64,000 bases of DNA from Promethearchaeota archaeon (GTDB lineage Archaea > Asgardarchaeota > Lokiarchaeia > Sigyniarchaeales > SOKP01), in assembly GCA_030599585.1 (NCBI GenBank), contig JAUVNS010000003.1, positions 96,001 through 160,000 on the forward strand, read 5' to 3'. The translations under genes and the position numbers were made by a program. The notes under the pieces are model-generated. The model had not been told where the DNA came from, did no database searches, and saw only the letters and a program-made list of their open reading frames with translations. Below, in pieces: positions 1 to 64,000 of the stretch (within the stretch, counting starts at the first letter, position 1; the number at the start of each line of letters is the position of its first letter).

Positions 1-713
1 GTTAAAAAATTAAAAATTGAATATTCAGGTCCCCAAACGATTCGAATTATGTCTGATACAATAGCAAACGCTAAAGCACCAATTAATGCAAACATAGTAA
101 CTTCAACAACTGCTTGAAAATCTCCAAATCCAAAAGGATAATTAGATATATCACCCCATATAAAATTATATGATGGCTCCAACTGCTGAATCATGGTTAT
201 GATGCCGTCATTTACCAAGGATGTCAGTGGGGGTAATGCTAGAAATCCAAAGAACGCAATAAGTAATAAAAAACCTGAAAGATGGAAACTTTTTCGAATT
301 AACTCCATCTTAAAAGGGATATCGTCTTTATAGGGATTTTCTTGAGTCATCTTTCTTATATATCTTCTTAAGATCGAATCTTTTTTAACTTTAACTTCAC
401 CACTATCTATTTCTCCCCTCATCCGCTTGATAGATTTCCTAATAATAGTTGTAAAGATAAGGTTCGCCACAAGAATCATAGCTATCCACCATATCATAAA
501 TCCATTAAAAGGATAGGAAAAAAATCCAACTACAGAGTTGTAATATCCAAAAATTAAATAACACACACCACATAAAATTGAGGAAATTCCACCATAAGAG
601 TTTTTGGCTCTATATCCTTTCACCCCAATATAATACATCAAACACATTAGAACAAAGAAAAATAGCGTAAAGGTTGTGTTGTATAAACTTTCTACAAAAA
701 CCCAATGATCCAT
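1..713 (-). CDS. SEC59/DGK1/VTE5-family CTP-dependent lipid (polyprenol/diacylglycerol/archaeol) kinase-like membrane protein, runs off the window
   Basis: Manual translation from ATG at 713 (MDHWVFVESLY...): multiple hydrophobic helices and the in-frame signature KMELIRKSFHLSG. Absent from the ORF track because it has no stop inside the window. Confidence 0.7.
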   Translation of the reverse strand, partial: MDHWVFVESLYNTTFTLFFFVLMCLMYYIGVKGYRAKNSYGGISSILCGVCYLIFGYYNSVVGFFSYPFNGFMIWWIAMILVANLIFTTIIRKSIKRMRGEIDSGEVKVKKDSILRRYIRKMTQENPYKDDIPFKMELIRKSFHLSGFLLLIAFFGFLALPPLTSLVNDGIITMIQQLEPSYNFIWGDISNYPFGFGDFQAVVEVTMFALIGALAFAIVSDIIRIVWGPEYSIFNFL

Positions 714-794
714 GATAGCAACGCAATTGGTTATTTTAATTATTTTTATAATTAATCATCAATTAATTATTCTTTTATTTATACATATAGCATT

Positions 795-849
795 AAAATT
801 GAGGTAAATTTGAGGTAAATTTGAGGTAAATTTGAGTTAAACTTGAGTT
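795..849. repeat. Five tandem copies of an 11-bp unit (consensus AAATTTGAGGT)
   Basis: aaaattgaggt-aaatttgaggt-aaatttgaggt-aaatttgagtt-aaacttgagtt read directly, in a divergent intergenic region. Confidence 0.9.
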
Positions 850-1070
850 GAACCCAAGAAATGCCACACATTACCTTTATCTACATATTATAAACTTTAA
901 TAAACCAATAATATACAAGATTTTTATATAGATAACGATTATTAACGAATAAAAAAAAAAATAAATAAATACTATTAATCTATTTAAATTATAAGCTAAA
1001 AATAATCTCAATAGTATTCTATTATATTATCTTTAGCTAATAAAAATCATTATATACAGAGAAGGAGAAA

Positions 1071-1445
1071 TTGTCTCAGATGGAATCAGTCGATACCTTA
1101 GATGATCTTTTGAAAAAATTACTAGGAGCAATTCCAGAAGTAAAATCTGCCGCTATTGTGTCTGCTGAAGGCCTTCCTATTGCCTCTGCGCTCCCACAAG
1201 GAGTTGATGAAACGAGAATCGCCGCGATGACTGCAGCCTTACTTTCATTATCTGAACGAGCAATTATCGAAATGGGCAAAGGAGACTTTGATCAGTTATA
1301 CATAAAGGGAAGCGAAGGTTATCTCCTAGTCATGCAAGCAGGTCCTAACGCTGTTTTAACCGTTTCTACAACTAAAGATGTTCGGCTTGGGTTAATCCTG
1401 TTAGATTGCAGGAGGACATGCGAAAAAATAGCTCAATTGATTTAA
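1071..1445 (+). CDS. Roadblock/LC7 (MglB-like) domain protein
   Basis: AAIVSAEGLPIAS...RIAAMTAALLSLSER...QLYIKGSEGY...LGLILLD roadblock pattern; TTG start preceded by GGAG. Confidence 0.92.
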   Translation: MSQMESVDTLDDLLKKLLGAIPEVKSAAIVSAEGLPIASALPQGVDETRIAAMTAALLSLSERAIIEMGKGDFDQLYIKGSEGYLLVMQAGPNAVLTVSTTKDVRLGLILLDCRRTCEKIAQLI

Positions 1446-1574
1446 ATTATCTTCTATCTCTATGTAAACCTAATACCTTCAAAATTTAATATTTTAATTA
1501 GTTAAAACCACAAATTTTTAATTTTATGCTATATTTGGATTACTAATATTTACTCATTTTACTGGTGTATTAAA

Positions 1575-2180
1575 ATTTTCAAAATTTTTTCAATCTCAAC
1601 AAAAGTAGAAATACCTCCGTTTCTCTTCGATCAACCTAAGGCTACCAGCGCAAGAATTATTCTTAGTGAGGAATACGAGGGTATAATCACAAGAGATTAT
1701 GGATTTATTATTGCAATCGTTGACGTACTTGAAGTGGGCCAAGGAATCATCATTCCTGGAAACGCTAACACGTTCCACCAAGTTGAATTCTCCATTCTCG
1801 CATTTAGACCAAAGCTTGGTGAAGTGGTAGAGGGGGAAGTTGTAGAATTAGTTGATTTTGGAGCGTTTTGTCGCCTCGGACCATTAGATGGATTAGTTCA
1901 TGTTTCACAAATTTGCGACGATTATATATCGTATGAACAAGTAGGAAATCGATTTATAGGCAAAGAGACTGGAAAAATACTCGAAGTCAATAACGAAGTA
2001 AGAACTAAAGTGATCGCAGTTTCCCTAGGCACTGGACGTAGCGGTAAACTTGGTTTAACGATGAGGCAGAAATTTTTAGGAAAACTCGACTGGATCGAAG
2101 CTGATGTTGAAGAAGAATATGCCAGCATCGAGGCTAAAAAGTTAAAAGCCTCAGAAGAAGAGGAAGTCAGTGAGAAATAA
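1575..2180 (+). CDS. rpoE1: DNA-directed RNA polymerase subunit Rpo7 (E')
   Basis: S1 domain GEVVEGEV...FGAF...GPLDGLVHVSQI. Homology extends upstream of the tracked GTG (1734) as IFKIFSISTKVEIPP...EEYEG. Start placed at ATT 1575 by inference. Confidence 0.93.
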   Translation: MFKIFSISTKVEIPPFLFDQPKATSARIILSEEYEGIITRDYGFIIAIVDVLEVGQGIIIPGNANTFHQVEFSILAFRPKLGEVVEGEVVELVDFGAFCRLGPLDGLVHVSQICDDYISYEQVGNRFIGKETGKILEVNNEVRTKVIAVSLGTGRSGKLGLTMRQKFLGKLDWIEADVEEEYASIEAKKLKASEEEEVSEK

Positions 2181-2374
2181 TGAAAAAACTGGAAAAGGCT
2201 TGTAAAAATTGCCATCTGATAACTAAAAATCTGACAACTTGCCCAAAATGTAAAACACATAGCCTTAGTGAAGATTATACGGGTGAAGTTATAATAATTG
2301 ACCCAACTAACTCAGAAATGGCGAGTTATCTTAAAATCCATTTTCCTGGAAAATATGCTTTAAGAGTTCGCTAA
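2180..2374 (+). CDS. spt4: Transcription elongation factor Spt4 (RpoE'')
   Basis: KACKNC...CPKC...GEVIIIDP...PGKYALRVR; TAATG overlap with rpoE1. Confidence 0.95.
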   Translation: MKKLEKACKNCHLITKNLTTCPKCKTHSLSEDYTGEVIIIDPTNSEMASYLKIHFPGKYALRVR

Positions 2375-2409
2375 GCTTGATTTTTTATGAATTATTTTTT
2401 ACTTATTAA

Positions 2410-2991
2410 TTACATCATCATTCCTACGAATCTATCTACTACTTTTTGAATTCTTTTCTCAACATCAACCATTACGATTCCTTCAGGGATTGTTTTCCTT
2501 GAATCTGTGACGGGTGGTTGTCCGTAAAAGACTAAATTCTTCATATTATCGTTGAGATCGATGCTTACAACTAGCGGTAAGACGAGTAAATCTTCTTCTC
2601 CTACGATTACTTTCAATAAAGTCCTTTTATTGGATTTAACTATGGCATCTAAAAGTGTAAAGCTTTCCTTCTTTATCCCTCCCTCAGGGTTTTCAAATTC
2701 AATAATTTCTTCAAAAAAATCTTCGATCTCTATCTTAATATGGTTTCTTTGAGTTTTTTCGTCTACAATGCAGAGCGATATAAAGGGTTTTAAAAAATTA
2801 CTTGCGAGGAAATCTTGTGTTACTATATCACCTACTAAATATACTGATACTTCAAACCCTTTCTTTAGATATTCTTTAATAGCCTTTTCTACTTCAATAA
2901 TCGTTTCTTCTCGAGTTCCCGCATACAATTTGCCTAATGGTTGAGAGAACTTGTGTCTTTCATTCGGTGGAATCTTTAAATTATCATTCAT
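2410..2991 (-). CDS. GTP-dependent dephospho-CoA kinase (DUF359 family)
   Basis: PLGKL, VGDIVT, IVDEKTQR, NPEG, GEEDLL, YGQP...EGIV motifs; ATG at 2991 is a better start than 3063. Confidence 0.88.
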   Translation of the reverse strand: MNDNLKIPPNERHKFSQPLGKLYAGTREETIIEVEKAIKEYLKKGFEVSVYLVGDIVTQDFLASNFLKPFISLCIVDEKTQRNHIKIEIEDFFEEIIEFENPEGGIKKESFTLLDAIVKSNKRTLLKVIVGEEDLLVLPLVVSIDLNDNMKNLVFYGQPPVTDSRKTIPEGIVMVDVEKRIQKVVDRFVGMMM

Positions 2992-3332
2992 TTTTTTTGC
3001 TCCAGTTTTATTCACTTTGTTTTTACATAGAGTTTTACCGTTATAATAAATAACAATACCCAAAATAATAAACTAATTATAAAAATCCAAGCCTAGATTC
3101 CAACTACTATATTTCCTAGGGTTAAAAAAATAATGAACATAAAAATTATTAGAATTATTTCGATGAGCATTAAAATTTATACTCTCGTCGCAGATCTTTT
3201 ATTTTCAGCCATTGTTTCCTAATAAAAAAGCAAAATTTTATTTTTTAATATTCTTTTATTTTTTTATAACTCAGAATTATCTTTAAATTAACTGATTAAC
3301 TGAGAATAACTGTTGTTGTTAGAAGACTCGAA

Positions 3333-3689
3333 ATGTCGTTTAATATTGAAATTTTAGAGGAAAAGAAAAACCCGGTAATCGATCGTAATGAAGTTAAATT
3401 TAGAATCGAACACCTAGATGCCAGCACACCTAATAGGTTAGATGTTAAAAAGAAAATTGCAGCGATGAAAAATGCCAATGAAAAATACACTATCATTCGA
3501 AAAATTCAAACAAAATTCGGTAGCACGGACGATATTGGTTTAGCAAACATTTATCAGGATTCTAAAGAGCTTCAATTCTACGAGCCTTTCCACATTCAAG
3601 TAAGGAATTTACCAAAAGATACCCGAGAAGAGATTTACAAGTTAAAGAAGAGGAAAGAACCATATAATCATCTATTTGAATACGATTAA
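3333..3689 (+). CDS. rps24e: 30S ribosomal protein eS24
   Basis: KKNPVIDRNEV...TPNR...TKFG...IY...EP; conserved position. Confidence 0.93.
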   Translation: MSFNIEILEEKKNPVIDRNEVKFRIEHLDASTPNRLDVKKKIAAMKNANEKYTIIRKIQTKFGSTDDIGLANIYQDSKELQFYEPFHIQVRNLPKDTREEIYKLKKRKEPYNHLFEYD

Positions 3690-3715
3690 AATTACTTATA
3701 AAAAAATGAATTATT

Positions 3716-3937
3716 ATGACAGACGCATCAAAATATTATAAAATTGAAGAGGGTAAATTAGTAAGGACTCATCGTGTGTGCCCCAAGTGTGGACCATCGT
3801 ATTTTCTCGCTGACCATTACGATAGATCATCATGCGGGAATTGTGGATACACTGTTTTTAAAAGGAAAGGAAAAAAAGGAGCAGCTACCGTCGCTCGAAG
3901 TAGAAGGACGCCTCGAAAGCGTACTAAGTCAGTCTGA
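3716..3937 (+). CDS. rps27ae: 30S ribosomal protein eS31 (S27ae) with basic C-terminal tail
   Basis: YYKI...CPKCG...[15 protein letters not shown] zinc ribbon. Confidence 0.95.
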
Positions 3938-4024
3938 ATATAAGCAGCAGCAAATCTTCTTTCTATTTCATTGTTTCTTTTATTGCACTTTCTAACATAA
4001 CTATATGCATTTTAGGCGAAATTT

Positions 4025-5038
4025 ATGAATTTAAAGAACAATCTAACGCTTGGAATCGAATCCACGGCACACACTTGGAGTGTTGGAATTGTAGATTCCA
4101 GTGGAAAAGTTCTCAGTTTAGTGAACGATATGTTTATTCCTGAGAAGGGAGGAATTCATCCAATATTAGTAAAAGAGCAACATTTAAACAATTTTATGGG
4201 AATAATCATTAAAGCTTTAGACGACGCTTCGATTTCAATTAAAGATATTGATCTTATTGCTTTCAGTAATAGTCCTGGATTAGGACAAATTCTAAAAATC
4301 GGTGCTCATGTTGCGAGAATGTTTAGTCAACTTTTAGGAATACCGATAGTCGCTGTAAATCATTGTATCGCTCACATAGAAATCGGGCGTTTTTTATGCA
4401 AAATAGAGGACCCCCTCACATTATATGTGTCAGGGGGAAATACGATAGTTAGTGCTTATGAGTCTGGTCGTTATCAAATTTTTGGAGAAACGTTAGACAT
4501 CCCTATTGGTAATCTAATTGATTCGTTTGCTCGTGATGTTGGGATACCCCATCCTGGTGGTCCAAAAGTCGAAGCATTAGCTCGTGAGTCAGATAACTAC
4601 TTACACTTACCGTACGTAGTAAAAGGGATGGACCTATCCTTTTCTGGGCTCTATTCTGCAGCTAAAAGGTTAATTGAATCGAAGGACTATGAAAAAAAAT
4701 ATACCCTAAATGATGTAGCTAATTCGCTTCAAGAAACAGCGTTTGCAATGCTTACTGAAGTGACAGAAAGAGCTTTAGCCCATACTGGAAAAGAAGAAGT
4801 CTTGTTAACAGGTGGAGTGGCTGCTAATAAACGATTGCAAGAAATGGTTAAATACATCAGTAAAGAACATGGTGCAAGATTTGAGGTTGTGCCCTTAAAA
4901 TACGCAGGAGATAATGGAGCTATGATTGCGTGGACCGGTATTTTGAGGTATAAATCTATTGGAGGTAATAATATCTCCGAAACTAGAATAAATCCTAAAG
5001 AACGAATGGATCAAATAACAATCCCGTGGAGAGCTTAG
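4025..5038 (+). CDS. kae1: KEOPS tRNA t6A threonylcarbamoyltransferase Kae1
   Basis: LGIESTAHT, VNHCIAHIE, LYVSGGNT, GETLD, GGVAAN, DNGAMIA. Confidence 0.96.
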   Translation: MNLKNNLTLGIESTAHTWSVGIVDSSGKVLSLVNDMFIPEKGGIHPILVKEQHLNNFMGIIIKALDDASISIKDIDLIAFSNSPGLGQILKIGAHVARMFSQLLGIPIVAVNHCIAHIEIGRFLCKIEDPLTLYVSGGNTIVSAYESGRYQIFGETLDIPIGNLIDSFARDVGIPHPGGPKVEALARESDNYLHLPYVVKGMDLSFSGLYSAAKRLIESKDYEKKYTLNDVANSLQETAFAMLTEVTERALAHTGKEEVLLTGGVAANKRLQEMVKYISKEHGARFEVVPLKYAGDNGAMIAWTGILRYKSIGGNNISETRINPKERMDQITIPWRA

Positions 5039-5051
5039 GTGTTGTATTAAA

Positions 5052-5726
5052 TTGTCGAACGAGGTTATTGTTGAAAAATTAATTCACAAGGGAGCAGAAG
5101 CCAGTCTTTATTATGGTTCGTGGTTTGGAAAGGAAGTGATTTTTAAAAAACGAATTCCTAAAGGATATCGCATAGAACAAATCGATAAGGTTCTCCGCTA
5201 CAATCGAACTCTTAACGAAGCTAAAGCGCTAATCAGAGTCAAAAAGTACGGGGTGTTAGTTCCTCCGGTATACGAAATTGATACTAAAAACTCGACTATC
5301 GTAATGAAATATATAAAAGGCGAAAAATTAAAAGATATTTTATATTCGTTGACTACTCCAAAGAAAGTGCAATATTTAAAAGAAATAGGAAAAAACATAG
5401 CGTATTTGCATAAAAATGGTCACATTCATGGTGATATCACTACGAGTAACATAATCCTCACTCCCTCTCAAGAACTATTTATCATTGATTTCGGCTTACA
5501 CGACTACTCTGATTCAATTGAAGATAAAAGCACTGACTTACATCTATTTAAGAGAGTTTTGATTTCATCCCATGGAAGCGATTTTAATATCTGTTTTGAA
5601 GCTTTTCTTGAAGGATATCACGAAGGATATGGGAAAGAGAAAAATTATGAATGTAAAAGAATTCTAAAGAATATATCTGTAATTGAAACAAGAGGCCGAT
5701 ATGTTAAAAAAGAAGATAGATCATAA
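5052..5726 (+). CDS. bud32: KEOPS kinase Bud32
   Basis: KGAEA, KKRIPKGYR, HGDITTSN, IDFGL, RGRY. Confidence 0.95.
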   Translation: MSNEVIVEKLIHKGAEASLYYGSWFGKEVIFKKRIPKGYRIEQIDKVLRYNRTLNEAKALIRVKKYGVLVPPVYEIDTKNSTIVMKYIKGEKLKDILYSLTTPKKVQYLKEIGKNIAYLHKNGHIHGDITTSNIILTPSQELFIIDFGLHDYSDSIEDKSTDLHLFKRVLISSHGSDFNICFEAFLEGYHEGYGKEKNYECKRILKNISVIETRGRYVKKEDRS

Positions 5727-5978
5727 AAATAAAATTTTTTCAATCGACCTTAAATTGTTAACATTAAATGTTCATTTTAAAGATAAAGGCATCAAAATTA
5801 TTTACATCTGATATAGAGCCCTTTAAAAGCCTCTCAATTCAGAGAGATAATTTTATATACAAGTTTAACTTATATTTTATTATCAAAAAGTTGTATTTAG
5901 TTAAGGGTTAATAATATAAGATAACTTTTCTTACTTGTTATTACACTTTTCTGGACTTCATTTTGAAAACTAATAACT

Positions 5979-6194
5979 TTGGTGAGTTCAATTTTGCCGA
6001 ATCCTAAGAAAGAGAAAAAATCTGCTATGCAAAATATTACTATCAATATTCCTGACATATATGATACAAATATTCAAAAATTAATTAAAATGAAAATCGT
6101 TCCTTCTAGGTCTGAATGTATTCGTATGGCTTTACGTGAATTTTTTTCAAATGAATATGAAAAAATGCAAATTTTAGGATTTTTTGACGATTAA
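5979..6194 (+). CDS. Ribbon-helix-helix (CopG/Arc/MetJ) regulator
   Basis: NITINIP...SRSECIRMALREF pattern; start uncertain. Confidence 0.8.
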   Translation: MVSSILPNPKKEKKSAMQNITINIPDIYDTNIQKLIKMKIVPSRSECIRMALREFFSNEYEKMQILGFFDD

Positions 6195-6216
6195 AAAAGA
6201 AACAGTGTAAAAAAAA

Positions 6217-6468
6217 TTATCTTCTTTTACGAATTTTTCGCGCTTCTCGTTCTACTTCACGTAAGGTCACGATATCGCTAACTTGTATCGGACCCTTTAC
6301 ATTTCTTGTAAGAATTCGATTTCGATCTGGACCTTCAAGAATCCTTACCTTAATTTGGCTGATCTCACCAGTTAATCCCGTTCTACCAACTATTTGAAGG
6401 ACTTCAGCGGGAATTGAATAATCTTGTGTTACTCTTCCTTTTGATCCTTTTGATCCTTTTTTATCCAT
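6217..6468 (-). CDS. rps28e: 30S ribosomal protein eS28
   Basis: [14 protein letters not shown]...[10 protein letters not shown]...LREVEREAR. Confidence 0.96.
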
Positions 6469-6491
6469 TTTTGCTAAGATGCTTCACCAAA

Positions 6492-6863
6492 TTATTTTTT
6501 TAATGCTTCTAACTTCTTAATAATATCATCCAAAGCTTTATCGTTTCCAGTTCCTACATTCTCAATTGCGATGGCAGAAGAAGCAATATTAATACGGGCT
6601 GCATTTCCTAATTCTTTCTTCGTGGATACATAACCAAATGGAATTGATTTTTCTTCGCACAACAATGGAACATGAAATAAAATTTCTGGTGGACTAACAT
6701 CCTCTGCCATGATAACGAGTTTCGCAAGACTTCTTTCTATTGATTTCGTTACTTCATTCATCCCTTTCCTTATTTTGGCATCTCGCGTTCCAGAAATCGT
6801 GGATAAAGCGTCTTTAATGCCATTTTTTAACGCATCAGGGACTTTATATTTTATATAGCTCAT
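6492..6863 (-). CDS. rpl7ae: Ribosomal protein L7Ae
   Basis: KIRKGMNEVTKSIER...AEDVSPPEI..H.P.LCEEK.IP...KKELG. Confidence 0.96.
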   Translation of the reverse strand: MSYIKYKVPDALKNGIKDALSTISGTRDAKIRKGMNEVTKSIERSLAKLVIMAEDVSPPEILFHVPLLCEEKSIPFGYVSTKKELGNAARINIASSAIAIENVGTGNDKALDDIIKKLEALKK

Positions 6864-7007
6864 TTTTTTCTCTTTCCAATATACATTCTTAATATATTAT
6901 CATTAATCATCGATTTTGATGTTGTACGTAATAATGGATATAAAATAAAATTTTTGGTTTGGAATAACAGTAAAATTTTTTTAGAATACTTCTTTTAACT
7001 ACCTATA

Positions 7008-7208
7008 ATGATTATCCCAATTCGCTGTTTCTCATGTGGAAAATTGCTTGCCCATGTTTATAAGCCTTATTTAGAACTAATCGAAAAAGGCGAACCCGCA
7101 GATGATGCTTTTAAAAAGTTGGGTCTTGAAAGATTCTGTTGTCGTAGAATGATTATCTCACATGTAGACCTTATAGATGATCTTTTACGGTTCCCAAGAT
7201 TGCAGTAA
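7008..7208 (+). CDS. rpoN: RNA polymerase subunit Rpo10 (N)
   Basis: MIIPIRCFSCGK...RFCCRRM. Confidence 0.97.
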   Translation: MIIPIRCFSCGKLLAHVYKPYLELIEKGEPADDAFKKLGLERFCCRRMIISHVDLIDDLLRFPRLQ

Positions 7209-7259
7209 TCTAAAAAAGAAGAACAAAAGTTAGATTTAATAGCTTCAAAAAAAAATTCT

Positions 7260-7712
7260 CTATCCTTTTGTAGCCAATTTAATACCAAATTCTTTACATT
7301 TTGACAAGTCCTCTTCTACAATTGGACCCTTCATTCCACCAACTTTTATTGATAAGCCAGGAAGAGCTTTGGTCGAATTTGGTAAATTCTCACCGATTTG
7401 CTTTTCCATCTTCTTAACCGCTTTTTCAAAGTCTTTACTCATGTAGGTGTCAAAAGCAGCAAATGAACTGGCTTTTAAGCTAGAACTAGAAAGATTTTTT
7501 ATAAACTTTTTAATACTCTTTACATGGCTTCCCACATGGTTAGGAGAGCCGATTAATATTAAATCGTAAGTTTTATTCTCACTAAGTTCAAAATCTTTTA
7601 CATTCACAACCTCTGTTTCTGTGCCCTCAACTGAGTTAATTCCATCTGCTATTAAATCAGCAACCTGTTGGGTGTTCCCATGTTTTGTATCGAAAACAAT
7701 TAAAACTTTCAT
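7260..7712 (-). CDS. Flavodoxin family protein
   Basis: DTKHGNT FMN-binding loop, IGSP, AAFDT. Confidence 0.9.
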   Translation of the reverse strand: MKVLIVFDTKHGNTQQVADLIADGINSVEGTETEVVNVKDFELSENKTYDLILIGSPNHVGSHVKSIKKFIKNLSSSSLKASSFAAFDTYMSKDFEKAVKKMEKQIGENLPNSTKALPGLSIKVGGMKGPIVEEDLSKCKEFGIKLATKG

Positions 7713-7803
7713 TATATTACTTCCCTCTTACAAAATTGAATTATAATTTTATTTAAAGTTATAAATTAGAGGTATAACAAGTATTTAATTATATTTTTTT
7801 AAA

Positions 7804-7986
7804 TTATTCTTTCCCATAAAGCGCTGTCCATCGTACTTTACGAGGGTTACGTTTCTGAACGAGCGTAGATATTCTACATTTATGAGTGCAAAAGTTATAG
7901 ATTGTCCCATCTTTTTTGATATACATGTGTCCTTTGCCAATTGGAATATCATAACCACAAAAAGAGCATTTTTTTACTTTAACCAT
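7804..7986 (-). CDS. rpl24e: 50S ribosomal protein eL24
   Basis: CSFCG.DI..GKG.MY...DG....FC..KC...RNPRKVRWT. Confidence 0.96.
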   Translation of the reverse strand: MVKVKKCSFCGYDIPIGKGHMYIKKDGTIYNFCTHKCRISTLVQKRNPRKVRWTALYGKE

Positions 7987-8016
7987 GGAATTGTCATCTC
8001 ACTGTGTAATATTTAG

Positions 8017-8427
8017 TTATTTTTCCCCCGCTATTTTAAAAAGTTCAGTTTCCCCGTATTTTGTAACTTTAAGGTTGATCAGTGTCATATCAAAAGTAAT
8101 CTCGTTGCCCCTAACAGTTTTTCTTCTCTTTTCTCCTTTTCTTGTGGGCTTATACCCGATCCCCTTTTTTGAAACGAGAATCCTTTTCTTTACGGGACCG
8201 TGAACATCTTTTCTCATAGGGAACCCTGAAGCATCGGAGCCTCCTGTTATTTCAAACTCGTAATTAGGAAACCCAATTAGACCGCCATTAATCGATTCAC
8301 CAATCTTTTTCGTTTCAAAAAGACGTGATTTCTTTTCATCTATTTCAATTAGCTTAGATAAACCTTTTCCGGGACCCGTGTTTCCACCCGAAATATTAAG
8401 CTTGTATACTCTTTTCTCTGAACTCAT
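8017..8427 (-). CDS. rps6e: 30S ribosomal protein eS6
   Basis: ITGGSDASGFPMR.DV.G...GEKRRKTVRG...INLK. Confidence 0.96.
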   Translation of the reverse strand: MSSEKRVYKLNISGGNTGPGKGLSKLIEIDEKKSRLFETKKIGESINGGLIGFPNYEFEITGGSDASGFPMRKDVHGPVKKRILVSKKGIGYKPTRKGEKRRKTVRGNEITFDMTLINLKVTKYGETELFKIAGEK

Positions 8428-8602
8428 TATTATCGAACTAACAAAAAGGAAATTACTATAAGAAATATCCTAAAATTTAAAAATTTTATTGATTTTGAGT
8501 TAAAGGAACACAAATTATTAATTTCCGGAAAAAAATACAATTTATTTTAAAGATCACCTCCTATTAAAAATATAAACTTAAATTGGGATTTATCCATATC
8601 AT

Positions 8603-9457
8603 ATGACGCAGATTTTTGAAGTAGTAGAAGTGAGGGAGTTCCCATACTTTTTAACCATAGATATAGATGATGTTTCTGTAGTAGGAGAAGTCATTAAAGA
8701 TATGAATAGTCGAAAGGTTTACTTGCTCGTTGATCACAATAAAAAGAGAATTTGGACATACAACGGGCGAAATAGTCCTTTCAAGCTTCAAATTTATGGT
8801 GGAATCCTAGCGGGTATGTTCCGTAAACAATTAAAACTTTTTTACCGAGTGTATGCTCTAAACATGTATTCTACCGAGGCTCCCGAATTTCAAGAAGTAA
8901 TGCTACAATCCGTCGGACCGGGTAGAGCACAATCTATTAACAAAGAAGATTTCCCTAAAAGTGTTATTGATGGAACTGTAGGGGAAATAATCCTTCACAA
9001 TCCAGGGTTAAAAAAAGCGATGGAAAATATAAATTCGTATGCTCAACCGGAAGATCTAAAAAGAATTTTTCTCATTATAGCAGGTAATATTTACTCTGAA
9101 GAAGATGTTCCAGAAGCAATACTCAAAGAGGAGCAATATTCAACTAATTTAGTGAAAATGGGGCGGCTAAACAACGGTTTTACGTTCTTTAGAGATCGGA
9201 ATTATTCTACACGAATAATTGTTAGAAACAGAACGATTCAAGGAATTGAACTGTATGTCAATAGCTATGAAAATTTACCTTCTCTTCGCATCAAATCTCC
9301 AATAATTCACGAAGATAAAATAAGTAACAAGGGAGACATGGATTCGTTGATGAAAGCTTTCCAAATTCCCGATTCATTGCCAGATGAAGAATCAGAGGAC
9401 GAAAGTAGTAATGGCGATGAAAAAGACCGAGAAGAAAATAAGACTCAAAATAATTAG
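8603..9457 (+). CDS. Putative divergent gelsolin-like domain protein with uncharacterised C-terminal domain
   Basis: MNSRKVYLLVDHNKKRIWTYNGRNS...EAPEF resembles the gelsolin-repeat pattern LNS.D.FILD....I..W.G..S...E..EF; acidic tail. Confidence 0.55.
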   Translation: MTQIFEVVEVREFPYFLTIDIDDVSVVGEVIKDMNSRKVYLLVDHNKKRIWTYNGRNSPFKLQIYGGILAGMFRKQLKLFYRVYALNMYSTEAPEFQEVMLQSVGPGRAQSINKEDFPKSVIDGTVGEIILHNPGLKKAMENINSYAQPEDLKRIFLIIAGNIYSEEDVPEAILKEEQYSTNLVKMGRLNNGFTFFRDRNYSTRIIVRNRTIQGIELYVNSYENLPSLRIKSPIIHEDKISNKGDMDSLMKAFQIPDSLPDEESEDESSNGDEKDREENKTQNN

Positions 9458-9476
9458 TTTAATCATAAATGTTGAC

Positions 9477-10808
9477 ATGATTCTTTTAATAAATCCTAAA
9501 ACCACTAAACCTACAGAATTCCAAACTGACTTTTTTAGAGAACCTAATCTTGGAATTTTATATTTGGCAGGGATTCTAGAACAAAATAACATTCCCGTAG
9601 AAATTTTAGATTTAGAGCAGTATTCTGGATTAGAGCCTGAGGAACTAAATAAAATTATCATTGAAAAAATCGAACACTACGAAATAATTGGTATAACATC
9701 GCTGACTAATACCTTTTATCTGACTAAGCAGATTGTTGAATTGATAAAAAAATCTAATAGAGAAAAGATTGTGGTTCTTGGAGGACCTCATGTTTCGTTT
9801 CAATACAATGAAATCCTAAAAACTGAACCTTTAATCGATTTTATATGTATAGGCGAATCGGAAAGGTCATTCCTTGAATTAACGAATCTGTTGATTCAAA
9901 ACCCCCCCAATATAACGAACTCTCAAGCTTTCGGAAGAGAAATAAATGCAATTAAGGGTTTAGCCTATAGGAATTTAGAAGGAAATGTTATATTCACGGG
10001 ACTTCCAGACCCAATTGACATTGAAACAATTCCACTACCACCAAGATACCTCCTGTCCCAGGAAAACTTTTACTATAAGGTAGCAAGCGTGATAATTAAC
10101 AGAGGGTGCCCTAACGCCTGCTCATTCTGTTCTAGGCAAAAATTGTTTCCAAAAACGAGGATTAGAAGTTTAGCTTCAATTTTATCTGAGATCAGAGACA
10201 TAATTTCTTATCAAACATACAACTACATCAATTTTTATGACAATATTAACATCGAAAAAAAATTCTTTCAAAATTTTTGTAGACTGTTTATCGACAACAA
10301 GATTAAAATTCCATGGGGTTGTGAATTACGAGTCGATAGCATAACTGTTGAGGACGCAACTTTATTAAAAGAAGCTGGTTGTAAGCTCATCGCCACTGGT
10401 ATTGAATCCGCTAGCTTAAAAGTGTTGAAAAACAATCTAAAATACCAAGATCCTAAGCGAGTACTTTCAGGAATAAAACATTTGAAAGCTGTAGATATCC
10501 CCATACAAGCATACTTTGTTTTAGGACTCCCTGGAGAAACTGAGCTTACTTTTCAAGAAACTTTAAATTTCATCAAAGAGTTACCATTAGATGCTAATGA
10601 CAAAATAAATTACTTTGTTGCTACACCCTATCCGGGCTCTCGTTTGTGGGATGAACAAGAACATTTTACCATCAATATAATTGAATATGATTTTACTAAA
10701 TACGATTGTCAGCACATAATTTTTGAAACTTCTGATTTATCAGTTCAGAAACTTGAAAAACTGTTTAACATTTCCAAAGATATTGAACAATTCTTTAGAA
10801 GACACTAA
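9477..10808 (+). CDS. Cobalamin-binding domain radical SAM protein
   Basis: PNLGILYLAG, VLGGPH, RGCPNACSFC (CxxxCxxC), GIES, PYPGS; ATG 9477 avoids overlap with the upstream gene. Confidence 0.92.
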   Translation: MILLINPKTTKPTEFQTDFFREPNLGILYLAGILEQNNIPVEILDLEQYSGLEPEELNKIIIEKIEHYEIIGITSLTNTFYLTKQIVELIKKSNREKIVVLGGPHVSFQYNEILKTEPLIDFICIGESERSFLELTNLLIQNPPNITNSQAFGREINAIKGLAYRNLEGNVIFTGLPDPIDIETIPLPPRYLLSQENFYYKVASVIINRGCPNACSFCSRQKLFPKTRIRSLASILSEIRDIISYQTYNYINFYDNINIEKKFFQNFCRLFIDNKIKIPWGCELRVDSITVEDATLLKEAGCKLIATGIESASLKVLKNNLKYQDPKRVLSGIKHLKAVDIPIQAYFVLGLPGETELTFQETLNFIKELPLDANDKINYFVATPYPGSRLWDEQEHFTINIIEYDFTKYDCQHIIFETSDLSVQKLEKLFNISKDIEQFFRRH

Positions 10809-11104
10809 AATCTGGATCGATGGGGTAGGCAATACGGAAATGCCTTGGTAAACTGAGTAAAAGCTACATCTTCTGCATCCATTTTAATCAGTTCACTTAC
10901 GTTTTCCAAAACATCTTTTTGTTTTGTATATAAGTCTGTCTTAATTCCTTTACTCTCAAGATCTTTGATTAATGAACTAAGATTTTCCATCAATACAGTT
11001 CCCCAGTTATCTTTAAAGTTTTTAAAATCTTTCCGGCAAATTTCCGAAACGTATGAAACTTCCGGTTTCTTAGGATATCTCTCTGATGATAAAGCATATG
11101 ACAT
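10805..11104 (-). CDS. Hypothetical protein
   Basis: 99-aa ORF with ATG start and GGAG upstream; no recognised motif. Confidence 0.6.
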   Translation of the reverse strand: MSYALSSERYPKKPEVSYVSEICRKDFKNFKDNWGTVLMENLSSLIKDLESKGIKTDLYTKQKDVLENVSELIKMDAEDVAFTQFTKAFPYCLPHRSRF

Positions 11105-11316
11105 TTTTGATTTCCACTCCTCTATTGAAGAATACTAAAGAGCATTCTCTAAGGTATATAACAACATTCATATTTATAATTATTTACACGACATCTTTTT
11201 CATAAAGAGAGAAGGATAATTTTAATAATGGAGAATTAACTCTATTTTAATGTTGTTAAGAAATAATTTGTAATATCTAAAACACATAAAAAAATAAATA
11301 AAAATTAGGCGCAATA

Positions 11317-12606
11317 TTGATTATGGCTAAAAGTGACTACTTTATAGGGGAAGCCCTTTTGGGTGCTGAAGAAAACTTAGCACATATAGATTTAATAATT
11401 GGTTCAAAAGATGGTCCCGTTGGGGTATCTTTTGCAAATGCACTTAGTTCTCCTTCAATAGGCCATGGGGGGCTTTTAGCATGCATAAGACCAAATCTTC
11501 TTACAAAACCAATTAGTCTTGTTATACCTAAAGTTACAGTTTCAAAAATGGAAGAAGCAAATAAGATTTTTGGACCCGCTCAAGCTGCCGTTGCTAAAGC
11601 TATAGCCGATGCAGTAGAAGAAAAGATAATACCCATGAATAAACTGGATGAATGGTTACTTATCGTAAGTGTGTTTATTCACCCCGATGCAAAGGATTAT
11701 AGGAGAATTTATCAATATAACTATAGTGCAACAAAATTAGCGATTAAAAGAGCTTTAAAGAATTACCCACCAATTGAGAAAATTTTCTACGATAAAGATA
11801 GAGCTAAACACCCTGTTGCTGGAATTAGAGTACCAAGGCTTTGGAGACCTCCATATATCCAGGTTGCTTTGGACCACCCAAATATAGACCATCATATGAA
11901 AGTGTTAAAACAATTACCAAAGAGTGACAGAATTATCCTAGAAATTGGAACTCCATTTCTCAAGAAATATGGTATGGAAGCAATAAAAAGAGTAAGGGAA
12001 TTAGCCCCTCAAAAATTTATTGTGGCAGATCTAAAAACCTTGGATGTAGGGAAATTAGAAGTAGATTTTGCTTTTGACGCGACTGCAGATGCTGTTGTTG
12101 CAAGTGGTTTAGCGGCGCCCTCATCTATTGATAAATTCCTTTTAGAGGCTAATCGTTTAGCAATTTATGGGTTTGTTGACACCATGGAAGTAAACGACCC
12201 TATAGCAAAATTGAGTAAACTAAAACAAGTCCCTGATGTTGTTATCTTACATCGAGCAATTGATGTGGAACAAGCTGCTAGTGCAGAATCCTCAGACGCT
12301 GCTCAAAAAGCAAGGTGGGCGTTAATTCCTAAGATAAAAGAATTATATAAAGACGAGAAATTGGCTTCTGGGCGAGATCGCGTTTTAGTTGCTGTTGCAG
12401 GAGGAATTGACCCAAATACTGCCAAATATGCTATAGATATGGGAGCAGATATTTTAATAGTAGGGCGATTTATTACATCATCTAAAGATGTTGAAAATTC
12501 CATGAGGAGATTACTCAATATCATGCCTGGTTATTCTGATATTGACTTAAAGAGAATTCACACGGAAGATGACGATAATTCTGTAAAAAACCCTAAATGG
12601 GATTAA
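11317..12606 (+). CDS. fae-hps: Bifunctional formaldehyde-activating enzyme / 3-hexulose-6-phosphate synthase
   Basis: Fae: GEAL...AHIDLIIG...PKVT...GPAQAAVA. HPS: QVALD, EIGTP, ADLKTLDVG, HRAID, VAGG, VGR. ATG at 11323 is an alternative start. Confidence 0.95.
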   Translation: MIMAKSDYFIGEALLGAEENLAHIDLIIGSKDGPVGVSFANALSSPSIGHGGLLACIRPNLLTKPISLVIPKVTVSKMEEANKIFGPAQAAVAKAIADAVEEKIIPMNKLDEWLLIVSVFIHPDAKDYRRIYQYNYSATKLAIKRALKNYPPIEKIFYDKDRAKHPVAGIRVPRLWRPPYIQVALDHPNIDHHMKVLKQLPKSDRIILEIGTPFLKKYGMEAIKRVRELAPQKFIVADLKTLDVGKLEVDFAFDATADAVVASGLAAPSSIDKFLLEANRLAIYGFVDTMEVNDPIAKLSKLKQVPDVVILHRAIDVEQAASAESSDAAQKARWALIPKIKELYKDEKLASGRDRVLVAVAGGIDPNTAKYAIDMGADILIVGRFITSSKDVENSMRRLLNIMPGYSDIDLKRIHTEDDDNSVKNPKWD

Positions 12607-12829
12607 AATTAAAAAAACCTATTTTTTACTTTACCTTTTTTCTCCTAAATAATTTAATATCTTCATAAGGTTAAATCATCTGACTTAAGTTGATTAGGCC
12701 TAAATTTAGCGGATAATCACAGAAATATTTATTAAGAAGAAGGATATAAAACGGTTTACAAAATTGTAAAGACTTAAATGTAAAATTTCCAATCAATGAA
12801 TGTCATCCAATTTTTAATTAATTAAACAA

Positions 12830-12835
12830 GGAGGT
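12830..12835 (+). promoter_or_regulatory. Shine-Dalgarno GGAGGT
   Basis: GGAGGT 7 nt upstream of the ATG at 12843. Confidence 0.7.
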
Positions 12836-12842
12836 AAGTACA

Positions 12843-13175
12843 ATGCCATATGTGTTTATTCATTCATATTTTCCGGGACATATAGCAGAGGAAATTTCTA
12901 AAGTATATCTTGAGGAGGATAAAAAATTTAAAAAGGCTGTGAGAGGTTTGGCAAAAGAAGTTATCGCTAATGCTGTATTGTCAACACCAGAAGGAATGGA
13001 TATTATAGGAGTTCAAGATGTTAAAGAAGGAAACTTAGAAAAGTATTTGATGCTGCAATATGAATCTATGGTACCATATCAAAGGATTGAAGGTTTTAAA
13101 TACAAGATTGTTGTTCGATTAAAGATTACTGAAGCGTTGGGAATGATTGGCTTGAAAGCACCAGAACCATTATAA
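12843..13175 (+). CDS. Hypothetical protein (small alpha/beta)
   Basis: Strong SD, 110 aa, T-tract downstream. Confidence 0.75.
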   Translation: MPYVFIHSYFPGHIAEEISKVYLEEDKKFKKAVRGLAKEVIANAVLSTPEGMDIIGVQDVKEGNLEKYLMLQYESMVPYQRIEGFKYKIVVRLKITEALGMIGLKAPEPL

Positions 13176-13456
13176 AAATATAATTTTTTTTTTCAACTCT
13201 TATTTTTTCTTGTAATTTAAATTTATTGGGTTTAATAGTTGGATTTAGACTCAATGGAAACTTCTTTTATATCGGTTAGTTGAGAATGACGAAAAGAATT
13301 GTTATTTTAATTTTAAATATTTAGTATTCTTGCTAAGATTTAACTCTTGGAAATTAGTTAATTCTTGTTTAGAATCTATTCAAAATGGAAAAAAAGAAAG
13401 ATAAAAAATACATCTTTTATTAGATTAGCGGGTTTTGGATTTAGGTCATGCTCCTC

Positions 13457-15712
13457 TCATTTTATTGGTCGGCTGTTAGCCTGGAATATAGGACCTATAA
13501 ACTGACTATATAGGATCGAAAACGCAGTCTGATTGGACACGACGCTTATCATTTCGCCTTCCTTATCAGTCGCGGGACCGAGTATTACTTCTTCTGCGTC
13601 TCGAGTGAGTGCGAAGAATTCCATAGCGCCGCTCAATTGTCGGAACTGAATGTTTCCCAATCCCATCATTTTGCGTATGATATCCCCGTAAGTTCCCATT
13701 TCGAATCTGGAGGTCAACATGAAGCGCACAGCTTTTTTCTGGTAAGCAAATTCGCTGATAACTTGTAAAATTTCAGGAATAACGTAAGGCATTACGATAA
13801 TTATTGAGGATTTAACTCTATATATAGCGTCTTTAATCGCAGCTACTAACGCATCTCGTCCCACTACCTGCCAAGTTGTAATTTCTTCGATTTCGGGAAT
13901 GGAACTTGCAGCTTTATGAATATCACTTAATGTATTTTCATTTTTTTCTGCAATTTCTGTCGCATCGTCAATTGAGTTCATAAATTGGAGCGTAAAATCC
14001 GCTATTGCGTCTTTAATGTTTTGCGTTGTGTCTCTTGTTGTAGCGGTTAGACTACCTTGAAGTGTTTTTGCATTTTCTTCGTATTTTGATTTATGATCTA
14101 TTAACATTTCACCCAAATTTCGATCCAAGTCAGCTGTCTCATCGCCCCATAGATTTATCTCTTCAGTTATTTTATCGGAAACATTTCTTTTCCCACCGAT
14201 AAATTTATCGTCGAGATCCCTAATCCATTCTTCTTTAATTCTTTTGATATCCGTATCGTACTCATTATAATGTCTTAATGAATCTTCTTTGTGTCTAGTA
14301 ATAGCTTCGTCGTATTGGCGGTTGTGAGTTTTTAGCGAATTCTCTAACGAGTCTTTCAGCTTAGTCGTGGTATCAGAGCAATCTTTTACACCACTTTGTA
14401 AAGTACTGTCGATTTCACCTGACATATCGGTTGCGAGTGTTTCTAATTGCACATTTATTGTTTCTTGCGCCTTATGGTCAAGTTCTGTGGTTTCTGTTAC
14501 GACATTATCGTTCTCTTTCGTCACTACATCAGTTACTTCTGTTTTCAGCAAATCTGTGGTCTCTCTTGTATTTTTAACGTAATCTTCACTAGTTTTTGTA
14601 AAATCAGCTTTCATTGGTTCAGTAAATGTTAAAATGTTCTGAATTGTAGTTTCGTGTCGTGCTTTGTACTTTTTCTTCTTTCCCATCCAGAAAAATCCTT
14701 TCTTGCCCATTTCTGCTGTAAAATCTGTAAACCTATTGGCATGCTCTAGTAGATTATCAATAAGCGTTAGAGTCATACTTTTAAATTCGCTGGTTTGATC
14801 TGTTAATACCCTGTGTCTATCATCAACTGTAGCTTTTAGGTTAGTTTGGAGCGTATCAGTCGTGTTTTTGAGATGGTTCAAATGCTCTTTTAACAAGTTA
14901 GAAATCCTTTCTTTAAGATCCACTACAATTTTATCCATTCGTTCTAAATACTTTTCGAGGATTTGTTCCATTCTTGGTTTAAGATCGTTCGCAATAGTCT
15001 GATGTCTATCTACATGATTATCTAAGTTACTTTTCAATTCTTTTTCTAAATCTTCAATTCTTTTGGAAAAATCAGATAAGAGTTCAGCAATTAAATTAGT
15101 TAAAGTACCTTTTGCTTTATTAACGCTAGATTCATTTTCATTTACTCTGGTATCGCAAATATTTTTGTTATTAGAGTTTAGAGTATCCATAATGGAGTGC
15201 AAATTTTCTTCTAAAGTCTTTGAAGTGTCAGTAAAACGATTTCTCGAGTTATTTATCCTATCTCTTTTATTGTTATTTTTGGTATCCGAGTCTTCAAAAA
15301 ATAGGCTAATTTGATCCTCGACCGCAGTTGCCACTTCGCTGATGCTTTTATCTTGAATCGCTTCTAATTTCTCAAATCGATTTGATTGATCAGCTAATAT
15401 TGAATCTTTAGTCTTCGCAATCTCGTCTCTGAATATTTTTGACTCTCCAATGTAAAGTTCAAAGAAAGGCTCTAATGGAATGTATCTGTCGACAATCCCT
15501 GTTACTTTTTTAAGAAAGTCTTTCTCTACTAACCAATTGGTTATCTCCAGAACAATTTCATATGTTAAATCCGGGTGGTCTTCAGTTAGCGATAAATATA
15601 CTTCAGATGAAGTTGCTCGGGGAACTCTTAGGTATACGATGTACACATTGATTTGTTCTTCAGTGAAACCATATCGAGTGAAAACTTCCTTCGTGAATTC
15701 TTTTAAGCTCAT
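13457..15712 (-). CDS. TrmB-like protein: N-terminal winged HTH, ~500-aa helical/coiled-coil insert, C-terminal TrmB effector/PLD-like domain
   Basis: N-term YGFTEEQINVYIVYL...ATSSEV...LVEKDFLKK...RYIPLEP. C-term WQVVGRDAL...AIYRVKSSIIIVMP...ALTRDAEEVILG. Middle is amphipathic-helix rich. Confidence 0.75.
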   Translation of the reverse strand: MSLKEFTKEVFTRYGFTEEQINVYIVYLRVPRATSSEVYLSLTEDHPDLTYEIVLEITNWLVEKDFLKKVTGIVDRYIPLEPFFELYIGESKIFRDEIAKTKDSILADQSNRFEKLEAIQDKSISEVATAVEDQISLFFEDSDTKNNNKRDRINNSRNRFTDTSKTLEENLHSIMDTLNSNNKNICDTRVNENESSVNKAKGTLTNLIAELLSDFSKRIEDLEKELKSNLDNHVDRHQTIANDLKPRMEQILEKYLERMDKIVVDLKERISNLLKEHLNHLKNTTDTLQTNLKATVDDRHRVLTDQTSEFKSMTLTLIDNLLEHANRFTDFTAEMGKKGFFWMGKKKKYKARHETTIQNILTFTEPMKADFTKTSEDYVKNTRETTDLLKTEVTDVVTKENDNVVTETTELDHKAQETINVQLETLATDMSGEIDSTLQSGVKDCSDTTTKLKDSLENSLKTHNRQYDEAITRHKEDSLRHYNEYDTDIKRIKEEWIRDLDDKFIGGKRNVSDKITEEINLWGDETADLDRNLGEMLIDHKSKYEENAKTLQGSLTATTRDTTQNIKDAIADFTLQFMNSIDDATEIAEKNENTLSDIHKAASSIPEIEEITTWQVVGRDALVAAIKDAIYRVKSSIIIVMPYVIPEILQVISEFAYQKKAVRFMLTSRFEMGTYGDIIRKMMGLGNIQFRQLSGAMEFFALTRDAEEVILGPATDKEGEMISVVSNQTAFSILYSQFIGPIFQANSRPIK

Positions 15713-15877
15713 AAGATTTTCTCTATTTTTAGATTTTAAAAATTCTGATTAAAATATAATTAATTGAATTCCTTTTCTTTATTTCTATAATATTCTAATA
15801 TAAAATATGTATAATAATATTTTCAAAATTATTATATTAAAACTTAAGGATTAAGGAGCGTCATTTTTTGAGACTTT

Positions 15878-16013
15878 AATCTTATTCGTAAAAATAATCG
15901 TACGATAAATTCCTTTTATCAAATCTTATTCTAAAAAACATTCCATATTTGTCAATTCTCAATCTTATTTTCATCATTCAATGGGAGAATGTTATTCCTC
16001 AATCCTTTAAATA
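15878..16013. promoter_or_regulatory. Divergent promoter region with three AATCTTATT direct repeats, a 10-bp palindrome and a TATA-like box
   Basis: AATCTTATT at 15878, 15922 and 15961; ATCGTACGAT at 15897-15906; TTTAAATA at 16006-16013. Confidence 0.45.
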
Positions 16014-16045
16014 CCGCTTTTATTTGTATTAATTAAATCAATTTA

Positions 16046-16744
16046 GTGATAAAAAAAATGAAAAAATTAAGTAAAATTCTCTTAGGCACATTTTTCCTAA
16101 TGATTTTATTTTCGACGATTACTTCGTTCAATGTTGTCGCTGTTGGTAATCCCGACGAAACATTTGAAGTTCCAACTGACACGTACCAAGCACAAATTCA
16201 GGAAGGTGTTGCCACAATGTTTAGATTTAGACAAAGAACACAATTGAGACTTAACGCAAGCGTAAATTTAGATGTAACCTTTGATTGTGATGCGTTAAGG
16301 ATTGGTGATAAAGACTTTGCTGTAGAAATTGAAGGCACTGGAGATCTTCAGATGAATATGACTTGTACGGAAGAACAGGCAGAGTTAGGCTTGTTAAACG
16401 GAAATACTTATCAAATAAGAAATCGTAATCGATACCAATACCAAGAAGGATTTGTCATCTCATTAGAATGCAACGGAACTTTTACACAGGCAAGGTTAAG
16501 CATAAGTGCTACTAGCGAAAATTCAATGGGTCAATGGGCTTATTATGATGAAGCAACAGAAGAATGGGTTAGTGTACCAACAACTGTAGAAAATGGTTAT
16601 TTGACTGCCGAAGTATCTCACTTTTCGACATGGACAGTACTCATACCGGACTACACACTAGCAATTGTTGGGTTTAGTATTGGTGGCGGAGTTGCAGCAT
16701 TAATAATAATCGCTTCAGTGTTCTACATTAAAAAGAGAAAATAA
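16046..16744 (+). CDS. Secreted, C-terminally membrane-anchored beta-rich protein with juxtamembrane HFS motif
   Basis: Signal-peptide-like N-terminus (ATG 16058 is the likely start), N-glycosylation sequons, WAYYD...W...TAEVSHFSTW, then a TM helix and KKRK. Confidence 0.8.
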   Translation: MIKKMKKLSKILLGTFFLMILFSTITSFNVVAVGNPDETFEVPTDTYQAQIQEGVATMFRFRQRTQLRLNASVNLDVTFDCDALRIGDKDFAVEIEGTGDLQMNMTCTEEQAELGLLNGNTYQIRNRNRYQYQEGFVISLECNGTFTQARLSISATSENSMGQWAYYDEATEEWVSVPTTVENGYLTAEVSHFSTWTVLIPDYTLAIVGFSIGGGVAALIIIASVFYIKKRK

Positions 16745-16823
16745 TCGACAAAGTTATTTAATAAATAACCAATTTTTTTTTTATTGTAAAAATATTCTAA
16801 CTATCAATTATTGGATTATCTAT

Positions 16824-18077
16824 ATGCTTACGTTAAAATTAAAGAACAAATCAAAATTATTCAGCATTTTAATTCTTTTATTAATAATCATTAATTTCAA
16901 TATTTTAATTTCTCAAGTTCTATCCAAAAGAACTGAAAATGTTTCAGGATTTTCTACTCAGGATAAGGTCTACCCTAACGAATCTGTGAAATATGTCTTT
17001 TTTAACAACATAATTTTCGATATTTCTACCGATTCTTTTATTGATCTTGACATCCGTTACGATAGTAATATTGAAAATCGTCAAATCTATTTTCTTATCA
17101 ACAATAGCAACCCTATTTTACTTAATATAAGTTCTAAAGTATCAATGCAGAATTTTGGAATGCCTGGAATGCCTCAAGAGCCGAAAAAAGGCGAAACTCA
17201 ATTTCAATATAGATATAACTGCATTCTTCGAATTCAAACTAATACTACAATAGAATCTCTGACAATATATGGCATCAAAAGATCGATATATGGCTTAAAT
17301 CCTAATTCCGAATATTCCTTAGCTTTGTATGAATCCTCACAAGACTCTTGGGAGCTTATTGATACAATCGAGGAACTAAATGAAACGAGTTCAGAATATA
17401 CTTTAGCTGGTTCTGTCTCTGACCTTCAAACAGACACGGACTATTTTATTACTTTTTATGAGGTCGCTAATATCTTCGACAATTGGTTTTTAATGATTAT
17501 TTTAATTGTTGGTGCGATAGGAATTGGTTCAATCGCGATTTTAATTTCAAAAAAAGATTATTTCCAATACTTAAAAACTAGAACCATTCCAATTGAGAAG
17601 GGTGCGCATCGTTTAACCTTAGAAGACGTCTTAGAGAACGAGAATAGGAATAAAATTATTGACTTAATTCTTACAGAACCTGGAATTCATTTTAATGAGT
17701 TATTACGAAAAACTGAAATAGCAGCGGGTAATCTCGTCTGGCACCTCGATATTTTAGAAACTTACAAGGTAGTGGGTAAAAAAAGGATTGGAAATTTCAT
17801 AGCCTATTTTCCCTATTATCAAAAAAATCCTATTTCAAACCTTGATCTTCGATTGAGTAAGAGCAAGTTAACATTAGGCATTCTCGAAATGATCGAGAAA
17901 GAACCAGGTCTTTGGAACAGTGTAATCACAAAACATTTTAAGGTTGACCATAAAACAATTCAATATCATATTAATAAGTTAAAGGATTTAAATCTCATTC
18001 GCTTCAGAAGTGAAGGGAGAAAGAAAAAAATCTTTCCGAATTTAGAATCAGATTATTTTAATAAAAAAGATAAGTAG
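16824..18077 (+). CDS. Single-pass membrane transcription regulator: ectodomain, TM helix, tandem winged HTH
   Basis: Signal peptide, many NxS/T sequons, TM WFLMIILIVGAIGIGSIAILI, then LENENRNKIIDLI...PGIHFNEL...WHLDILE and a second HTH EPGLWNS...TIQYHINKL. Confidence 0.85.
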   Translation: MLTLKLKNKSKLFSILILLLIIINFNILISQVLSKRTENVSGFSTQDKVYPNESVKYVFFNNIIFDISTDSFIDLDIRYDSNIENRQIYFLINNSNPILLNISSKVSMQNFGMPGMPQEPKKGETQFQYRYNCILRIQTNTTIESLTIYGIKRSIYGLNPNSEYSLALYESSQDSWELIDTIEELNETSSEYTLAGSVSDLQTDTDYFITFYEVANIFDNWFLMIILIVGAIGIGSIAILISKKDYFQYLKTRTIPIEKGAHRLTLEDVLENENRNKIIDLILTEPGIHFNELLRKTEIAAGNLVWHLDILETYKVVGKKRIGNFIAYFPYYQKNPISNLDLRLSKSKLTLGILEMIEKEPGLWNSVITKHFKVDHKTIQYHINKLKDLNLIRFRSEGRKKKIFPNLESDYFNKKDK

Positions 18078-18184
18078 AGATTCTAGTAAGGGTAAGGACT
18101 GGGCGGGGCATTATTTATTTAGTAATATTGTTAAACATTGTGAGATTTGATTTTATATTAAATCATAGTTTATGATGTGGTGTT

Positions 18185-19303
18185 ATGAGCTCAATATCTA
18201 ACCAAGAATTTCATTTGCGGATTGAAAAAACTCAAAAATTATTACGGGATCATTCAATCCAAGCACTATTTTGCACATTAGGAACAAATTTTCAATATTT
18301 ACTTAACGTTAAAAGCAAACCTTTTGAAAGATTGGTTTTAGCGATTATTAAATCAAACGGAACTCCACATCTAATATGTCCTGCTTTCGAATTACAAAAT
18401 TATATAGAAAATACTCCATTATCGCAAGTCGATATTAGCATTTGGGAAGAAACTGAAGATCCCTTCCTATTAATGAAAAAAATTTGCATAGATAATGGCA
18501 TTCAGGATACAAATATTGCAATATCTCCCCAAACATCCTTCACGGTTTTTTCGAAGATTAAATCTGTTCTTCCTAAGGCTAAATTTGTAGACGCTCTCTC
18601 GATAATGGAAACTGTGCGTATTGTAAAAACTGATCAAGAAATCGAATTTTTAAAAAAAGCTAGTCATTTTTCTGCTAGAGGAATTGAAGCAGCGTTTGAT
18701 CAACTTTCAATTGGTATTACTGAAAAAGAAGCTTCAGCTCTAGTTGAAAAGGAGATAAGTTTGTTATCAGGAGAGCCCACATTATTTGCATTGGTTCAGT
18801 TTGGAGCGAATTCTTCAAACCCTCATGGTTCTCCTTCGAATAAAAAGCTTAAAAGAGATGAGGTTGTCTTAATTGATGCTGGCACATCATATAATGGCTA
18901 TGTCGCCGATATCACTAATACTACAGTATTTGGACATCCAAATGAAAAATTCTTGGAAATATATAATATCGTAGAAGAAGCTAATTATCGCGCAAGAGAA
19001 GCAGGGGGTGTAGGAATCTTACCTTCTCAAGTTGATGCTGCTGCCCGAGATTATATCCTAGAAAAGGGGTATGGACAATACTTTACACATCGTACAGGTC
19101 ATGGCATAGGTTTAGATGTCCACGAAGCCCCATATATAATCCAGACTAATTTGGTTCCATTAGGCTTAAAAAGCACGTTTACTATCGAACCAGGCATCTA
19201 CATCCCTGGAAAATTTGGCGTTCGAATCGAGGACGATGTAGTTGCTAGAAATAATGGCTGCGAACAACTTTCTTCCCCAATTCGGCGTTACTGGGAAAAA
19301 TAA
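18185..19303 (+). CDS. Xaa-Pro aminopeptidase/dipeptidase (M24B)
   Basis: PH, IDAG, YVADIT, HRTGHGIGLDVHE, TIEPGIY, RIEDD: complete metal ligand set. Confidence 0.92.
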   Translation: MSSISNQEFHLRIEKTQKLLRDHSIQALFCTLGTNFQYLLNVKSKPFERLVLAIIKSNGTPHLICPAFELQNYIENTPLSQVDISIWEETEDPFLLMKKICIDNGIQDTNIAISPQTSFTVFSKIKSVLPKAKFVDALSIMETVRIVKTDQEIEFLKKASHFSARGIEAAFDQLSIGITEKEASALVEKEISLLSGEPTLFALVQFGANSSNPHGSPSNKKLKRDEVVLIDAGTSYNGYVADITNTTVFGHPNEKFLEIYNIVEEANYRAREAGGVGILPSQVDAAARDYILEKGYGQYFTHRTGHGIGLDVHEAPYIIQTNLVPLGLKSTFTIEPGIYIPGKFGVRIEDDVVARNNGCEQLSSPIRRYWEK

Positions 19304-19411
19304 TCCTCCTTGCAAATAAATTTTTTTTGCTTATAGACAATTAGGCATACCTTTAATATGTCTTCAATTTTAAAATTAGTAATTCAATTTCCCTAATCAA
19401 AAATTAAAATA

Positions 19412-19915
19412 ATGATAAATCCAGAAGCTTTTTTAGAATTTATTAAAGATCGAAGAAGTATTAGGAGCTTTCAAGATAAACAAGTTCCGGATAATGAGAT
19501 TCAAATGATCCTAGAGGCAGGAAGATGGGCTCCAAGCGCTTCGAATAAGCAACCCTGGGAATTTTATGTTATTAGAGATAAAGAAATCTTAAAAGAAATC
19601 TCGAAAAACGCTATTTATGGTAGACATATCAAAAGAGCACCTTTTGCTATTGCAATCATCGGAAAAAAAACAATTAGTCCCAATTACTATATTCAAGACA
19701 CATCTTTGGTGTCTATGACTATGATGTTAATGGCTTGGTCATTGGGTATAGGGACATGTTGGACTGGATCGATGAATAGGGAAAAAGCTAAAGAAATATT
19801 AGGTTTGGGAAAAGACGATTACATTCTTACTATCTTACCGATGGGATATATTAAAGGCAATATTCCAAAACCAACCTTAAGAACGGCTTTAGACCAAATA
19901 CTAAAAGAAATATAG
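19412..19915 (+). CDS. Nitroreductase family protein
   Basis: RRSIRSF, APSASNKQPWEF, LGIGTCW. Confidence 0.92.
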   Translation: MINPEAFLEFIKDRRSIRSFQDKQVPDNEIQMILEAGRWAPSASNKQPWEFYVIRDKEILKEISKNAIYGRHIKRAPFAIAIIGKKTISPNYYIQDTSLVSMTMMLMAWSLGIGTCWTGSMNREKAKEILGLGKDDYILTILPMGYIKGNIPKPTLRTALDQILKEI

Positions 19916-20089
19916 ATTGTAATAAAGCAAATTTAGTAGATAATTAGTAAATCATCAAGTTCTTCACGAGTCTTTTTTTCTCAAAATTTGACTAATTTGT
20001 CCTAAACTACGATTTCTTAACAGTTTTAAGATAAGTTAATTAAATAAATAATAATTATTCATATAATTAACATTGAAGGTGATATTCAA

Positions 20090-20470
20090 ATGGGAAAAGG
20101 AATAGGAATTACAGCACTAGTATTTTTTGTTTTATTTACATTTATTTCGTTTACTTTAGGTTTTGAAATTGGTGGAAATGACTTAGAAATAGCAATGATT
20201 GTTTTAGCGGAAGGTATTCTTTTTAGTTCGACAGCTTTTTTAATTCCAGGAATTCTTAGTCTAATAGGAAAGCCACTTGGCAAAGTTGCATGGTTTTATG
20301 CTTTAATACCGTTAACTCTCGCATGTTTTTTAATATATACCATTGTGATTGCCGCGTTATTTCCCACATCATTCATAAGTAATTTCACTGGATATTTAGG
20401 AACAGGTCTTGCAATTTCCGTAGTATTTTCCATTGTTGCACTATGTGGGGGCTATGCAAAACTTCATTAA
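20090..20470 (+). CDS. Small multi-pass membrane protein
   Basis: About four hydrophobic helices; GGTGA SD upstream. Confidence 0.7.
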   Translation: MGKGIGITALVFFVLFTFISFTLGFEIGGNDLEIAMIVLAEGILFSSTAFLIPGILSLIGKPLGKVAWFYALIPLTLACFLIYTIVIAALFPTSFISNFTGYLGTGLAISVVFSIVALCGGYAKLH

Positions 20471-20483
20471 TTTTTTTTTTATA

Positions 20484-21644
20484 TTATATTAAAACTTCAT
20501 CGAGCTCTTCTGGGGCTTTTGTTAATTTAATATAGCCATCATTCGTTATTAAAACAGAGTCAGAATGTCGAAAACCTCCTAACCCTGGAATATAAATTCC
20601 CGGTTCAACGCTGATTAACATATTAGGTTCGAGAGGTCTATCGTATCCTTCAGCTAAATAAGGTGCCTCATGACCGGTAATTCCAAGCCCATGCCCGGTG
20701 CGATGAATGATATAATCACCATACCCTTTCTCCGTTATAAACTTTCTTACTTTAGTATCTATCTCGCCCATAATCGTTCCTGGTTTTAACATGCTGTAAG
20801 CCAACTCTCTGGCTTGGAACATCACCTCAAACGGTTTCTTAGCTTTATCTGGTATGTGTCCTAAAAAGAAAGTTCTTTCTATTTCAACACCATAACCGTC
20901 TACTTGAGCGTAAACTATGGAAACATGTGGCCCTCCTTCTTCCATTTCAGCAAACAGCTTTGGAATTATGTGCGGGTCGTGAGAAAAGGAAGGAGGCCAA
21001 ACTGCTCCTACCGTTCTACAGACGATAAAATTAGCACTTGGTATATCGGTAACAATTTTTGAAGTCATGAATCCTGTGACTTTCTGATATAAAGCAAATT
21101 CGGGTACTCCAGGACGGCAGATTTTGAACAATTCTTTATGTCCTCTATTAATAATTTTACACGCATGGACAGATCTTCCAATTTCGTAATCTGTTTTTAC
21201 TATTCGCACTTCATCAATAATATCTGTAATTATTTTGTTCCCGGGTGTTTTTTCTGCGATCCCCGATGGCATTGCACCTTCGATACCCACTTTTTTTTCT
21301 TTTTCAATAAGTTTTTGGTATACATCGTACCAATTTTCTCCTTGGGGCGCTGGGAACTCGTAATAACTGTGAAATTCAAGTTCTCCTATAGATCTAGATT
21401 CAACGTGACTTTTTTCTAAGAGGGGAACTACCATTTTAGGTGTTCCTTCTCTTTCTATAATGAGAAGAAAAGGACGTTCGTGAACGTTATTAGCAAAATT
21501 AGTTAAATAATAAATGTTGGTTGGATCAAATGACACATAGTAATCCAAATTCTCTTGTAACATCAAGTTTCTTACTTTCTTTAATCGATTGGAAAGTTCT
21601 TCTCGGCTTGGTGGTGTTGTAATTCCTTTTGGTTTAACATTCAT
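20484..21644 (-). CDS. M24-fold (creatinase/Xaa-Pro peptidase-like) hydrolase with altered metal ligands
   Basis: HDPH, GYGVEIERT, HRTGHGLG..GHE, SVEPGIY, FRHSD. Confidence 0.85.
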   Translation of the reverse strand: MNVKPKGITTPPSREELSNRLKKVRNLMLQENLDYYVSFDPTNIYYLTNFANNVHERPFLLIIEREGTPKMVVPLLEKSHVESRSIGELEFHSYYEFPAPQGENWYDVYQKLIEKEKKVGIEGAMPSGIAEKTPGNKIITDIIDEVRIVKTDYEIGRSVHACKIINRGHKELFKICRPGVPEFALYQKVTGFMTSKIVTDIPSANFIVCRTVGAVWPPSFSHDPHIIPKLFAEMEEGGPHVSIVYAQVDGYGVEIERTFFLGHIPDKAKKPFEVMFQARELAYSMLKPGTIMGEIDTKVRKFITEKGYGDYIIHRTGHGLGITGHEAPYLAEGYDRPLEPNMLISVEPGIYIPGLGGFRHSDSVLITNDGYIKLTKAPEELDEVLI

Positions 21645-21837
21645 AATAAATTCTTCAAATTAATTCTCTAAAATTAATAATTATAAGAAATTCTTAATAA
21701 AAAATTTATTAGTTTTTTGGGATTTTAACTAACAAAGAACAAGGAAAGCATAAAGAAACCTTTTCAAAGCAAGAGCAATCTATTTATTTATTAGCATAAT
21801 TTACATATTAAAAATACATTAAAAAGAGGAAACAAAA

Positions 21838-23370
21838 TTGAAAACATTTGAAGATTATTTAGCCCGGTTATATAAAATGAAGCCTAACATTTACATTGGT
21901 GACGAATTAGTAGGTCGGGATGACCCTCGATTACAGGGTGGTCAAAATATCATAAAAGTTACTTATGATTGCGCTCATAGCGAGGAATATGAAGATTTAT
22001 GTGTAGTTACCTCTCACTTAACTGGAAAGAAGATAAATAGGTTTACCCATATACATCAAAGCGAAGATGACCTCTTAAAAAAGCAGTTAATGACTCGACT
22101 ACTCTGTCATCGTGTTGGGGGCTGTATCCAACGCTGTATGGGTTGTGATTCATTAAACGCTCTCTCTGTAATTACATACGAGCTAGATCAAGCGTTAGGA
22201 ACAGATCATTACAAACGGTTTAATAAGTATTTAGAATATTTTCAAGAGAACGATTTAGTCGCTAGTGCGGCTCAAACTGATGCTAAAGGAGATCGTTTGA
22301 AGAGACCTCACGAACAAGAAGATCCAGACCAATATTTAAGGGTTATTGAAACAAGGGAAGATGGAATCGTTGTTAGAGGGTGTAAAGTTAGCATTACAAA
22401 CACACCATATGCAGATGAGCTGATTGTAGTCCCTTGTAGGTATATGGGCCCGGAAGATAAAGATTACGCCGTATCATTTGCATTGCCTACAGATTGGGAT
22501 GGAATTAAATTATTAACGAGACCTGCTAGCTTTAGAAAAAGTAAACACATGCAATTTCCTGCTGGGAATTTTGGAGACGCAGAGACTTTCATTATCTTTG
22601 ACGATGTTTTTGTTCCAAACGATAGAATTTTCTTAAACGGAAATGGAGATCCCAGGCAAACTGCATATGCTGGCTTTCTAGCGTTGATGTTTGCTCATTA
22701 TCATCGCCACAGTTATACAGGTTGCAAACCTGCTGTTACGGAAGTAATTGCTAGCGCCGCAGCGTTAGTTGCAGAGTATAATGGGATTGAAAAGGCTTCA
22801 CATGTTCAAGACAAGCTTTCTCATTTAATAGGCACAGCAGAGCTCGTATTTGCTGCTGGGGAATCCAGTGCAAAACATTCTGAAAAAGCTCCTTCTGGAA
22901 CACAAGTTCCGGACGAGATTTTAACCAATGCTGGAAGGAGACTTGCTGGAGAAATGATTTACGATGAGTATAAAATATTAGCAGACCTTTCTGGCGGTCT
23001 AATTGCAACACTACCATACGAAGGATCGTTCTTTTCTGAAGATGTTGGAGAACTTGCTATGAAATATATGAAGAGAAATCCAAGAGTTAAACCAGAAAAT
23101 GTTTTACGCTGTTTTAGAGGCATTGAAGCTTTCGCGGTTTCAGAAATAACAGGTCTATTACAAGTAGCTGGCTTACACGGGGGAGGATCGCCATCAATGG
23201 AAACTATAACTATGATGATGCGTTATGATATTGAAAAATTGAAGAATATCTCAAAATACCTCTTCGGGATTAAGTCCAAACTGAAAAGATACGAAAGACC
23301 AACTGTTACACCAAGAAAACAACTCGAAAAATTTCGAAAAGCTATGAAAGGGAAAAAATTAGAGAAATAA
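21838..23370 (+). CDS. abfD: 4-hydroxybutyryl-CoA dehydratase/vinylacetyl-CoA isomerase family protein
   Basis: CIQRC.G.D and HRHSYTGCK [4Fe-4S] ligand motifs, TDAKGDR, HGGGSP. Confidence 0.82.
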   Translation: MKTFEDYLARLYKMKPNIYIGDELVGRDDPRLQGGQNIIKVTYDCAHSEEYEDLCVVTSHLTGKKINRFTHIHQSEDDLLKKQLMTRLLCHRVGGCIQRCMGCDSLNALSVITYELDQALGTDHYKRFNKYLEYFQENDLVASAAQTDAKGDRLKRPHEQEDPDQYLRVIETREDGIVVRGCKVSITNTPYADELIVVPCRYMGPEDKDYAVSFALPTDWDGIKLLTRPASFRKSKHMQFPAGNFGDAETFIIFDDVFVPNDRIFLNGNGDPRQTAYAGFLALMFAHYHRHSYTGCKPAVTEVIASAAALVAEYNGIEKASHVQDKLSHLIGTAELVFAAGESSAKHSEKAPSGTQVPDEILTNAGRRLAGEMIYDEYKILADLSGGLIATLPYEGSFFSEDVGELAMKYMKRNPRVKPENVLRCFRGIEAFAVSEITGLLQVAGLHGGGSPSMETITMMMRYDIEKLKNISKYLFGIKSKLKRYERPTVTPRKQLEKFRKAMKGKKLEK

Positions 23371-23453
23371 ATCTATGATTTCTATTCTTTTTTTTCTATT
23401 AAATTATTTTTTAATATTATTAAGTTATTAAGTTAGTAGAGTATGAAGTTGTT

Positions 23454-23900
23454 ATGAAGGATGTTAATGAAAAAGATAAAGTAGTAATAGACAAACTGCT
23501 TGGAATTGAGGATTTTAAAGAAATTGAAGTCAGAGTCGACGATACTGATTTAATGCAGGTTGTCCATTCTAACAAATATCTTAATTATTTCGACGATGGC
23601 TTCATAAGTTTTGTACAAAAGCTCAATAAAAATTGTGGCGAGTTACACAAAGAAGGAATCGTGTTTCCAGTCAGAAAAGTTGAAATTGAATATATAAAAT
23701 CGGCTACTTTTGGCGATAAAATTCTTATTCACACTCGAGTTATTAAAGTAGGAAACACCTCTATAACTCTTGCCATGGATTGTTATAAAAACAATAAATC
23801 AGAAGATACACTTCTTGTTAAAGGTATTATTGTAAGGCTTATCATGGACATGAATACCAATGATTTAATCAAAATAACTGATTTCTTCGGAGATATTTAA
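23454..23900 (+). CDS. Acyl-CoA thioesterase (4HBT/YbgC hotdog fold)
   Basis: DTDLMQVVHSNKYLNYFD. Confidence 0.85.
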   Translation: MKDVNEKDKVVIDKLLGIEDFKEIEVRVDDTDLMQVVHSNKYLNYFDDGFISFVQKLNKNCGELHKEGIVFPVRKVEIEYIKSATFGDKILIHTRVIKVGNTSITLAMDCYKNNKSEDTLLVKGIIVRLIMDMNTNDLIKITDFFGDI

Positions 23901-23916
23901 TCAATAATTAGATTCT

Positions 23917-24684
23917 TTACTCTTTCTTAACAAATTTTCCAAGTCTTTTTTTAAGTTCTTCAGACTGCCCCGTTGTAATCATAGCTATTGATTCGCGTGC
24001 TAAAACGGATTCAATACTTAAATCTTGGTTTTCGTTGATAAACTTCTTTGTATACTGAAGAGCAAGGTGATCTCTTGAAACTATCATATTTGCTGTTTTT
24101 TTTAAGATTCTTGGTAGACTTGGTGTAGGACATACTTGATTAACCAGCCCTATTCTATGCGCTTCTTCAGCAGAGAGTTCTTTACCCATTATCATCAATT
24201 CTTTGGCTCTTCCTTCCCCGATTATTCTAGGTAAAAGTTTGGTTGACGCATTAGAAAAGAAAAGTCCTACCCCTACTTCAGGGAGCATAATTCGTGTATC
24301 TTCTGCTGCGATTTTATAATCACACACGAGAGTATGTTCAAATCCACCCCCTATCACCCACCCATGATAACCAACTATGATTATACCGGGATGGGCTATC
24401 ATTTTACGTGTCAAAATTTGCCATGATTCAAGAAACTCTACTGCTTCTGCAAGTCGTTCTTTATTCGTTAGCAAATCGTATCCATACTTTAGATCTGCTC
24501 CTACTGTAAAATGCTTACCATTAGCAGCGTAAATAACGCAAACATCGTTGTTCTCAGCACTCTTTTCAAAGAGTTCTATTAGTTTCTTTAGGACATCTAA
24601 CGTAATTGTATTTCTTTCTTTAGGCTTATTTAACGTTATTTTTCCGATGTCTCCTTTTTTTTCATATAATACAAAATCTTCCAA
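23917..24684 (-). CDS. Enoyl-CoA hydratase/isomerase family protein
   Basis: FTVGADL, GGGFE, LPEVGVG, AEEAHRIGLVN. Confidence 0.9.
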   Translation of the reverse strand: MEDFVLYEKKGDIGKITLNKPKERNTITLDVLKKLIELFEKSAENNDVCVIYAANGKHFTVGADLKYGYDLLTNKERLAEAVEFLESWQILTRKMIAHPGIIIVGYHGWVIGGGFEHTLVCDYKIAAEDTRIMLPEVGVGLFFSNASTKLLPRIIGEGRAKELMIMGKELSAEEAHRIGLVNQVCPTPSLPRILKKTANMIVSRDHLALQYTKKFINENQDLSIESVLARESIAMITTGQSEELKKRLGKFVKKE

Positions 24685-24794
24685 ATTGGATCCCTCTCAT
24701 TATTTCTATTTAGACTATCTATTATTTATAAAAGTTCAATATATGTTATCATAAAAGTTTTTTTATCTAATTAAGATTAGATTGCATAATCCCT

Positions 24795-25781
24795 TTAGCC
24801 TTTCGCTTCTGAAGAATTTTGGGTGGTTAATTCTTGTTTTTTATAATTTATTATAACTAGCGCTACCATAACAATTAGACCCCCAATAATGTTCCACAAA
24901 CCTATAACATCGTTTCTTTGAAAAAGTATCGATAAAATAAGAGTTATAAACGGTTGCAAATACAGAAATGATGCTACGCTTGAAGACTTCAGCTTTTTAA
25001 GAGAATAACTCCAAATATAATATCCAATTACGAACGCTCCTAAACCTAAATATAGAGCACATAGAAATACAACAATATTCAAAAAGTTATTTAGAAATAT
25101 ACTCAATTGTCCAGTAATTATAACAAGTATAAAGAACTCAACACATCCAAAGATGGAAATAATCTTTAGATTTTGAAAATCAGTCCTAGAGCTGTCAAAT
25201 TGCTTCACTTTTTTTATAGCAATTGTATAAAATGACCACATCAGAGGAGCTAAAAGAGCAAGGATATATCCTAAGAAATTAGGCGAATTGGGTTGAAGGA
25301 CTCCAATATTACCTCCAGTAATTAATAAAAATGCCCCAAATGAAGCAATTATAAAACCAATTACTTTATTTTTACTCAATTTTTCTTTGAAAATAACAAG
25401 TGAAAGTAACGTAATAAGAATAGGGTTAATTAAGCAATCTACAAGTACAGGTAATGATGGACCAATCAAGGAGATAGCCGAGTAAATAACAAGAAGGTAC
25501 ACAGATACTCCAGCTAAACTTGCTAATACTATATACAACCAGTAATTCCTTTCTGATCCTCTATTGATAGCCTTATCAGAAATTAAGGCAAGATTTTTAG
25601 AATTTCTCTTTCTAAGATACAAATCAATTAAAATCATTGAAATCGCTGCAATTATTAACCGATACAACGCGATCGAAAGCGGTGTAACGAAATCCATAGC
25701 TATATCAACAACTATGAATGAAAAGCCCCAGAAAAAAATCATCACAAAAAGTAAAAAATAGATAAATAGCATATTTGACAA
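24795..25781 (-). CDS. DMT/EamA family transporter
   Basis: About 10 TM helices; FWGFSF...RL; repeated EamA halves; FLYLQP. Confidence 0.88.
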   Translation of the reverse strand: MSNMLFIYFLLFVMIFFWGFSFIVVDIAMDFVTPLSIALYRLIIAAISMILIDLYLRKRNSKNLALISDKAINRGSERNYWLYIVLASLAGVSVYLLVIYSAISLIGPSLPVLVDCLINPILITLLSLVIFKEKLSKNKVIGFIIASFGAFLLITGGNIGVLQPNSPNFLGYILALLAPLMWSFYTIAIKKVKQFDSSRTDFQNLKIISIFGCVEFFILVIITGQLSIFLNNFLNIVVFLCALYLGLGAFVIGYYIWSYSLKKLKSSSVASFLYLQPFITLILSILFQRNDVIGLWNIIGGLIVMVALVIINYKKQELTTQNSSEAKG

Positions 25782-25903
25782 TTAAAAATATTTTAAATGA
25801 AAAAAGATTTTGCTTTAAAACCAGCCACAATTGTAGAATATGTTCAGATTTGGAAAAGAATCTAAATTAAAAGATTAAATAGCAATAGACCAAAATAGTA
25901 TTT

Positions 25904-27403
25904 ATGGTGCTAGAAAAATTAAAACCCGAAATTGTTTGGAATATATTTGAGCACATAATAGCTAAAACACCTAGACCTTCCCATCACGAAGAAATGATTC
26001 AAAATAAGATAAAGTCTTGGTTGACCGAACAGTCTCGAATAAACGATTTAGACTTCACTATCAATGAAGATTCCGTAGGAAATCTCTTAATTAAAAAATC
26101 CGCTACAAGAGGAATGGAATTAGCTCCATCTCTAATGCTTCAAGCACATGTGGACATGGTATGTGAAACAGATAGGGCAGATGGATTCGATTTTATGACT
26201 TCTGGAATCCCAATTAGAATTCAAGACAACAACGAATGGGTAGACGCTGATGGAACTTCACTAGGTGCTGACGACGGTATTGGCGTAGCATTAGCACTAG
26301 CCGCTTTAGTTGATCAATCAATAGAAGCCCACGGTCCAATTGAAGTCTTACTTACTGTAAATGAGGAAGATGGTTTTGATGGGGCTACTTTGTTAGATCC
26401 TGTAGCTCTTGATATACAAAGTAAATTGATGATTAATCTGGATGGCGGTCCTTTAGAGGAGATTGTAGTTGGTTCCGTTTGTGGACGAAGGGTGAGGTTT
26501 TCAAAGAAATTTAATTGGATTGACTTTAATGAAAGTGACGATTTAGAATTCTATAAAATTTCAGTTCAAGGATTATTAAGTGGGCACTCAGGAGGAGATA
26601 TACACTTACCACGAGCTAACGCTAACAAGTTAGTAAGTAGGATTTTGTCAAATATTTCACAAGAAATGAAACTTTTCGTAAGTAAATGGCAAGGTGGAAC
26701 GAAATCTAATGTAATCCCCTCTAAATCTTCAATAATACTAGGAACAGCCTCAAAAGATAACCAGAAATTTGAAGAATTAGTTAACGCGGAAATCTCATCA
26801 ATATTACAATATTACAAAAAAATTGAACCTAACCTCAAAATAAATTTCAAAAAAACTCTTTCAAGTAAGTATTTAACAGAGGAGGAATCCAAATTACTAA
26901 TTTCGACCATTAATATAATCCCTCATGGTGTCTTAAAAATATCCTCTATTTATGATAAATTTATAGAAAGTTCCAATAATCTTGCTATCATTAACACAGA
27001 AGTTGAAACCGAAGTAATCTGGCTTTATCCGCGAAGCATGATCAGAAGCGAATTGAACTCTTTTTGCGTCTCTATAAAACAACTAGGAGAGATGGGAGGT
27101 TGGAAGGTGTTTTTAAGGCCAGTTTTACCCGAATGGCTCCCAGATCTAGAATCTAAACTCTTAAGCTATGTAAAAACGGAATTTGAAGAAATATTGAAAA
27201 AACCCGTAAAAACTATAGTAATACATGGTGGTTTAGAAACTGGGATGCTTAGTACTAAAATAAGCGGGCTCCAGATGGTCTCCCTTGGTCCAACTGTAGA
27301 TGGTTTACATTCTCCGAGCGAAAAATTAAAAATTGCTGATGTTGGAGTGCTATATACATTAATTAAGAAACTAATCGAGAATATATTAAAATTAAATCAG
27401 TAG
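25904..27403 (+). CDS. pepD: Aminoacyl-histidine dipeptidase (M20C)
   Basis: PRPS, QAHVDMVCE, GTSLGADDGIG, NEEDG, GHSG.DIH..RANA, IHGGLETG, HSPSE. Confidence 0.92.
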   Translation: MVLEKLKPEIVWNIFEHIIAKTPRPSHHEEMIQNKIKSWLTEQSRINDLDFTINEDSVGNLLIKKSATRGMELAPSLMLQAHVDMVCETDRADGFDFMTSGIPIRIQDNNEWVDADGTSLGADDGIGVALALAALVDQSIEAHGPIEVLLTVNEEDGFDGATLLDPVALDIQSKLMINLDGGPLEEIVVGSVCGRRVRFSKKFNWIDFNESDDLEFYKISVQGLLSGHSGGDIHLPRANANKLVSRILSNISQEMKLFVSKWQGGTKSNVIPSKSSIILGTASKDNQKFEELVNAEISSILQYYKKIEPNLKINFKKTLSSKYLTEEESKLLISTINIIPHGVLKISSIYDKFIESSNNLAIINTEVETEVIWLYPRSMIRSELNSFCVSIKQLGEMGGWKVFLRPVLPEWLPDLESKLLSYVKTEFEEILKKPVKTIVIHGGLETGMLSTKISGLQMVSLGPTVDGLHSPSEKLKIADVGVLYTLIKKLIENILKLNQ

Positions 27404-27406
27404 TTA

Positions 27407-28486
27407 TTAATTCTCTCCTGGAAATACGGGTAATTTAACATCCAATATTCTACGTAGGAAAGGCCCAAAAATAAAACCTTTCACAATTTCCATTCTTTCC
27501 ACAGAAATATCTTTAATTAAAGGCATATTAATCGAGATATTGGTTTCCTTTAAAAATGTGACCTTTTGTCTCATATCTTCTTTGTATTCATTATAATTCT
27601 CGTAAGCGGAGATGATTACAGCTTTTAGTTTTGAATACACAAAAAATAAAGAATATTTTGAGTCTAAAAAGTCTATATCCTCTTCTTTTGGGATATTCTT
27701 TGCATTAAATTTAATAATGTAGATAATTAAGATATTTAAATTTAATTTTAAAAGGTTGGGCACTAAAAGTTTGTTTAACCACCCTTTATCAAAGAACTTT
27801 TTCTTCATTCTCGATATTGTATAGCGAGATAAACCTACCCAATCTCCTATGGTTTGCAAAGTAGCTCTAGGACTCTCAATAAGTGCTACGAAAACTTTTC
27901 TTTCTTTTTCATTCATTTGAAAGTTTTCACCTTGTATAAACCACTCTTTTTCAGCAATTTCTTTTAAATTTTGATTAATAGAAAAGCTACTCTCAAGTAA
28001 TCTCCAATAATCGAAAAATTTTCTGACTTTACTAGTACGTAAAGGGAAAGTAATGAGCTCAGGGTAATATTCATCAACTAGTCCTAATTTTCCTAATTTT
28101 TCAGTTCGCGATTCATTATAACTAATAAGATCTGTATAATTCTTATAGATACTAAAAGACACACCATAATCTCGTTCTTCGATAGATAAGAATATTTCTT
28201 CTGAAATTCCAATAGAATCTTGCAGTGCATTTTTACGTTTATCGTAGGGAAATAATGAGTTATACTGGGTAATAACGATGCACATTAGCTCGCATCCAAA
28301 TCGATTTAACATAGGTATATTTAAAGGGTAGAAATACTGCTCTTTCAGTAGCCGATTCCTAATTGTAGCGACAGTAGACTCACTTAACTTTAATAAAGCA
28401 GAAAGTTCTTTATTATTTACAGTAGGATACTTATTTAACCCATATAATACTAATTTCTGTTTATTAGTTAACGAGTTTGATTTCAT
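27407..28486 (-). CDS. Tandem Lrp/AsnC-like winged-helix transcription regulator
   Basis: Two repeats: ELSALLKLSESTVATIRNRL...IP...G and IGDWVGLSRYTISRMKKKF...VP. Confidence 0.75.
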   Translation of the reverse strand: MKSNSLTNKQKLVLYGLNKYPTVNNKELSALLKLSESTVATIRNRLLKEQYFYPLNIPMLNRFGCELMCIVITQYNSLFPYDKRKNALQDSIGISEEIFLSIEERDYGVSFSIYKNYTDLISYNESRTEKLGKLGLVDEYYPELITFPLRTSKVRKFFDYWRLLESSFSINQNLKEIAEKEWFIQGENFQMNEKERKVFVALIESPRATLQTIGDWVGLSRYTISRMKKKFFDKGWLNKLLVPNLLKLNLNILIIYIIKFNAKNIPKEEDIDFLDSKYSLFFVYSKLKAVIISAYENYNEYKEDMRQKVTFLKETNISINMPLIKDISVERMEIVKGFIFGPFLRRILDVKLPVFPGEN

Positions 28487-28625
28487 TAGATTCAGTTTAA
28501 ATTTATTTAAGACTTATTATGAAATGTTGTATTTTAATATTATTTTCTGAACAAAAATTCAAATTAATTTATAATAATTGTTTTAAAGATATTCTTATTT
28601 TTAATATATCACAACAATTTTAAAT

Positions 28626-30329
28626 TTACATATCACTCTTGATCGGTAAAATTAATCGCGATGGATAATTTCTGCCTTGGAACACTTTATTTTCAGCGAT
28701 TTTCATTTCAATACCTGTAGCTATCTCACTTTCAGTATTTAAATTTCTAGCGTGTATAGGAAATGCACTACTCATTATAGCAATTTGTATCCGATGACCA
28801 ATTTTAAATTCATTACACATCGAATCTAACTCAATCAAGTACTTATAGACTTTATTTGGTTCCAAGAATTCGGGTTTTTCTAATGAATTTCTATATCTAG
28901 CTCTAAGTACCCCTTTTCCAAAATCTCCTGTCCTAAGACTAATACACTTACCGTCTGGATGTACATCCGTCAAAGATATAAACCAATCAGTATCAAAACA
29001 CGAAGAACTAGCATAAAATTCAAGAATAGGATTTCCAGCTATTGTCATATTTCCTTCAAGAGGATCGGTCTTGTATACGAGAATATCCTCCCTTTTTAAT
29101 AAATCTTGATAATCTACTAAATCTTTAAAATCTTGTGAGTAAATATCCCAATCTGTAATGATAATGATGGGATTGGTCGGGTCATATAAATATTTATCAA
29201 AATTCTCTGTCTTAGGAATGTCTACAGTTAATTTTCCAGTACCATCTTTAGTGTTTGCAGTCCCTATGCTAGATAAATAATAGGATTGAAGGTTTGTGCT
29301 TTTTGGGGGCCAGAATGAATCTTCTTTTTTCCAAACATTTCTACCCATAATGAAATATTTAGATTTTTTCCACTTGCTTATCGCACTCCTATCTCCTTTG
29401 AGCGCGTAATCAAACCATGCAAGATGTAATTTTTTAATATTAATAATTGATTTAGTTGAAAAATCAATATCACCAATAGTCTGGTTTGGTGTTCTCGTTC
29501 CCGCATGTGTCCATGGACCAATAAGAATATATTGAGAATGTGCAGCAGGAGAGTGTTTAACCATTTGGTTATAAAAAAAAAGGGCTCCCAGTTGATCTCC
29601 ATCATACCACCCTGTAATGTGTAGAACGGGAAGGTTTATTTTTTTAAAATCCTCAATAGTAAAAATAACAGTTCTCCAATAATCGTCAATACTTGGATGT
29701 TTCAAAATTTCTTTCCAGTTCTTACTTAAACGACCAAGTCTCTCATCCATGGTCAATAAAGGTAAATGATAATAAACTTCTTTCCAATTCACTACCGACG
29801 AGATATTCCATTGAGCTGTTTTTCCCCCAACTAGATGGAGCCATGCGAGATACCATAATCCTGGGATTCCATTTACATATGGTGTTTCTTGCATAAAATT
29901 TCCGGCTGCAGCTGTAGGAACGATTGTTTTTAAATGTGGGGGTTTCTCTCTAGCAGCAGCCCATTGAACATAACCTTTATAAGATCCTCCCATCATCCCA
30001 ATTTTTCCGTTACACCACGGTTGAGAAGCTATCCATTCTATAGTGTCGAAACCGTCACACTCCTCATTCATGTATGGCTCCCATTCGCCTTCAGAATCAC
30101 ACCTTCCTCTAACATCTTGGACAACATAGGCATATTCGTGTAATGCAAAATATTTTGCCATGTCGATATGATATGGATATGTATTATCATAAGGGGTTCT
30201 TAGTAAAATTGTAGGGTATCCTGTTTCACTTATTCTCGAAGGCAAATAAATATCTAATGACAAATTAATCCCGTCTCTCATCGGAACTTGAATATCCCAT
30301 AATGTCCGTGGATAAAATCCTTTTTTCAT
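28626..30329 (-). CDS. CocE/NonD family hydrolase (peptidase S15)
   Basis: VPMRDG, RTPY, QDVRGR..SEG, GGSYKG nucleophile, GWYD, IGPWTH. Confidence 0.92.
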   Translation of the reverse strand: MKKGFYPRTLWDIQVPMRDGINLSLDIYLPSRISETGYPTILLRTPYDNTYPYHIDMAKYFALHEYAYVVQDVRGRCDSEGEWEPYMNEECDGFDTIEWIASQPWCNGKIGMMGGSYKGYVQWAAAREKPPHLKTIVPTAAAGNFMQETPYVNGIPGLWYLAWLHLVGGKTAQWNISSVVNWKEVYYHLPLLTMDERLGRLSKNWKEILKHPSIDDYWRTVIFTIEDFKKINLPVLHITGWYDGDQLGALFFYNQMVKHSPAAHSQYILIGPWTHAGTRTPNQTIGDIDFSTKSIINIKKLHLAWFDYALKGDRSAISKWKKSKYFIMGRNVWKKEDSFWPPKSTNLQSYYLSSIGTANTKDGTGKLTVDIPKTENFDKYLYDPTNPIIIITDWDIYSQDFKDLVDYQDLLKREDILVYKTDPLEGNMTIAGNPILEFYASSSCFDTDWFISLTDVHPDGKCISLRTGDFGKGVLRARYRNSLEKPEFLEPNKVYKYLIELDSMCNEFKIGHRIQIAIMSSAFPIHARNLNTESEIATGIEMKIAENKVFQGRNYPSRLILPIKSDM

Positions 30330-30379
30330 TTTATATCTTTCCTGTTTTAAGTATAAAAATTGTGGTAATTATTTCACAA

Positions 30380-31492
30380 TTAAATTTTCCACTTTCCGGA
30401 TTCATAGATTAATGTTTCATCTGCATATATTTTAGATCCGTGTGTTTTCATATCTTTAAGTAAATCCCAGTGAATAGCAGATTCAGATTTACTACCAGTT
30501 GTCTTGTATCCATTACCCAGAGCTATATGTATCGTCCCTCCAATTTTTTCGTCAAAAAGCATGTTTTTTGTGAATTTACTGATGTTGTAATTTGTTCCTA
30601 TAGCAAATTCCCCTATTCCGTCCGCACCGTCAATATTAATAATCTCTTTTAATAATTCATACCCTTTTTTAGCACTGAAATTCATAATCTTTCCGTTTTT
30701 AAATTCAAGATATATATCCTCGATTTCTTTTCCTTGGTAAATACCAGGATAAGTTAATCTAATATAACCATTAATAGAATCTTCAATTGGACCTGTGTAG
30801 ATTTCACCATCTGGTAAATTCAAACTGGTTCCATAACAATTAATCCATTTTCTTCCCTTCACTGAAAATGTTAAACGAGTATCAAGACCAATTATTTCAA
30901 ATTTATCAGTTCTTTCTAAATAGTTAATATACTTTTGCTGTGTCTTTCCTAACGATCTCCAACTTTGTATTGGATCTTCTTTATTTAAGTAAAGAGCTTT
31001 CTCTAAGAATATCTTATACTCCATAAAGCTCATTCCAGCTTCCTTAGCATAGATTTCATGAGGATAAGGAATCAATACAAAATCGATTTCTCCTTTCGCT
31101 CTTTTTTCTTCAAAAAACACTTTAAGGTTCTTAACTTGATCATTACCGTTAAATCGGGCTATTTTTTCTGAATCAACACTCCCAAATTTAGTAGAATAAT
31201 AGTCATCTGATTGAATATATATAAGTTTATTATAATCTTCTACATAAAATCTTCTAATAGGATCTCCAAATTCTAATTGATCAAATGACGCATATTCATA
31301 CATAAGCTCCTTTAATCGACCTAAGTCGACAATCACTTGAGGATGAGCCCCTCTTTTTATAACTTCGATATAAAGAGCGTAGATAAGATCTTTGGCGAAT
31401 TCAGGCCCCCTAATAATAACCATATCATTTTTTTTTACATTAACAGAAAAGCCTACCGCTATTTCAGCCAATTTCTTGTTAAACTTCTCCAT
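30380..31492 (-). CDS. Aminopeptidase, M29 (AmpS/AmpT) family
   Basis: NLPDGEIYTGP, GEFAIGTN, FDEKIGGTIHIALG, IHWD. Confidence 0.93.
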   Translation of the reverse strand: MEKFNKKLAEIAVGFSVNVKKNDMVIIRGPEFAKDLIYALYIEVIKRGAHPQVIVDLGRLKELMYEYASFDQLEFGDPIRRFYVEDYNKLIYIQSDDYYSTKFGSVDSEKIARFNGNDQVKNLKVFFEEKRAKGEIDFVLIPYPHEIYAKEAGMSFMEYKIFLEKALYLNKEDPIQSWRSLGKTQQKYINYLERTDKFEIIGLDTRLTFSVKGRKWINCYGTSLNLPDGEIYTGPIEDSINGYIRLTYPGIYQGKEIEDIYLEFKNGKIMNFSAKKGYELLKEIINIDGADGIGEFAIGTNYNISKFTKNMLFDEKIGGTIHIALGNGYKTTGSKSESAIHWDLLKDMKTHGSKIYADETLIYESGKWKI

Positions 31493-31538
31493 GTTAAACT
31501 CACATAGTCAAAATAAAATTATAATAAAAAAAAAAGTT

Positions 31539-32942
31539 TTAAAAATTAAGTTCCTCTAATTTTTTCTTTTGCAAATCTGATTTTTCTTTAGTAATATTCC
31601 AAAGTTTGATAAACACGAAAGCTCCAAGATACAATGCTACAATTGGTACTAAAGAGATTTGGACGCGAAGGCCCCATATGGCTATTAGACTCTGCGTTGG
31701 AGCTCCAGGATCGAAATCTGTGAAGACATCATGAATCAAAAATATCGTAAGATATTGAATAATCGTTCCCACTCTCGTGATGAATACAACAATCGCATTA
31801 TAGGTCCCATCGACACGTTTGCCTTTTGCTATAGATCCTTCATCAATGAAATCACCCCTGATAGCACCTCCTGCAACACCAATTAAACTAGGAAACACTC
31901 CAATAAAAATCGCAGTAACCAATACAAACATTAGATCTGAAGCAAATAGCAATGGTACCAGGCTTAACGGCATTAGCAGAATTCCTATTTTAAACAATTT
32001 TATATGACCATATTTGTTTGTGAGCCAAAAGAATAAAGGCAATGGCAGAAGTCCCGCTAAGACATAAGGTATTGCTATAAATGATGCTATTCCCGCTTCC
32101 ATATTCAACACAAATTGAACGTAGAATAACATAGAAGGTAGGAATAATGAAACAAAAACAGCATTACCAATAGAAAAGGCAATGTATCCAATAAAATTCT
32201 TACTTTTAAATCCAATTTTCATAGATTTAAAAAAGTCTTTAAAAAAAGGTTCTTCGTTTTGAGATTTTTGAGTGTTTATAGCGCGGTCAATCATCTTTCT
32301 ACTCTCTCTCACTCCCGGAATTGATAAAAGAATGAAAATTAAAGCAATTATACAGAAAATAATTGTTCCAGTTAAATAAGAACTTGGGTTTCCAAAGACT
32401 ATAAACATTGGCAAAACTAAAGCAGCAATAGCTCCTCCAAGAGTTGCAAATACAGCTGAATATGTGGCAACTGATGTCCGGTTTTTATCTGAGCGAAATT
32501 TATCAGACGCTAAAGCGTAATATGAAACAGTCCAGAAAGAGTTTAAACCATCAAACACTAATAAAGCAATTAAAAACCATAAGAATATACCTATAGTCCC
32601 TACTATATTTATATCGGGTGGAGCAAACAAAAAAGGTAAAGCAAAACAGATTGGAATCGATGAGATTATAATCCACGGAAATCTTTTTCCCCATCTCTTT
32701 GTAAATCGCGTTATTCTGTCAGTAACACTGCCAGCAATTAAATCGTTAAAAGCATCCCAAAGAGTATATATGGTAATAGCGATTAACATGAAAATAACTG
32801 GAAGCCCAATCTCAACTTCATAGAATATTGGAAGTTGTATGAAAAGAATATTTTGCAACAATATAATAGCAAAACTGGTTAGAGAAAAAGATACAATTAT
32901 TTTGCCAGAATAACTCCTCTCGTTTTTTTCTTCTTCACTCAT
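31539..32942 (-). CDS. MFS transporter, GPH/MelB-like family
   Basis: WDAFND...DR...RWGKRFPW, about 12 TM helices, GKRVDG.Y. Confidence 0.9.
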   Translation of the reverse strand: MSEEEKNERSYSGKIIVSFSLTSFAIILLQNILFIQLPIFYEVEIGLPVIFMLIAITIYTLWDAFNDLIAGSVTDRITRFTKRWGKRFPWIIISSIPICFALPFLFAPPDINIVGTIGIFLWFLIALLVFDGLNSFWTVSYYALASDKFRSDKNRTSVATYSAVFATLGGAIAALVLPMFIVFGNPSSYLTGTIIFCIIALIFILLSIPGVRESRKMIDRAINTQKSQNEEPFFKDFFKSMKIGFKSKNFIGYIAFSIGNAVFVSLFLPSMLFYVQFVLNMEAGIASFIAIPYVLAGLLPLPLFFWLTNKYGHIKLFKIGILLMPLSLVPLLFASDLMFVLVTAIFIGVFPSLIGVAGGAIRGDFIDEGSIAKGKRVDGTYNAIVVFITRVGTIIQYLTIFLIHDVFTDFDPGAPTQSLIAIWGLRVQISLVPIVALYLGAFVFIKLWNITKEKSDLQKKKLEELNF

Positions 32943-33236
32943 TAAAATTCAACTCGTTAATTTCTTTAAGTTTTTTTATTTTTGATTAAATTTTTTTTCA
33001 AAATTTCTATAATGAAAAATTTATTATTAAAAAAATATTCAAGTTAATATTTAACATTTTCTTAATTTTCATATGCAGAACCCATTGTTATGTGCGAAAT
33101 CAATTATAAAATTGAACAAAAAAACAAATCATAGGCATAATTTTATAAATTATAAAAAAACAAATAATCATAATATTTTATTATTTTTTTATGAGTTAGT
33201 TTGTCGAAATTAATTTAAGTTTTTCAATCATCGTTT

Positions 33237-34430
33237 ATGAATGTCATTAATGTTATTAAAAGCGTAAATAAAGAACTATTATATGAGCATATTCTTAGAT
33301 TGGAAGGCACGAAAAATCCAATAGAAACCCCAGATAAATTAGATGAAGCAGCAGATTATATTTTAAACAAATTTAAAGAATACGGGTTACTAATTACTGA
33401 GCATCATTTTAAAATAGAAGGCTCTGATAGAATATTTAGAAATATTGAAGGTTTTATCGGAAATGAAGATTGCTCCGAATTTCTAATCAATTCTCACTAT
33501 GATACTGTTATAAATAGTCCTGGGGCAAATGATAATGGCACGGGAATAGCTGTAATGTTAGAAGCTGCAAGAATTATAACAAAAGAACGTAAGGATAAAA
33601 ATATACGATTTATCTGTTTTTCTTTAGAAGAATCTAATCCTGTAATTGAATTAAAACGTCTCAAAATTGCACAAAAATACCAATTAATAGATAAAAAATA
33701 TAGACCAGTATCGTTAAGAGCTGCCAATTTAATTAAAAGACATCGTACAATATATCGCAATCTTATGGATAAAGGATTAATTTTACCCGACGCTTTAAAG
33801 GAAGCATTGAATGCACTCAAAAGCGAATTAAAGCCTAATGAATTTAATTACTTCCGAGATCTTATCAATATCTACGATATCGTCGATTCTTTTACTGCTA
33901 TGGGAAAAACGGGATCAATGGGAAGTAGTGCTTGGGTTGCTACAAATTTCAAATCTATCAAAAAAATTAATGCCTTAATTAATTTAGATTCAGTAGGGTA
34001 CACTTCAAATCAAAAAAATTCACAACAAATGCCTTATGGTTTAAAATTTAAATCATTTCCTAATTATAAAATCAATGAAAAGGACTCTATAGGGGATTTT
34101 TTAGCAGTAATCGGAGATAATAATTCAAAGAACCTCGCTAATGCATTCTGTAGTCAATGTAGGCTTCCTTCTATCGATTTAAGCTATGTAAACATTCAAC
34201 CAGCTCTGAGTTTTGATCAAATAGCAAAAAACCTTAATATGTTATTGTGGGCCGACCATGCTCCGTTTTGGAAAAATAATGTCCCCGCAATTTTTTTAAC
34301 TGATACTGGAGATCTTCGAACTCCTTACGAGCATACTCCCGCAGATACTATAGATACACTAAATTTTGATTTTTTAGAGAAGGTTACTAAAGCCACGATA
34401 ACTACTATCACCGATATTATAGAAAAATAA
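33237..34430 (+). CDS. M28 family metallopeptidase with helical insertion
   Basis: SHYDT, PGANDNGTG, SLEE, NLDSVG, DHAPFW, HTPADT. Confidence 0.9.
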   Translation: MNVINVIKSVNKELLYEHILRLEGTKNPIETPDKLDEAADYILNKFKEYGLLITEHHFKIEGSDRIFRNIEGFIGNEDCSEFLINSHYDTVINSPGANDNGTGIAVMLEAARIITKERKDKNIRFICFSLEESNPVIELKRLKIAQKYQLIDKKYRPVSLRAANLIKRHRTIYRNLMDKGLILPDALKEALNALKSELKPNEFNYFRDLINIYDIVDSFTAMGKTGSMGSSAWVATNFKSIKKINALINLDSVGYTSNQKNSQQMPYGLKFKSFPNYKINEKDSIGDFLAVIGDNNSKNLANAFCSQCRLPSIDLSYVNIQPALSFDQIAKNLNMLLWADHAPFWKNNVPAIFLTDTGDLRTPYEHTPADTIDTLNFDFLEKVTKATITTITDIIEK

Positions 34431-34449
34431 AAGATTATTAAAAATAAAA

Positions 34450-36789
34450 TTGGTTAGTGAAAATAATATGAAAGCAATGTCGAATAAAGTTTATGAACGG
34501 GCTGAAAAATTCATTCCATGGAATATTTTTCGTTATATTTATAATAACGAAGCATTTCCATATTGGATTGGAGATCTTGATAGCTTTTGGTATTTAAAAT
34601 GTTCTCGAGATGGGAATAAATTCATCTTTGTAGATGCTAAGCAAAATACAGTTAAACCAGCATTTGATCACGCTAAACTTGCAGAAAACTTATCTAAAGT
34701 GACACATAAAGCTATAGAACCAAATGAAATACCATTTAGAAGCATTGAATACTCTAACGATTTTAAATCAATTAAATTTGATGCTTTTTATACAAAGTGG
34801 ATTTGTGACTTAGATTCTTATAAATGCATAAAGGAAAAACGAGGTAGCTTCATCTCTAAGAATGCGATTATATCACCAAATAAAAATTATGTTGTTTTTA
34901 AGAAGGGTCACAATATCTTTATACGTACCTTAACTGATCGGACGAAATATGCATTAACCGATGATGGAAAACCAAACTACGAATATGGAAGCTCCACAGA
35001 ATGGAATGGTGCTGAAGTATCAGATCGAATAATGGGGCTCAGTAACCCTCCGATTGCGATGTGGTCACCTGACTCAAAAAAAATAATCGTTCATAAGCTC
35101 GATCAAAGAGATGTAAAAGATTTCTACCTACTTCAATCAATACCAAATGATGGGAGTTCACGACCTAAACTTTACTCTTACAAATATCCGTTACCAGGTG
35201 ATAAACACACAGGTACGGCTGAACTAGTCATCTTAGATGTAGAGAATAAAAAAAAGATAGTTGCAGATTATGGGGCTGTATCAGTTCACCTTCGCACTCC
35301 TATTGAAGAAGATCACGTTTGGTGGAGTGAAGATAGTAAATATGTATATTTCATTGACCTTGAATGTGGTTATAAAAAAATGAAGTTATGTGAAGTGGAT
35401 GCGAATACAGGATCTACTCGAGTAATTATTGAAGAAGAGAGCTCGACATTTATTAGTCCTGTCATTATGCTACAGGCAGATCGCAAACCCAACATAAAAA
35501 TCGTGAATGAAGGTAACGAGTTAATTTGGTTCTCAGAAAGAGATGGATGGGCACACCTTTATCTTTACGATGCGAAAACCGGAATTTTAAAAAACCAAAT
35601 TACTTCAGGCGAATGGGTTGTACAAAATATAAAGCACATAGATGAAAAAAAGCGTAGGATCTTCTTTACTGCTGGAGGTAAAGAAGTAGACAGTGATCCA
35701 TATCTAAGTAAACTTTATTGTATTAATTTTGATGGCAAAAATATGAAATTGCTTACTCCAGAAGATGCTAACCATTTCATTAAATTTTCAGGTACAGGTA
35801 ATTATTTTGTTGATGTTTACTCAAAAATTAATACAACTCCAAAGATGGTGCTTCGCGACGCTGATGGACAATTAATTTGTGAAGTAGATGAAGCCAATAT
35901 TGAAGAACTTCTTAATAGGGGGTGGATATTGCCTGAACCCGTTAAAATTAAAGCCCGAGATGGAAAAACGGATATATATGGTAGCATCTTTAGACCAACA
36001 AACTTTAACCCAGCATTAAAATATCCTGTTATTAATGTGGTTTATCCTAACCCTTATGTTATTTTTACATCTAAATCATTACCTTCACATTTCGACCCAA
36101 GTGGAATGTTACTTTATTGGGAATTGCAAGCTCTTGCCGAAGTAGGATTTATCGTAATTACAATTGATGGTTTTGGAACACCATTAAGATCAAAAAGATT
36201 TCATGATTATTCATATGGTAATCTTGGAGATTGTGGCTTAGAAGATAATATTTCTGCTATTAAACAGTTGGCAAATCAATATTCTTATATCGACTTGGAA
36301 CGAATAGGAATATACGGGCATTCTGGGGGAGGGTATGCCTCCGCTAGAGCTATACTTAAATACCCTGATTTTTATAAAGTAGCAGTGGCCTCTGCTGGAA
36401 ACCACGATCAACTAAGTTACATGGCAGATTGGGGTGAACACTTTCAAGGTATGCTGGAAGGAGATAATTACAAGAATCAGGCTAATTCTGAGTTAGCTAA
36501 AAATTTGAAAGGAAAATTACTGCTTGTGTATGGTGAATTAGATGACAATGTCCATCCTTGTATGACAATCCAGTTAATAAACGCTTTAACTAAAGCCAAT
36601 AAAGATTATGACCTTGTAATTCTACCAAATCGAAATCATACTTTAGTTATTGACCCTTATTTTATTCGAAAAAGATGGGATTATTTCGTGCAACACTTAT
36701 TAAACCAAGTTCCACCCTCAGAATACGAAGTAAAAGGAATTGATCCTGAACTCTTAACTCGATTAATGTATTACACCGTAATTAAATAA
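34450..36789 (+). CDS. Dipeptidyl peptidase IV-like S9B peptidase
   Basis: Beta-propeller (WSPDS, SERDGWAHLY), GHSGGG nucleophile, DDNVH, NH; no signal peptide. Confidence 0.93.
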   Translation: MVSENNMKAMSNKVYERAEKFIPWNIFRYIYNNEAFPYWIGDLDSFWYLKCSRDGNKFIFVDAKQNTVKPAFDHAKLAENLSKVTHKAIEPNEIPFRSIEYSNDFKSIKFDAFYTKWICDLDSYKCIKEKRGSFISKNAIISPNKNYVVFKKGHNIFIRTLTDRTKYALTDDGKPNYEYGSSTEWNGAEVSDRIMGLSNPPIAMWSPDSKKIIVHKLDQRDVKDFYLLQSIPNDGSSRPKLYSYKYPLPGDKHTGTAELVILDVENKKKIVADYGAVSVHLRTPIEEDHVWWSEDSKYVYFIDLECGYKKMKLCEVDANTGSTRVIIEEESSTFISPVIMLQADRKPNIKIVNEGNELIWFSERDGWAHLYLYDAKTGILKNQITSGEWVVQNIKHIDEKKRRIFFTAGGKEVDSDPYLSKLYCINFDGKNMKLLTPEDANHFIKFSGTGNYFVDVYSKINTTPKMVLRDADGQLICEVDEANIEELLNRGWILPEPVKIKARDGKTDIYGSIFRPTNFNPALKYPVINVVYPNPYVIFTSKSLPSHFDPSGMLLYWELQALAEVGFIVITIDGFGTPLRSKRFHDYSYGNLGDCGLEDNISAIKQLANQYSYIDLERIGIYGHSGGGYASARAILKYPDFYKVAVASAGNHDQLSYMADWGEHFQGMLEGDNYKNQANSELAKNLKGKLLLVYGELDDNVHPCMTIQLINALTKANKDYDLVILPNRNHTLVIDPYFIRKRWDYFVQHLLNQVPPSEYEVKGIDPELLTRLMYYTVIK

Positions 36790-36805
36790 ATTAATAAGAA
36801 TAAAA

Positions 36806-37918
36806 GTGAGAAAAATCATGAACTTAGATTTACCTTCGAAAGAAGCAAAATTAATAGTAGATTATAGTGTTAGTGTTCAAAAGGGAGAAACAGTTGTAAT
36901 TTGGGGCTCTACAGAATCAATTCCATTAGTAAAAGAATTATATAGAGAGGTTATTAAAGCAGGTGGACATCCAATTACCAAGTTAGATGTTCCTGGTTTA
37001 CCATATATCATGTACTCTGAGGGAAAAAGTTTTCAATTAAGACATCCTAATCCTCTGCTTTTATATTTAGTTAAAAATGTTGATGTTGCAATAAGAATAC
37101 GTGCACCTTCTAACCCTGAAGAAATATCTAATATCGACACTAAGAAGACATCAAAATATTCGAGATCATTCGCTGAATTCTATCAAACTTTTTTCCAACG
37201 CCAGGCAACCGGGGCACTAAAATGGATAGTGGCACCATACCCTACCGAAGGGGCTGCACAACATGCAAAAATGAGCTATGAAGAATACTGGAATCTGGTT
37301 GAAAAGTCTCTTTTTCTAGACAAAATTGATCCTATCGGAGAATGGAAAGAATTATCTCGTAAACAACAAATTTATTGTGACTTTTTAGACAATGCAGATA
37401 AGATAAGGATAAAAAATAAGGGTACTGATTTGGAATTTTCTGTAAAAGGAAGAAAATGGTTAAATTTTGATGGAAAAAAAGATCTCCCCGATGGAGAGAT
37501 ATTCACAGGACCAATTGAAGATTCTGCTAATGGATATATAACTTTTTCATTTCCTGGAGTTTATCAGGGACAAACTTTAGAAAAAATTTATCTAAAATTT
37601 AAAAACGGACAAGTAATTGAAGCTAAAACTTCTACTAATCAAAATCTGCTAGACGAAATTTTAAGAATACCCGGTTCTGATCGTATTGGTGAATTTGGAA
37701 TAGGTACTAATCCAACCATGGATAAGTATATAAAAAACATCTTATTTGATGAAAAAATTGCTGGTACTATCCACTTAGCATTAGGATTAGGTTACCCCGA
37801 CACAGGAAGCAAAAATAAGGGTGAGATACATTGGGATATTCTTACTGATATGCGGGATGAGGGAGAAATCTATTCGGATGGTAAATTAATTTACCAAAAA
37901 GGAGTTTTTTTGATTTAG
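36806..37918 (+). CDS. Aminopeptidase, M29 family (second copy)
   Basis: LPDGEIFTGP, GEFGIGTN, FDEKIAGTIHLALG, IHWD. Confidence 0.93.
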   Translation: MRKIMNLDLPSKEAKLIVDYSVSVQKGETVVIWGSTESIPLVKELYREVIKAGGHPITKLDVPGLPYIMYSEGKSFQLRHPNPLLLYLVKNVDVAIRIRAPSNPEEISNIDTKKTSKYSRSFAEFYQTFFQRQATGALKWIVAPYPTEGAAQHAKMSYEEYWNLVEKSLFLDKIDPIGEWKELSRKQQIYCDFLDNADKIRIKNKGTDLEFSVKGRKWLNFDGKKDLPDGEIFTGPIEDSANGYITFSFPGVYQGQTLEKIYLKFKNGQVIEAKTSTNQNLLDEILRIPGSDRIGEFGIGTNPTMDKYIKNILFDEKIAGTIHLALGLGYPDTGSKNKGEIHWDILTDMRDEGEIYSDGKLIYQKGVFLI

Positions 37919-38020
37919 ATAAATTAAAGAATTAAATTTTAAGAAATAAATCTTATCGTAAATTTAATAATAGAAAAATTCTGAAGTTATTATATTAATA
38001 TAAAATCAATACACAATAAG

Positions 38021-39634
38021 TTGACGATAATGGAAATACCAAAATTAGATTATTTATGGCAACATGTTCACCACTGGGCTTCTATCGACCCTGATTTTCC
38101 ATATATTAGGTTTAAATGGAAAAAATATAACGCTAAACAATTTGCTGAAACAATTGATCATTTAGCAGAAGCTTTTTTAAGTTTAGGGGTTGAAAAAGGA
38201 GATACAATCGTCACTATTTTACCTATGATAATGGAATATCCATTGATATATTTAGCGGCTAACTCTATTGGTGCTATGTGTGTTCCGATGGATGTAAAAT
38301 TCAGACCTGCTGAATATCGTCGATTTATTCCTCATGTAAATCCAAAACTTGTGGTTTTAATAGGAAAAGCGAGAGGATATGATATCGCCAATACCATTCA
38401 AGAGCTCAATCCCGGATTTAATCCTAATATAAAATACTTCTTGATAGGAAGAGACGAATTTGGAACACCCTTTGATAGTTTGTTAGAAAAAGACTATGGA
38501 TTATCTGAAGAATTAAAACAAAGAAGAAAGGAATTAAATCCTGATGAAGGCGCTCTTATCATTTTCACAGGAGGAACAACAGGAGTACCGAAAGCAGCAA
38601 TGTTAACCCATAGAAATATTGCACACGCAAGCTACTTAGAAGCAACTTATATCCATGAAAAAGGAATTCCTTTAGGATTAAGACCCAGATTTAAAATGAT
38701 AAACGCATTTCCTCCAAGCCACGCAGGTGGTTCAGTTGAAATTATGGGTACTGCTATAGTTGCGGGATGTGAGATTGTACTCCAAGAACAATGGAATCCC
38801 TATAATATATTGAGAGCAACAAGGAAGTGGAAGTTGCAATTGATAGGTGGAGTGCCAACTATGTATGCTATCACATTAAGCTTGCCAGATTTAGATGAGT
38901 TTGACACTTCTTCGCTTATACTAGCAATTGTAAGCGGAGAGAAACTAAGTATGGATTTACTGACTGGAATGCGAGATAAAATTTGTCCTAATATTCTCAA
39001 TGCATATGGAAGTACTGAATCTGGCCCTGAAGTAACGTTTACAGATATAGGGGATCCTTTAGAAGAATTAGCAAATGGTTACATCGGTCGTTTATTACCA
39101 GAACAAGAAATGAAAATTGTAGATAAAGAAAATAATGAATTACTCCCTGGTGAGATCGGTGAAATGTTATTTAAAGGGACCTTAACTATTCCTGGATATT
39201 ATAAGATGCCAGAAGAGAATAAAGCAACTTTTACTAAGGATGGATGGTGTAGATCTGGAGATCTAGGCTATATTACTAAAGATGGGAAAATCTATATTAA
39301 GGGTAGGTTGAAATTTATCATCCGTGTTGGTAGTTATACCGTTCTCCCCTCTGAAGTTGAAAGCGTAGTGTTAGAGCACCCTAAAGTTGCCATGGCAGCA
39401 GCAGTAGGAGTACCTGACAAGATTTACAATGAAGTAGTGTGGATTGCAATAGTTCCTGAAGCAGGTCAAGATGTTGATGAAAAGGAAATTATTGAGTTAT
39501 GCAATAAAGAGCTCGCTAATTTTAAAGTTCCAAAAAAAGTCGTAATTATGAAAGAATTACCAATTACTAGACTTGCTAAAGTTGATAGACCAACGATTCT
39601 GCAGCAGTTTATAGAGAAATATAACTTAAAGTAG
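38021..39634 (+). CDS. Long-chain acyl-CoA synthetase (AMP-forming)
   Basis: FTGGTTGVPK, YGSTE, SGDLG, KVDR. Confidence 0.92.
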   Translation: MTIMEIPKLDYLWQHVHHWASIDPDFPYIRFKWKKYNAKQFAETIDHLAEAFLSLGVEKGDTIVTILPMIMEYPLIYLAANSIGAMCVPMDVKFRPAEYRRFIPHVNPKLVVLIGKARGYDIANTIQELNPGFNPNIKYFLIGRDEFGTPFDSLLEKDYGLSEELKQRRKELNPDEGALIIFTGGTTGVPKAAMLTHRNIAHASYLEATYIHEKGIPLGLRPRFKMINAFPPSHAGGSVEIMGTAIVAGCEIVLQEQWNPYNILRATRKWKLQLIGGVPTMYAITLSLPDLDEFDTSSLILAIVSGEKLSMDLLTGMRDKICPNILNAYGSTESGPEVTFTDIGDPLEELANGYIGRLLPEQEMKIVDKENNELLPGEIGEMLFKGTLTIPGYYKMPEENKATFTKDGWCRSGDLGYITKDGKIYIKGRLKFIIRVGSYTVLPSEVESVVLEHPKVAMAAAVGVPDKIYNEVVWIAIVPEAGQDVDEKEIIELCNKELANFKVPKKVVIMKELPITRLAKVDRPTILQQFIEKYNLK

Positions 39635-39651
39635 AATTTTATTGAAAGTGC

Positions 39652-40950
39652 TCAAGATTCTTCTAATTCAATAACCTTTTCTAATTTTTCTTTAATTATT
39701 ACCTGTTTGTCTTTTTCTAACTTACACTTTGTAACTTTCCAAAACCTATATTCGTGATTAAGATACGCGGGACATTTGTTTCTTATATCTTCAGGGCAAT
39801 CTGCTAGTTGCCAGCACTGAAATAATTTATGTGTGAAGTATTTATGAAATTTTTTAGGGAGCTTCTCGAAATCAAATTTGGTTTCTCTAAGATATTTATC
39901 TAAATCGTTCGAATTATAGGTGTTCCAAAATAGAATTTTTTTTGATTTATTTTCCTCTTTTTCCAGAAACTCTAGCATTGCAGCCATTGTCTTCCCGGTA
40001 TAAGTCGTTTCTAATTTGAAGCCTAGCTTTTTTCCCTCTTGTTCGTAAACTAAATCTACCGCTTTTTGTCCCTTAATTGTTTTAACGCCGTAATTAGAAC
40101 CTAAATATCCCTTAATCATATTAAAATCACCTATATTAACTTTGACATCCGGTATAGATTTATCTCTTTTTCTTAAATATTTAATGGATTTATTTGCGAT
40201 TTTGATTAGTTTTTTTGGGTTAACAACAATAGCCCTAGAAACATTTACTGGATACACTTTAGTTTTTAATCCTAAGAGCTTACAACCGGCTGTGAGACCT
40301 GCTGCTGTCCCAGTTGATCCTGCTGCTACAAAAATAATGTCTGGTTCAGGGAGAATCCCTTCATCAATTTGATTTTTTAACTCAAAAATAGCATTAACAA
40401 ATCCTATAGTTCCTAAATGCGTTCCAAATCCAAGGAGAGGTGATCCACCAATTGACATTAAATAATACTTCGGATGAAACAGTCTAAACAACAAGCTTTT
40501 GAGAACACCAAGTTCAAACATCTTAGTAAAGTGTAATTTTGCCCCAAAATAATGATATAAAAGAAGAGAACGCTGAACATGCCAAGATATAGGTTGAAGA
40601 GATAAAAATAATTCACATTTTAAATCCAGTTCTTTGGCTACAATTGCACAGGCAGCCCCATGATTTGTGCCAATGCCCCCTAAAGTTATTATACCCTTCT
40701 TTTTTTTCTTTAGAGCCTCCCCAAAAATAAATTCAAACTTTCTGAGTTTGTTGCCACCATATATTTTATGATCTTTGTCATCACGCTTAATATATATCTC
40801 GCCATCAGTTAAATTCAAGTAATTTTCTAATTCTGTTAACCTATCAACATCGGAAGGTACTCTCGTTAATATTGAGATCCAAGGAACTTTCCCCTCCAAA
40901 TTTGGAAATACTTCGAACAAAATTGGCTTTTTACTTTCCATAAGGATCAA
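39652..40950 (-). CDS. D-cysteine desulfhydrase/ACC deaminase family PLP enzyme with Cys-rich C-terminal extension
   Basis: IKRDD...GGNKLRKFE, TNH, GSTGT.AG, ETTYTGK. Confidence 0.87.
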   Translation of the reverse strand: MILMESKKPILFEVFPNLEGKVPWISILTRVPSDVDRLTELENYLNLTDGEIYIKRDDKDHKIYGGNKLRKFEFIFGEALKKKKKGIITLGGIGTNHGAACAIVAKELDLKCELFLSLQPISWHVQRSLLLYHYFGAKLHFTKMFELGVLKSLLFRLFHPKYYLMSIGGSPLLGFGTHLGTIGFVNAIFELKNQIDEGILPEPDIIFVAAGSTGTAAGLTAGCKLLGLKTKVYPVNVSRAIVVNPKKLIKIANKSIKYLRKRDKSIPDVKVNIGDFNMIKGYLGSNYGVKTIKGQKAVDLVYEQEGKKLGFKLETTYTGKTMAAMLEFLEKEENKSKKILFWNTYNSNDLDKYLRETKFDFEKLPKKFHKYFTHKLFQCWQLADCPEDIRNKCPAYLNHEYRFWKVTKCKLEKDKQVIIKEKLEKVIELEES

Positions 40951-41074
40951 AAATTGTTATTACAAAAAAAAGCTTTTAAAATAGGAAAAGTTAATCAAAA
41001 ATTTTTAAATAATTCTTTCAAATAAGATATCATTGAAATTAGATTTTTAAGACTTTTATTAAGGTTTATTAGAA

Positions 41075-42274
41075 ATGGATTTTGCGATTAAAGATTATTC
41101 TTTATTGGATGATATCGGACCTGAAAAAATTATAATATTAAATAACCCTTCATCAGACCTAAACGCTGCTTTGGTTATAGATAATTCTGTGTATGGGATT
41201 CCCGCTGGTGGTGTAAGACTTGCTCCCGATATCTCTCTTGACGAGATGATTCGATTATCACGAGCAATGTCGCTGAAATTTTGCGCTTATAGATTAAAAC
41301 TTGGGGGTGCTAAAGCTGGTATAAGGGGTGATCCCCGTGATAAAGAGAAAAAAGAAATGTTACTAACAAGTTTTGCAAAAGCAACAGAGGCTTTTATTAA
41401 AAATGACATGTATTATCCTGGTCCAGATATGGGAACTGATGACGATGATCTTTTAAAAATATTTAGTGTAATGGGCGTTCCGAACTTGGCACCAAAAACA
41501 ATTGGGATGGTAAAGCTTGGAGTACCTGTTGAAGAACTATTTACAGGTTATGGTGTAATATATTGCTTAGAAGTAATCTATAATAATTTAGAGAAGCTTA
41601 CTAAGAAAAAGTATGATACATCTAAAAAGCCGAAAATTATATTGGAGGGCTTTGGTAAAGTAGGGACTGCTATTGCAATGAGCTTAAAAGAGTTAGGTTT
41701 TACCCTAACTGGTGTTTCAACAATAAAAGGTGCTATTTTTGATGAGGATGGCCTGGATATTGAAGAATTAATAAAATTAAAGTTAGCATACGGAGACGAT
41801 TTAATCAACCAATATAATAGTAAAAATCTCATACGAATTCCGAAAGAAAAACTCTTCGAATTGTCGTCTGAGTACCCCACAGATTTTATCATACCAGGAG
41901 CTCGACCCGATGTAATTAATAAAAAGAATGTTGATAAGATCAACGCAATAGCCTTGGTTCCTGCTGCAAATATACCATACGAGAAGGGTTCTACTGATAT
42001 TTTAGAAGAGAAAGGAATCATAGCATTCCCCGATTTCATAGCAAATGCGGGCGAAGTTCTCGCAATCTTAGTTAATAAAGTTGCCAAAAACGCTGAGGAA
42101 ATATTTGAATATATTAAATCGAAAATTTCAGGAAAAACATTTGAAGTGATTCAAGGTGCTGCGGAAAAAAAAATTTCATCGTATGATTATGCTGTTGCTG
42201 ATTCGCTACATGAACTAACAAAAAAAATTAAACGTCAAACAAACTCACTCGAAAAATTGAACAGAAGATACTAA
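41075..42274 (+). CDS. Glu/Leu/Phe/Val dehydrogenase family protein
   Basis: GGVR, GGAKAG, GPDMGT, TGYG, GFGKVG, PDFIANAG. Confidence 0.88.
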   Translation: MDFAIKDYSLLDDIGPEKIIILNNPSSDLNAALVIDNSVYGIPAGGVRLAPDISLDEMIRLSRAMSLKFCAYRLKLGGAKAGIRGDPRDKEKKEMLLTSFAKATEAFIKNDMYYPGPDMGTDDDDLLKIFSVMGVPNLAPKTIGMVKLGVPVEELFTGYGVIYCLEVIYNNLEKLTKKKYDTSKKPKIILEGFGKVGTAIAMSLKELGFTLTGVSTIKGAIFDEDGLDIEELIKLKLAYGDDLINQYNSKNLIRIPKEKLFELSSEYPTDFIIPGARPDVINKKNVDKINAIALVPAANIPYEKGSTDILEEKGIIAFPDFIANAGEVLAILVNKVAKNAEEIFEYIKSKISGKTFEVIQGAAEKKISSYDYAVADSLHELTKKIKRQTNSLEKLNRRY

Positions 42275-42433
42275 ATTTCGATTTATTTCAACTTTATTAA
42301 ACATTTATATATTTTCCAACCAAGAAATAAAGTAATTTAAAATTTTATTAAAAAAACTCTTAATAATTAAAAAATTAGACAAATTTGTGAAATATATATG
42401 AAATGTTAATTGGTAGGGAATAATTATAATTAG

Positions 42434-42946
42434 TTATTGAGAAGAGATATAACTATTATTTAATTCTAATAGCCAATACCAGCCTAACTTTTCTAAAGAA
42501 TCAATAAATTCATTCGAACTTATTTTATTAACATCACAGAGATCAAACATAAATTCCTCAAAAAAATTATGAAGATAATCATTAACAGGATTTTCTAATC
42601 TTTCAAAATCAGTGCTTGGATTTAAGAAAAAAGTTACAGTGAATTTTTCAAAATAAAATATGATATGTAGTTTAATATTTGACCCATTTATTTCAATTCT
42701 GGGTAAATCCCGAACATTTAAAGCCTCCGAATATAATTTTAATGCACTAGTAAACATGGGAATTAGATCTAATTCAAAAGAATCACCATTCTCATTATCT
42801 TTATGCAAAAATTGTTTGATTGCATTATTAAATATTTCAAATGTAGCAATACTGATACCATTCTTTTTAGAAATCAAGCATCCTATGACCGGAGGTATTT
42901 GATCCACTTCCAACTCCTCTATCCTGTTATCTAAATAAGTGTCCAT
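42434..42946 (-). CDS. Longin/roadblock-like domain protein
   Basis: IGCLISKKNGISI...DLIPMFTSAL..YS...IEING.NIKL pattern; ATG 42946 preferred as start. Confidence 0.55.
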   Translation of the reverse strand: MDTYLDNRIEELEVDQIPPVIGCLISKKNGISIATFEIFNNAIKQFLHKDNENGDSFELDLIPMFTSALKLYSEALNVRDLPRIEINGSNIKLHIIFYFEKFTVTFFLNPSTDFERLENPVNDYLHNFFEEFMFDLCDVNKISSNEFIDSLEKLGWYWLLELNNSYISSQ

Positions 42947-43191
42947 TAAATAATACGAAGATTTTGATATAACCAAAAAACACACCTTTTACTTTTTTAA
43001 TTAGAAATATAAAATTAAACAATAAAAACGATAACAAAAAAAGAAATAGTTCATGATTTGACACATAATGAGATCAAATTTAGAAAATTTTACACACAAA
43101 AAATTGTAAGGTTAAGATAAGAAGAATGATGACTAAATTTAACCTAAAATTATCCTTTCAATAAATAATAACATCGGTTAGGAGAGTCCAT

Positions 43192-44097
43192 TTAAGATAA
43201 CATATAACCCTTTTTCTCTTCCATAATTACATCAGCATTTTGAAACTTTTCTATATGCTTTTTAATCATCAGGAGTTCAGCAATAACTTCAAAATCTTTA
43301 AATGCTGTATATTTTCTATAAATAATGTTCCTATTTTTAAAATCATTTAGTTTGATTGCTCTACTTCTTTCAGAGAAGAAAGCGAGAATTCTTTCGTCCC
43401 GTCCTTGCAAAATTGACTTGTACTTTTCAATTTCCTCATTAATTTTATTCTTCCCTTCAATTATACCCCTATGTCCAGTAACCACAATATTTACGTCCAA
43501 ACTTTTAATTTTAGCTATTGATTCTTCAAATTCAATTAAATTGGCGTCAAGATTTCCATAATAGGGATGTCTCGTAAGATCAATATCGCCAAGAAAAGCT
43601 ATCTTTGAATTTAGTTCATAAAATGCACAATGTCCTGCTGTGTGACCGGGTGTAAAAAGGACTTTTAATTTCAACTGATTACCAATATCAACAATATCGT
43701 TATCTTCAATTAAAGCGTCTATTTTAATGTTTTGCATCCTTAGAAGTTTGATTAGACTAATTAGTTCCTCCTCAACAGGAGTATTCCTAACATTGTAGAG
43801 TGGAATCATTTTTTCGACATTTTCAATCGGTAGTTTATCCTTGGAATGGCTGTAGAACTTCACATTATTTAATAGATAATTTCCGGAAATGTGATCTTCG
43901 TGCCAATGAGTAAACAATACATGGTTTATGGGAAATGCTCTTTTTAATTTTCGGAGATGGTTGGGAGAGATTCCCGTATCGATGAGGTGATCCCCAATCA
44001 AAAGTGAATTGGAATAGGGATACCTCGCATTATTTTTTCCTTTGATAAATAAAATGTCAGGAAAATCATCACTTAACGGTTGTATGAAATCATCCAT
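43192..44097 (-). CDS. Metallo-beta-lactamase fold hydrolase
   Basis: IDTG, THWHEDH, TPGHTAGH, GD, TGH. Confidence 0.92.
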   Translation of the reverse strand: MDDFIQPLSDDFPDILFIKGKNNARYPYSNSLLIGDHLIDTGISPNHLRKLKRAFPINHVLFTHWHEDHISGNYLLNNVKFYSHSKDKLPIENVEKMIPLYNVRNTPVEEELISLIKLLRMQNIKIDALIEDNDIVDIGNQLKLKVLFTPGHTAGHCAFYELNSKIAFLGDIDLTRHPYYGNLDANLIEFEESIAKIKSLDVNIVVTGHRGIIEGKNKINEEIEKYKSILQGRDERILAFFSERSRAIKLNDFKNRNIIYRKYTAFKDFEVIAELLMIKKHIEKFQNADVIMEEKKGYMLS

Positions 44098-44283
44098 GAA
44101 AAAACCTATCTATTTAACAATTGTTAATATGAATATTAAAAAAAAATTAAAGATTCTCTAATTGAAAAATTTTAATCTTATTCCAATCGGTTTTATATAA
44201 CTCGAATAACATCATAAATCTAAGAAAAGCTCTTAGATAAGCATAAAACATTTTCTATAAACAAAATAATATAAAGTGATGAA

Positions 44284-44577
44284 ATGAGAGAAGAAGATTT
44301 AATGAGATTGTTAGGGGGTTTAGGTGGAGCAATTACATTAATTGAAACGGTATTAAGTATTAACGAGAGGAATGTTGATGCTTCTAAAGTAATTTCAATC
44401 GTAGTTTCAATTACTCTAGCAGTAATTATCTTACTCAGTGTTCTCAGACCTGGTGATCCTGTACCTATGAATTGGCTATTATTTGTAGGATTAGGTATAG
44501 TAATAATAATATTTAGTAGCTTAGCTGGAGGAATACTAATTTTAGTTGCTGGATTTATTGGATATACAGTAAAATAA
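44284..44577 (+). CDS. Small membrane protein
   Basis: 3-4 hydrophobic helices ending AGGILILVAG. Confidence 0.72.
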   Translation: MREEDLMRLLGGLGGAITLIETVLSINERNVDASKVISIVVSITLAVIILLSVLRPGDPVPMNWLLFVGLGIVIIIFSSLAGGILILVAGFIGYTVK

Positions 44578-44615
44578 AATAATAAATAAAATTTAGAGAA
44601 AAAAACAGTTAGAAA

Positions 44616-44792
44616 TTATTTTAAGGCGTAATAACAGCGTTTAGGAGAATATACTTTACCTTCTTCTCGAAGCTCCTTGATAAATTTCGATACTTCCTTT
44701 GATTCAATTCCTGTTTCTTTAGCTATATCTCCCGGTCTTAACGGGTTTTCTGAGGATTTAAACATATTTAATACTTTTTCTTTTTCCGACAT
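44616..44792 (-). CDS. 58-aa stand-alone winged-HTH protein (not in ORF track)
   Basis: Manual translation MSEKEKVLNMFKSSENPLRPGDIAKETGIESKEVSKFIKELREEGKVYSPKRCYYALK. Confidence 0.85.
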   Translation of the reverse strand: MSEKEKVLNMFKSSENPLRPGDIAKETGIESKEVSKFIKELREEGKVYSPKRCYYALK

Positions 44793-44831
44793 TATATAAC
44801 ACTTCTATTAAATTGATTCTTTTAATGAAAT

Positions 44832-46307
44832 TTAATAACTTTTTGCTAGATAAACGGTGCATGAAGCGGGTTTCCCGCAAATTATGCAAGTAGCGAACTC
44901 GTGTTTCTCTTCATCAACTCTTTTACCTCTAACTTCCGCGCCAATATCCTTTTCAACAATTTCAGCGCAGCGTTCACCATCTAAATCTATAGAACAAAAG
45001 CCACAAGCTACTATTTTTCCGTTTTTTATTGCTTCTATTGCTGCGTCCTTCTCATAAGTCAATTCAATCTGCGATTCGAAGTCGATCAGAGACTTTTCTT
45101 TAATTTCTCTAGTATAGTTTTGAGCAATTTCGTCTATGACTTTTTCTAGATCGGGATCCTTTACAAATATCTTCTTTCCATCGTGTCTTTTTACTAAAAC
45201 CATTTGGTCTTTTTCTAAGTCTCGTGGTCCGATTTCAATTCTTATCGGGACTCCTTTTAATTCCCATGTATAAAATTTACTTCCTGGCGACTCGTCAGAA
45301 TCGTCAATTTTAACCGTATACTTGCTTTTTAGCCTTTCGTATATTTCTTTTGCTTTAGTTAGAACAATTTCCTCTTTTTCTTTGAAGAGTATTGGTACAA
45401 TTACGATTTGAATTGGTGCTAAATCAAAAGGTAAGATTAGTCCCTTGTCATCCCCGAGATATGCAATCATAGCCCCATAATTCCTACTTTGAGAAGGACC
45501 ATAACACGTCTGATAACCGTATTTCTCTTCTCCATCTGTATCTACATATTTTACATCAAATGGTTTTGAGAAATTCTGGCCTAGCAAATGTGTTGAGGGC
45601 AACTGCAGAACTTTTCCGGAACCCATTAACGCATCAGCAGCATAAGTATGAACGGCTCCTGCAAATTTATCCCACTCGGGTCTTTGAAAAAAGATTAACG
45701 GGATACAACACTCATCCTGAAGAATCTGATAAGTTGATTCCATATCTTCTTTAACTTGCTCCATTGCGCCCTCCATTGTGGCAAAAACATTGTGTGCTTC
45801 AATCCAATGAAATTCCCTGCCTCTTAGAAACGGTCTTGTCATTTTTCCCTCATATCTCCAGACTTGGCATGAAAGGTATCTTTTATAGGGTAAATCCTTA
45901 TAACTTCTTATCCACATTGAATACATTTTATATAACGCTGTTTCACTAGTCGGACGTAGTGCCAAACGTTCTGCTAATTTACCGGAATTCCCTGCTTCAG
46001 TTACCCAAAATAATTCTGGAGCAAAACCCTCAACGTGATCTGCTTCTAATAAAAAATTCGATTCTGGGATAAGAGAAGGCATTGTCAGGGGAAGATGACC
46101 TTTTTCTTCTAACAAATCTTCGGTTTTTTTATACATTTTTCTAATTGTGATGGTTGCCCACTCTCGATAAACGACAAATCCCTTAATATTATATCGAATA
46201 TCAGCTAACTCTGCTTTAGTTATTAGCTCCGTATACCAACCGGAAAAATCTTCTTCTTTCGATACTGTGATTCCCGTTAAAGGAGCTTCCTTTTTCTTTT
46301 TAGCCAT
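44832..46307 (-). CDS. proS: Proline--tRNA ligase (archaeal/eukaryotic type)
   Basis: FSGWY, HVEGFAPE, ALRPTSET, RYE..TRPFLRGREF.W.EAH, HLLGQNFS, C-terminal AKSY. Confidence 0.97.
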   Translation of the reverse strand: MAKKKKEAPLTGITVSKEEDFSGWYTELITKAELADIRYNIKGFVVYREWATITIRKMYKKTEDLLEEKGHLPLTMPSLIPESNFLLEADHVEGFAPELFWVTEAGNSGKLAERLALRPTSETALYKMYSMWIRSYKDLPYKRYLSCQVWRYEGKMTRPFLRGREFHWIEAHNVFATMEGAMEQVKEDMESTYQILQDECCIPLIFFQRPEWDKFAGAVHTYAADALMGSGKVLQLPSTHLLGQNFSKPFDVKYVDTDGEEKYGYQTCYGPSQSRNYGAMIAYLGDDKGLILPFDLAPIQIVIVPILFKEKEEIVLTKAKEIYERLKSKYTVKIDDSDESPGSKFYTWELKGVPIRIEIGPRDLEKDQMVLVKRHDGKKIFVKDPDLEKVIDEIAQNYTREIKEKSLIDFESQIELTYEKDAAIEAIKNGKIVACGFCSIDLDGERCAEIVEKDIGAEVRGKRVDEEKHEFATCIICGKPASCTVYLAKSY

Positions 46308-46399
46308 AAACTATCTAAATAATAAATACATTAAAAGTTAAATATTTTATGAGTAAACCTCTAATCACATTGAACTTAATAGCTTTATCAGATTAATTC

Positions 46400-47203
46400 T
46401 TACCTAAACTGACTATCTCGATCCGGCACTAATTTTGCATTCGTAATAACCGATCCTGTTAAATAATCTCGATCAGTTGAATAATCAGAGATTTCAAGAA
46501 GGAGGATGATCGCTTCATAACCCTTGGAAATGAGATATTTTTTTAATTCTCTACCAATGGTTTTCAATAATTCTTCGTCTGTCGAAAAAACTGAATAATA
46601 AATAAATGCCTTTGGATTATCAATAAACTCTGACCTTTTTATCATTTCTTCGTCATCAATTATCGTCACCGAGTCGGCACCGGCATTTCTGGCAATTTTC
46701 TTAAGTTCTTCTTCTAGGGAGCCGAAAGTAAAGAATTGTTTGCTCCCCAATTCGATTTTTTCTGCAAGGACTCGCTCTAATTCTTCACGCGTAGTTCTAT
46801 CGTAAAAGACAGTTAACTCATGAGTACTAATTTCTGTGTATTTTCCTGATATTAAATTTTCTTTCTCCTCGATGAAATCTATAATAGTTTCGTAATATTG
46901 ATCGTCTAATTTTTGAAATTCCTCAATGCACCTTATATAATGAGTTAACTTGTCAATTAAATCGTAGTAAAATTTCAACCTCGACTTAATCTTTAACTTA
47001 TCGTCAATTTGTTTGATTTCTGGATAATATTTCTTTAAAATAAGGTTAACATTTTTCGTACAGAGAGCACATAACTTTGCTATTTTATCTGAAAATGAGA
47101 TTGATTTATGGGTCAAAAGTTGAAGAATGTCCTGCTCTATTGCAGATAGATCTCCAAAAACTTCCGTAATTTTATTACGATATTTTTTCTCGATATAAGA
47201 CAT
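46400..47203 (-). CDS. Hypothetical protein
   Basis: 267-aa clean ORF, helical N-terminus and alpha/beta C-terminus. Confidence 0.7.
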   Translation of the reverse strand: MSYIEKKYRNKITEVFGDLSAIEQDILQLLTHKSISFSDKIAKLCALCTKNVNLILKKYYPEIKQIDDKLKIKSRLKFYYDLIDKLTHYIRCIEEFQKLDDQYYETIIDFIEEKENLISGKYTEISTHELTVFYDRTTREELERVLAEKIELGSKQFFTFGSLEEELKKIARNAGADSVTIIDDEEMIKRSEFIDNPKAFIYYSVFSTDEELLKTIGRELKKYLISKGYEAIILLLEISDYSTDRDYLTGSVITNAKLVPDRDSQFR

Positions 47204-47395
47204 ATATAGCGTATCATCCGAATATTCGTTTTGTAATAAGGTAAATAATATTTCCCACCTATTTAAAGATCAACGGCTAAATCAAATAATAGTTATTTGA
47301 ATTATAAGAAAAGAAAAAAATCAGAGAATAATATTTATATGAATAAGGTAGTAGTAATAATACGATAGAATTTTAGCTTATATTGTATAAAAAAG

Positions 47396-47836
47396 ATGAA
47401 TAAAATGGTAAAAGAGATAATAGAGAGATTGATAAATGACGATATGGTAACACGGATGGCTGCAAAATACGAATTTTTAGGAAAAGGTGAAGCAGCTGTG
47501 CCCGTGTTGTTAACCGTGCTTGAAGAAGACCAAAGAGAAGTAGTGCGGTATTGGGTTTTTGATGTATTTGGAGGATTGAAAACACAAGCGAAAGATGCGG
47601 TTCCTAAAGTATTAAAATCTTTAATAGAAGATGATTCTGAAAGGGTTCGTGCCATATCACCAGGTGTTTTACTTGAAATATCCGAAAATTTTGAAGATTT
47701 AGTCCCAGTATTACTAACAGCAAAGAACAAGGAAAAGAGTGACCGAGTACAAAGATCTCTAGATATGGTGTTATACAAAATAGCTGGAAAATTGGGATAT
47801 GCCAGTATTGAAGAGTTAACAAAGGCATTTGAATAG
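47396..47836 (+). CDS. HEAT/PBS-lyase repeat protein
   Basis: AVPVLL..LEED..VVR, AVPKVL..LIEDD..RVR, LVPVLL repeats. Confidence 0.8.
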   Translation: MNKMVKEIIERLINDDMVTRMAAKYEFLGKGEAAVPVLLTVLEEDQREVVRYWVFDVFGGLKTQAKDAVPKVLKSLIEDDSERVRAISPGVLLEISENFEDLVPVLLTAKNKEKSDRVQRSLDMVLYKIAGKLGYASIEELTKAFE

Positions 47837-47991
47837 TTGTAAATAATATTATTTTTTTGATTTATATTGGTAAATAAATATTAAAGCTCGGTAAGCAAAG
47901 ATATATATTTTTACATCTAATAATTAGCGCCACTGGTCTTTCAATTCGATTTAAAATCAAAATTATGTAGATTAGGTAAAAAGTATTTCAA

Positions 47992-48174
47992 ATGAGATCA
48001 AATGATTGTGTTACCGGTACCAAATATTGTCCTAAATGTAGTGCTGAACTTGATTCCAGAGCGAAAATATGTAAATTTTGCCATTTCAACTTAGAAATAA
48101 AGCTTAAGAGAAAATATTTCTCTTTGAGAAAAAAATCGACATTAAAATATAAAAGAAAAAAAATCGAAAATTAA
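47992..48174 (+). CDS. Small zinc-ribbon protein with basic tail
   Basis: CPKC...AKICKFC; Lys/Arg-rich C-terminus. Confidence 0.45.
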   Translation: MRSNDCVTGTKYCPKCSAELDSRAKICKFCHFNLEIKLKRKYFSLRKKSTLKYKRKKIEN

Positions 48175-48195
48175 AAAACCCCAAATTCTACTCTA

Positions 48196-49410
48196 TTAAA
48201 CTCCAAATACTCGTGCTACAGTCATGATAGAACCACTAATTAAAGAAACTGTAAAATTATCGTTTAACTGAAATGAAAATAACTCCACTAAGGGTGCGCT
48301 GATTCCTCCTATTATGAGGATAAATAATGGAATATTTAGAGTAGTATAGAGGATGTATCCACAAATAAACATGCATCCGAAATATGCTAATGTACCCTCA
48401 AGGGTTTTATGAAATATTTTGTGTTTGCCAAATGCTAACCCGAATATTTTGCTGAAAATATCACCAAAAATTAGAAAAACTAACGCAGTGATAGCGATTG
48501 CCTTCTCAAATAATAGGATTGAAATGAATGTAGCTACCAAGAATATCGTCATAGAGGAAAACTTTTTGGCTTCATTTTTTCTAAAAATTGACTTAATCTT
48601 TACAGTAAACAGTTCATTTGTTTGTTTGTGGAGAAATCTTGTAATATCAAGAGTAATAAAAATTATCGCAACACTACCTATGATCGTTAGAGCAACTGTT
48701 TTGGTGTAGATAATATAAAAAATGACGAAAAGTAAGGCAAACGGCCTAGTTGCCACTCGCCACCAGTGAGAGTTAAAATTTTCATTATCTATTTTGATTA
48801 CTTTCCCCTTTATCATATCGTAAAAGGATACAGAAGCATCGTAAGCGATCACAATCCAGAAAAAGAGATTGTATGGATTTGTAGGATAATAAATGAAAGC
48901 AGCGTATCCAATTAAGGCCAGAACAAATATAATAACGATAATTCCTGTCCTCGTAATATAAACAAAAATCGCAATGACAAAGATTAGATAGAAGAAAATA
49001 AAAAAAAGCATTTCGGGACCTGTGAGGAGATAATTCAGTAAATAAGCAAGCAGGATTCCCGATGTACAAGCCATACCCTGACCTCCACGAAATTTAATAT
49101 AAAAAGGAAATACATGCCCCACGATAGCAGCAAGACCGCTTATTTGCGCAAAAACAAAATCCGCACCTAAAATTAAGGCTAAATAAATTACTATTATACC
49201 TTTGAAAAAATCAAAAATACCTGTCGGTATTGCATATTTAATGCCTAAACTATTGTAAGTGTTCACTGTCCCGGCTATACCATCACCTTTATCTCTTATG
49301 TCAAAATTTTTGAATCTACCAAAAATATAAGCAGGATTTATTGAACCAATGAAGTAACCAAGCACAATTACAAGTATATTTATTAGAATTGTAATTTCTC
49401 CCATTTTCAT
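48196..49410 (-). CDS. Fusion of a PlsY-like glycerol-3-phosphate acyltransferase domain and a SEC59/DGK1-like CTP-dependent lipid kinase domain
   Basis: N-half: GYFIGSI...DIR..G.G.AG..N...DFFKG...GHVFP...FRGGQG. C-half: FGD...FG...G...KTLEGT...E...DNFTV. Confidence 0.85.
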   Translation of the reverse strand: MKMGEITILINILVIVLGYFIGSINPAYIFGRFKNFDIRDKGDGIAGTVNTYNSLGIKYAIPTGIFDFFKGIIVIYLALILGADFVFAQISGLAAIVGHVFPFYIKFRGGQGMACTSGILLAYLLNYLLTGPEMLFFIFFYLIFVIAIFVYITRTGIIVIIFVLALIGYAAFIYYPTNPYNLFFWIVIAYDASVSFYDMIKGKVIKIDNENFNSHWWRVATRPFALLFVIFYIIYTKTVALTIIGSVAIIFITLDITRFLHKQTNELFTVKIKSIFRKNEAKKFSSMTIFLVATFISILLFEKAIAITALVFLIFGDIFSKIFGLAFGKHKIFHKTLEGTLAYFGCMFICGYILYTTLNIPLFILIIGGISAPLVELFSFQLNDNFTVSLISGSIMTVARVFGV

Positions 49411-49582
49411 TCACACTATGCGATTGAATTTAACAAAATTGTAAGTAACATTCCTATTATTATTCGCTTCTATATATAAATATGTGCAAGATCAACATTC
49501 AAAAAATACAAAACCGAAAATTTTGAGGATACTCTGTTAAATCAATACTTATAACGAATATACCATATGGTAATAAAAGAGA

Positions 49583-51313
49583 TTACTGATGGAGATACAT
49601 AAAACGCTCCATATAAAACAAAAATATTTGATTATAATGACCAGAAAAATAAAAATCGCTCGTGTGTCCTCCTAAAAGCATCCAAATAATGGCACAGTTA
49701 ACATTTCCTTTAGCTAGATAGGTAGCCCTGAAATTTCGACTAATACCAAAATAAGTTAGGACATCGTGCGTACCTTGAAAAATTAAACAAGGTGGGCTTT
49801 CAGGTCCAATTAATTTTTCAGGATTTGTGAATTCTTCCCTCCCGTCTATTCCAAAATGGACCATTTGACCATTTGAAGGATAGAATGGGATTATTCCTTT
49901 TATTGTAATATTCTGACTAAATAGATTTGAATAGTTTCCGCTTGATAAAGCTAGTCCTGCTGCACTAGCAAGATGTCCTCCGGAAGAACTACCACTAATA
50001 AAGACAGAATCTACATTAGCGCCATATAATTGGGCATTTTCACTTAAATACTTCGTGAATTCACCGATGTGCCTTACCATATCATCGATATTAAAATCTC
50101 CTTTATTGTAGCTAGGCGTACTAAGATCCAAAGCAGCGATAGGCGAATCGTATAGCCCGTATTGAATGTCAAATACGATATATCCTTGAGCTGCAAAATA
50201 CTTATTCATTTGTGCCATATTCGATCCACCCTTATCACCCGAAACCCAACCGCCACCATGAATTCGAATCAGTGTGGAATTCTGCCCTGGTAGGCCTTCA
50301 CCTCTCTTTAATGGCATATATACATCAAAATACAATTTGATACTTTCATTATCATAAAATAAGACATTTTCTATAACACTACAATCTTTAGGAGGAACTC
50401 CTAAATAATATCCAGCTGTCGAAAACGAAGTTTGTAAAAAGTAGTCATTAGTTTCTGTAGGAATTTCTGATTGCCAATTTAGACCAAAAGTTTCTGCAAA
50501 ATTGGCTTCAGCACTTATTGCATTAATATTACTTATAAAAAAAGGTGTGAGTAATGAAATTGAAATTAATAACCCTGTAAGCGATACTCTACGAAACTTT
50601 TTTCTGTTCCATTTTCCTTTTTTTAGCTTTAATAGAATGATAGTATTTGCTAAAAAAATAAACGACAAAAACACTCCATACTGAGAGGAGAAAAAAGCAA
50701 TTTGGGTAGTTACAAACTCAAACACACCAAAAAGTGTTATGAAAGCACAAAACGCACCAATGAATAAACCAATCCAAGCTAGAACGATTATAATTTTCTT
50801 AATTCTTCCTTTAAATCTTATAATTTTTATGTATTTACGGCCTTCTCTTCTAGTTTCTCTGCCCCAAAACCCTAAATTTTTGCGAGATAGGAAATCAACC
50901 ACTACCAAAATAGTTCCAAATGTTAAAATACCAAAGTAGGATAGATGGTTCAATGCGTATCCTCCTAAAAAAGAGTTAGAAATTGTAGTAGAGCTTAATA
51001 AATTGCCTTGCATCATTCCCCACATCCCCAAAATAATAAAGACTAAAAAAACATAGCAGAATATTTGAAATCTATATCCAAATTTGCTCTTTTTATTAAC
51101 ATTCACCAAATTTAAGTAGATTAATAACAAATTTTCAAAAAGAGTAATTGTTAATACTATCCCAAATATGTCCCAAAGTGGCAAATATTCAGGCATAGCT
51201 AAATATAAAATGCCCGATATAATACAAAACAAGTTTAAAAAAAATAAGGAATAACTAACGCTCTTGATTGTAATAAATCCTTTAAATTTCCGCACAATAT
51301 ACTTTATGTTCAA
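49583..51313 (-). CDS. Polytopic membrane protein fused to an alpha/beta hydrolase (HSL/esterase-like)
   Basis: About 7 N-terminal TM helices; IHGGGW, SGSSSGGHLA, QGTHD, GH. Confidence 0.85.
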   Translation of the reverse strand: MNIKYIVRKFKGFITIKSVSYSLFFLNLFCIISGILYLAMPEYLPLWDIFGIVLTITLFENLLLIYLNLVNVNKKSKFGYRFQIFCYVFLVFIILGMWGMMQGNLLSSTTISNSFLGGYALNHLSYFGILTFGTILVVVDFLSRKNLGFWGRETRREGRKYIKIIRFKGRIKKIIIVLAWIGLFIGAFCAFITLFGVFEFVTTQIAFFSSQYGVFLSFIFLANTIILLKLKKGKWNRKKFRRVSLTGLLISISLLTPFFISNINAISAEANFAETFGLNWQSEIPTETNDYFLQTSFSTAGYYLGVPPKDCSVIENVLFYDNESIKLYFDVYMPLKRGEGLPGQNSTLIRIHGGGWVSGDKGGSNMAQMNKYFAAQGYIVFDIQYGLYDSPIAALDLSTPSYNKGDFNIDDMVRHIGEFTKYLSENAQLYGANVDSVFISGSSSGGHLASAAGLALSSGNYSNLFSQNITIKGIIPFYPSNGQMVHFGIDGREEFTNPEKLIGPESPPCLIFQGTHDVLTYFGISRNFRATYLAKGNVNCAIIWMLLGGHTSDFYFSGHYNQIFLFYMERFMYLHQ

Positions 51314-51658
51314 TACAACCGCTTTACCGTGATGCTCTTTTAGCTACGATTTTTGTTCTGTTTAAACCAATCTTAAATTAATATCAGAAAATATTGATTT
51401 AAACCCAGTTATTAAATAGGAAAAGAAATTACCGTAAATTAAGGAGAGTTAAAAATCATCTAATTTGTCGCATATCAGAAAATAAAGCAAAAACACTTAA
51501 ATTTTTATATGATCAATAAAGCACTTAACCGCAGTCTGAAGCCTTTAATAAACAAACCTTATTTAGACATAAAAAGAGTTAGGATTGTTTGAAAAAATAA
51601 ATAAAAAAATAGAAAATTAAAAAAAATTACTCTGGTTGACCAGATTTGCAAAACTTCT

Positions 51659-52594
51659 TTAAACCAACTTCATTCTTATCTGTTTGGAGCGACTCCTGAG
51701 GGTTACCTCAGTAACTTTAGCTACGGCACTTACTTCGGCTTGCGTCTTCCGGCAATTACTTGATTTGGCCGCCATATAAATTACGCTTGCCGCTAAGCCC
51801 TTTGGGTCTTTCCCGGTTCTTAATAGTCCGTGTCTTGAAGCTACTGAGAGCATGTCGATTGCCTTCTTTTGGACTTCCATCGGTAAACCTAAATCGTTTC
51901 CGAATCGGAATACTAACTGTTCTGCAGTGATCGGTTTATATCGTAAATTTAATTCAGGGAGCACTTCTTTTACAATCATTCCTAAGCTTCTATGGACGGT
52001 TCTTCGTGGAGTCATGGATGCATCGCACACTTCTTCCAGTAATCGTGGAAACTCGTGAACTCTAATTGCAGCATAAAGGGAAGCCGCAATAAACCCATCG
52101 ATTGATCGACCCATAGTTAATTTTTTCCGAGCTACAACACTATAAATTTTCCAGGCAGTTTCTTTAATATATTCTGGAATATTTAGTTTGGATGTAAGCA
52201 TCTTTAATTTTGGTTTTGCTTCCCAGAAATTTCTTTCTATACTGGAAATTAAGGAATTTTGAATTTTAGATAGTCGAGAGAACAAGGTCTTTCCTTTTGC
52301 GTTAATTAATCGACCCTTTGAATCAATTTTACTGTTTGGGAGCATAGTGCGAGGTCCAAATTCCCTCCATCGAGGTTCTGTTCGACGACGCTTGTTCACT
52401 TCTTCCACAGTGTAAGCACGTCTCTCGTTCCCAACCATATTACGACTTTGAATCATTCCACAATTTAAACAGACAACATCGCCATCTTTTGACTCAACAG
52501 AAGGATTTTCACAGCATTCTCCAGTCGGAGTTTCCTCAATTGAACTATCTTTCGTTGAGCGTAGGCGGTCTCGGTATGACATTTTTTTTTTCAC
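51659..52594 (-). CDS. tfb: Transcription initiation factor IIB (TFB)
   Basis: Zn ribbon VCLNCG, two cyclin repeats, GRSI, GKDPKGLAAS, TQAEV..VAKVTEVTLR. Confidence 0.93.
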   Translation of the reverse strand: MKKKMSYRDRLRSTKDSSIEETPTGECCENPSVESKDGDVVCLNCGMIQSRNMVGNERRAYTVEEVNKRRRTEPRWREFGPRTMLPNSKIDSKGRLINAKGKTLFSRLSKIQNSLISSIERNFWEAKPKLKMLTSKLNIPEYIKETAWKIYSVVARKKLTMGRSIDGFIAASLYAAIRVHEFPRLLEEVCDASMTPRRTVHRSLGMIVKEVLPELNLRYKPITAEQLVFRFGNDLGLPMEVQKKAIDMLSVASRHGLLRTGKDPKGLAASVIYMAAKSSNCRKTQAEVSAVAKVTEVTLRSRSKQIRMKLV

Positions 52595-53000
52595 TTTTTT
52601 GTTACAAATTTGTTTTAATAATGATTATTCAATATTACTATAAACACAAATTTTTGAACTTAATCTTAATCATTTTGAAATATAAGTTTTAGTAAAAATT
52701 TTTTGAATTTTTTTAATATTTTACTACAAATAATCTATTATTATTATATTAGTATAAATAATGTAACGCCACTATTTAAAAATGTTTTTGTCTACGCTTG
52801 TTATATGTCCCAGAACAAAATTTCTACGCTTTTTGCGGGCAAGTTATGGGAAAAAGGCAATTTATTTTTTATAAGTTTATGTTTTGGAATTTTGCTGTAC
52901 GCAATTATTTAAGATCTCTTTTACGGTATTATCAATAATTAGATTATTGCATAAAAATATCGCTTATTTGTAAGGAATAATCCATAAATTCTCTGTAATT

Positions 53001-54053
53001 TTATTCCTCAATTTTATCAAAAAGTAGTAATTTTCTTGCTATTTTATGGAAAACTTTCTCTACATTATAGCCAGTTAAAGCAGATATTTCAAGGTATTCA
53101 AGGTCTAAAGCGTATGAGAGCCTTTTCGCATCAATCTCGGTGACAATTCTTTTTTTAGTTAAATCGTTCTTATTACCAATGAGATAACCCTTTAGGGCTC
53201 TATTATTTTTCATATAATTTTTTATATCTTGATGCCATTTTGATACATTTGCAAAAGACATTGGATTCGTCAAATCAAAAACTACTAGTATGATGCTCGC
53301 GCTCTCGTAAAATTTCTTTCTTATGACTTCAAACTTGGTTTGCCCTCCAATATCCCACAACACTAATTCTACAACGATAGAATCTATGTTAAAGATTTTT
53401 TGGGTAATATTTAGCCCCATCGTTGGAATATATGCCCTAAGAAATACATTATCAGTAAATCTTAGGATTGTAGAAGTCTTACCTACCTTCGGGTCTCCTA
53501 GAACTACGACTTTAAATTTCCTTTTCTCTCCTTGTTTATCTTCAAAGATCTTTCGAGATGGTTCTTCTTTCTTTGCTACATATTGGCTTTTAGAAGCCAA
53601 ATATGCCGTTATGTTGCATAAAATCAGGTGCAACTTCACAATTTCTTCGTATATCAATTCGTCTATAGTCCCATTTTTCTCTAAGGTGAGTATAGCGTTA
53701 ACAGCTTTACTAAAATACGAATCGATATAACTCATATATCGGTAGTATATCTGATCGTTTTCTTCAGCAAATACAAAGATTATTGCAGACTTGGAAATTC
53801 CTTCTTCAGTAGTAGAATCCTCTCTTTTAAAATATTTAATTAGAACTTTAATTTTTAGATGGGTAATAGGAAAAATTAAGAGAACTTCCGGGATGAAAGT
53901 TGGATCTGCAGATATAATCGAAACACACTCCTCAACGATCTCTCTCTGGTATTTTTCTGGTAAATTATAAGGATACCAAAATTTAATCATTGGAGCATCG
54001 TTATCTATATCAAGATAAATGATTGCGTTTGTTGAATCCATTTCACTCGACAA
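53001..54053 (-). CDS. Rab-like small GTPase with N-terminal longin/uDENN-like domain
   Basis: G1 GDPKVGKT, G2 YIPT, G3 WDIGGQ, G4 NKND, G5 ISA; ~170-aa N-terminal extension. Confidence 0.88.
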   Translation of the reverse strand: MSSEMDSTNAIIYLDIDNDAPMIKFWYPYNLPEKYQREIVEECVSIISADPTFIPEVLLIFPITHLKIKVLIKYFKREDSTTEEGISKSAIIFVFAEENDQIYYRYMSYIDSYFSKAVNAILTLEKNGTIDELIYEEIVKLHLILCNITAYLASKSQYVAKKEEPSRKIFEDKQGEKRKFKVVVLGDPKVGKTSTILRFTDNVFLRAYIPTMGLNITQKIFNIDSIVVELVLWDIGGQTKFEVIRKKFYESASIILVVFDLTNPMSFANVSKWHQDIKNYMKNNRALKGYLIGNKNDLTKKRIVTEIDAKRLSYALDLEYLEISALTGYNVEKVFHKIARKLLLFDKIEE

Positions 54054-54087
54054 TTCTTATATAAAATTACTAATTCATCGATTTAAA

Positions 54088-55368
54088 TTATAGGTTTATT
54101 AATGGAAGAATCTGTGGTCCATTAGGCAAAATCAGTATGCTGGCCTCTTGCCCATGTTTAAGTAAAGAATTCTTAATTGCATTTTCTACAGTGTCAGCAT
54201 ACTTTAAACCAATATTTCCGATTTCCTCTTCTTTCATACTAGATACAAGGTATATTTCTGACTTCATTAATATTCGGGTTAATACTTGGATTTGCCATTG
54301 ATCAGGCACAACTATTTCTTTCTGTAGGATTTTATTATAGATATCCTGCGGATTCTTTTCAGAAAATATTAGTTCTTTAAATTTATCTTGTCCTTTGCCA
54401 ACTCCTTCGCTGCACTCATTTACTGAAATAATGGTGCCTCCTCGTTTTACAACCATTTCTCCAATTGCCATGCTTTTTACAGCCTGATAGAGGTTGAGAT
54501 CTAAAGGGAATCCCCCATTCCCACAAACCACAATATCGAATGGTTCTTGAATTTCCTTGAAAAGATGTTTGTTTTGATAATCAACTAATCTCTCATGAAC
54601 CAGTTCTACATCACCAGCAGCAATTTGGGTGATTTCGTGATTTTTGTTAATACAGACATTAATAATGAAATCTACACCAGCTATTTTTGCAAGTCTAGAT
54701 GAATGTTCAAGTAGAGGATTATTTTCTTGGATTCCGAATCTAGCATACGGAGAAGCTATTCTTTCGGCGGAGTGATTTGCTAATATAGTTTCAGCACCTG
54801 CTAAACCAGGAATAATGGATTTATAACCTCCAGAAAAGCCGAAGAAGAAGTGAGGTTCAACGTATCCAGTTAAAATTTTTAGATCGCTTTCATAATAGTA
54901 CTTATTGATATAAATAGGAACTTCATCATCGGGATTATGTAAAGATATAAGAGATTTCTTATCGGTTGCGATATGGTTAATGATTTTAACATCGCCTGTT
55001 GAAATTACACCTAGAATTCTATTTAGTTCCTCCTTTCGGGACGGACGATGCAATCCCGTAGCAATTAAGACTCCCATATACTTTTCTTTAATCCCATAAT
55101 CATTTAATTCTCTCAAAAGCCCTTCTAGAATAAGATGAGTTGGAACTGGTCGCGTTGCATCTGAAACTACAATACAAACAGATTTGATCCTTTCTCTATT
55201 TTTTATAATAGCCTTTAAGGAGAGATTTCCCACAGGATTTTTAATAGAATCCCTGATCGCGTTGATTGGATTTTCAATTGGAAATTGCTCATCAGGTTGA
55301 ATAATTTTCGTGTTCCATTTAGGATCAATCTCTAACTCAATTCCATTTTTTCCGTAGTCTAATTTCAT
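54088..55368 (-). CDS. larA: Nickel-pincer-dependent lactate racemase family protein
   Basis: SDATRP, ATGLHR, EPHFF.GFSGG.KSI.PG, DLNLYQAVK. Confidence 0.9.
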   Translation of the reverse strand: MKLDYGKNGIELEIDPKWNTKIIQPDEQFPIENPINAIRDSIKNPVGNLSLKAIIKNRERIKSVCIVVSDATRPVPTHLILEGLLRELNDYGIKEKYMGVLIATGLHRPSRKEELNRILGVISTGDVKIINHIATDKKSLISLHNPDDEVPIYINKYYYESDLKILTGYVEPHFFFGFSGGYKSIIPGLAGAETILANHSAERIASPYARFGIQENNPLLEHSSRLAKIAGVDFIINVCINKNHEITQIAAGDVELVHERLVDYQNKHLFKEIQEPFDIVVCGNGGFPLDLNLYQAVKSMAIGEMVVKRGGTIISVNECSEGVGKGQDKFKELIFSEKNPQDIYNKILQKEIVVPDQWQIQVLTRILMKSEIYLVSSMKEEEIGNIGLKYADTVENAIKNSLLKHGQEASILILPNGPQILPLINL

Positions 55369-55423
55369 TAATATTGTTTGTAAGTTTATATTTTCAATAT
55401 CTATTACAAAACTCGTAATCTTT

Positions 55424-56326
55424 TTATATTTGCTTCTTCAAATTTGATAATGTGTTAAATGTGGTACCCCTAAAACCCCAATTTTGCAGAATTTGTTCTG
55501 AAGTATTAATTAGTCTATCGATAAATGTTTTTAGTGGTACAATTTCTTCAATGTGGCCAATAGCCATTGAAGCAATTGGTGAATCTTTCAATTCCAGGTG
55601 AAATATCTTTTTATAATATTTTTCATCGAATATATCTTGATTTAAAATCTGTTCTTTCCAACTTTTTGAAGCCAGGCTTTCTGTAGTCGCTATAATTGAA
55701 CTACCTAAGCATACAGCGTCTGCCCCCATAGCTATTGTTCCAAGAAAACCCCTAGCATCCCCAATACCTCCTGCTGCGATTAGTGGAAGGCTTATTAATC
55801 TCCGCGCCATTGTTATGTTAACTAAAGTTGTGTTTTGTACGGGATTTTTGAACCCAGTTCCCTCTAGCCCAACAAGCGTAATCGCATCAGCACCTGCATT
55901 TTCAGCAGCTTTAGCGTGTTTTATAGTAACACATTTGTGAAACCAATAACAATCTGCTTCTTTGATTCGGGTTCCAAGCTTTGGAGCTCTGTAAGCTGAA
56001 GTCGTAAAAACTTTTACTCCCAGATCAATTGCTAACTTTAGGAAATCGTAATAAGATTCTTCAGTTCTACCCCTCCTTTTTTTTATGAGATATGGTGGTG
56101 TTATCGTGAAGTTAATTCCAAACGGTTTATCCGTTAACAGAAGCATCTTCTCAAGTTCAGTACGAAAATCTTCAATTTTAGGATAATTAATAGCAGTAAT
56201 AATACCTAATCCTCCAGCGTTAGAAAAAGCACTTGCAAATTCTGCCCTTCCTATTACTGCAAAGGCCCCCATTATTAATGGGAATTTCATACCAGCCATC
56301 TGAGTTATTTTAGTTTCCCATTTCAT
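55424..56326 (-). CDS. Nitronate monooxygenase/FabK-like FMN oxidoreductase
   Basis: SNAGGLG, TDKPFGIN, GADAI...G.EG.G, IAAGGIGDARG. Confidence 0.87.
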   Translation of the reverse strand: MKWETKITQMAGMKFPLIMGAFAVIGRAEFASAFSNAGGLGIITAINYPKIEDFRTELEKMLLLTDKPFGINFTITPPYLIKKRRGRTEESYYDFLKLAIDLGVKVFTTSAYRAPKLGTRIKEADCYWFHKCVTIKHAKAAENAGADAITLVGLEGTGFKNPVQNTTLVNITMARRLISLPLIAAGGIGDARGFLGTIAMGADAVCLGSSIIATTESLASKSWKEQILNQDIFDEKYYKKIFHLELKDSPIASMAIGHIEEIVPLKTFIDRLINTSEQILQNWGFRGTTFNTLSNLKKQI

Positions 56327-56509
56327 ATAAAATTAAACTCCTTTTCATAATGTATTTTTTTCAATTAGAGATAAAACAGAAATTTTTATTTTTTTAAGTA
56401 TTTTTACTTTAGTACAATTAGCATAATTAACCAAAAAAGATTTTTTAAATATTTGAATCGCTCATTTAAACTAACGATGGGATAATAACATATAATAATA
56501 CATGGTACA

Positions 56510-56890
56510 ATGCCTAGGATACTAATAGATTTTTGGGTTTTAACAGATAACGGAATCGTTTTATACTCAAAGGCATCAGATCAAAAGGTAAATCCACAAC
56601 TCTTTGGGGCTCTAATGAGTGCTTTAAATAAATTCGCTGAAAAGTTGACAGACGGCGGGATTTCAAACTTTGAAATGGCTGACCTTAGATTCGTAATAAT
56701 AAAGCGAAGAAGTATCCTTTTCATTGGAAGTTCCTCGTATAAAACCAAAGAGAAGAAAGTAATTGATGATCTCTTGCAAATTTCTGATAAATTTTTTCAA
56801 CTTTATACGGAAGCTTTAACAAATTGGGATAATAATGTAGAAACCTTTTCTGATTTTGGAGAACATATTGAGCAATTTTTAGAGAAATAG
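56510..56890 (+). CDS. Stand-alone longin-like domain protein
   Basis: WVLTDNGIVLYS...QLFGALMSAL..FA...F...Y...W pattern. Confidence 0.72.
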   Translation: MPRILIDFWVLTDNGIVLYSKASDQKVNPQLFGALMSALNKFAEKLTDGGISNFEMADLRFVIIKRRSILFIGSSSYKTKEKKVIDDLLQISDKFFQLYTEALTNWDNNVETFSDFGEHIEQFLEK

Positions 56891-57009
56891 CATCTTGTAA
56901 AGCTAAATTAAATTATATCACCATATTGACTTTTATTGAAAATAATCGTAAAAGATTTAAGATTGAAATTATATACGAATAATGAACAATAAAATTGGTT
57001 AACAAGTAA

Positions 57010-57342
57010 ATGAACGATACGAATAAAAGTATTGAAAAAGAACCAAAAAAGGCTCGTGTTATAAAAAATTATGAGGATGTTCTAAACGGTAGTAAATTAC
57101 GCTTTTTTCCTTCTATGAATTATAACAAACAACTTAAACGCTTGAATAATCCCAAATTTCTTGGTTCCTATCACCTTAAAGAAGAAAACACTCCGAGATA
57201 TAATGCTTTCAAAACACTCATAAAAGGAGATCTTGACGTTAAATACGCAAAAGCTTTAAGAAGCACTATAGTTAACCCCGTAACCATCGCCCTCATTATT
57301 ATCGCATTATTATTCAATATTTTGTGGTTCTTTTTTATCTAA
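57010..57342 (+). CDS. Tail-anchored membrane protein
   Basis: Basic soluble N-terminus and a single TM helix at the extreme C-terminus. Confidence 0.65.
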   Translation: MNDTNKSIEKEPKKARVIKNYEDVLNGSKLRFFPSMNYNKQLKRLNNPKFLGSYHLKEENTPRYNAFKTLIKGDLDVKYAKALRSTIVNPVTIALIIIALLFNILWFFFI

Positions 57343-57499
57343 TTTTAAAATTGGAAAATTTTTGCTTTTCTATGTTTTTCCCTATTAATGAACATTATCA
57401 GTTAGAAAACCTTAATGTTCCAAATAAATTTTAAAGAGATAACTTGCTTTATTACATAAGCTTTTTAATTTACTCTTTAAAACTAACGAGGTATATCCT

Positions 57500-58969
57500 T
57501 TGATCTACGATGTAATTATTATAGGTGGTGGGGTAACTGGTTGCTGTATCGCGCGAAATCTTTCAAAATACGATTTGAAGATCGCTTTACTGGAAAAAGA
57601 AGCTGATATAGCATCAGGTACTACTAAAGCGAATTCTGGTGTAGTTCACGCAGGATTTGCTTCCCCAAGAGAATATGTAAAGCGGGATATGTGTATCAAA
57701 AGTAATAAATTATATACTCAAGCGTTTGAGGAACTAAACTTTTCTTTTCAAAGAATAGGTTCTTTTGTAGTAGCTTTGGAAGATAACCAAATTAAAAAAT
57801 TAGAAGAACAGAGGAGACAAGGCACACAAGATGGAGTTCCGGGGTTAGAAGTTATCCTCGACAAGAAAAAAATAAAATATATGGAACCAAATTTAACAGA
57901 CGACGTTGTAGGCGTGTTACACGCCCCAACTGCAGGAATTGTAAGTCCTTATGGTATGACTTACGCGCTAGCTGAGAATGCTGCTATGAATGGTGTAAAA
58001 TTCTTTCGAAATCAGAAAGTAAGAAGAATTAAACACCAAAATTACACTTTTATTATTAAAACTAAGGATAAAGAATTTAAAGCAACTAATGTGATTAACG
58101 CGGCGGGGGTTTACGGGGCGAAGATATCAAAAATGGTTGGTTTAGACTACTTCAATATCATGCCAAGAAAAGGTGAATATATTCTCTTTGATAGAAACGC
58201 TATGCATTTAAACAAAATATTATTTCCGACTCCAACAAAAGTCTCTAAAGGTATTTTAGTATGTCCGACCGTGAGTGGAAATACTTTTGTTGGACCTAAC
58301 GCACAAAATATTACCGATAAGAAAGATATCTCTACTACGGAAGCAGGGTTAAAAGAAATTTTAGAAGGTGGAAGACATTTGGTACCAAATTTACCCTTAA
58401 GAGCTTCTATCAGGAATTTTGCAGGTCTAAGGGCAGTTCCAGACACGTACGATTTTATTATTGATAACACAGATGTTTTTGGATTTATTAATGTAGTTGG
58501 TATTTTATCCCCCGGATTAACTTCATGTTATGCCATTGCAGAACGAGTTACTGAATTTCTAGAACTACTAGGGGCAAATATGACGGTTAAGGAGGATTAC
58601 AATCCTATTCGACCAAAACTTGATAAATTCAAAGATTTCAGTAAAATAGAATTAGATAAGAAAATAAAAGAAGATCCCGCTTGGGGAAGAATTATCTGTC
58701 GTTGCGAGACAATTCCAGAAAAAGAAATACTAAACGCTATCCATTCCCCCGTTGGAGCAACAACAACAGATGGAATAAAATTTCGATGCCGACCCGGAAT
58801 GGGAAGGTGTCAGGGTGGTTTTTGTAGACCAAGGCTAATCGAGATTCTTTCAAGAGAATTGAATATTCCCTATGAAGATGTAGTGAAAACTGGTGAAGAA
58901 ACTAATTTTCTTGTGGCGAAAACAAAAGAAATTGTGCTTCGAAGCTTAGAAGGAGGTAGTGAAGAGTGA
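57500..58969 (+). CDS. GlpA-like FAD oxidoreductase with BFD-like [2Fe-2S] domain (putative glycerol-3-phosphate dehydrogenase subunit)
   Basis: GGGVTG, TKANSG.VHAG, SPGLT, ICRCE...GMGRCQGGFC. Confidence 0.85.
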   Translation: MIYDVIIIGGGVTGCCIARNLSKYDLKIALLEKEADIASGTTKANSGVVHAGFASPREYVKRDMCIKSNKLYTQAFEELNFSFQRIGSFVVALEDNQIKKLEEQRRQGTQDGVPGLEVILDKKKIKYMEPNLTDDVVGVLHAPTAGIVSPYGMTYALAENAAMNGVKFFRNQKVRRIKHQNYTFIIKTKDKEFKATNVINAAGVYGAKISKMVGLDYFNIMPRKGEYILFDRNAMHLNKILFPTPTKVSKGILVCPTVSGNTFVGPNAQNITDKKDISTTEAGLKEILEGGRHLVPNLPLRASIRNFAGLRAVPDTYDFIIDNTDVFGFINVVGILSPGLTSCYAIAERVTEFLELLGANMTVKEDYNPIRPKLDKFKDFSKIELDKKIKEDPAWGRIICRCETIPEKEILNAIHSPVGATTTDGIKFRCRPGMGRCQGGFCRPRLIEILSRELNIPYEDVVKTGEETNFLVAKTKEIVLRSLEGGSEE

Positions 58970-60264
58970 AAAAATACAAATCCGATGTGGTTGTTATTGG
59001 TGCCGGAGCAGGAGGATTAGCAGCAGCTATTGAAGTAAAGAAGGCTGGACTTGAAGTTTTACTCATTGAAAGGGATAAAGAGCTAGGTGGGATAACGCTG
59101 CAATGTATTCACAATGGATTCGGATTAAAAGAATTTGAAGAAGAATTAACTGGTCCTGAATATGCTCAAAGATTCATAAACCAAGTAAAAGAATTGAAAA
59201 TCCCTTACTTATTGGATTCTATGGTAATTGAAATTACAAAAGAAAAATTGGTCTATGCCGTTAATAGAAACGAAGGTTTAATTGAAATAAAAGCAAAAGC
59301 GATTATTTTGGCTATGGGTTGTCGTGAAAAAACCAGAGGGGCTATAAACATACCTGGTTTTCGCCCTGCAGGCATCTATACCGCTGGACAGGCTCAAAGA
59401 TTCGTTAATATTGAAGGGTATCTACCGGGAAATACCTATGTAATCCTTGGAAGTGGAGATATTGGGATGATAATGGCTCGAAGATTGACATGGGAAGGCT
59501 GTAAAGTAAAGGCTGTAGTTGAAATACAATCTTACGTTAGCGGTCTGCTTCGAAATCAAGTCCAATGCTTAGAAGATTACGATATCCCCCTTATCACTGG
59601 TTTTACAGTTACTAAAATACACGGACGTGAACGAATTAAAGGAGTAACGATATCTAAAGTAAGTAGAAATTTCGATCGAATAATAGGCTCAGATAAATTT
59701 ATTGAATGCGACACGCTGCTATTATCTGTAGGTTTAATCCCTGAAAACGAATTAACACTCGAAGCTGGAGCGAAAATATCACAAAATGGTGGTCCTCTTG
59801 TTGACGAAAATTTGGAAACTACTATAGATGGAATATTTGCTTGTGGGAATGTTTTACAAGTTCACGATTTGGTTGATATGGTAACTGCTGAAGCTAAAAG
59901 AGCTGGTAAAAACGCAATAGAATATCTCGATACGAGATACGGCAAAGAACTGAAGAAGCAAAAAAAATTTAAGTGCATCTCTGGGGAAAATGTTGGTTAT
60001 GTAAAGCCAGATGTAATAAATAAAACTGATATATCAAAAGACATATATTTTACTTTCAGAGTTAAATACCCCGCGAGAAGAGTTTTAATCCAATTCAAAG
60101 ACGAAAATAATAACATAATTTATAGTAGAAAAAAGATATATGTAATTCCGAGCGAGATGATCGAATTGAACCTAAACTTAGAAGAAGCAAATGTGAATCC
60201 AAATAGCAAATCTATTACAATAGAAGTTATTCCTCGACCAGAGGTATTAATAGAGGAGGATTAA
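58966..60264 (+). CDS. NAD(P)/FAD-dependent oxidoreductase (partner subunit)
   Basis: GAGAGG, QCIHNGFG, LTGPEYA, GSGDIG, CGNVLQVHDLVD; GTGA overlap with upstream gene. Confidence 0.88.
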   Translation: MKKYKSDVVVIGAGAGGLAAAIEVKKAGLEVLLIERDKELGGITLQCIHNGFGLKEFEEELTGPEYAQRFINQVKELKIPYLLDSMVIEITKEKLVYAVNRNEGLIEIKAKAIILAMGCREKTRGAINIPGFRPAGIYTAGQAQRFVNIEGYLPGNTYVILGSGDIGMIMARRLTWEGCKVKAVVEIQSYVSGLLRNQVQCLEDYDIPLITGFTVTKIHGRERIKGVTISKVSRNFDRIIGSDKFIECDTLLLSVGLIPENELTLEAGAKISQNGGPLVDENLETTIDGIFACGNVLQVHDLVDMVTAEAKRAGKNAIEYLDTRYGKELKKQKKFKCISGENVGYVKPDVINKTDISKDIYFTFRVKYPARRVLIQFKDENNNIIYSRKKIYVIPSEMIELNLNLEEANVNPNSKSITIEVIPRPEVLIEED

Positions 60265-60285
60265 TTAATAGAGGAGAAGAGAAGA

Positions 60286-60666
60286 ATGAGTGAAAGTAGT
60301 GCGAGTGTAGTAAAAGTAATAAGGTGTATAGTATGTCCTACTGGTTGCCAAATACAAGCCATTTCAAAGGGTTCCGATATAGTATTTGAAGGATATACTT
60401 GTGAAAGAGGATTGGAATACGCAAAACAGGAATTTTACGAGCCTAAAAGAATTCTTACAACTACCATTAGAGTTGAGGATGGATTTTTACCCTTGATTCC
60501 TGTAAGAACAGATAAGCCAATCCTTAAAGATAAGTTAAGAGAAGCACTAAACGAGATTGCTAAAACTGTGGTAAAAGCCCCAGTAAAAATGGGAGATATT
60601 TTGATCGAAAACATCCTCGAATTAGATTCAAATCTTATAGCTAGTAGAGATTTGCCCAAAAAATAA
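60286..60666 (+). CDS. DUF1667 CxxC metal-binding protein
   Basis: CIVCPTGC...G..C.RG..YA..E...PKR.LTTT. Confidence 0.88.
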   Translation: MSESSASVVKVIRCIVCPTGCQIQAISKGSDIVFEGYTCERGLEYAKQEFYEPKRILTTTIRVEDGFLPLIPVRTDKPILKDKLREALNEIAKTVVKAPVKMGDILIENILELDSNLIASRDLPKK

Positions 60667-60699
60667 TCTTAATAAATACGTAGAGAACCTTAGGATATA

Positions 60700-61149
60700 A
60701 TGGTAGAATTGGATCAAATCTATTTGGTGCATGAAAATTTATATATTGGTGCATATTGGCCAAGACTAAACTTTGAGAAATTTAAAGAGATAGGTATTTC
60801 CGCTATTGTGAATTTAATGGAAGAAAATTACTATGATCCTACAGATCAAGGATTTAATTATCTTTTTAAAGGATTCCCTGACGAATGGTATCCTCCACAT
60901 AGCTCCATTAGTGAGATTTTAGATTTTATAGATAATAACATTGAACATGGAAAAGTCTTGGTCCATTGCGCAATGGGTATTTCCAGAAGTGGAGGTCTTA
61001 TTGTAGCTTGGTTGTTAAAGAATAATCCAAATTGGAGTTGGAATGATGCAATGAATTATATAAATAAATCAAGATTGATTTTTCCTGCCATCGAAATAAG
61101 AGAGTCGGTACTCGATTATTTTGAATCTATTGATGGATTTAGAAGATAG
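60700..61149 (+). CDS. Dual-specificity protein phosphatase
   Basis: VLVHCAMGISRS (HCx5R) and FPD acid loop. Confidence 0.9.
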   Translation: MVELDQIYLVHENLYIGAYWPRLNFEKFKEIGISAIVNLMEENYYDPTDQGFNYLFKGFPDEWYPPHSSISEILDFIDNNIEHGKVLVHCAMGISRSGGLIVAWLLKNNPNWSWNDAMNYINKSRLIFPAIEIRESVLDYFESIDGFRR

Positions 61150-61244
61150 GTTTGTTCTTTTTTTATCTATTTTGCTTTAACACAAATTTATATTAATATT
61201 CTAAAATTATTTTATTAGTATTTATTCCTATTAATGAACATATT

Positions 61245-61532
61245 ATGCCTGGTCAACATAAAAATCTTAAATCTGAGAGAATTCAAATATATTTTGACTG
61301 TATTTGTGGTTCCGTATGCTCAATATCAGCTCTTATTGGTATATTCTTTTTTACACAACAAGAGGGGATTCTATACCCCGCTTCATTCACATTAGGCCTT
61401 ATTTTTTGGGTTGGTTATTTAGGATTATCTGTATTCATAATAGGATTAGGAATATATACGTATTACCGAGAAAAGAGTTTTAACCCTGACGCAATTCCTA
61501 AAAAGAAGTTAAGAGCACCTATAGTAGGATAA
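61245..61532 (+). CDS. Small two-TM membrane protein
   Basis: Two hydrophobic segments and a basic tail. Confidence 0.65.
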   Translation: MPGQHKNLKSERIQIYFDCICGSVCSISALIGIFFFTQQEGILYPASFTLGLIFWVGYLGLSVFIIGLGIYTYYREKSFNPDAIPKKKLRAPIVG

Positions 61533-61667
61533 TCTTCAAAATTCCTATTTTAACGCTCTTTCAAATTATTCTGAATTTCTATTTTTTACATATATTTTTA
61601 TTATCTTGCTTAGATCATTTAATAAATTATATTATTTCCAGATAATAAAGAACGAGGAAAAATTAAA

Positions 61668-62003
61668 TTGACTGAATTCGAGAAAGATATTTTAAGTCTA
61701 CTCAGAAAAATTGACGAAAAATTAGATAAACTTTTAGGTACTAGCAGTTTAGAAGCAGAATCGGCTAAAACCGCAACTCCACAAGAGGATGAATATGTAA
61801 AACCCTCTGCTGTTGTTGAAAAACAGGATGAAGAAGAAAAAGCATTGATCAAACCTCCCGTTGAAGGACGAAGAATTTGTCCTGCATGTGGAGGAATAAC
61901 ATTCAACGCAGAAGAAGATAAATCTCAAGTATTATTTCAGCAAGGTGGAATGAAAATTTTCGCTAAACGGTATATTTGTAAAAATTGTGGAACAGAAGCC
62001 TAA
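61668..62003 (+). CDS. Coiled-coil plus C-terminal zinc-ribbon protein
   Basis: LLRKIDEKLDKLL; CPACG...KRYICKNCG. Confidence 0.75.
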   Translation: MTEFEKDILSLLRKIDEKLDKLLGTSSLEAESAKTATPQEDEYVKPSAVVEKQDEEEKALIKPPVEGRRICPACGGITFNAEEDKSQVLFQQGGMKIFAKRYICKNCGTEA

Positions 62004-62257
62004 TACAAAACAGCAAAAAATTAATTTCAATAAGTACTTCCAAAGAATCGTTGTAATTAACGATGAATTTACAACGATTAGGAAATTATTTTCATTAACT
62101 TCATCTAAATTAAGTATCTCAAGATACGTAATAGGAATGCCAAAGTAACTCAATATAATACTTTCTGGTTTAACTATACAAATCCAATTGGAAGTTGTTA
62201 ATTACCAATAATAAAATTTAATTTTAATCTTACTTTTCTCTTTGTAGTGATTGATTT

Positions 62258-62896
62258 ATGGCTAACGAAGAAATAATTATCCAAATTATGTTTATTACTC
62301 TAGCAATGGTTGGTTTAAGCGAGATTCTCAACAGAGTTTTCGGTTTAAATATGGACACTGCAAGAGAAATGAAAGAAAATTCAAGGAACCTACAAGAACG
62401 AATGAAAACTGCCAGACTTACAGGAAATCCTCAAGAAATGGCTGAACTTCAACAAGAATCAATAGCATTGACGAAAGTAATGATGAAAAAGCAAATGATC
62501 CCCTCATGTGTAAGATGTGCTATTTTCATGGGGATATTTGGGTTGATAGGTGGTATTTACATAGCTTACGGAAAGGATTTGCTTCCGTTTCCAATTTTGT
62601 TCTTTGGTACTGGTTGGTTTGCTGTATACTTCTTGTTCTCAATCAGTTTTAGTCTTATTCTCTATGGATTAAAAAGACTTTATAGAAAACTAACTGGCAA
62701 AGAAGACAAGCGAAAAAAAGCATCAAAAGAAATTTTAGGCATGCTATCTCCAGATTCAGGAAGTCAGGGAGGTAATCTCCAGCTAACAAGACCAATTCCT
62801 AATAGATCCTTACCTGAATATGACGCTGATGGTGAGAAAGAGGATAGCGATGGACAACCTAAGAGCGATTCATGGAAAGATCGATTAAAAAGCTAA
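62258..62896 (+). CDS. EMC3/TMCO1/Get1 (DUF106, Oxa1 superfamily) membrane protein
   Basis: TM1, Met/Gln-rich coiled coil (LQERMK...ELQQE...MMKKQM.P), TM2, GWFAVYFLFS TM3. Confidence 0.78.
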   Translation: MANEEIIIQIMFITLAMVGLSEILNRVFGLNMDTAREMKENSRNLQERMKTARLTGNPQEMAELQQESIALTKVMMKKQMIPSCVRCAIFMGIFGLIGGIYIAYGKDLLPFPILFFGTGWFAVYFLFSISFSLILYGLKRLYRKLTGKEDKRKKASKEILGMLSPDSGSQGGNLQLTRPIPNRSLPEYDADGEKEDSDGQPKSDSWKDRLKS

Positions 62897-62928
62897 TTAC
62901 ATCAAAAACTAAATTCATCTGATTACAA

Positions 62929-63408
62929 ATGGCAGAAAATAATGTTATGAAGAAACAGATGATCCTCTATTTTATTTTTGCGGCGTGTATGATCCTCTTA
63001 AATTATATCATACAAAAAATTAATGAACTTGTTATTTCTCCCTTCATCTGTTCTGTATTCGGAGGAAATGATTTTATTCAAACTTTATATTGTTCTACAA
63101 ACCCGATAAATATGCCCGAACTAATAGGTTCTATCGTGGCAGTCGGAATAACTTATGTTATTAAGTTTTTCTTAGATAAGTACCTGGTCTTCAAAAAAAC
63201 CAGTTTAAAGATCAAAGAAACTTCACAAGAGTTTTTCAAATACTTTGGATTTGCTATTTTAACGACGATTGAAAATATTGGCATCCAATTTATCTTAACC
63301 AACCTTTTTAATGCTCCGATAGAGCTAAGCATTATCGTCGCATTGTCTATTGGTTATGTAACTAAATTTTTTTTAGACAGAAAATATGTATTCACCAAGG
63401 AATACTGA
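62929..63408 (+). CDS. GtrA family membrane protein (putative lipid-linked sugar flippase)
   Basis: Duplicated KFFLDKYLVF / KFFLDRKYVF motif, four TM helices. Confidence 0.82.
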   Translation: MAENNVMKKQMILYFIFAACMILLNYIIQKINELVISPFICSVFGGNDFIQTLYCSTNPINMPELIGSIVAVGITYVIKFFLDKYLVFKKTSLKIKETSQEFFKYFGFAILTTIENIGIQFILTNLFNAPIELSIIVALSIGYVTKFFLDRKYVFTKEY

Positions 63409-63497
63409 GTTTATTATAAAGTAGGCTGATAGGTTTAAAATTAGCAGAATCTTACTCCATTAATTTTTAATACTATAAATTTCTTATTTTTAATATT

Positions 63498-64000
63498 ATG
63501 CCAGACGAACAGCGGGATCAAAAGGAAGAAGACTCATCGATGGTAGATGCGTTAAGTTCCCTTGGATGGATAGAAGAGAGGGAGGAAGAACATGAACCCC
63601 CCATTTCCGATGAAGAAGCGTTAAAAGAACAGCTAAATATCTTTAGAGAACAGAACAAACAACTAACTGAAGAAATAAATAATCTTAAGGAAGAAAATGA
63701 AAGCCTCAAAGCAGTAACAGGTTCTTTTCAACACGATAAGGAAAAAACCATTCAAATATCAAAAGAAAACAATGAGACAATAGAAAATTTACTGCAAACA
63801 GTTGTTCAAAAAGACGATCTAATAAAAGATCTCGAATCAAAAATCGACTTCTTAAATGAAACTCAAGTAAATGATTCAGAGAGTAGCTTATCAATTCAAA
63901 ATAAAGAAAAGGAAATCGAAGCGCTAAAATCTCAGTTAGAGGATAAAAATAATAACATTTTAGAATTCAAAACCTCCAACAAAGAGAAAGAACAGGTGAT
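63498..64000 (+). CDS. Coiled-coil protein, runs off the window
   Basis: Manual translation MPDEQRDQKEEDSSMVDALSSLGWIEE...LKEQLNIFREQNKQLTEEINNLKEENESL...; open to the window end. Confidence 0.8.
   Translation, partial: MPDEQRDQKEEDSSMVDALSSLGWIEEREEEHEPPISDEEALKEQLNIFREQNKQLTEEINNLKEENESLKAVTGSFQHDKEKTIQISKENNETIENLLQTVVQKDDLIKDLESKIDFLNETQVNDSESSLSIQNKEKEIEALKSQLEDKNNNILEFKTSNKEKEQV

Follow-up and report, generated by a model that had tools for sequence, protein, structure and literature searches.

Background

The TrmB sugar-sensing repressors (3qph, 2f5t; PF01978, PF11495) consist of a winged helix, immediately followed by the amphipathic coiled-coil helix alpha-5, and an effector domain, whose first subdomain is an eight-stranded sheet flanked by helices and whose second is a sugar-binding beta-barrel. 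Tyr50 and Asp51 of the recognition helix have been named as DNA-binding residues for TrmB, TrmBL1-3, VNG1451C and MalR (PMC4158304). TrmBL2 of the Thermococcales (PDB 5bpd, 5box, 5bpi, 5bqt), of approximately 264 aa, has a winged helix, a coiled-coil helix forming a short linker, and the first effector subdomain only; it coats DNA as a chromatin protein.

The 751-aa protein described here has the same three parts as TrmBL2, but differs in about 520 extra residues, which form a rod with a conserved tip. Its two end domains are homologous to those of the TrmB repressors and the first arm of its rod starts at alpha-5, whereas the second effector subdomain and the DNA-contact tyrosine of these repressors are missing and the linker is a giant hairpin. 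With the arms of SMC and Rad50 (5xg2, 7ogt) it shares an antiparallel coiled coil leading back to its start, one head, a conserved apex and a possible elbow. In contrast, the ABC ATPase head, hinge and zinc hook of those proteins are absent, its repeat is a hendecad, and its apex is a cationic-aromatic loop. No Pfam or NCBIfam match to an ABC-type ATPase head and no sequence relationship to SMC/Rad50 were found.

The hairpin of the MCP chemoreceptors is likewise long and helical, with a highly conserved tip and symmetric insertions in both arms, the latter reportedly described by Alexander and Zhulin in 2007. The 751-aa protein differs from it in having no transmembrane (TM) part, another periodicity and an unrelated tip sequence, and profile searches found no match to the MCP signal domain.

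The gene and its distribution

The features of the gene are listed in Table 1, with positions in the window, the whole stretch of 64,000 nucleotides that was analysed. The product has neither a signal peptide nor a TM segment and is therefore taken to be cytoplasmic. It is laid out as a winged helix, two helices of about 255 residues each, and an effector subdomain.

Table 1. Features of the gene for the 751-aa protein and its upstream region
Feature	Residues	Position in window	Strand	Description or basis
Whole gene		13457..15712	(-)	751 aa, ATG start, 86.5 kDa, pI 5.06
Promoter element		15812..15848	(-)	AT-rich, TATA-like, 100-136 nt upstream of ATG; conserved in alignment of 11 orthologous upstream regions
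TrmB-type winged helix	1-82	15467..15712	(-)	Family profile; structure matches to wHTH regulators (VIA-align, Z 10-12)
Arm 1	83-337	14702..15466	(-)	AlphaFold2 helices 83-241 and 244-337; extends TrmB coiled-coil alpha-5
Arm-1 indel site	178/179	15176..15181	(-)	Insertions of longer orthologues
His233-x3-His237	233-237	15002..15016	(-)	Arm 1 hendecad core positions; register and conservation
L244-K245-P246	244-246	14975..14983	(-)	Invariant; sole break of the arm-1 helix and a candidate elbow; AlphaFold2 and orthologue conservation
Tip motif MGKKGFFWMGKKKKYKARH	335-353	14654..14710	(-)	Net charge +8; loop K338-G-F-F-W-M-G-K345 with Lys/Arg/Tyr collar
Arm 2	346-603	13904..14677	(-)	AlphaFold2 helix 346-603; length tracks arm 1 across orthologues
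G441-V-K-D-C445-S446	441-446	14375..14392	(-)	Arm 2, mirror-opposite His pair and elbow; register and conservation
Arm-2 indel sites	507/508, 512/513, 522/523	14144..14194	(-)	Mirror aa 178/179 about the tip
C-terminal alpha/beta domain	606-751 (superposed part 612-751)	13460..13897	(-)	First (PLD-like) subdomain of TrmB effector domain

Orthologues of exactly 751 aa are 69-98% identical. A single copy of the gene occurs in 62 of the 68 genomes of its family, the gene is present in 112 of the 121 genomes of its order, and relatives of the protein are spread across the Asgard archaea. It is a core gene of the Lokiarchaeia, nearly universal there. Closed genomes with an orthologue include that of Ca. 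Harpocratesius repetitus. Literature searches found no description of the protein. A 'TrmB family transcriptional regulator' of Prometheoarchaeum syntrophicum, DSAG12_03376, which may or may not be the orthologue, is among the ten best-detected proteins of that organism (PMC11284389).

Adjacency to the convergent Fae-Hps gene is kept up to order level, while the divergent two-gene unit at 16046-18077 is adjacent in closer genera only, and the gene neighbours in distant relatives are unrelated. A tRNA_bind gene adjoins the homologue in two distant lineages and lies elsewhere in this genome. From close to distant relatives, no functional link was found in the gene neighbourhood, and scans around the gene found no tRNA, Rfam family or terminator.

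Homology of the terminal domains to TrmB

As a single sequence, the N-terminal domain scores 13.5 bits against the Pfam TrmB family (PF01978; cut-off 25.6), a cut-off that is passed by short-linker relatives (32.9 bits) and by a paralogue in the same genome (43.2 bits). A profile built from 24 family N-domains matches TrmB 3qph over residues 7-93 with E 1e-10, and TrmBL2 with E 7e-7. These profile matches indicate that the winged helix is homologous to the DNA-binding domain of TrmB. The coiled-coil helix is also present, extended to about 255 residues; it begins at aa 83, directly after a conserved PLEPF, and is aligned with the start of TrmB alpha-5.

At the other end, the first effector subdomain of TrmB (PF11495) is found. 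The C-domain superposes on residues 110-242 of 2f5t with a VIA Z of 17.9 and an rmsd of 1.9 A over 131 residues, and PF11495 positions 7-121 match 13 of 36 family C-domains (best E 3e-6). Its invariant residues are K634, N687, R704, D705, E707, E708 and S726. Residue 751, the last of the protein, corresponds to TrmB residue 242; the second effector subdomain is therefore absent and, with it, the sugar-binding G320 and E326. The C-domain also matches the PLD-fold proteins Nuc, Zucchini and FAM83 at Z 12-15; the catalytic HxK(x)4D (HKD) motif was not found in it, as aa 606-751 contain no histidine at all.

TrmBL2 is the top Foldseek match (E 7e-8; VIA Z 15.3). The 751-aa protein is a TrmBL2-like two-domain protein in which the short TrmB coiled-coil linker is expanded into an intramolecular antiparallel hendecad hairpin. 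What is new here is an SMC-like fold-back rod built from a small transcription-factor scaffold.

The earlier note, made from the sequence alone, had described a winged HTH and a TrmB-effector-like domain parted by a long helical region, and this arrangement is borne out by the family profile and the structure superposition. It had also placed DNA at this end of a proposed tether, a suggestion that is now weakened. In the HMMER alignment, Tyr50 and Asp51 of 3qph and of TrmBL2 fall on Leu55 and Glu56; none of the 24 aligned family members has a tyrosine in the Tyr50 column, and position 55 is L, I or V in 119 of 123 orthologues. The mean net charge of the winged helix is -4, compared with +1 in TrmB and TrmBL2, and the recognition helix, positively charged in TrmBL2, is acidic (about -3). 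The basic wing residue R76 is kept, and is invariant together with several basic N-terminal residues. With the loss of the DNA-reading tyrosine of TrmB, any contact with DNA at the base probably either ignores the sequence, being made through the wing, or has given way to protein binding. The acidic winged helix argues against a TrmBL2-like coating of DNA.

An antiparallel hairpin with matched arms

The hydrophobic stripe of the rod follows a hendecad (11/3) repeat, with a periodicity peak at 3.65 residues and rows of 11. The arms are both acidic, with net charges of -9 (aa 91-334) and -24 (aa 354-605) and averages of -12 and -24, and they are nearly free of proline, P246 and P366 being the only two. 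From PLEPF to the central Gly there are 261 aa, and from the central Gly to the TW anchor 269 aa.

Among 165 orthologues, falling into ten arm-length classes in which arm 1 ranges from 261 to 415 aa, both arms change by equal numbers of residues: arm 2 is the longer by 4 residues, or by 8 with the short tip, or by 2 in one 756-aa protein. The sites of these indels are mirrored (178.5 + 507.5 = 686, with the centre at 343). AlphaFold2 predicts two long helices and a single loop at aa 338-345 in the 751-aa protein, and in a 1050-aa orthologue a loop at aa 480-495 on the same motif, with mirrored helix breaks. An antiparallel coiled-coil segment of Smc (5xg2) can be aligned with the model region 221-459 over a length of 231 residues (Z 9.9). 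SMC/Rad50 coiled coils are the best structural matches of the rod in general (Z 9.9-11.6), a likeness of arrangement only.

A single fold-back antiparallel hairpin of about 2 x 255 residues, with a predicted length of roughly 38 nm, is strongly supported by these sequence comparisons and models. Because the chain folds back at the tip, both globular domains would lie together at the base and the conserved loop at the apex. The earlier note had proposed such a rod with both globular domains at one end, as well as an isolated basic-aromatic motif at the midpoint of otherwise acidic sequence, and had suggested structure prediction of the monomer and an examination of the conservation and central position of the FFW/K motif in homologues. 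The rod agrees with the lockstep of arm lengths, the mirrored indels and both AlphaFold2 models, in which the hairpin turns on the motif; the motif stands out in a charge scan, its position follows from the anchor distances of 261 and 269 aa, and both its conservation and its centrality hold among the homologues.

Two other comparisons were set aside. The arm-to-arm mirror correlation of conservation (peak at i+j = 682) was dropped because a parallel-shift control was equally high, and a Foldseek match to Rad50 over 672 columns has an rmsd of 98 A and is hence no superposition. In a complex prediction for two copies of the distal rod (aa 236-450), the median was 0.35, against a mark of 0.42, which speaks neither for nor against self-association.

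The distribution of indels divides the rod, as judged from the alignments, into a proximal stalk, which varies in matched steps, and a constant distal module, to which each arm contributes about 100 residues. Given the discrete arm-length classes and the arms changing in step, rod length would evidently be under selection. Among 24 sequences of 71-91% identity there is no rod indel. The block entropies of the rod equal those of the globular domains, and all of its faces are conserved, not only the hydrophobic seam. A structural role, in which filaments or a layer beneath the membrane are formed by rods packed laterally or end to end, would account for this conservation of every face and for the discrete length classes, and would suit a core gene with its own promoter. 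However, no repeat or assembly motif was identified, and rods so strongly acidic should repel each other unless counter-ions or partners intervene, so that we consider a cytoskeletal or lattice protein very unlikely.

The 11-residue periodicity also raises the idea of a lipid coat of the apolipoprotein or perilipin kind, in which amphipathic helices open and lie flat on lipid. It is accompanied by a match to Apolipoprotein A1/A4/E (PF01442; E 4e-8) and by matches to ApoA-I chains at E 1e-3. The former, at 33.7 bits, is far below the curated Pfam threshold of 90 bits, and membership in that family was rejected. Moreover, the exact lockstep of arm lengths and the mirrored indels require pairing of the arms, the proline punctuation of apolipoproteins is absent from the helices, and the net charge of the arms (-33) disfavours lying on anionic lipid. 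Such a coat is extremely improbable. Models of ZorA, of the Zorya defence system, match the rod only, with their tail positions (E 1e-7 to 3e-8); membership was rejected here too, as the MotA/ExbB-like membrane domain and the TM segment are absent and the scores are far below the curated cut-offs. The ZorA and ApoA-I matches reflect long helices with an 11-residue period, a compositional likeness and not family membership.

A cationic and hydrophobic apex

Nowhere but at the tip does the net charge of the protein reach +6 or more per 15 residues (peak +7), the nearest to it elsewhere being one weak +5 window at aa 145. The charge of the tip averages +7.8, and no other patch is strongly cationic. 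Aromatic residues are also clustered more densely here than anywhere else in the rod, and FFWM, the most hydrophobic 4-mer of the rod, places four hydrophobic or aromatic residues between two glycines. In 123 orthologues, G339 is kept in 119, W342 in 120 and G344 in 122. Two versions of the tip occur, KKGFFWMGKKK and KRGSAFKALFxGKHK, and distant Asgard relatives have related R-G-S-A-x-K motifs near the midpoint of the linker, their tips being less hydrophobic.

The confidence of the AlphaFold2 model is low at the tip (pLDDT <50). No relative has a TM segment, and no family member has a TM hairpin in place of the tip; nor does the rod contain a hydrophobic segment, the maximum 19-residue Kyte-Doolittle mean being 0.37. 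MinD-type membrane-targeting sequences are amphipathic helices. A tip of this type was rejected, since its helical hydrophobic moment is low (0.10-0.25, versus a rod mean of 0.37), which sets it apart from the classical amphipathic membrane-targeting helices.

A membrane-inserting tip is plausible from its sequence. In the reading that we favour tentatively, with a probability of about 0.42, the rod hairpin docks by its apex on the membrane and serves as a fixed-length tether or spacer. The apex would make end-on contact with a polyanionic surface, for which the inner face of the cell membrane is the most probable candidate, and the base would hold a cytoplasmic partner. This is suggested by the combination of an acidic rod, an apex that is the only strongly cationic patch, and a hydrophobic loop between glycines.

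Other fates of the exposed FFWM loop may be considered: it could just as well be buried by oligomerisation or by a partner protein. A Lys- and aromatic-rich tip could also bind nucleic acid.

A bridge or scaffold that does without the membrane is conceivable, its tip binding nucleic acid or pairing with another tip on the principle of the Rad50 hook or SMC hinge, and thereby linking distant nucleoid sites, or the nucleoid with ribosomes or RNA. In its favour, SMC and Rad50 are themselves built as fold-back rods with a conserved apex, the structures that match the rod best are coiled coils of Smc and cohesin, nothing but the tip is polycationic in this acidic protein, and TrmBL2, the closest solved relative, is a chromatin protein. 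On the other hand, an ATPase head and any other enzymatic domain are absent, the winged helix is acidic and without Tyr50, and four hydrophobic residues between glycines would be unusual in a nucleic-acid-binding loop. We regard this bridge as possible, though doubtful.

A candidate elbow and a mirrored His/Cys cluster

The helix break at LKP246 has its equivalent at aa 386-390 of the 1050-aa orthologue, and LKP246 with G441 is a candidate for a conserved kink of the distal module. Close to it, Cys445, at a core position, is present in 122 of 123 orthologues. In 213 of 217 proteins of the orthologous clade, independently of arm length, the core positions held by His233/His237 and by Cys445 mirror each other. 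Other invariant histidines of the rod are H277, H463, H474 and H540. From the sequence register, we infer arm-to-arm contacts that include this His2-Cys cluster, of which His233/His237 would be a candidate half of a metal or redox site between the arms.

These residues bear on the question of whether the protein is a true regulator of transcription equipped with a sensory stalk, binding DNA via the wing or the altered helix, while the bundle relays a metal, redox, pH or temperature signal, received by the core His and Cys, to the base in the manner of chemoreceptor hairpins. The mirrored cluster and the invariant histidines fit such a role, as do the TrmB descent of both end domains, the invariance of R76 and several N-terminal basic residues, and the gene's own conserved promoter element. 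However, Tyr50/Asp51 are missing and the recognition helix is negatively charged, a stalk of 38 nm far exceeds the needs of sensing, and the conserved tip is left unexplained. A regulator of this kind is unlikely.

Implications

Within the preferred reading of a membrane-docked tether, a more specific form may be stated. The rod may be a ruler-like tether that fixes how far the nucleoid, or some other body in the cytoplasm, lies from the membrane, about 38 nm here and further with longer arms, and that is switchable by a metal- or redox-sensitive elbow (His233/His237-Cys445). In all these particulars the proposal is quite unlikely.

The sequence of this very strongly conserved 86-kDa protein reveals its shape with unusual certainty. 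Handles for experiments are provided by the tip loop, the elbow, the His2-Cys cluster and the orthologues in closed genomes. The Lokiarchaeia are the cultured and imaged relatives of the eukaryotic ancestor and, to our knowledge, little is known of the organisation of their cytoplasm, nucleoid and membrane. If the ruler-like tether were true, the closest archaeal relatives of eukaryotes would possess a prokaryotic counterpart of the tethering of chromatin to the envelope.

Fold-back hairpin of the rod protein

The rod protein consists of a winged helix, arm 1 (aa 83-337), a tip motif (aa 335-353), arm 2 (aa 346-603) and a C-domain (aa 606-751), and the earlier note proposed that the arms form an antiparallel hairpin. 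Arm lengths are defined as the distances among three anchors, namely PLEPF at the wing end, the tip's central Gly, and TW where the C-domain begins. The 165 orthologues fall into ten classes of arm 1 and arm 2 lengths: (261,269), (265,269), (266,268), (301,309), (309,313), (316,320), (327,331), (371,375), (393,397) and (415,419). Arm 1 gains up to 154 residues, and every time arm 2 gains an equal number. The offset of arm 2 over arm 1 is constant at 4 residues, except for 8 where the tip is 4 residues shorter and 2 in a single 756-aa protein. The insertions lie between aa 178 and 179 in arm 1, and between aa 507 and 508, 512 and 513, or 522 and 523 in arm 2, sites that are mirrored about residue 343, the tip. 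Every length change falls between the base and residue ~179 or ~507, which leaves a constant distal module of ~100 residues per arm.

The AlphaFold2 monomer model (mean pLDDT 74) gives two arms (helices 83-241, 244-337 and 346-603) around one tip loop, aa 338-345, exactly on G-FFWM-G. A second model is that of the Ca. Harpocratesius repetitus orthologue, 1050 aa long; its turn (aa 480-495) again falls on the motif, and the helix breaks in one arm mirror those in the other. Model residues 221-459 match an antiparallel Smc coiled-coil segment (231 residues aligned, Z 9.9), and the whole rod matches a cohesin elbow (Z 11.6); these values indicate a shared arrangement only. With lockstep arm lengths, mirrored insertion sites and a turn on the tip motif in both models, the proposed hairpin is strongly supported, and the structure can be regarded as largely settled.

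Arms, tip and proposed function

Hydrophobicity in both arms has a single sharp period of 3.65 residues (11/3), not 3.5, and rows of 11 give straight hydrophobic stripes for more than 240 residues. Matches to ApoA-I and the ZorA tail are look-alikes arising from this 11-residue period; the Pfam Apolipoprotein match (33.7 bits, cut-off 90) is below threshold, and an apolipoprotein-like coat is highly improbable. Rod and globular domains are about equally conserved (block entropies 0.87-1.85 versus 0.76-1.48 bits).

The only break in arm 1 is the invariant L244-K245-P246, at the proximal edge of the distal constant module, with the invariant G441-x-K-D-C445-S of arm 2 mirror-opposite. The hendecad core includes, at mirrored positions, His233 and His237 from arm 1 and Cys445 from arm 2. 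This triad, which 213 of 217 orthologous-clade proteins have irrespective of length, as do a few more distant relatives, may form a metal or redox site between the arms, at a candidate elbow. Other invariant rod histidines (H277, H463, H474 and H540) lie roughly opposite acidic residues, e.g., H540 opposite D143. The core His/Cys and the further histidines suggest that the rod may respond to metal, redox state or pH.

The tip reads KKGFFWMGKKK in proteins of the 751-aa and 830-aa classes and KRGSAFKALFxGKHK in all others. Several distant Asgard relatives have a Gly/basic/hydrophobic motif near the linker midpoint, such as RGSAVKK at +4 residues from it in a 1107-aa Atabeyarchaeia protein. The basic-aromatic motif seen in the earlier note is kept in a central position in the orthologues, with the turn on the motif and two versions covering the classes. 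The mean charge of the tip is +7.8, as against -12 and -24 in the arms. FFWM is the most hydrophobic 4-mer in the rod and its only cluster with three aromatics in six residues. The helical hydrophobic moment is low (0.10-0.25), and therefore the tip resembles a hydrophobic loop ringed by basic residues, not an amphipathic membrane-targeting helix.

For the function there are candidate readings only. The protein is acidic (pI 5.06, 86.5 kDa) and has no hydrophobic segment (maximum 19-residue Kyte-Doolittle mean 0.37, in the rod). An acidic rod whose apex loop is the only cationic and the most hydrophobic element is best explained by end-on docking to a polyanionic surface. The favoured candidate for that surface is the inner membrane face; to this reading as a whole we give a probability of about 0.4. 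That the same loop binds nucleic acid or pairs with itself appears unlikely, and that the rods build a structural lattice very unlikely.

End domains

The single sequence reaches no Pfam threshold; it hits nothing but TrmB (13.5 bits), FilR1_middle (E 0.018) and Apolipoprotein. An exhaustive search yields 176 relatives. Their plan is a single N-domain and a single C-domain joined by a helical linker that differs widely in length (323 to 1788 aa in total). C-domains also occur alone or fused to TPR, and the members with short linkers pass the Pfam TrmB cut-off. The N-domain profile (24 sequences) matches TrmB 3qph (E 1e-10) and TrmBL2 (7e-7), and 13 of the 36 C-domains hit Regulator_TrmB over its first half. 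In the AlphaFold2 model, aa 612-751 superpose on TrmB effector-domain residues 110-242 (Z 17.9, rmsd 1.9 A), and the top Foldseek match is TrmBL2. The assignment of a winged HTH and a TrmB-effector-like domain flanking the helical region is thereby confirmed. The C-domain fold is PLD-like; aa 606-751 contain no histidine, hence no HKD site. The protein ends where the TrmB sugar-binding barrel would start, and is therefore TrmBL2-like in domain content.

The DNA-binding end of the tether proposed earlier fares less well. The TrmB family review (PMC4158304) names Tyr50/Asp51 as the residues with which TrmB, TrmBL1-3 and others bind DNA. In HMMER alignments these columns are Leu55/Glu56 in the rod protein, and no aligned family member has tyrosine at the Tyr50 column. 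Net charge is about -3 in the recognition helix and -4 in the whole winged helix, versus +2 and +1 in TrmB and TrmBL2. One basic residue of the wing, R76, never varies. DNA binding by the winged helix is doubtful. A sensory stalk on a regulator that still functions, a reading touched both by this doubt and by the suggested sensitivity of the rod, is rather improbable.

Gene, surroundings and distribution

Features of the rod-protein gene, its surroundings and related genes
Feature	Position	Strand	Remarks
Rod protein	window 13457-15712	-	single ORF, 751 aa, ATG start
Cys445/G441 region	window 14375-14392	-
His233/His237 and LKP246 region	window 14975-15016	-
AT-rich promoter element	window 15812-15848		conserved among 11 orthologous upstream regions
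AAAGGATTGAGGAAT, short spacer, TCCCA	window 15991-16008	-	within about 15970-16010
110-aa ORF	window 12843-13175	+
Paralogue	G000:C8:7721-9730	+	669 aa
Paralogue	G000:C26:52926-55157	+	743 aa
Short paralogue	G000:C52:38013-38894	-	293 aa, coiled-coil and C-domain
TPR fusion	G000:C38:8322-9992	-	TPR repeats and C-domain
TPR fusion	G000:C30:22724-24223	-	TPR repeats and C-domain
tRNA_bind gene, distant Asgard locus	L035:5629-5955
tRNA_bind gene, distant Asgard locus	L039:9327-9659

The ORF is a real gene. A product of exactly 751 residues occurs in more than 120 sequence clusters (71-98% identity), all from Lokiarchaeia/Promethearchaeota assemblies, and 24 such orthologues align without indels. 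A purine-rich Shine-Dalgarno-like motif (GGAG in most orthologues) immediately precedes the ATG. GC content is ~32% across the entire window.

The second conserved element, located 40-75 bp upstream of the divergent gene (16046), is common to genomes keeping the divergent two-gene unit beside the rod-protein gene and probably belongs to that neighbour's promoter. The 110-aa ORF, in the 850-bp gap between the rod-protein gene and the convergent Fae-Hps gene, matches no Pfam family, and tblastn at 16 orthologous loci detects no counterpart of it; since the gap varies from 144 to 1243 bp among loci, the ORF is probably not a gene. The neighbouring genes gave no functional clue. In two distant Asgard lineages the homologue has a small tRNA_bind (PF01588) gene beside it, and both PF01588 genes of the present genome are on other contigs (C9, C20); the adjacency is probably coincidence or relict synteny.

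Of 68 sampled genomes from the same family, 62 have a full-length match, usually just one; at lower similarity, such matches turn up in 150 of 301 genomes across the phylum. A search with the 1050-aa orthologue hits 112 of 121 genomes of the order. Named relatives are in Promethearchaeota, Jordarchaeales, Atabeyarchaeia and Sigynarchaeota.

Five further C-domain genes are present in the genome: two with a TrmB winged helix, one short and two TPR-fused. In the first two (669 and 743 aa) the helical linker measures 260-300 aa and the C-terminus is extended by about 150-185 aa; the 743-aa protein has an additional N-terminal CxxC segment. Weaker R-x-G-hydrophobic motifs (FRIGALKS, LRLGVIQ) lie near the linker midpoints of the C8, C26 and C52 paralogues. 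Other Asgard genomes have similar TPR fusions and stand-alone C-domains of 140-230 aa. From such fusions and stand-alone forms, the C-domain looks autonomous, perhaps for binding or oligomerisation.

A full-text literature search found no description of the rod protein. Its domains are those of a known family, TrmB, and its architecture is new for that family. It shares its domain content with TrmBL2, but the fold-back rod is its own feature; the likeness to SMC is that of a fold-back rod with a conserved apex. What is new is that a TrmBL2-type protein has become a rod folded back as in SMC, one that comes in length classes and keeps its apex conserved.
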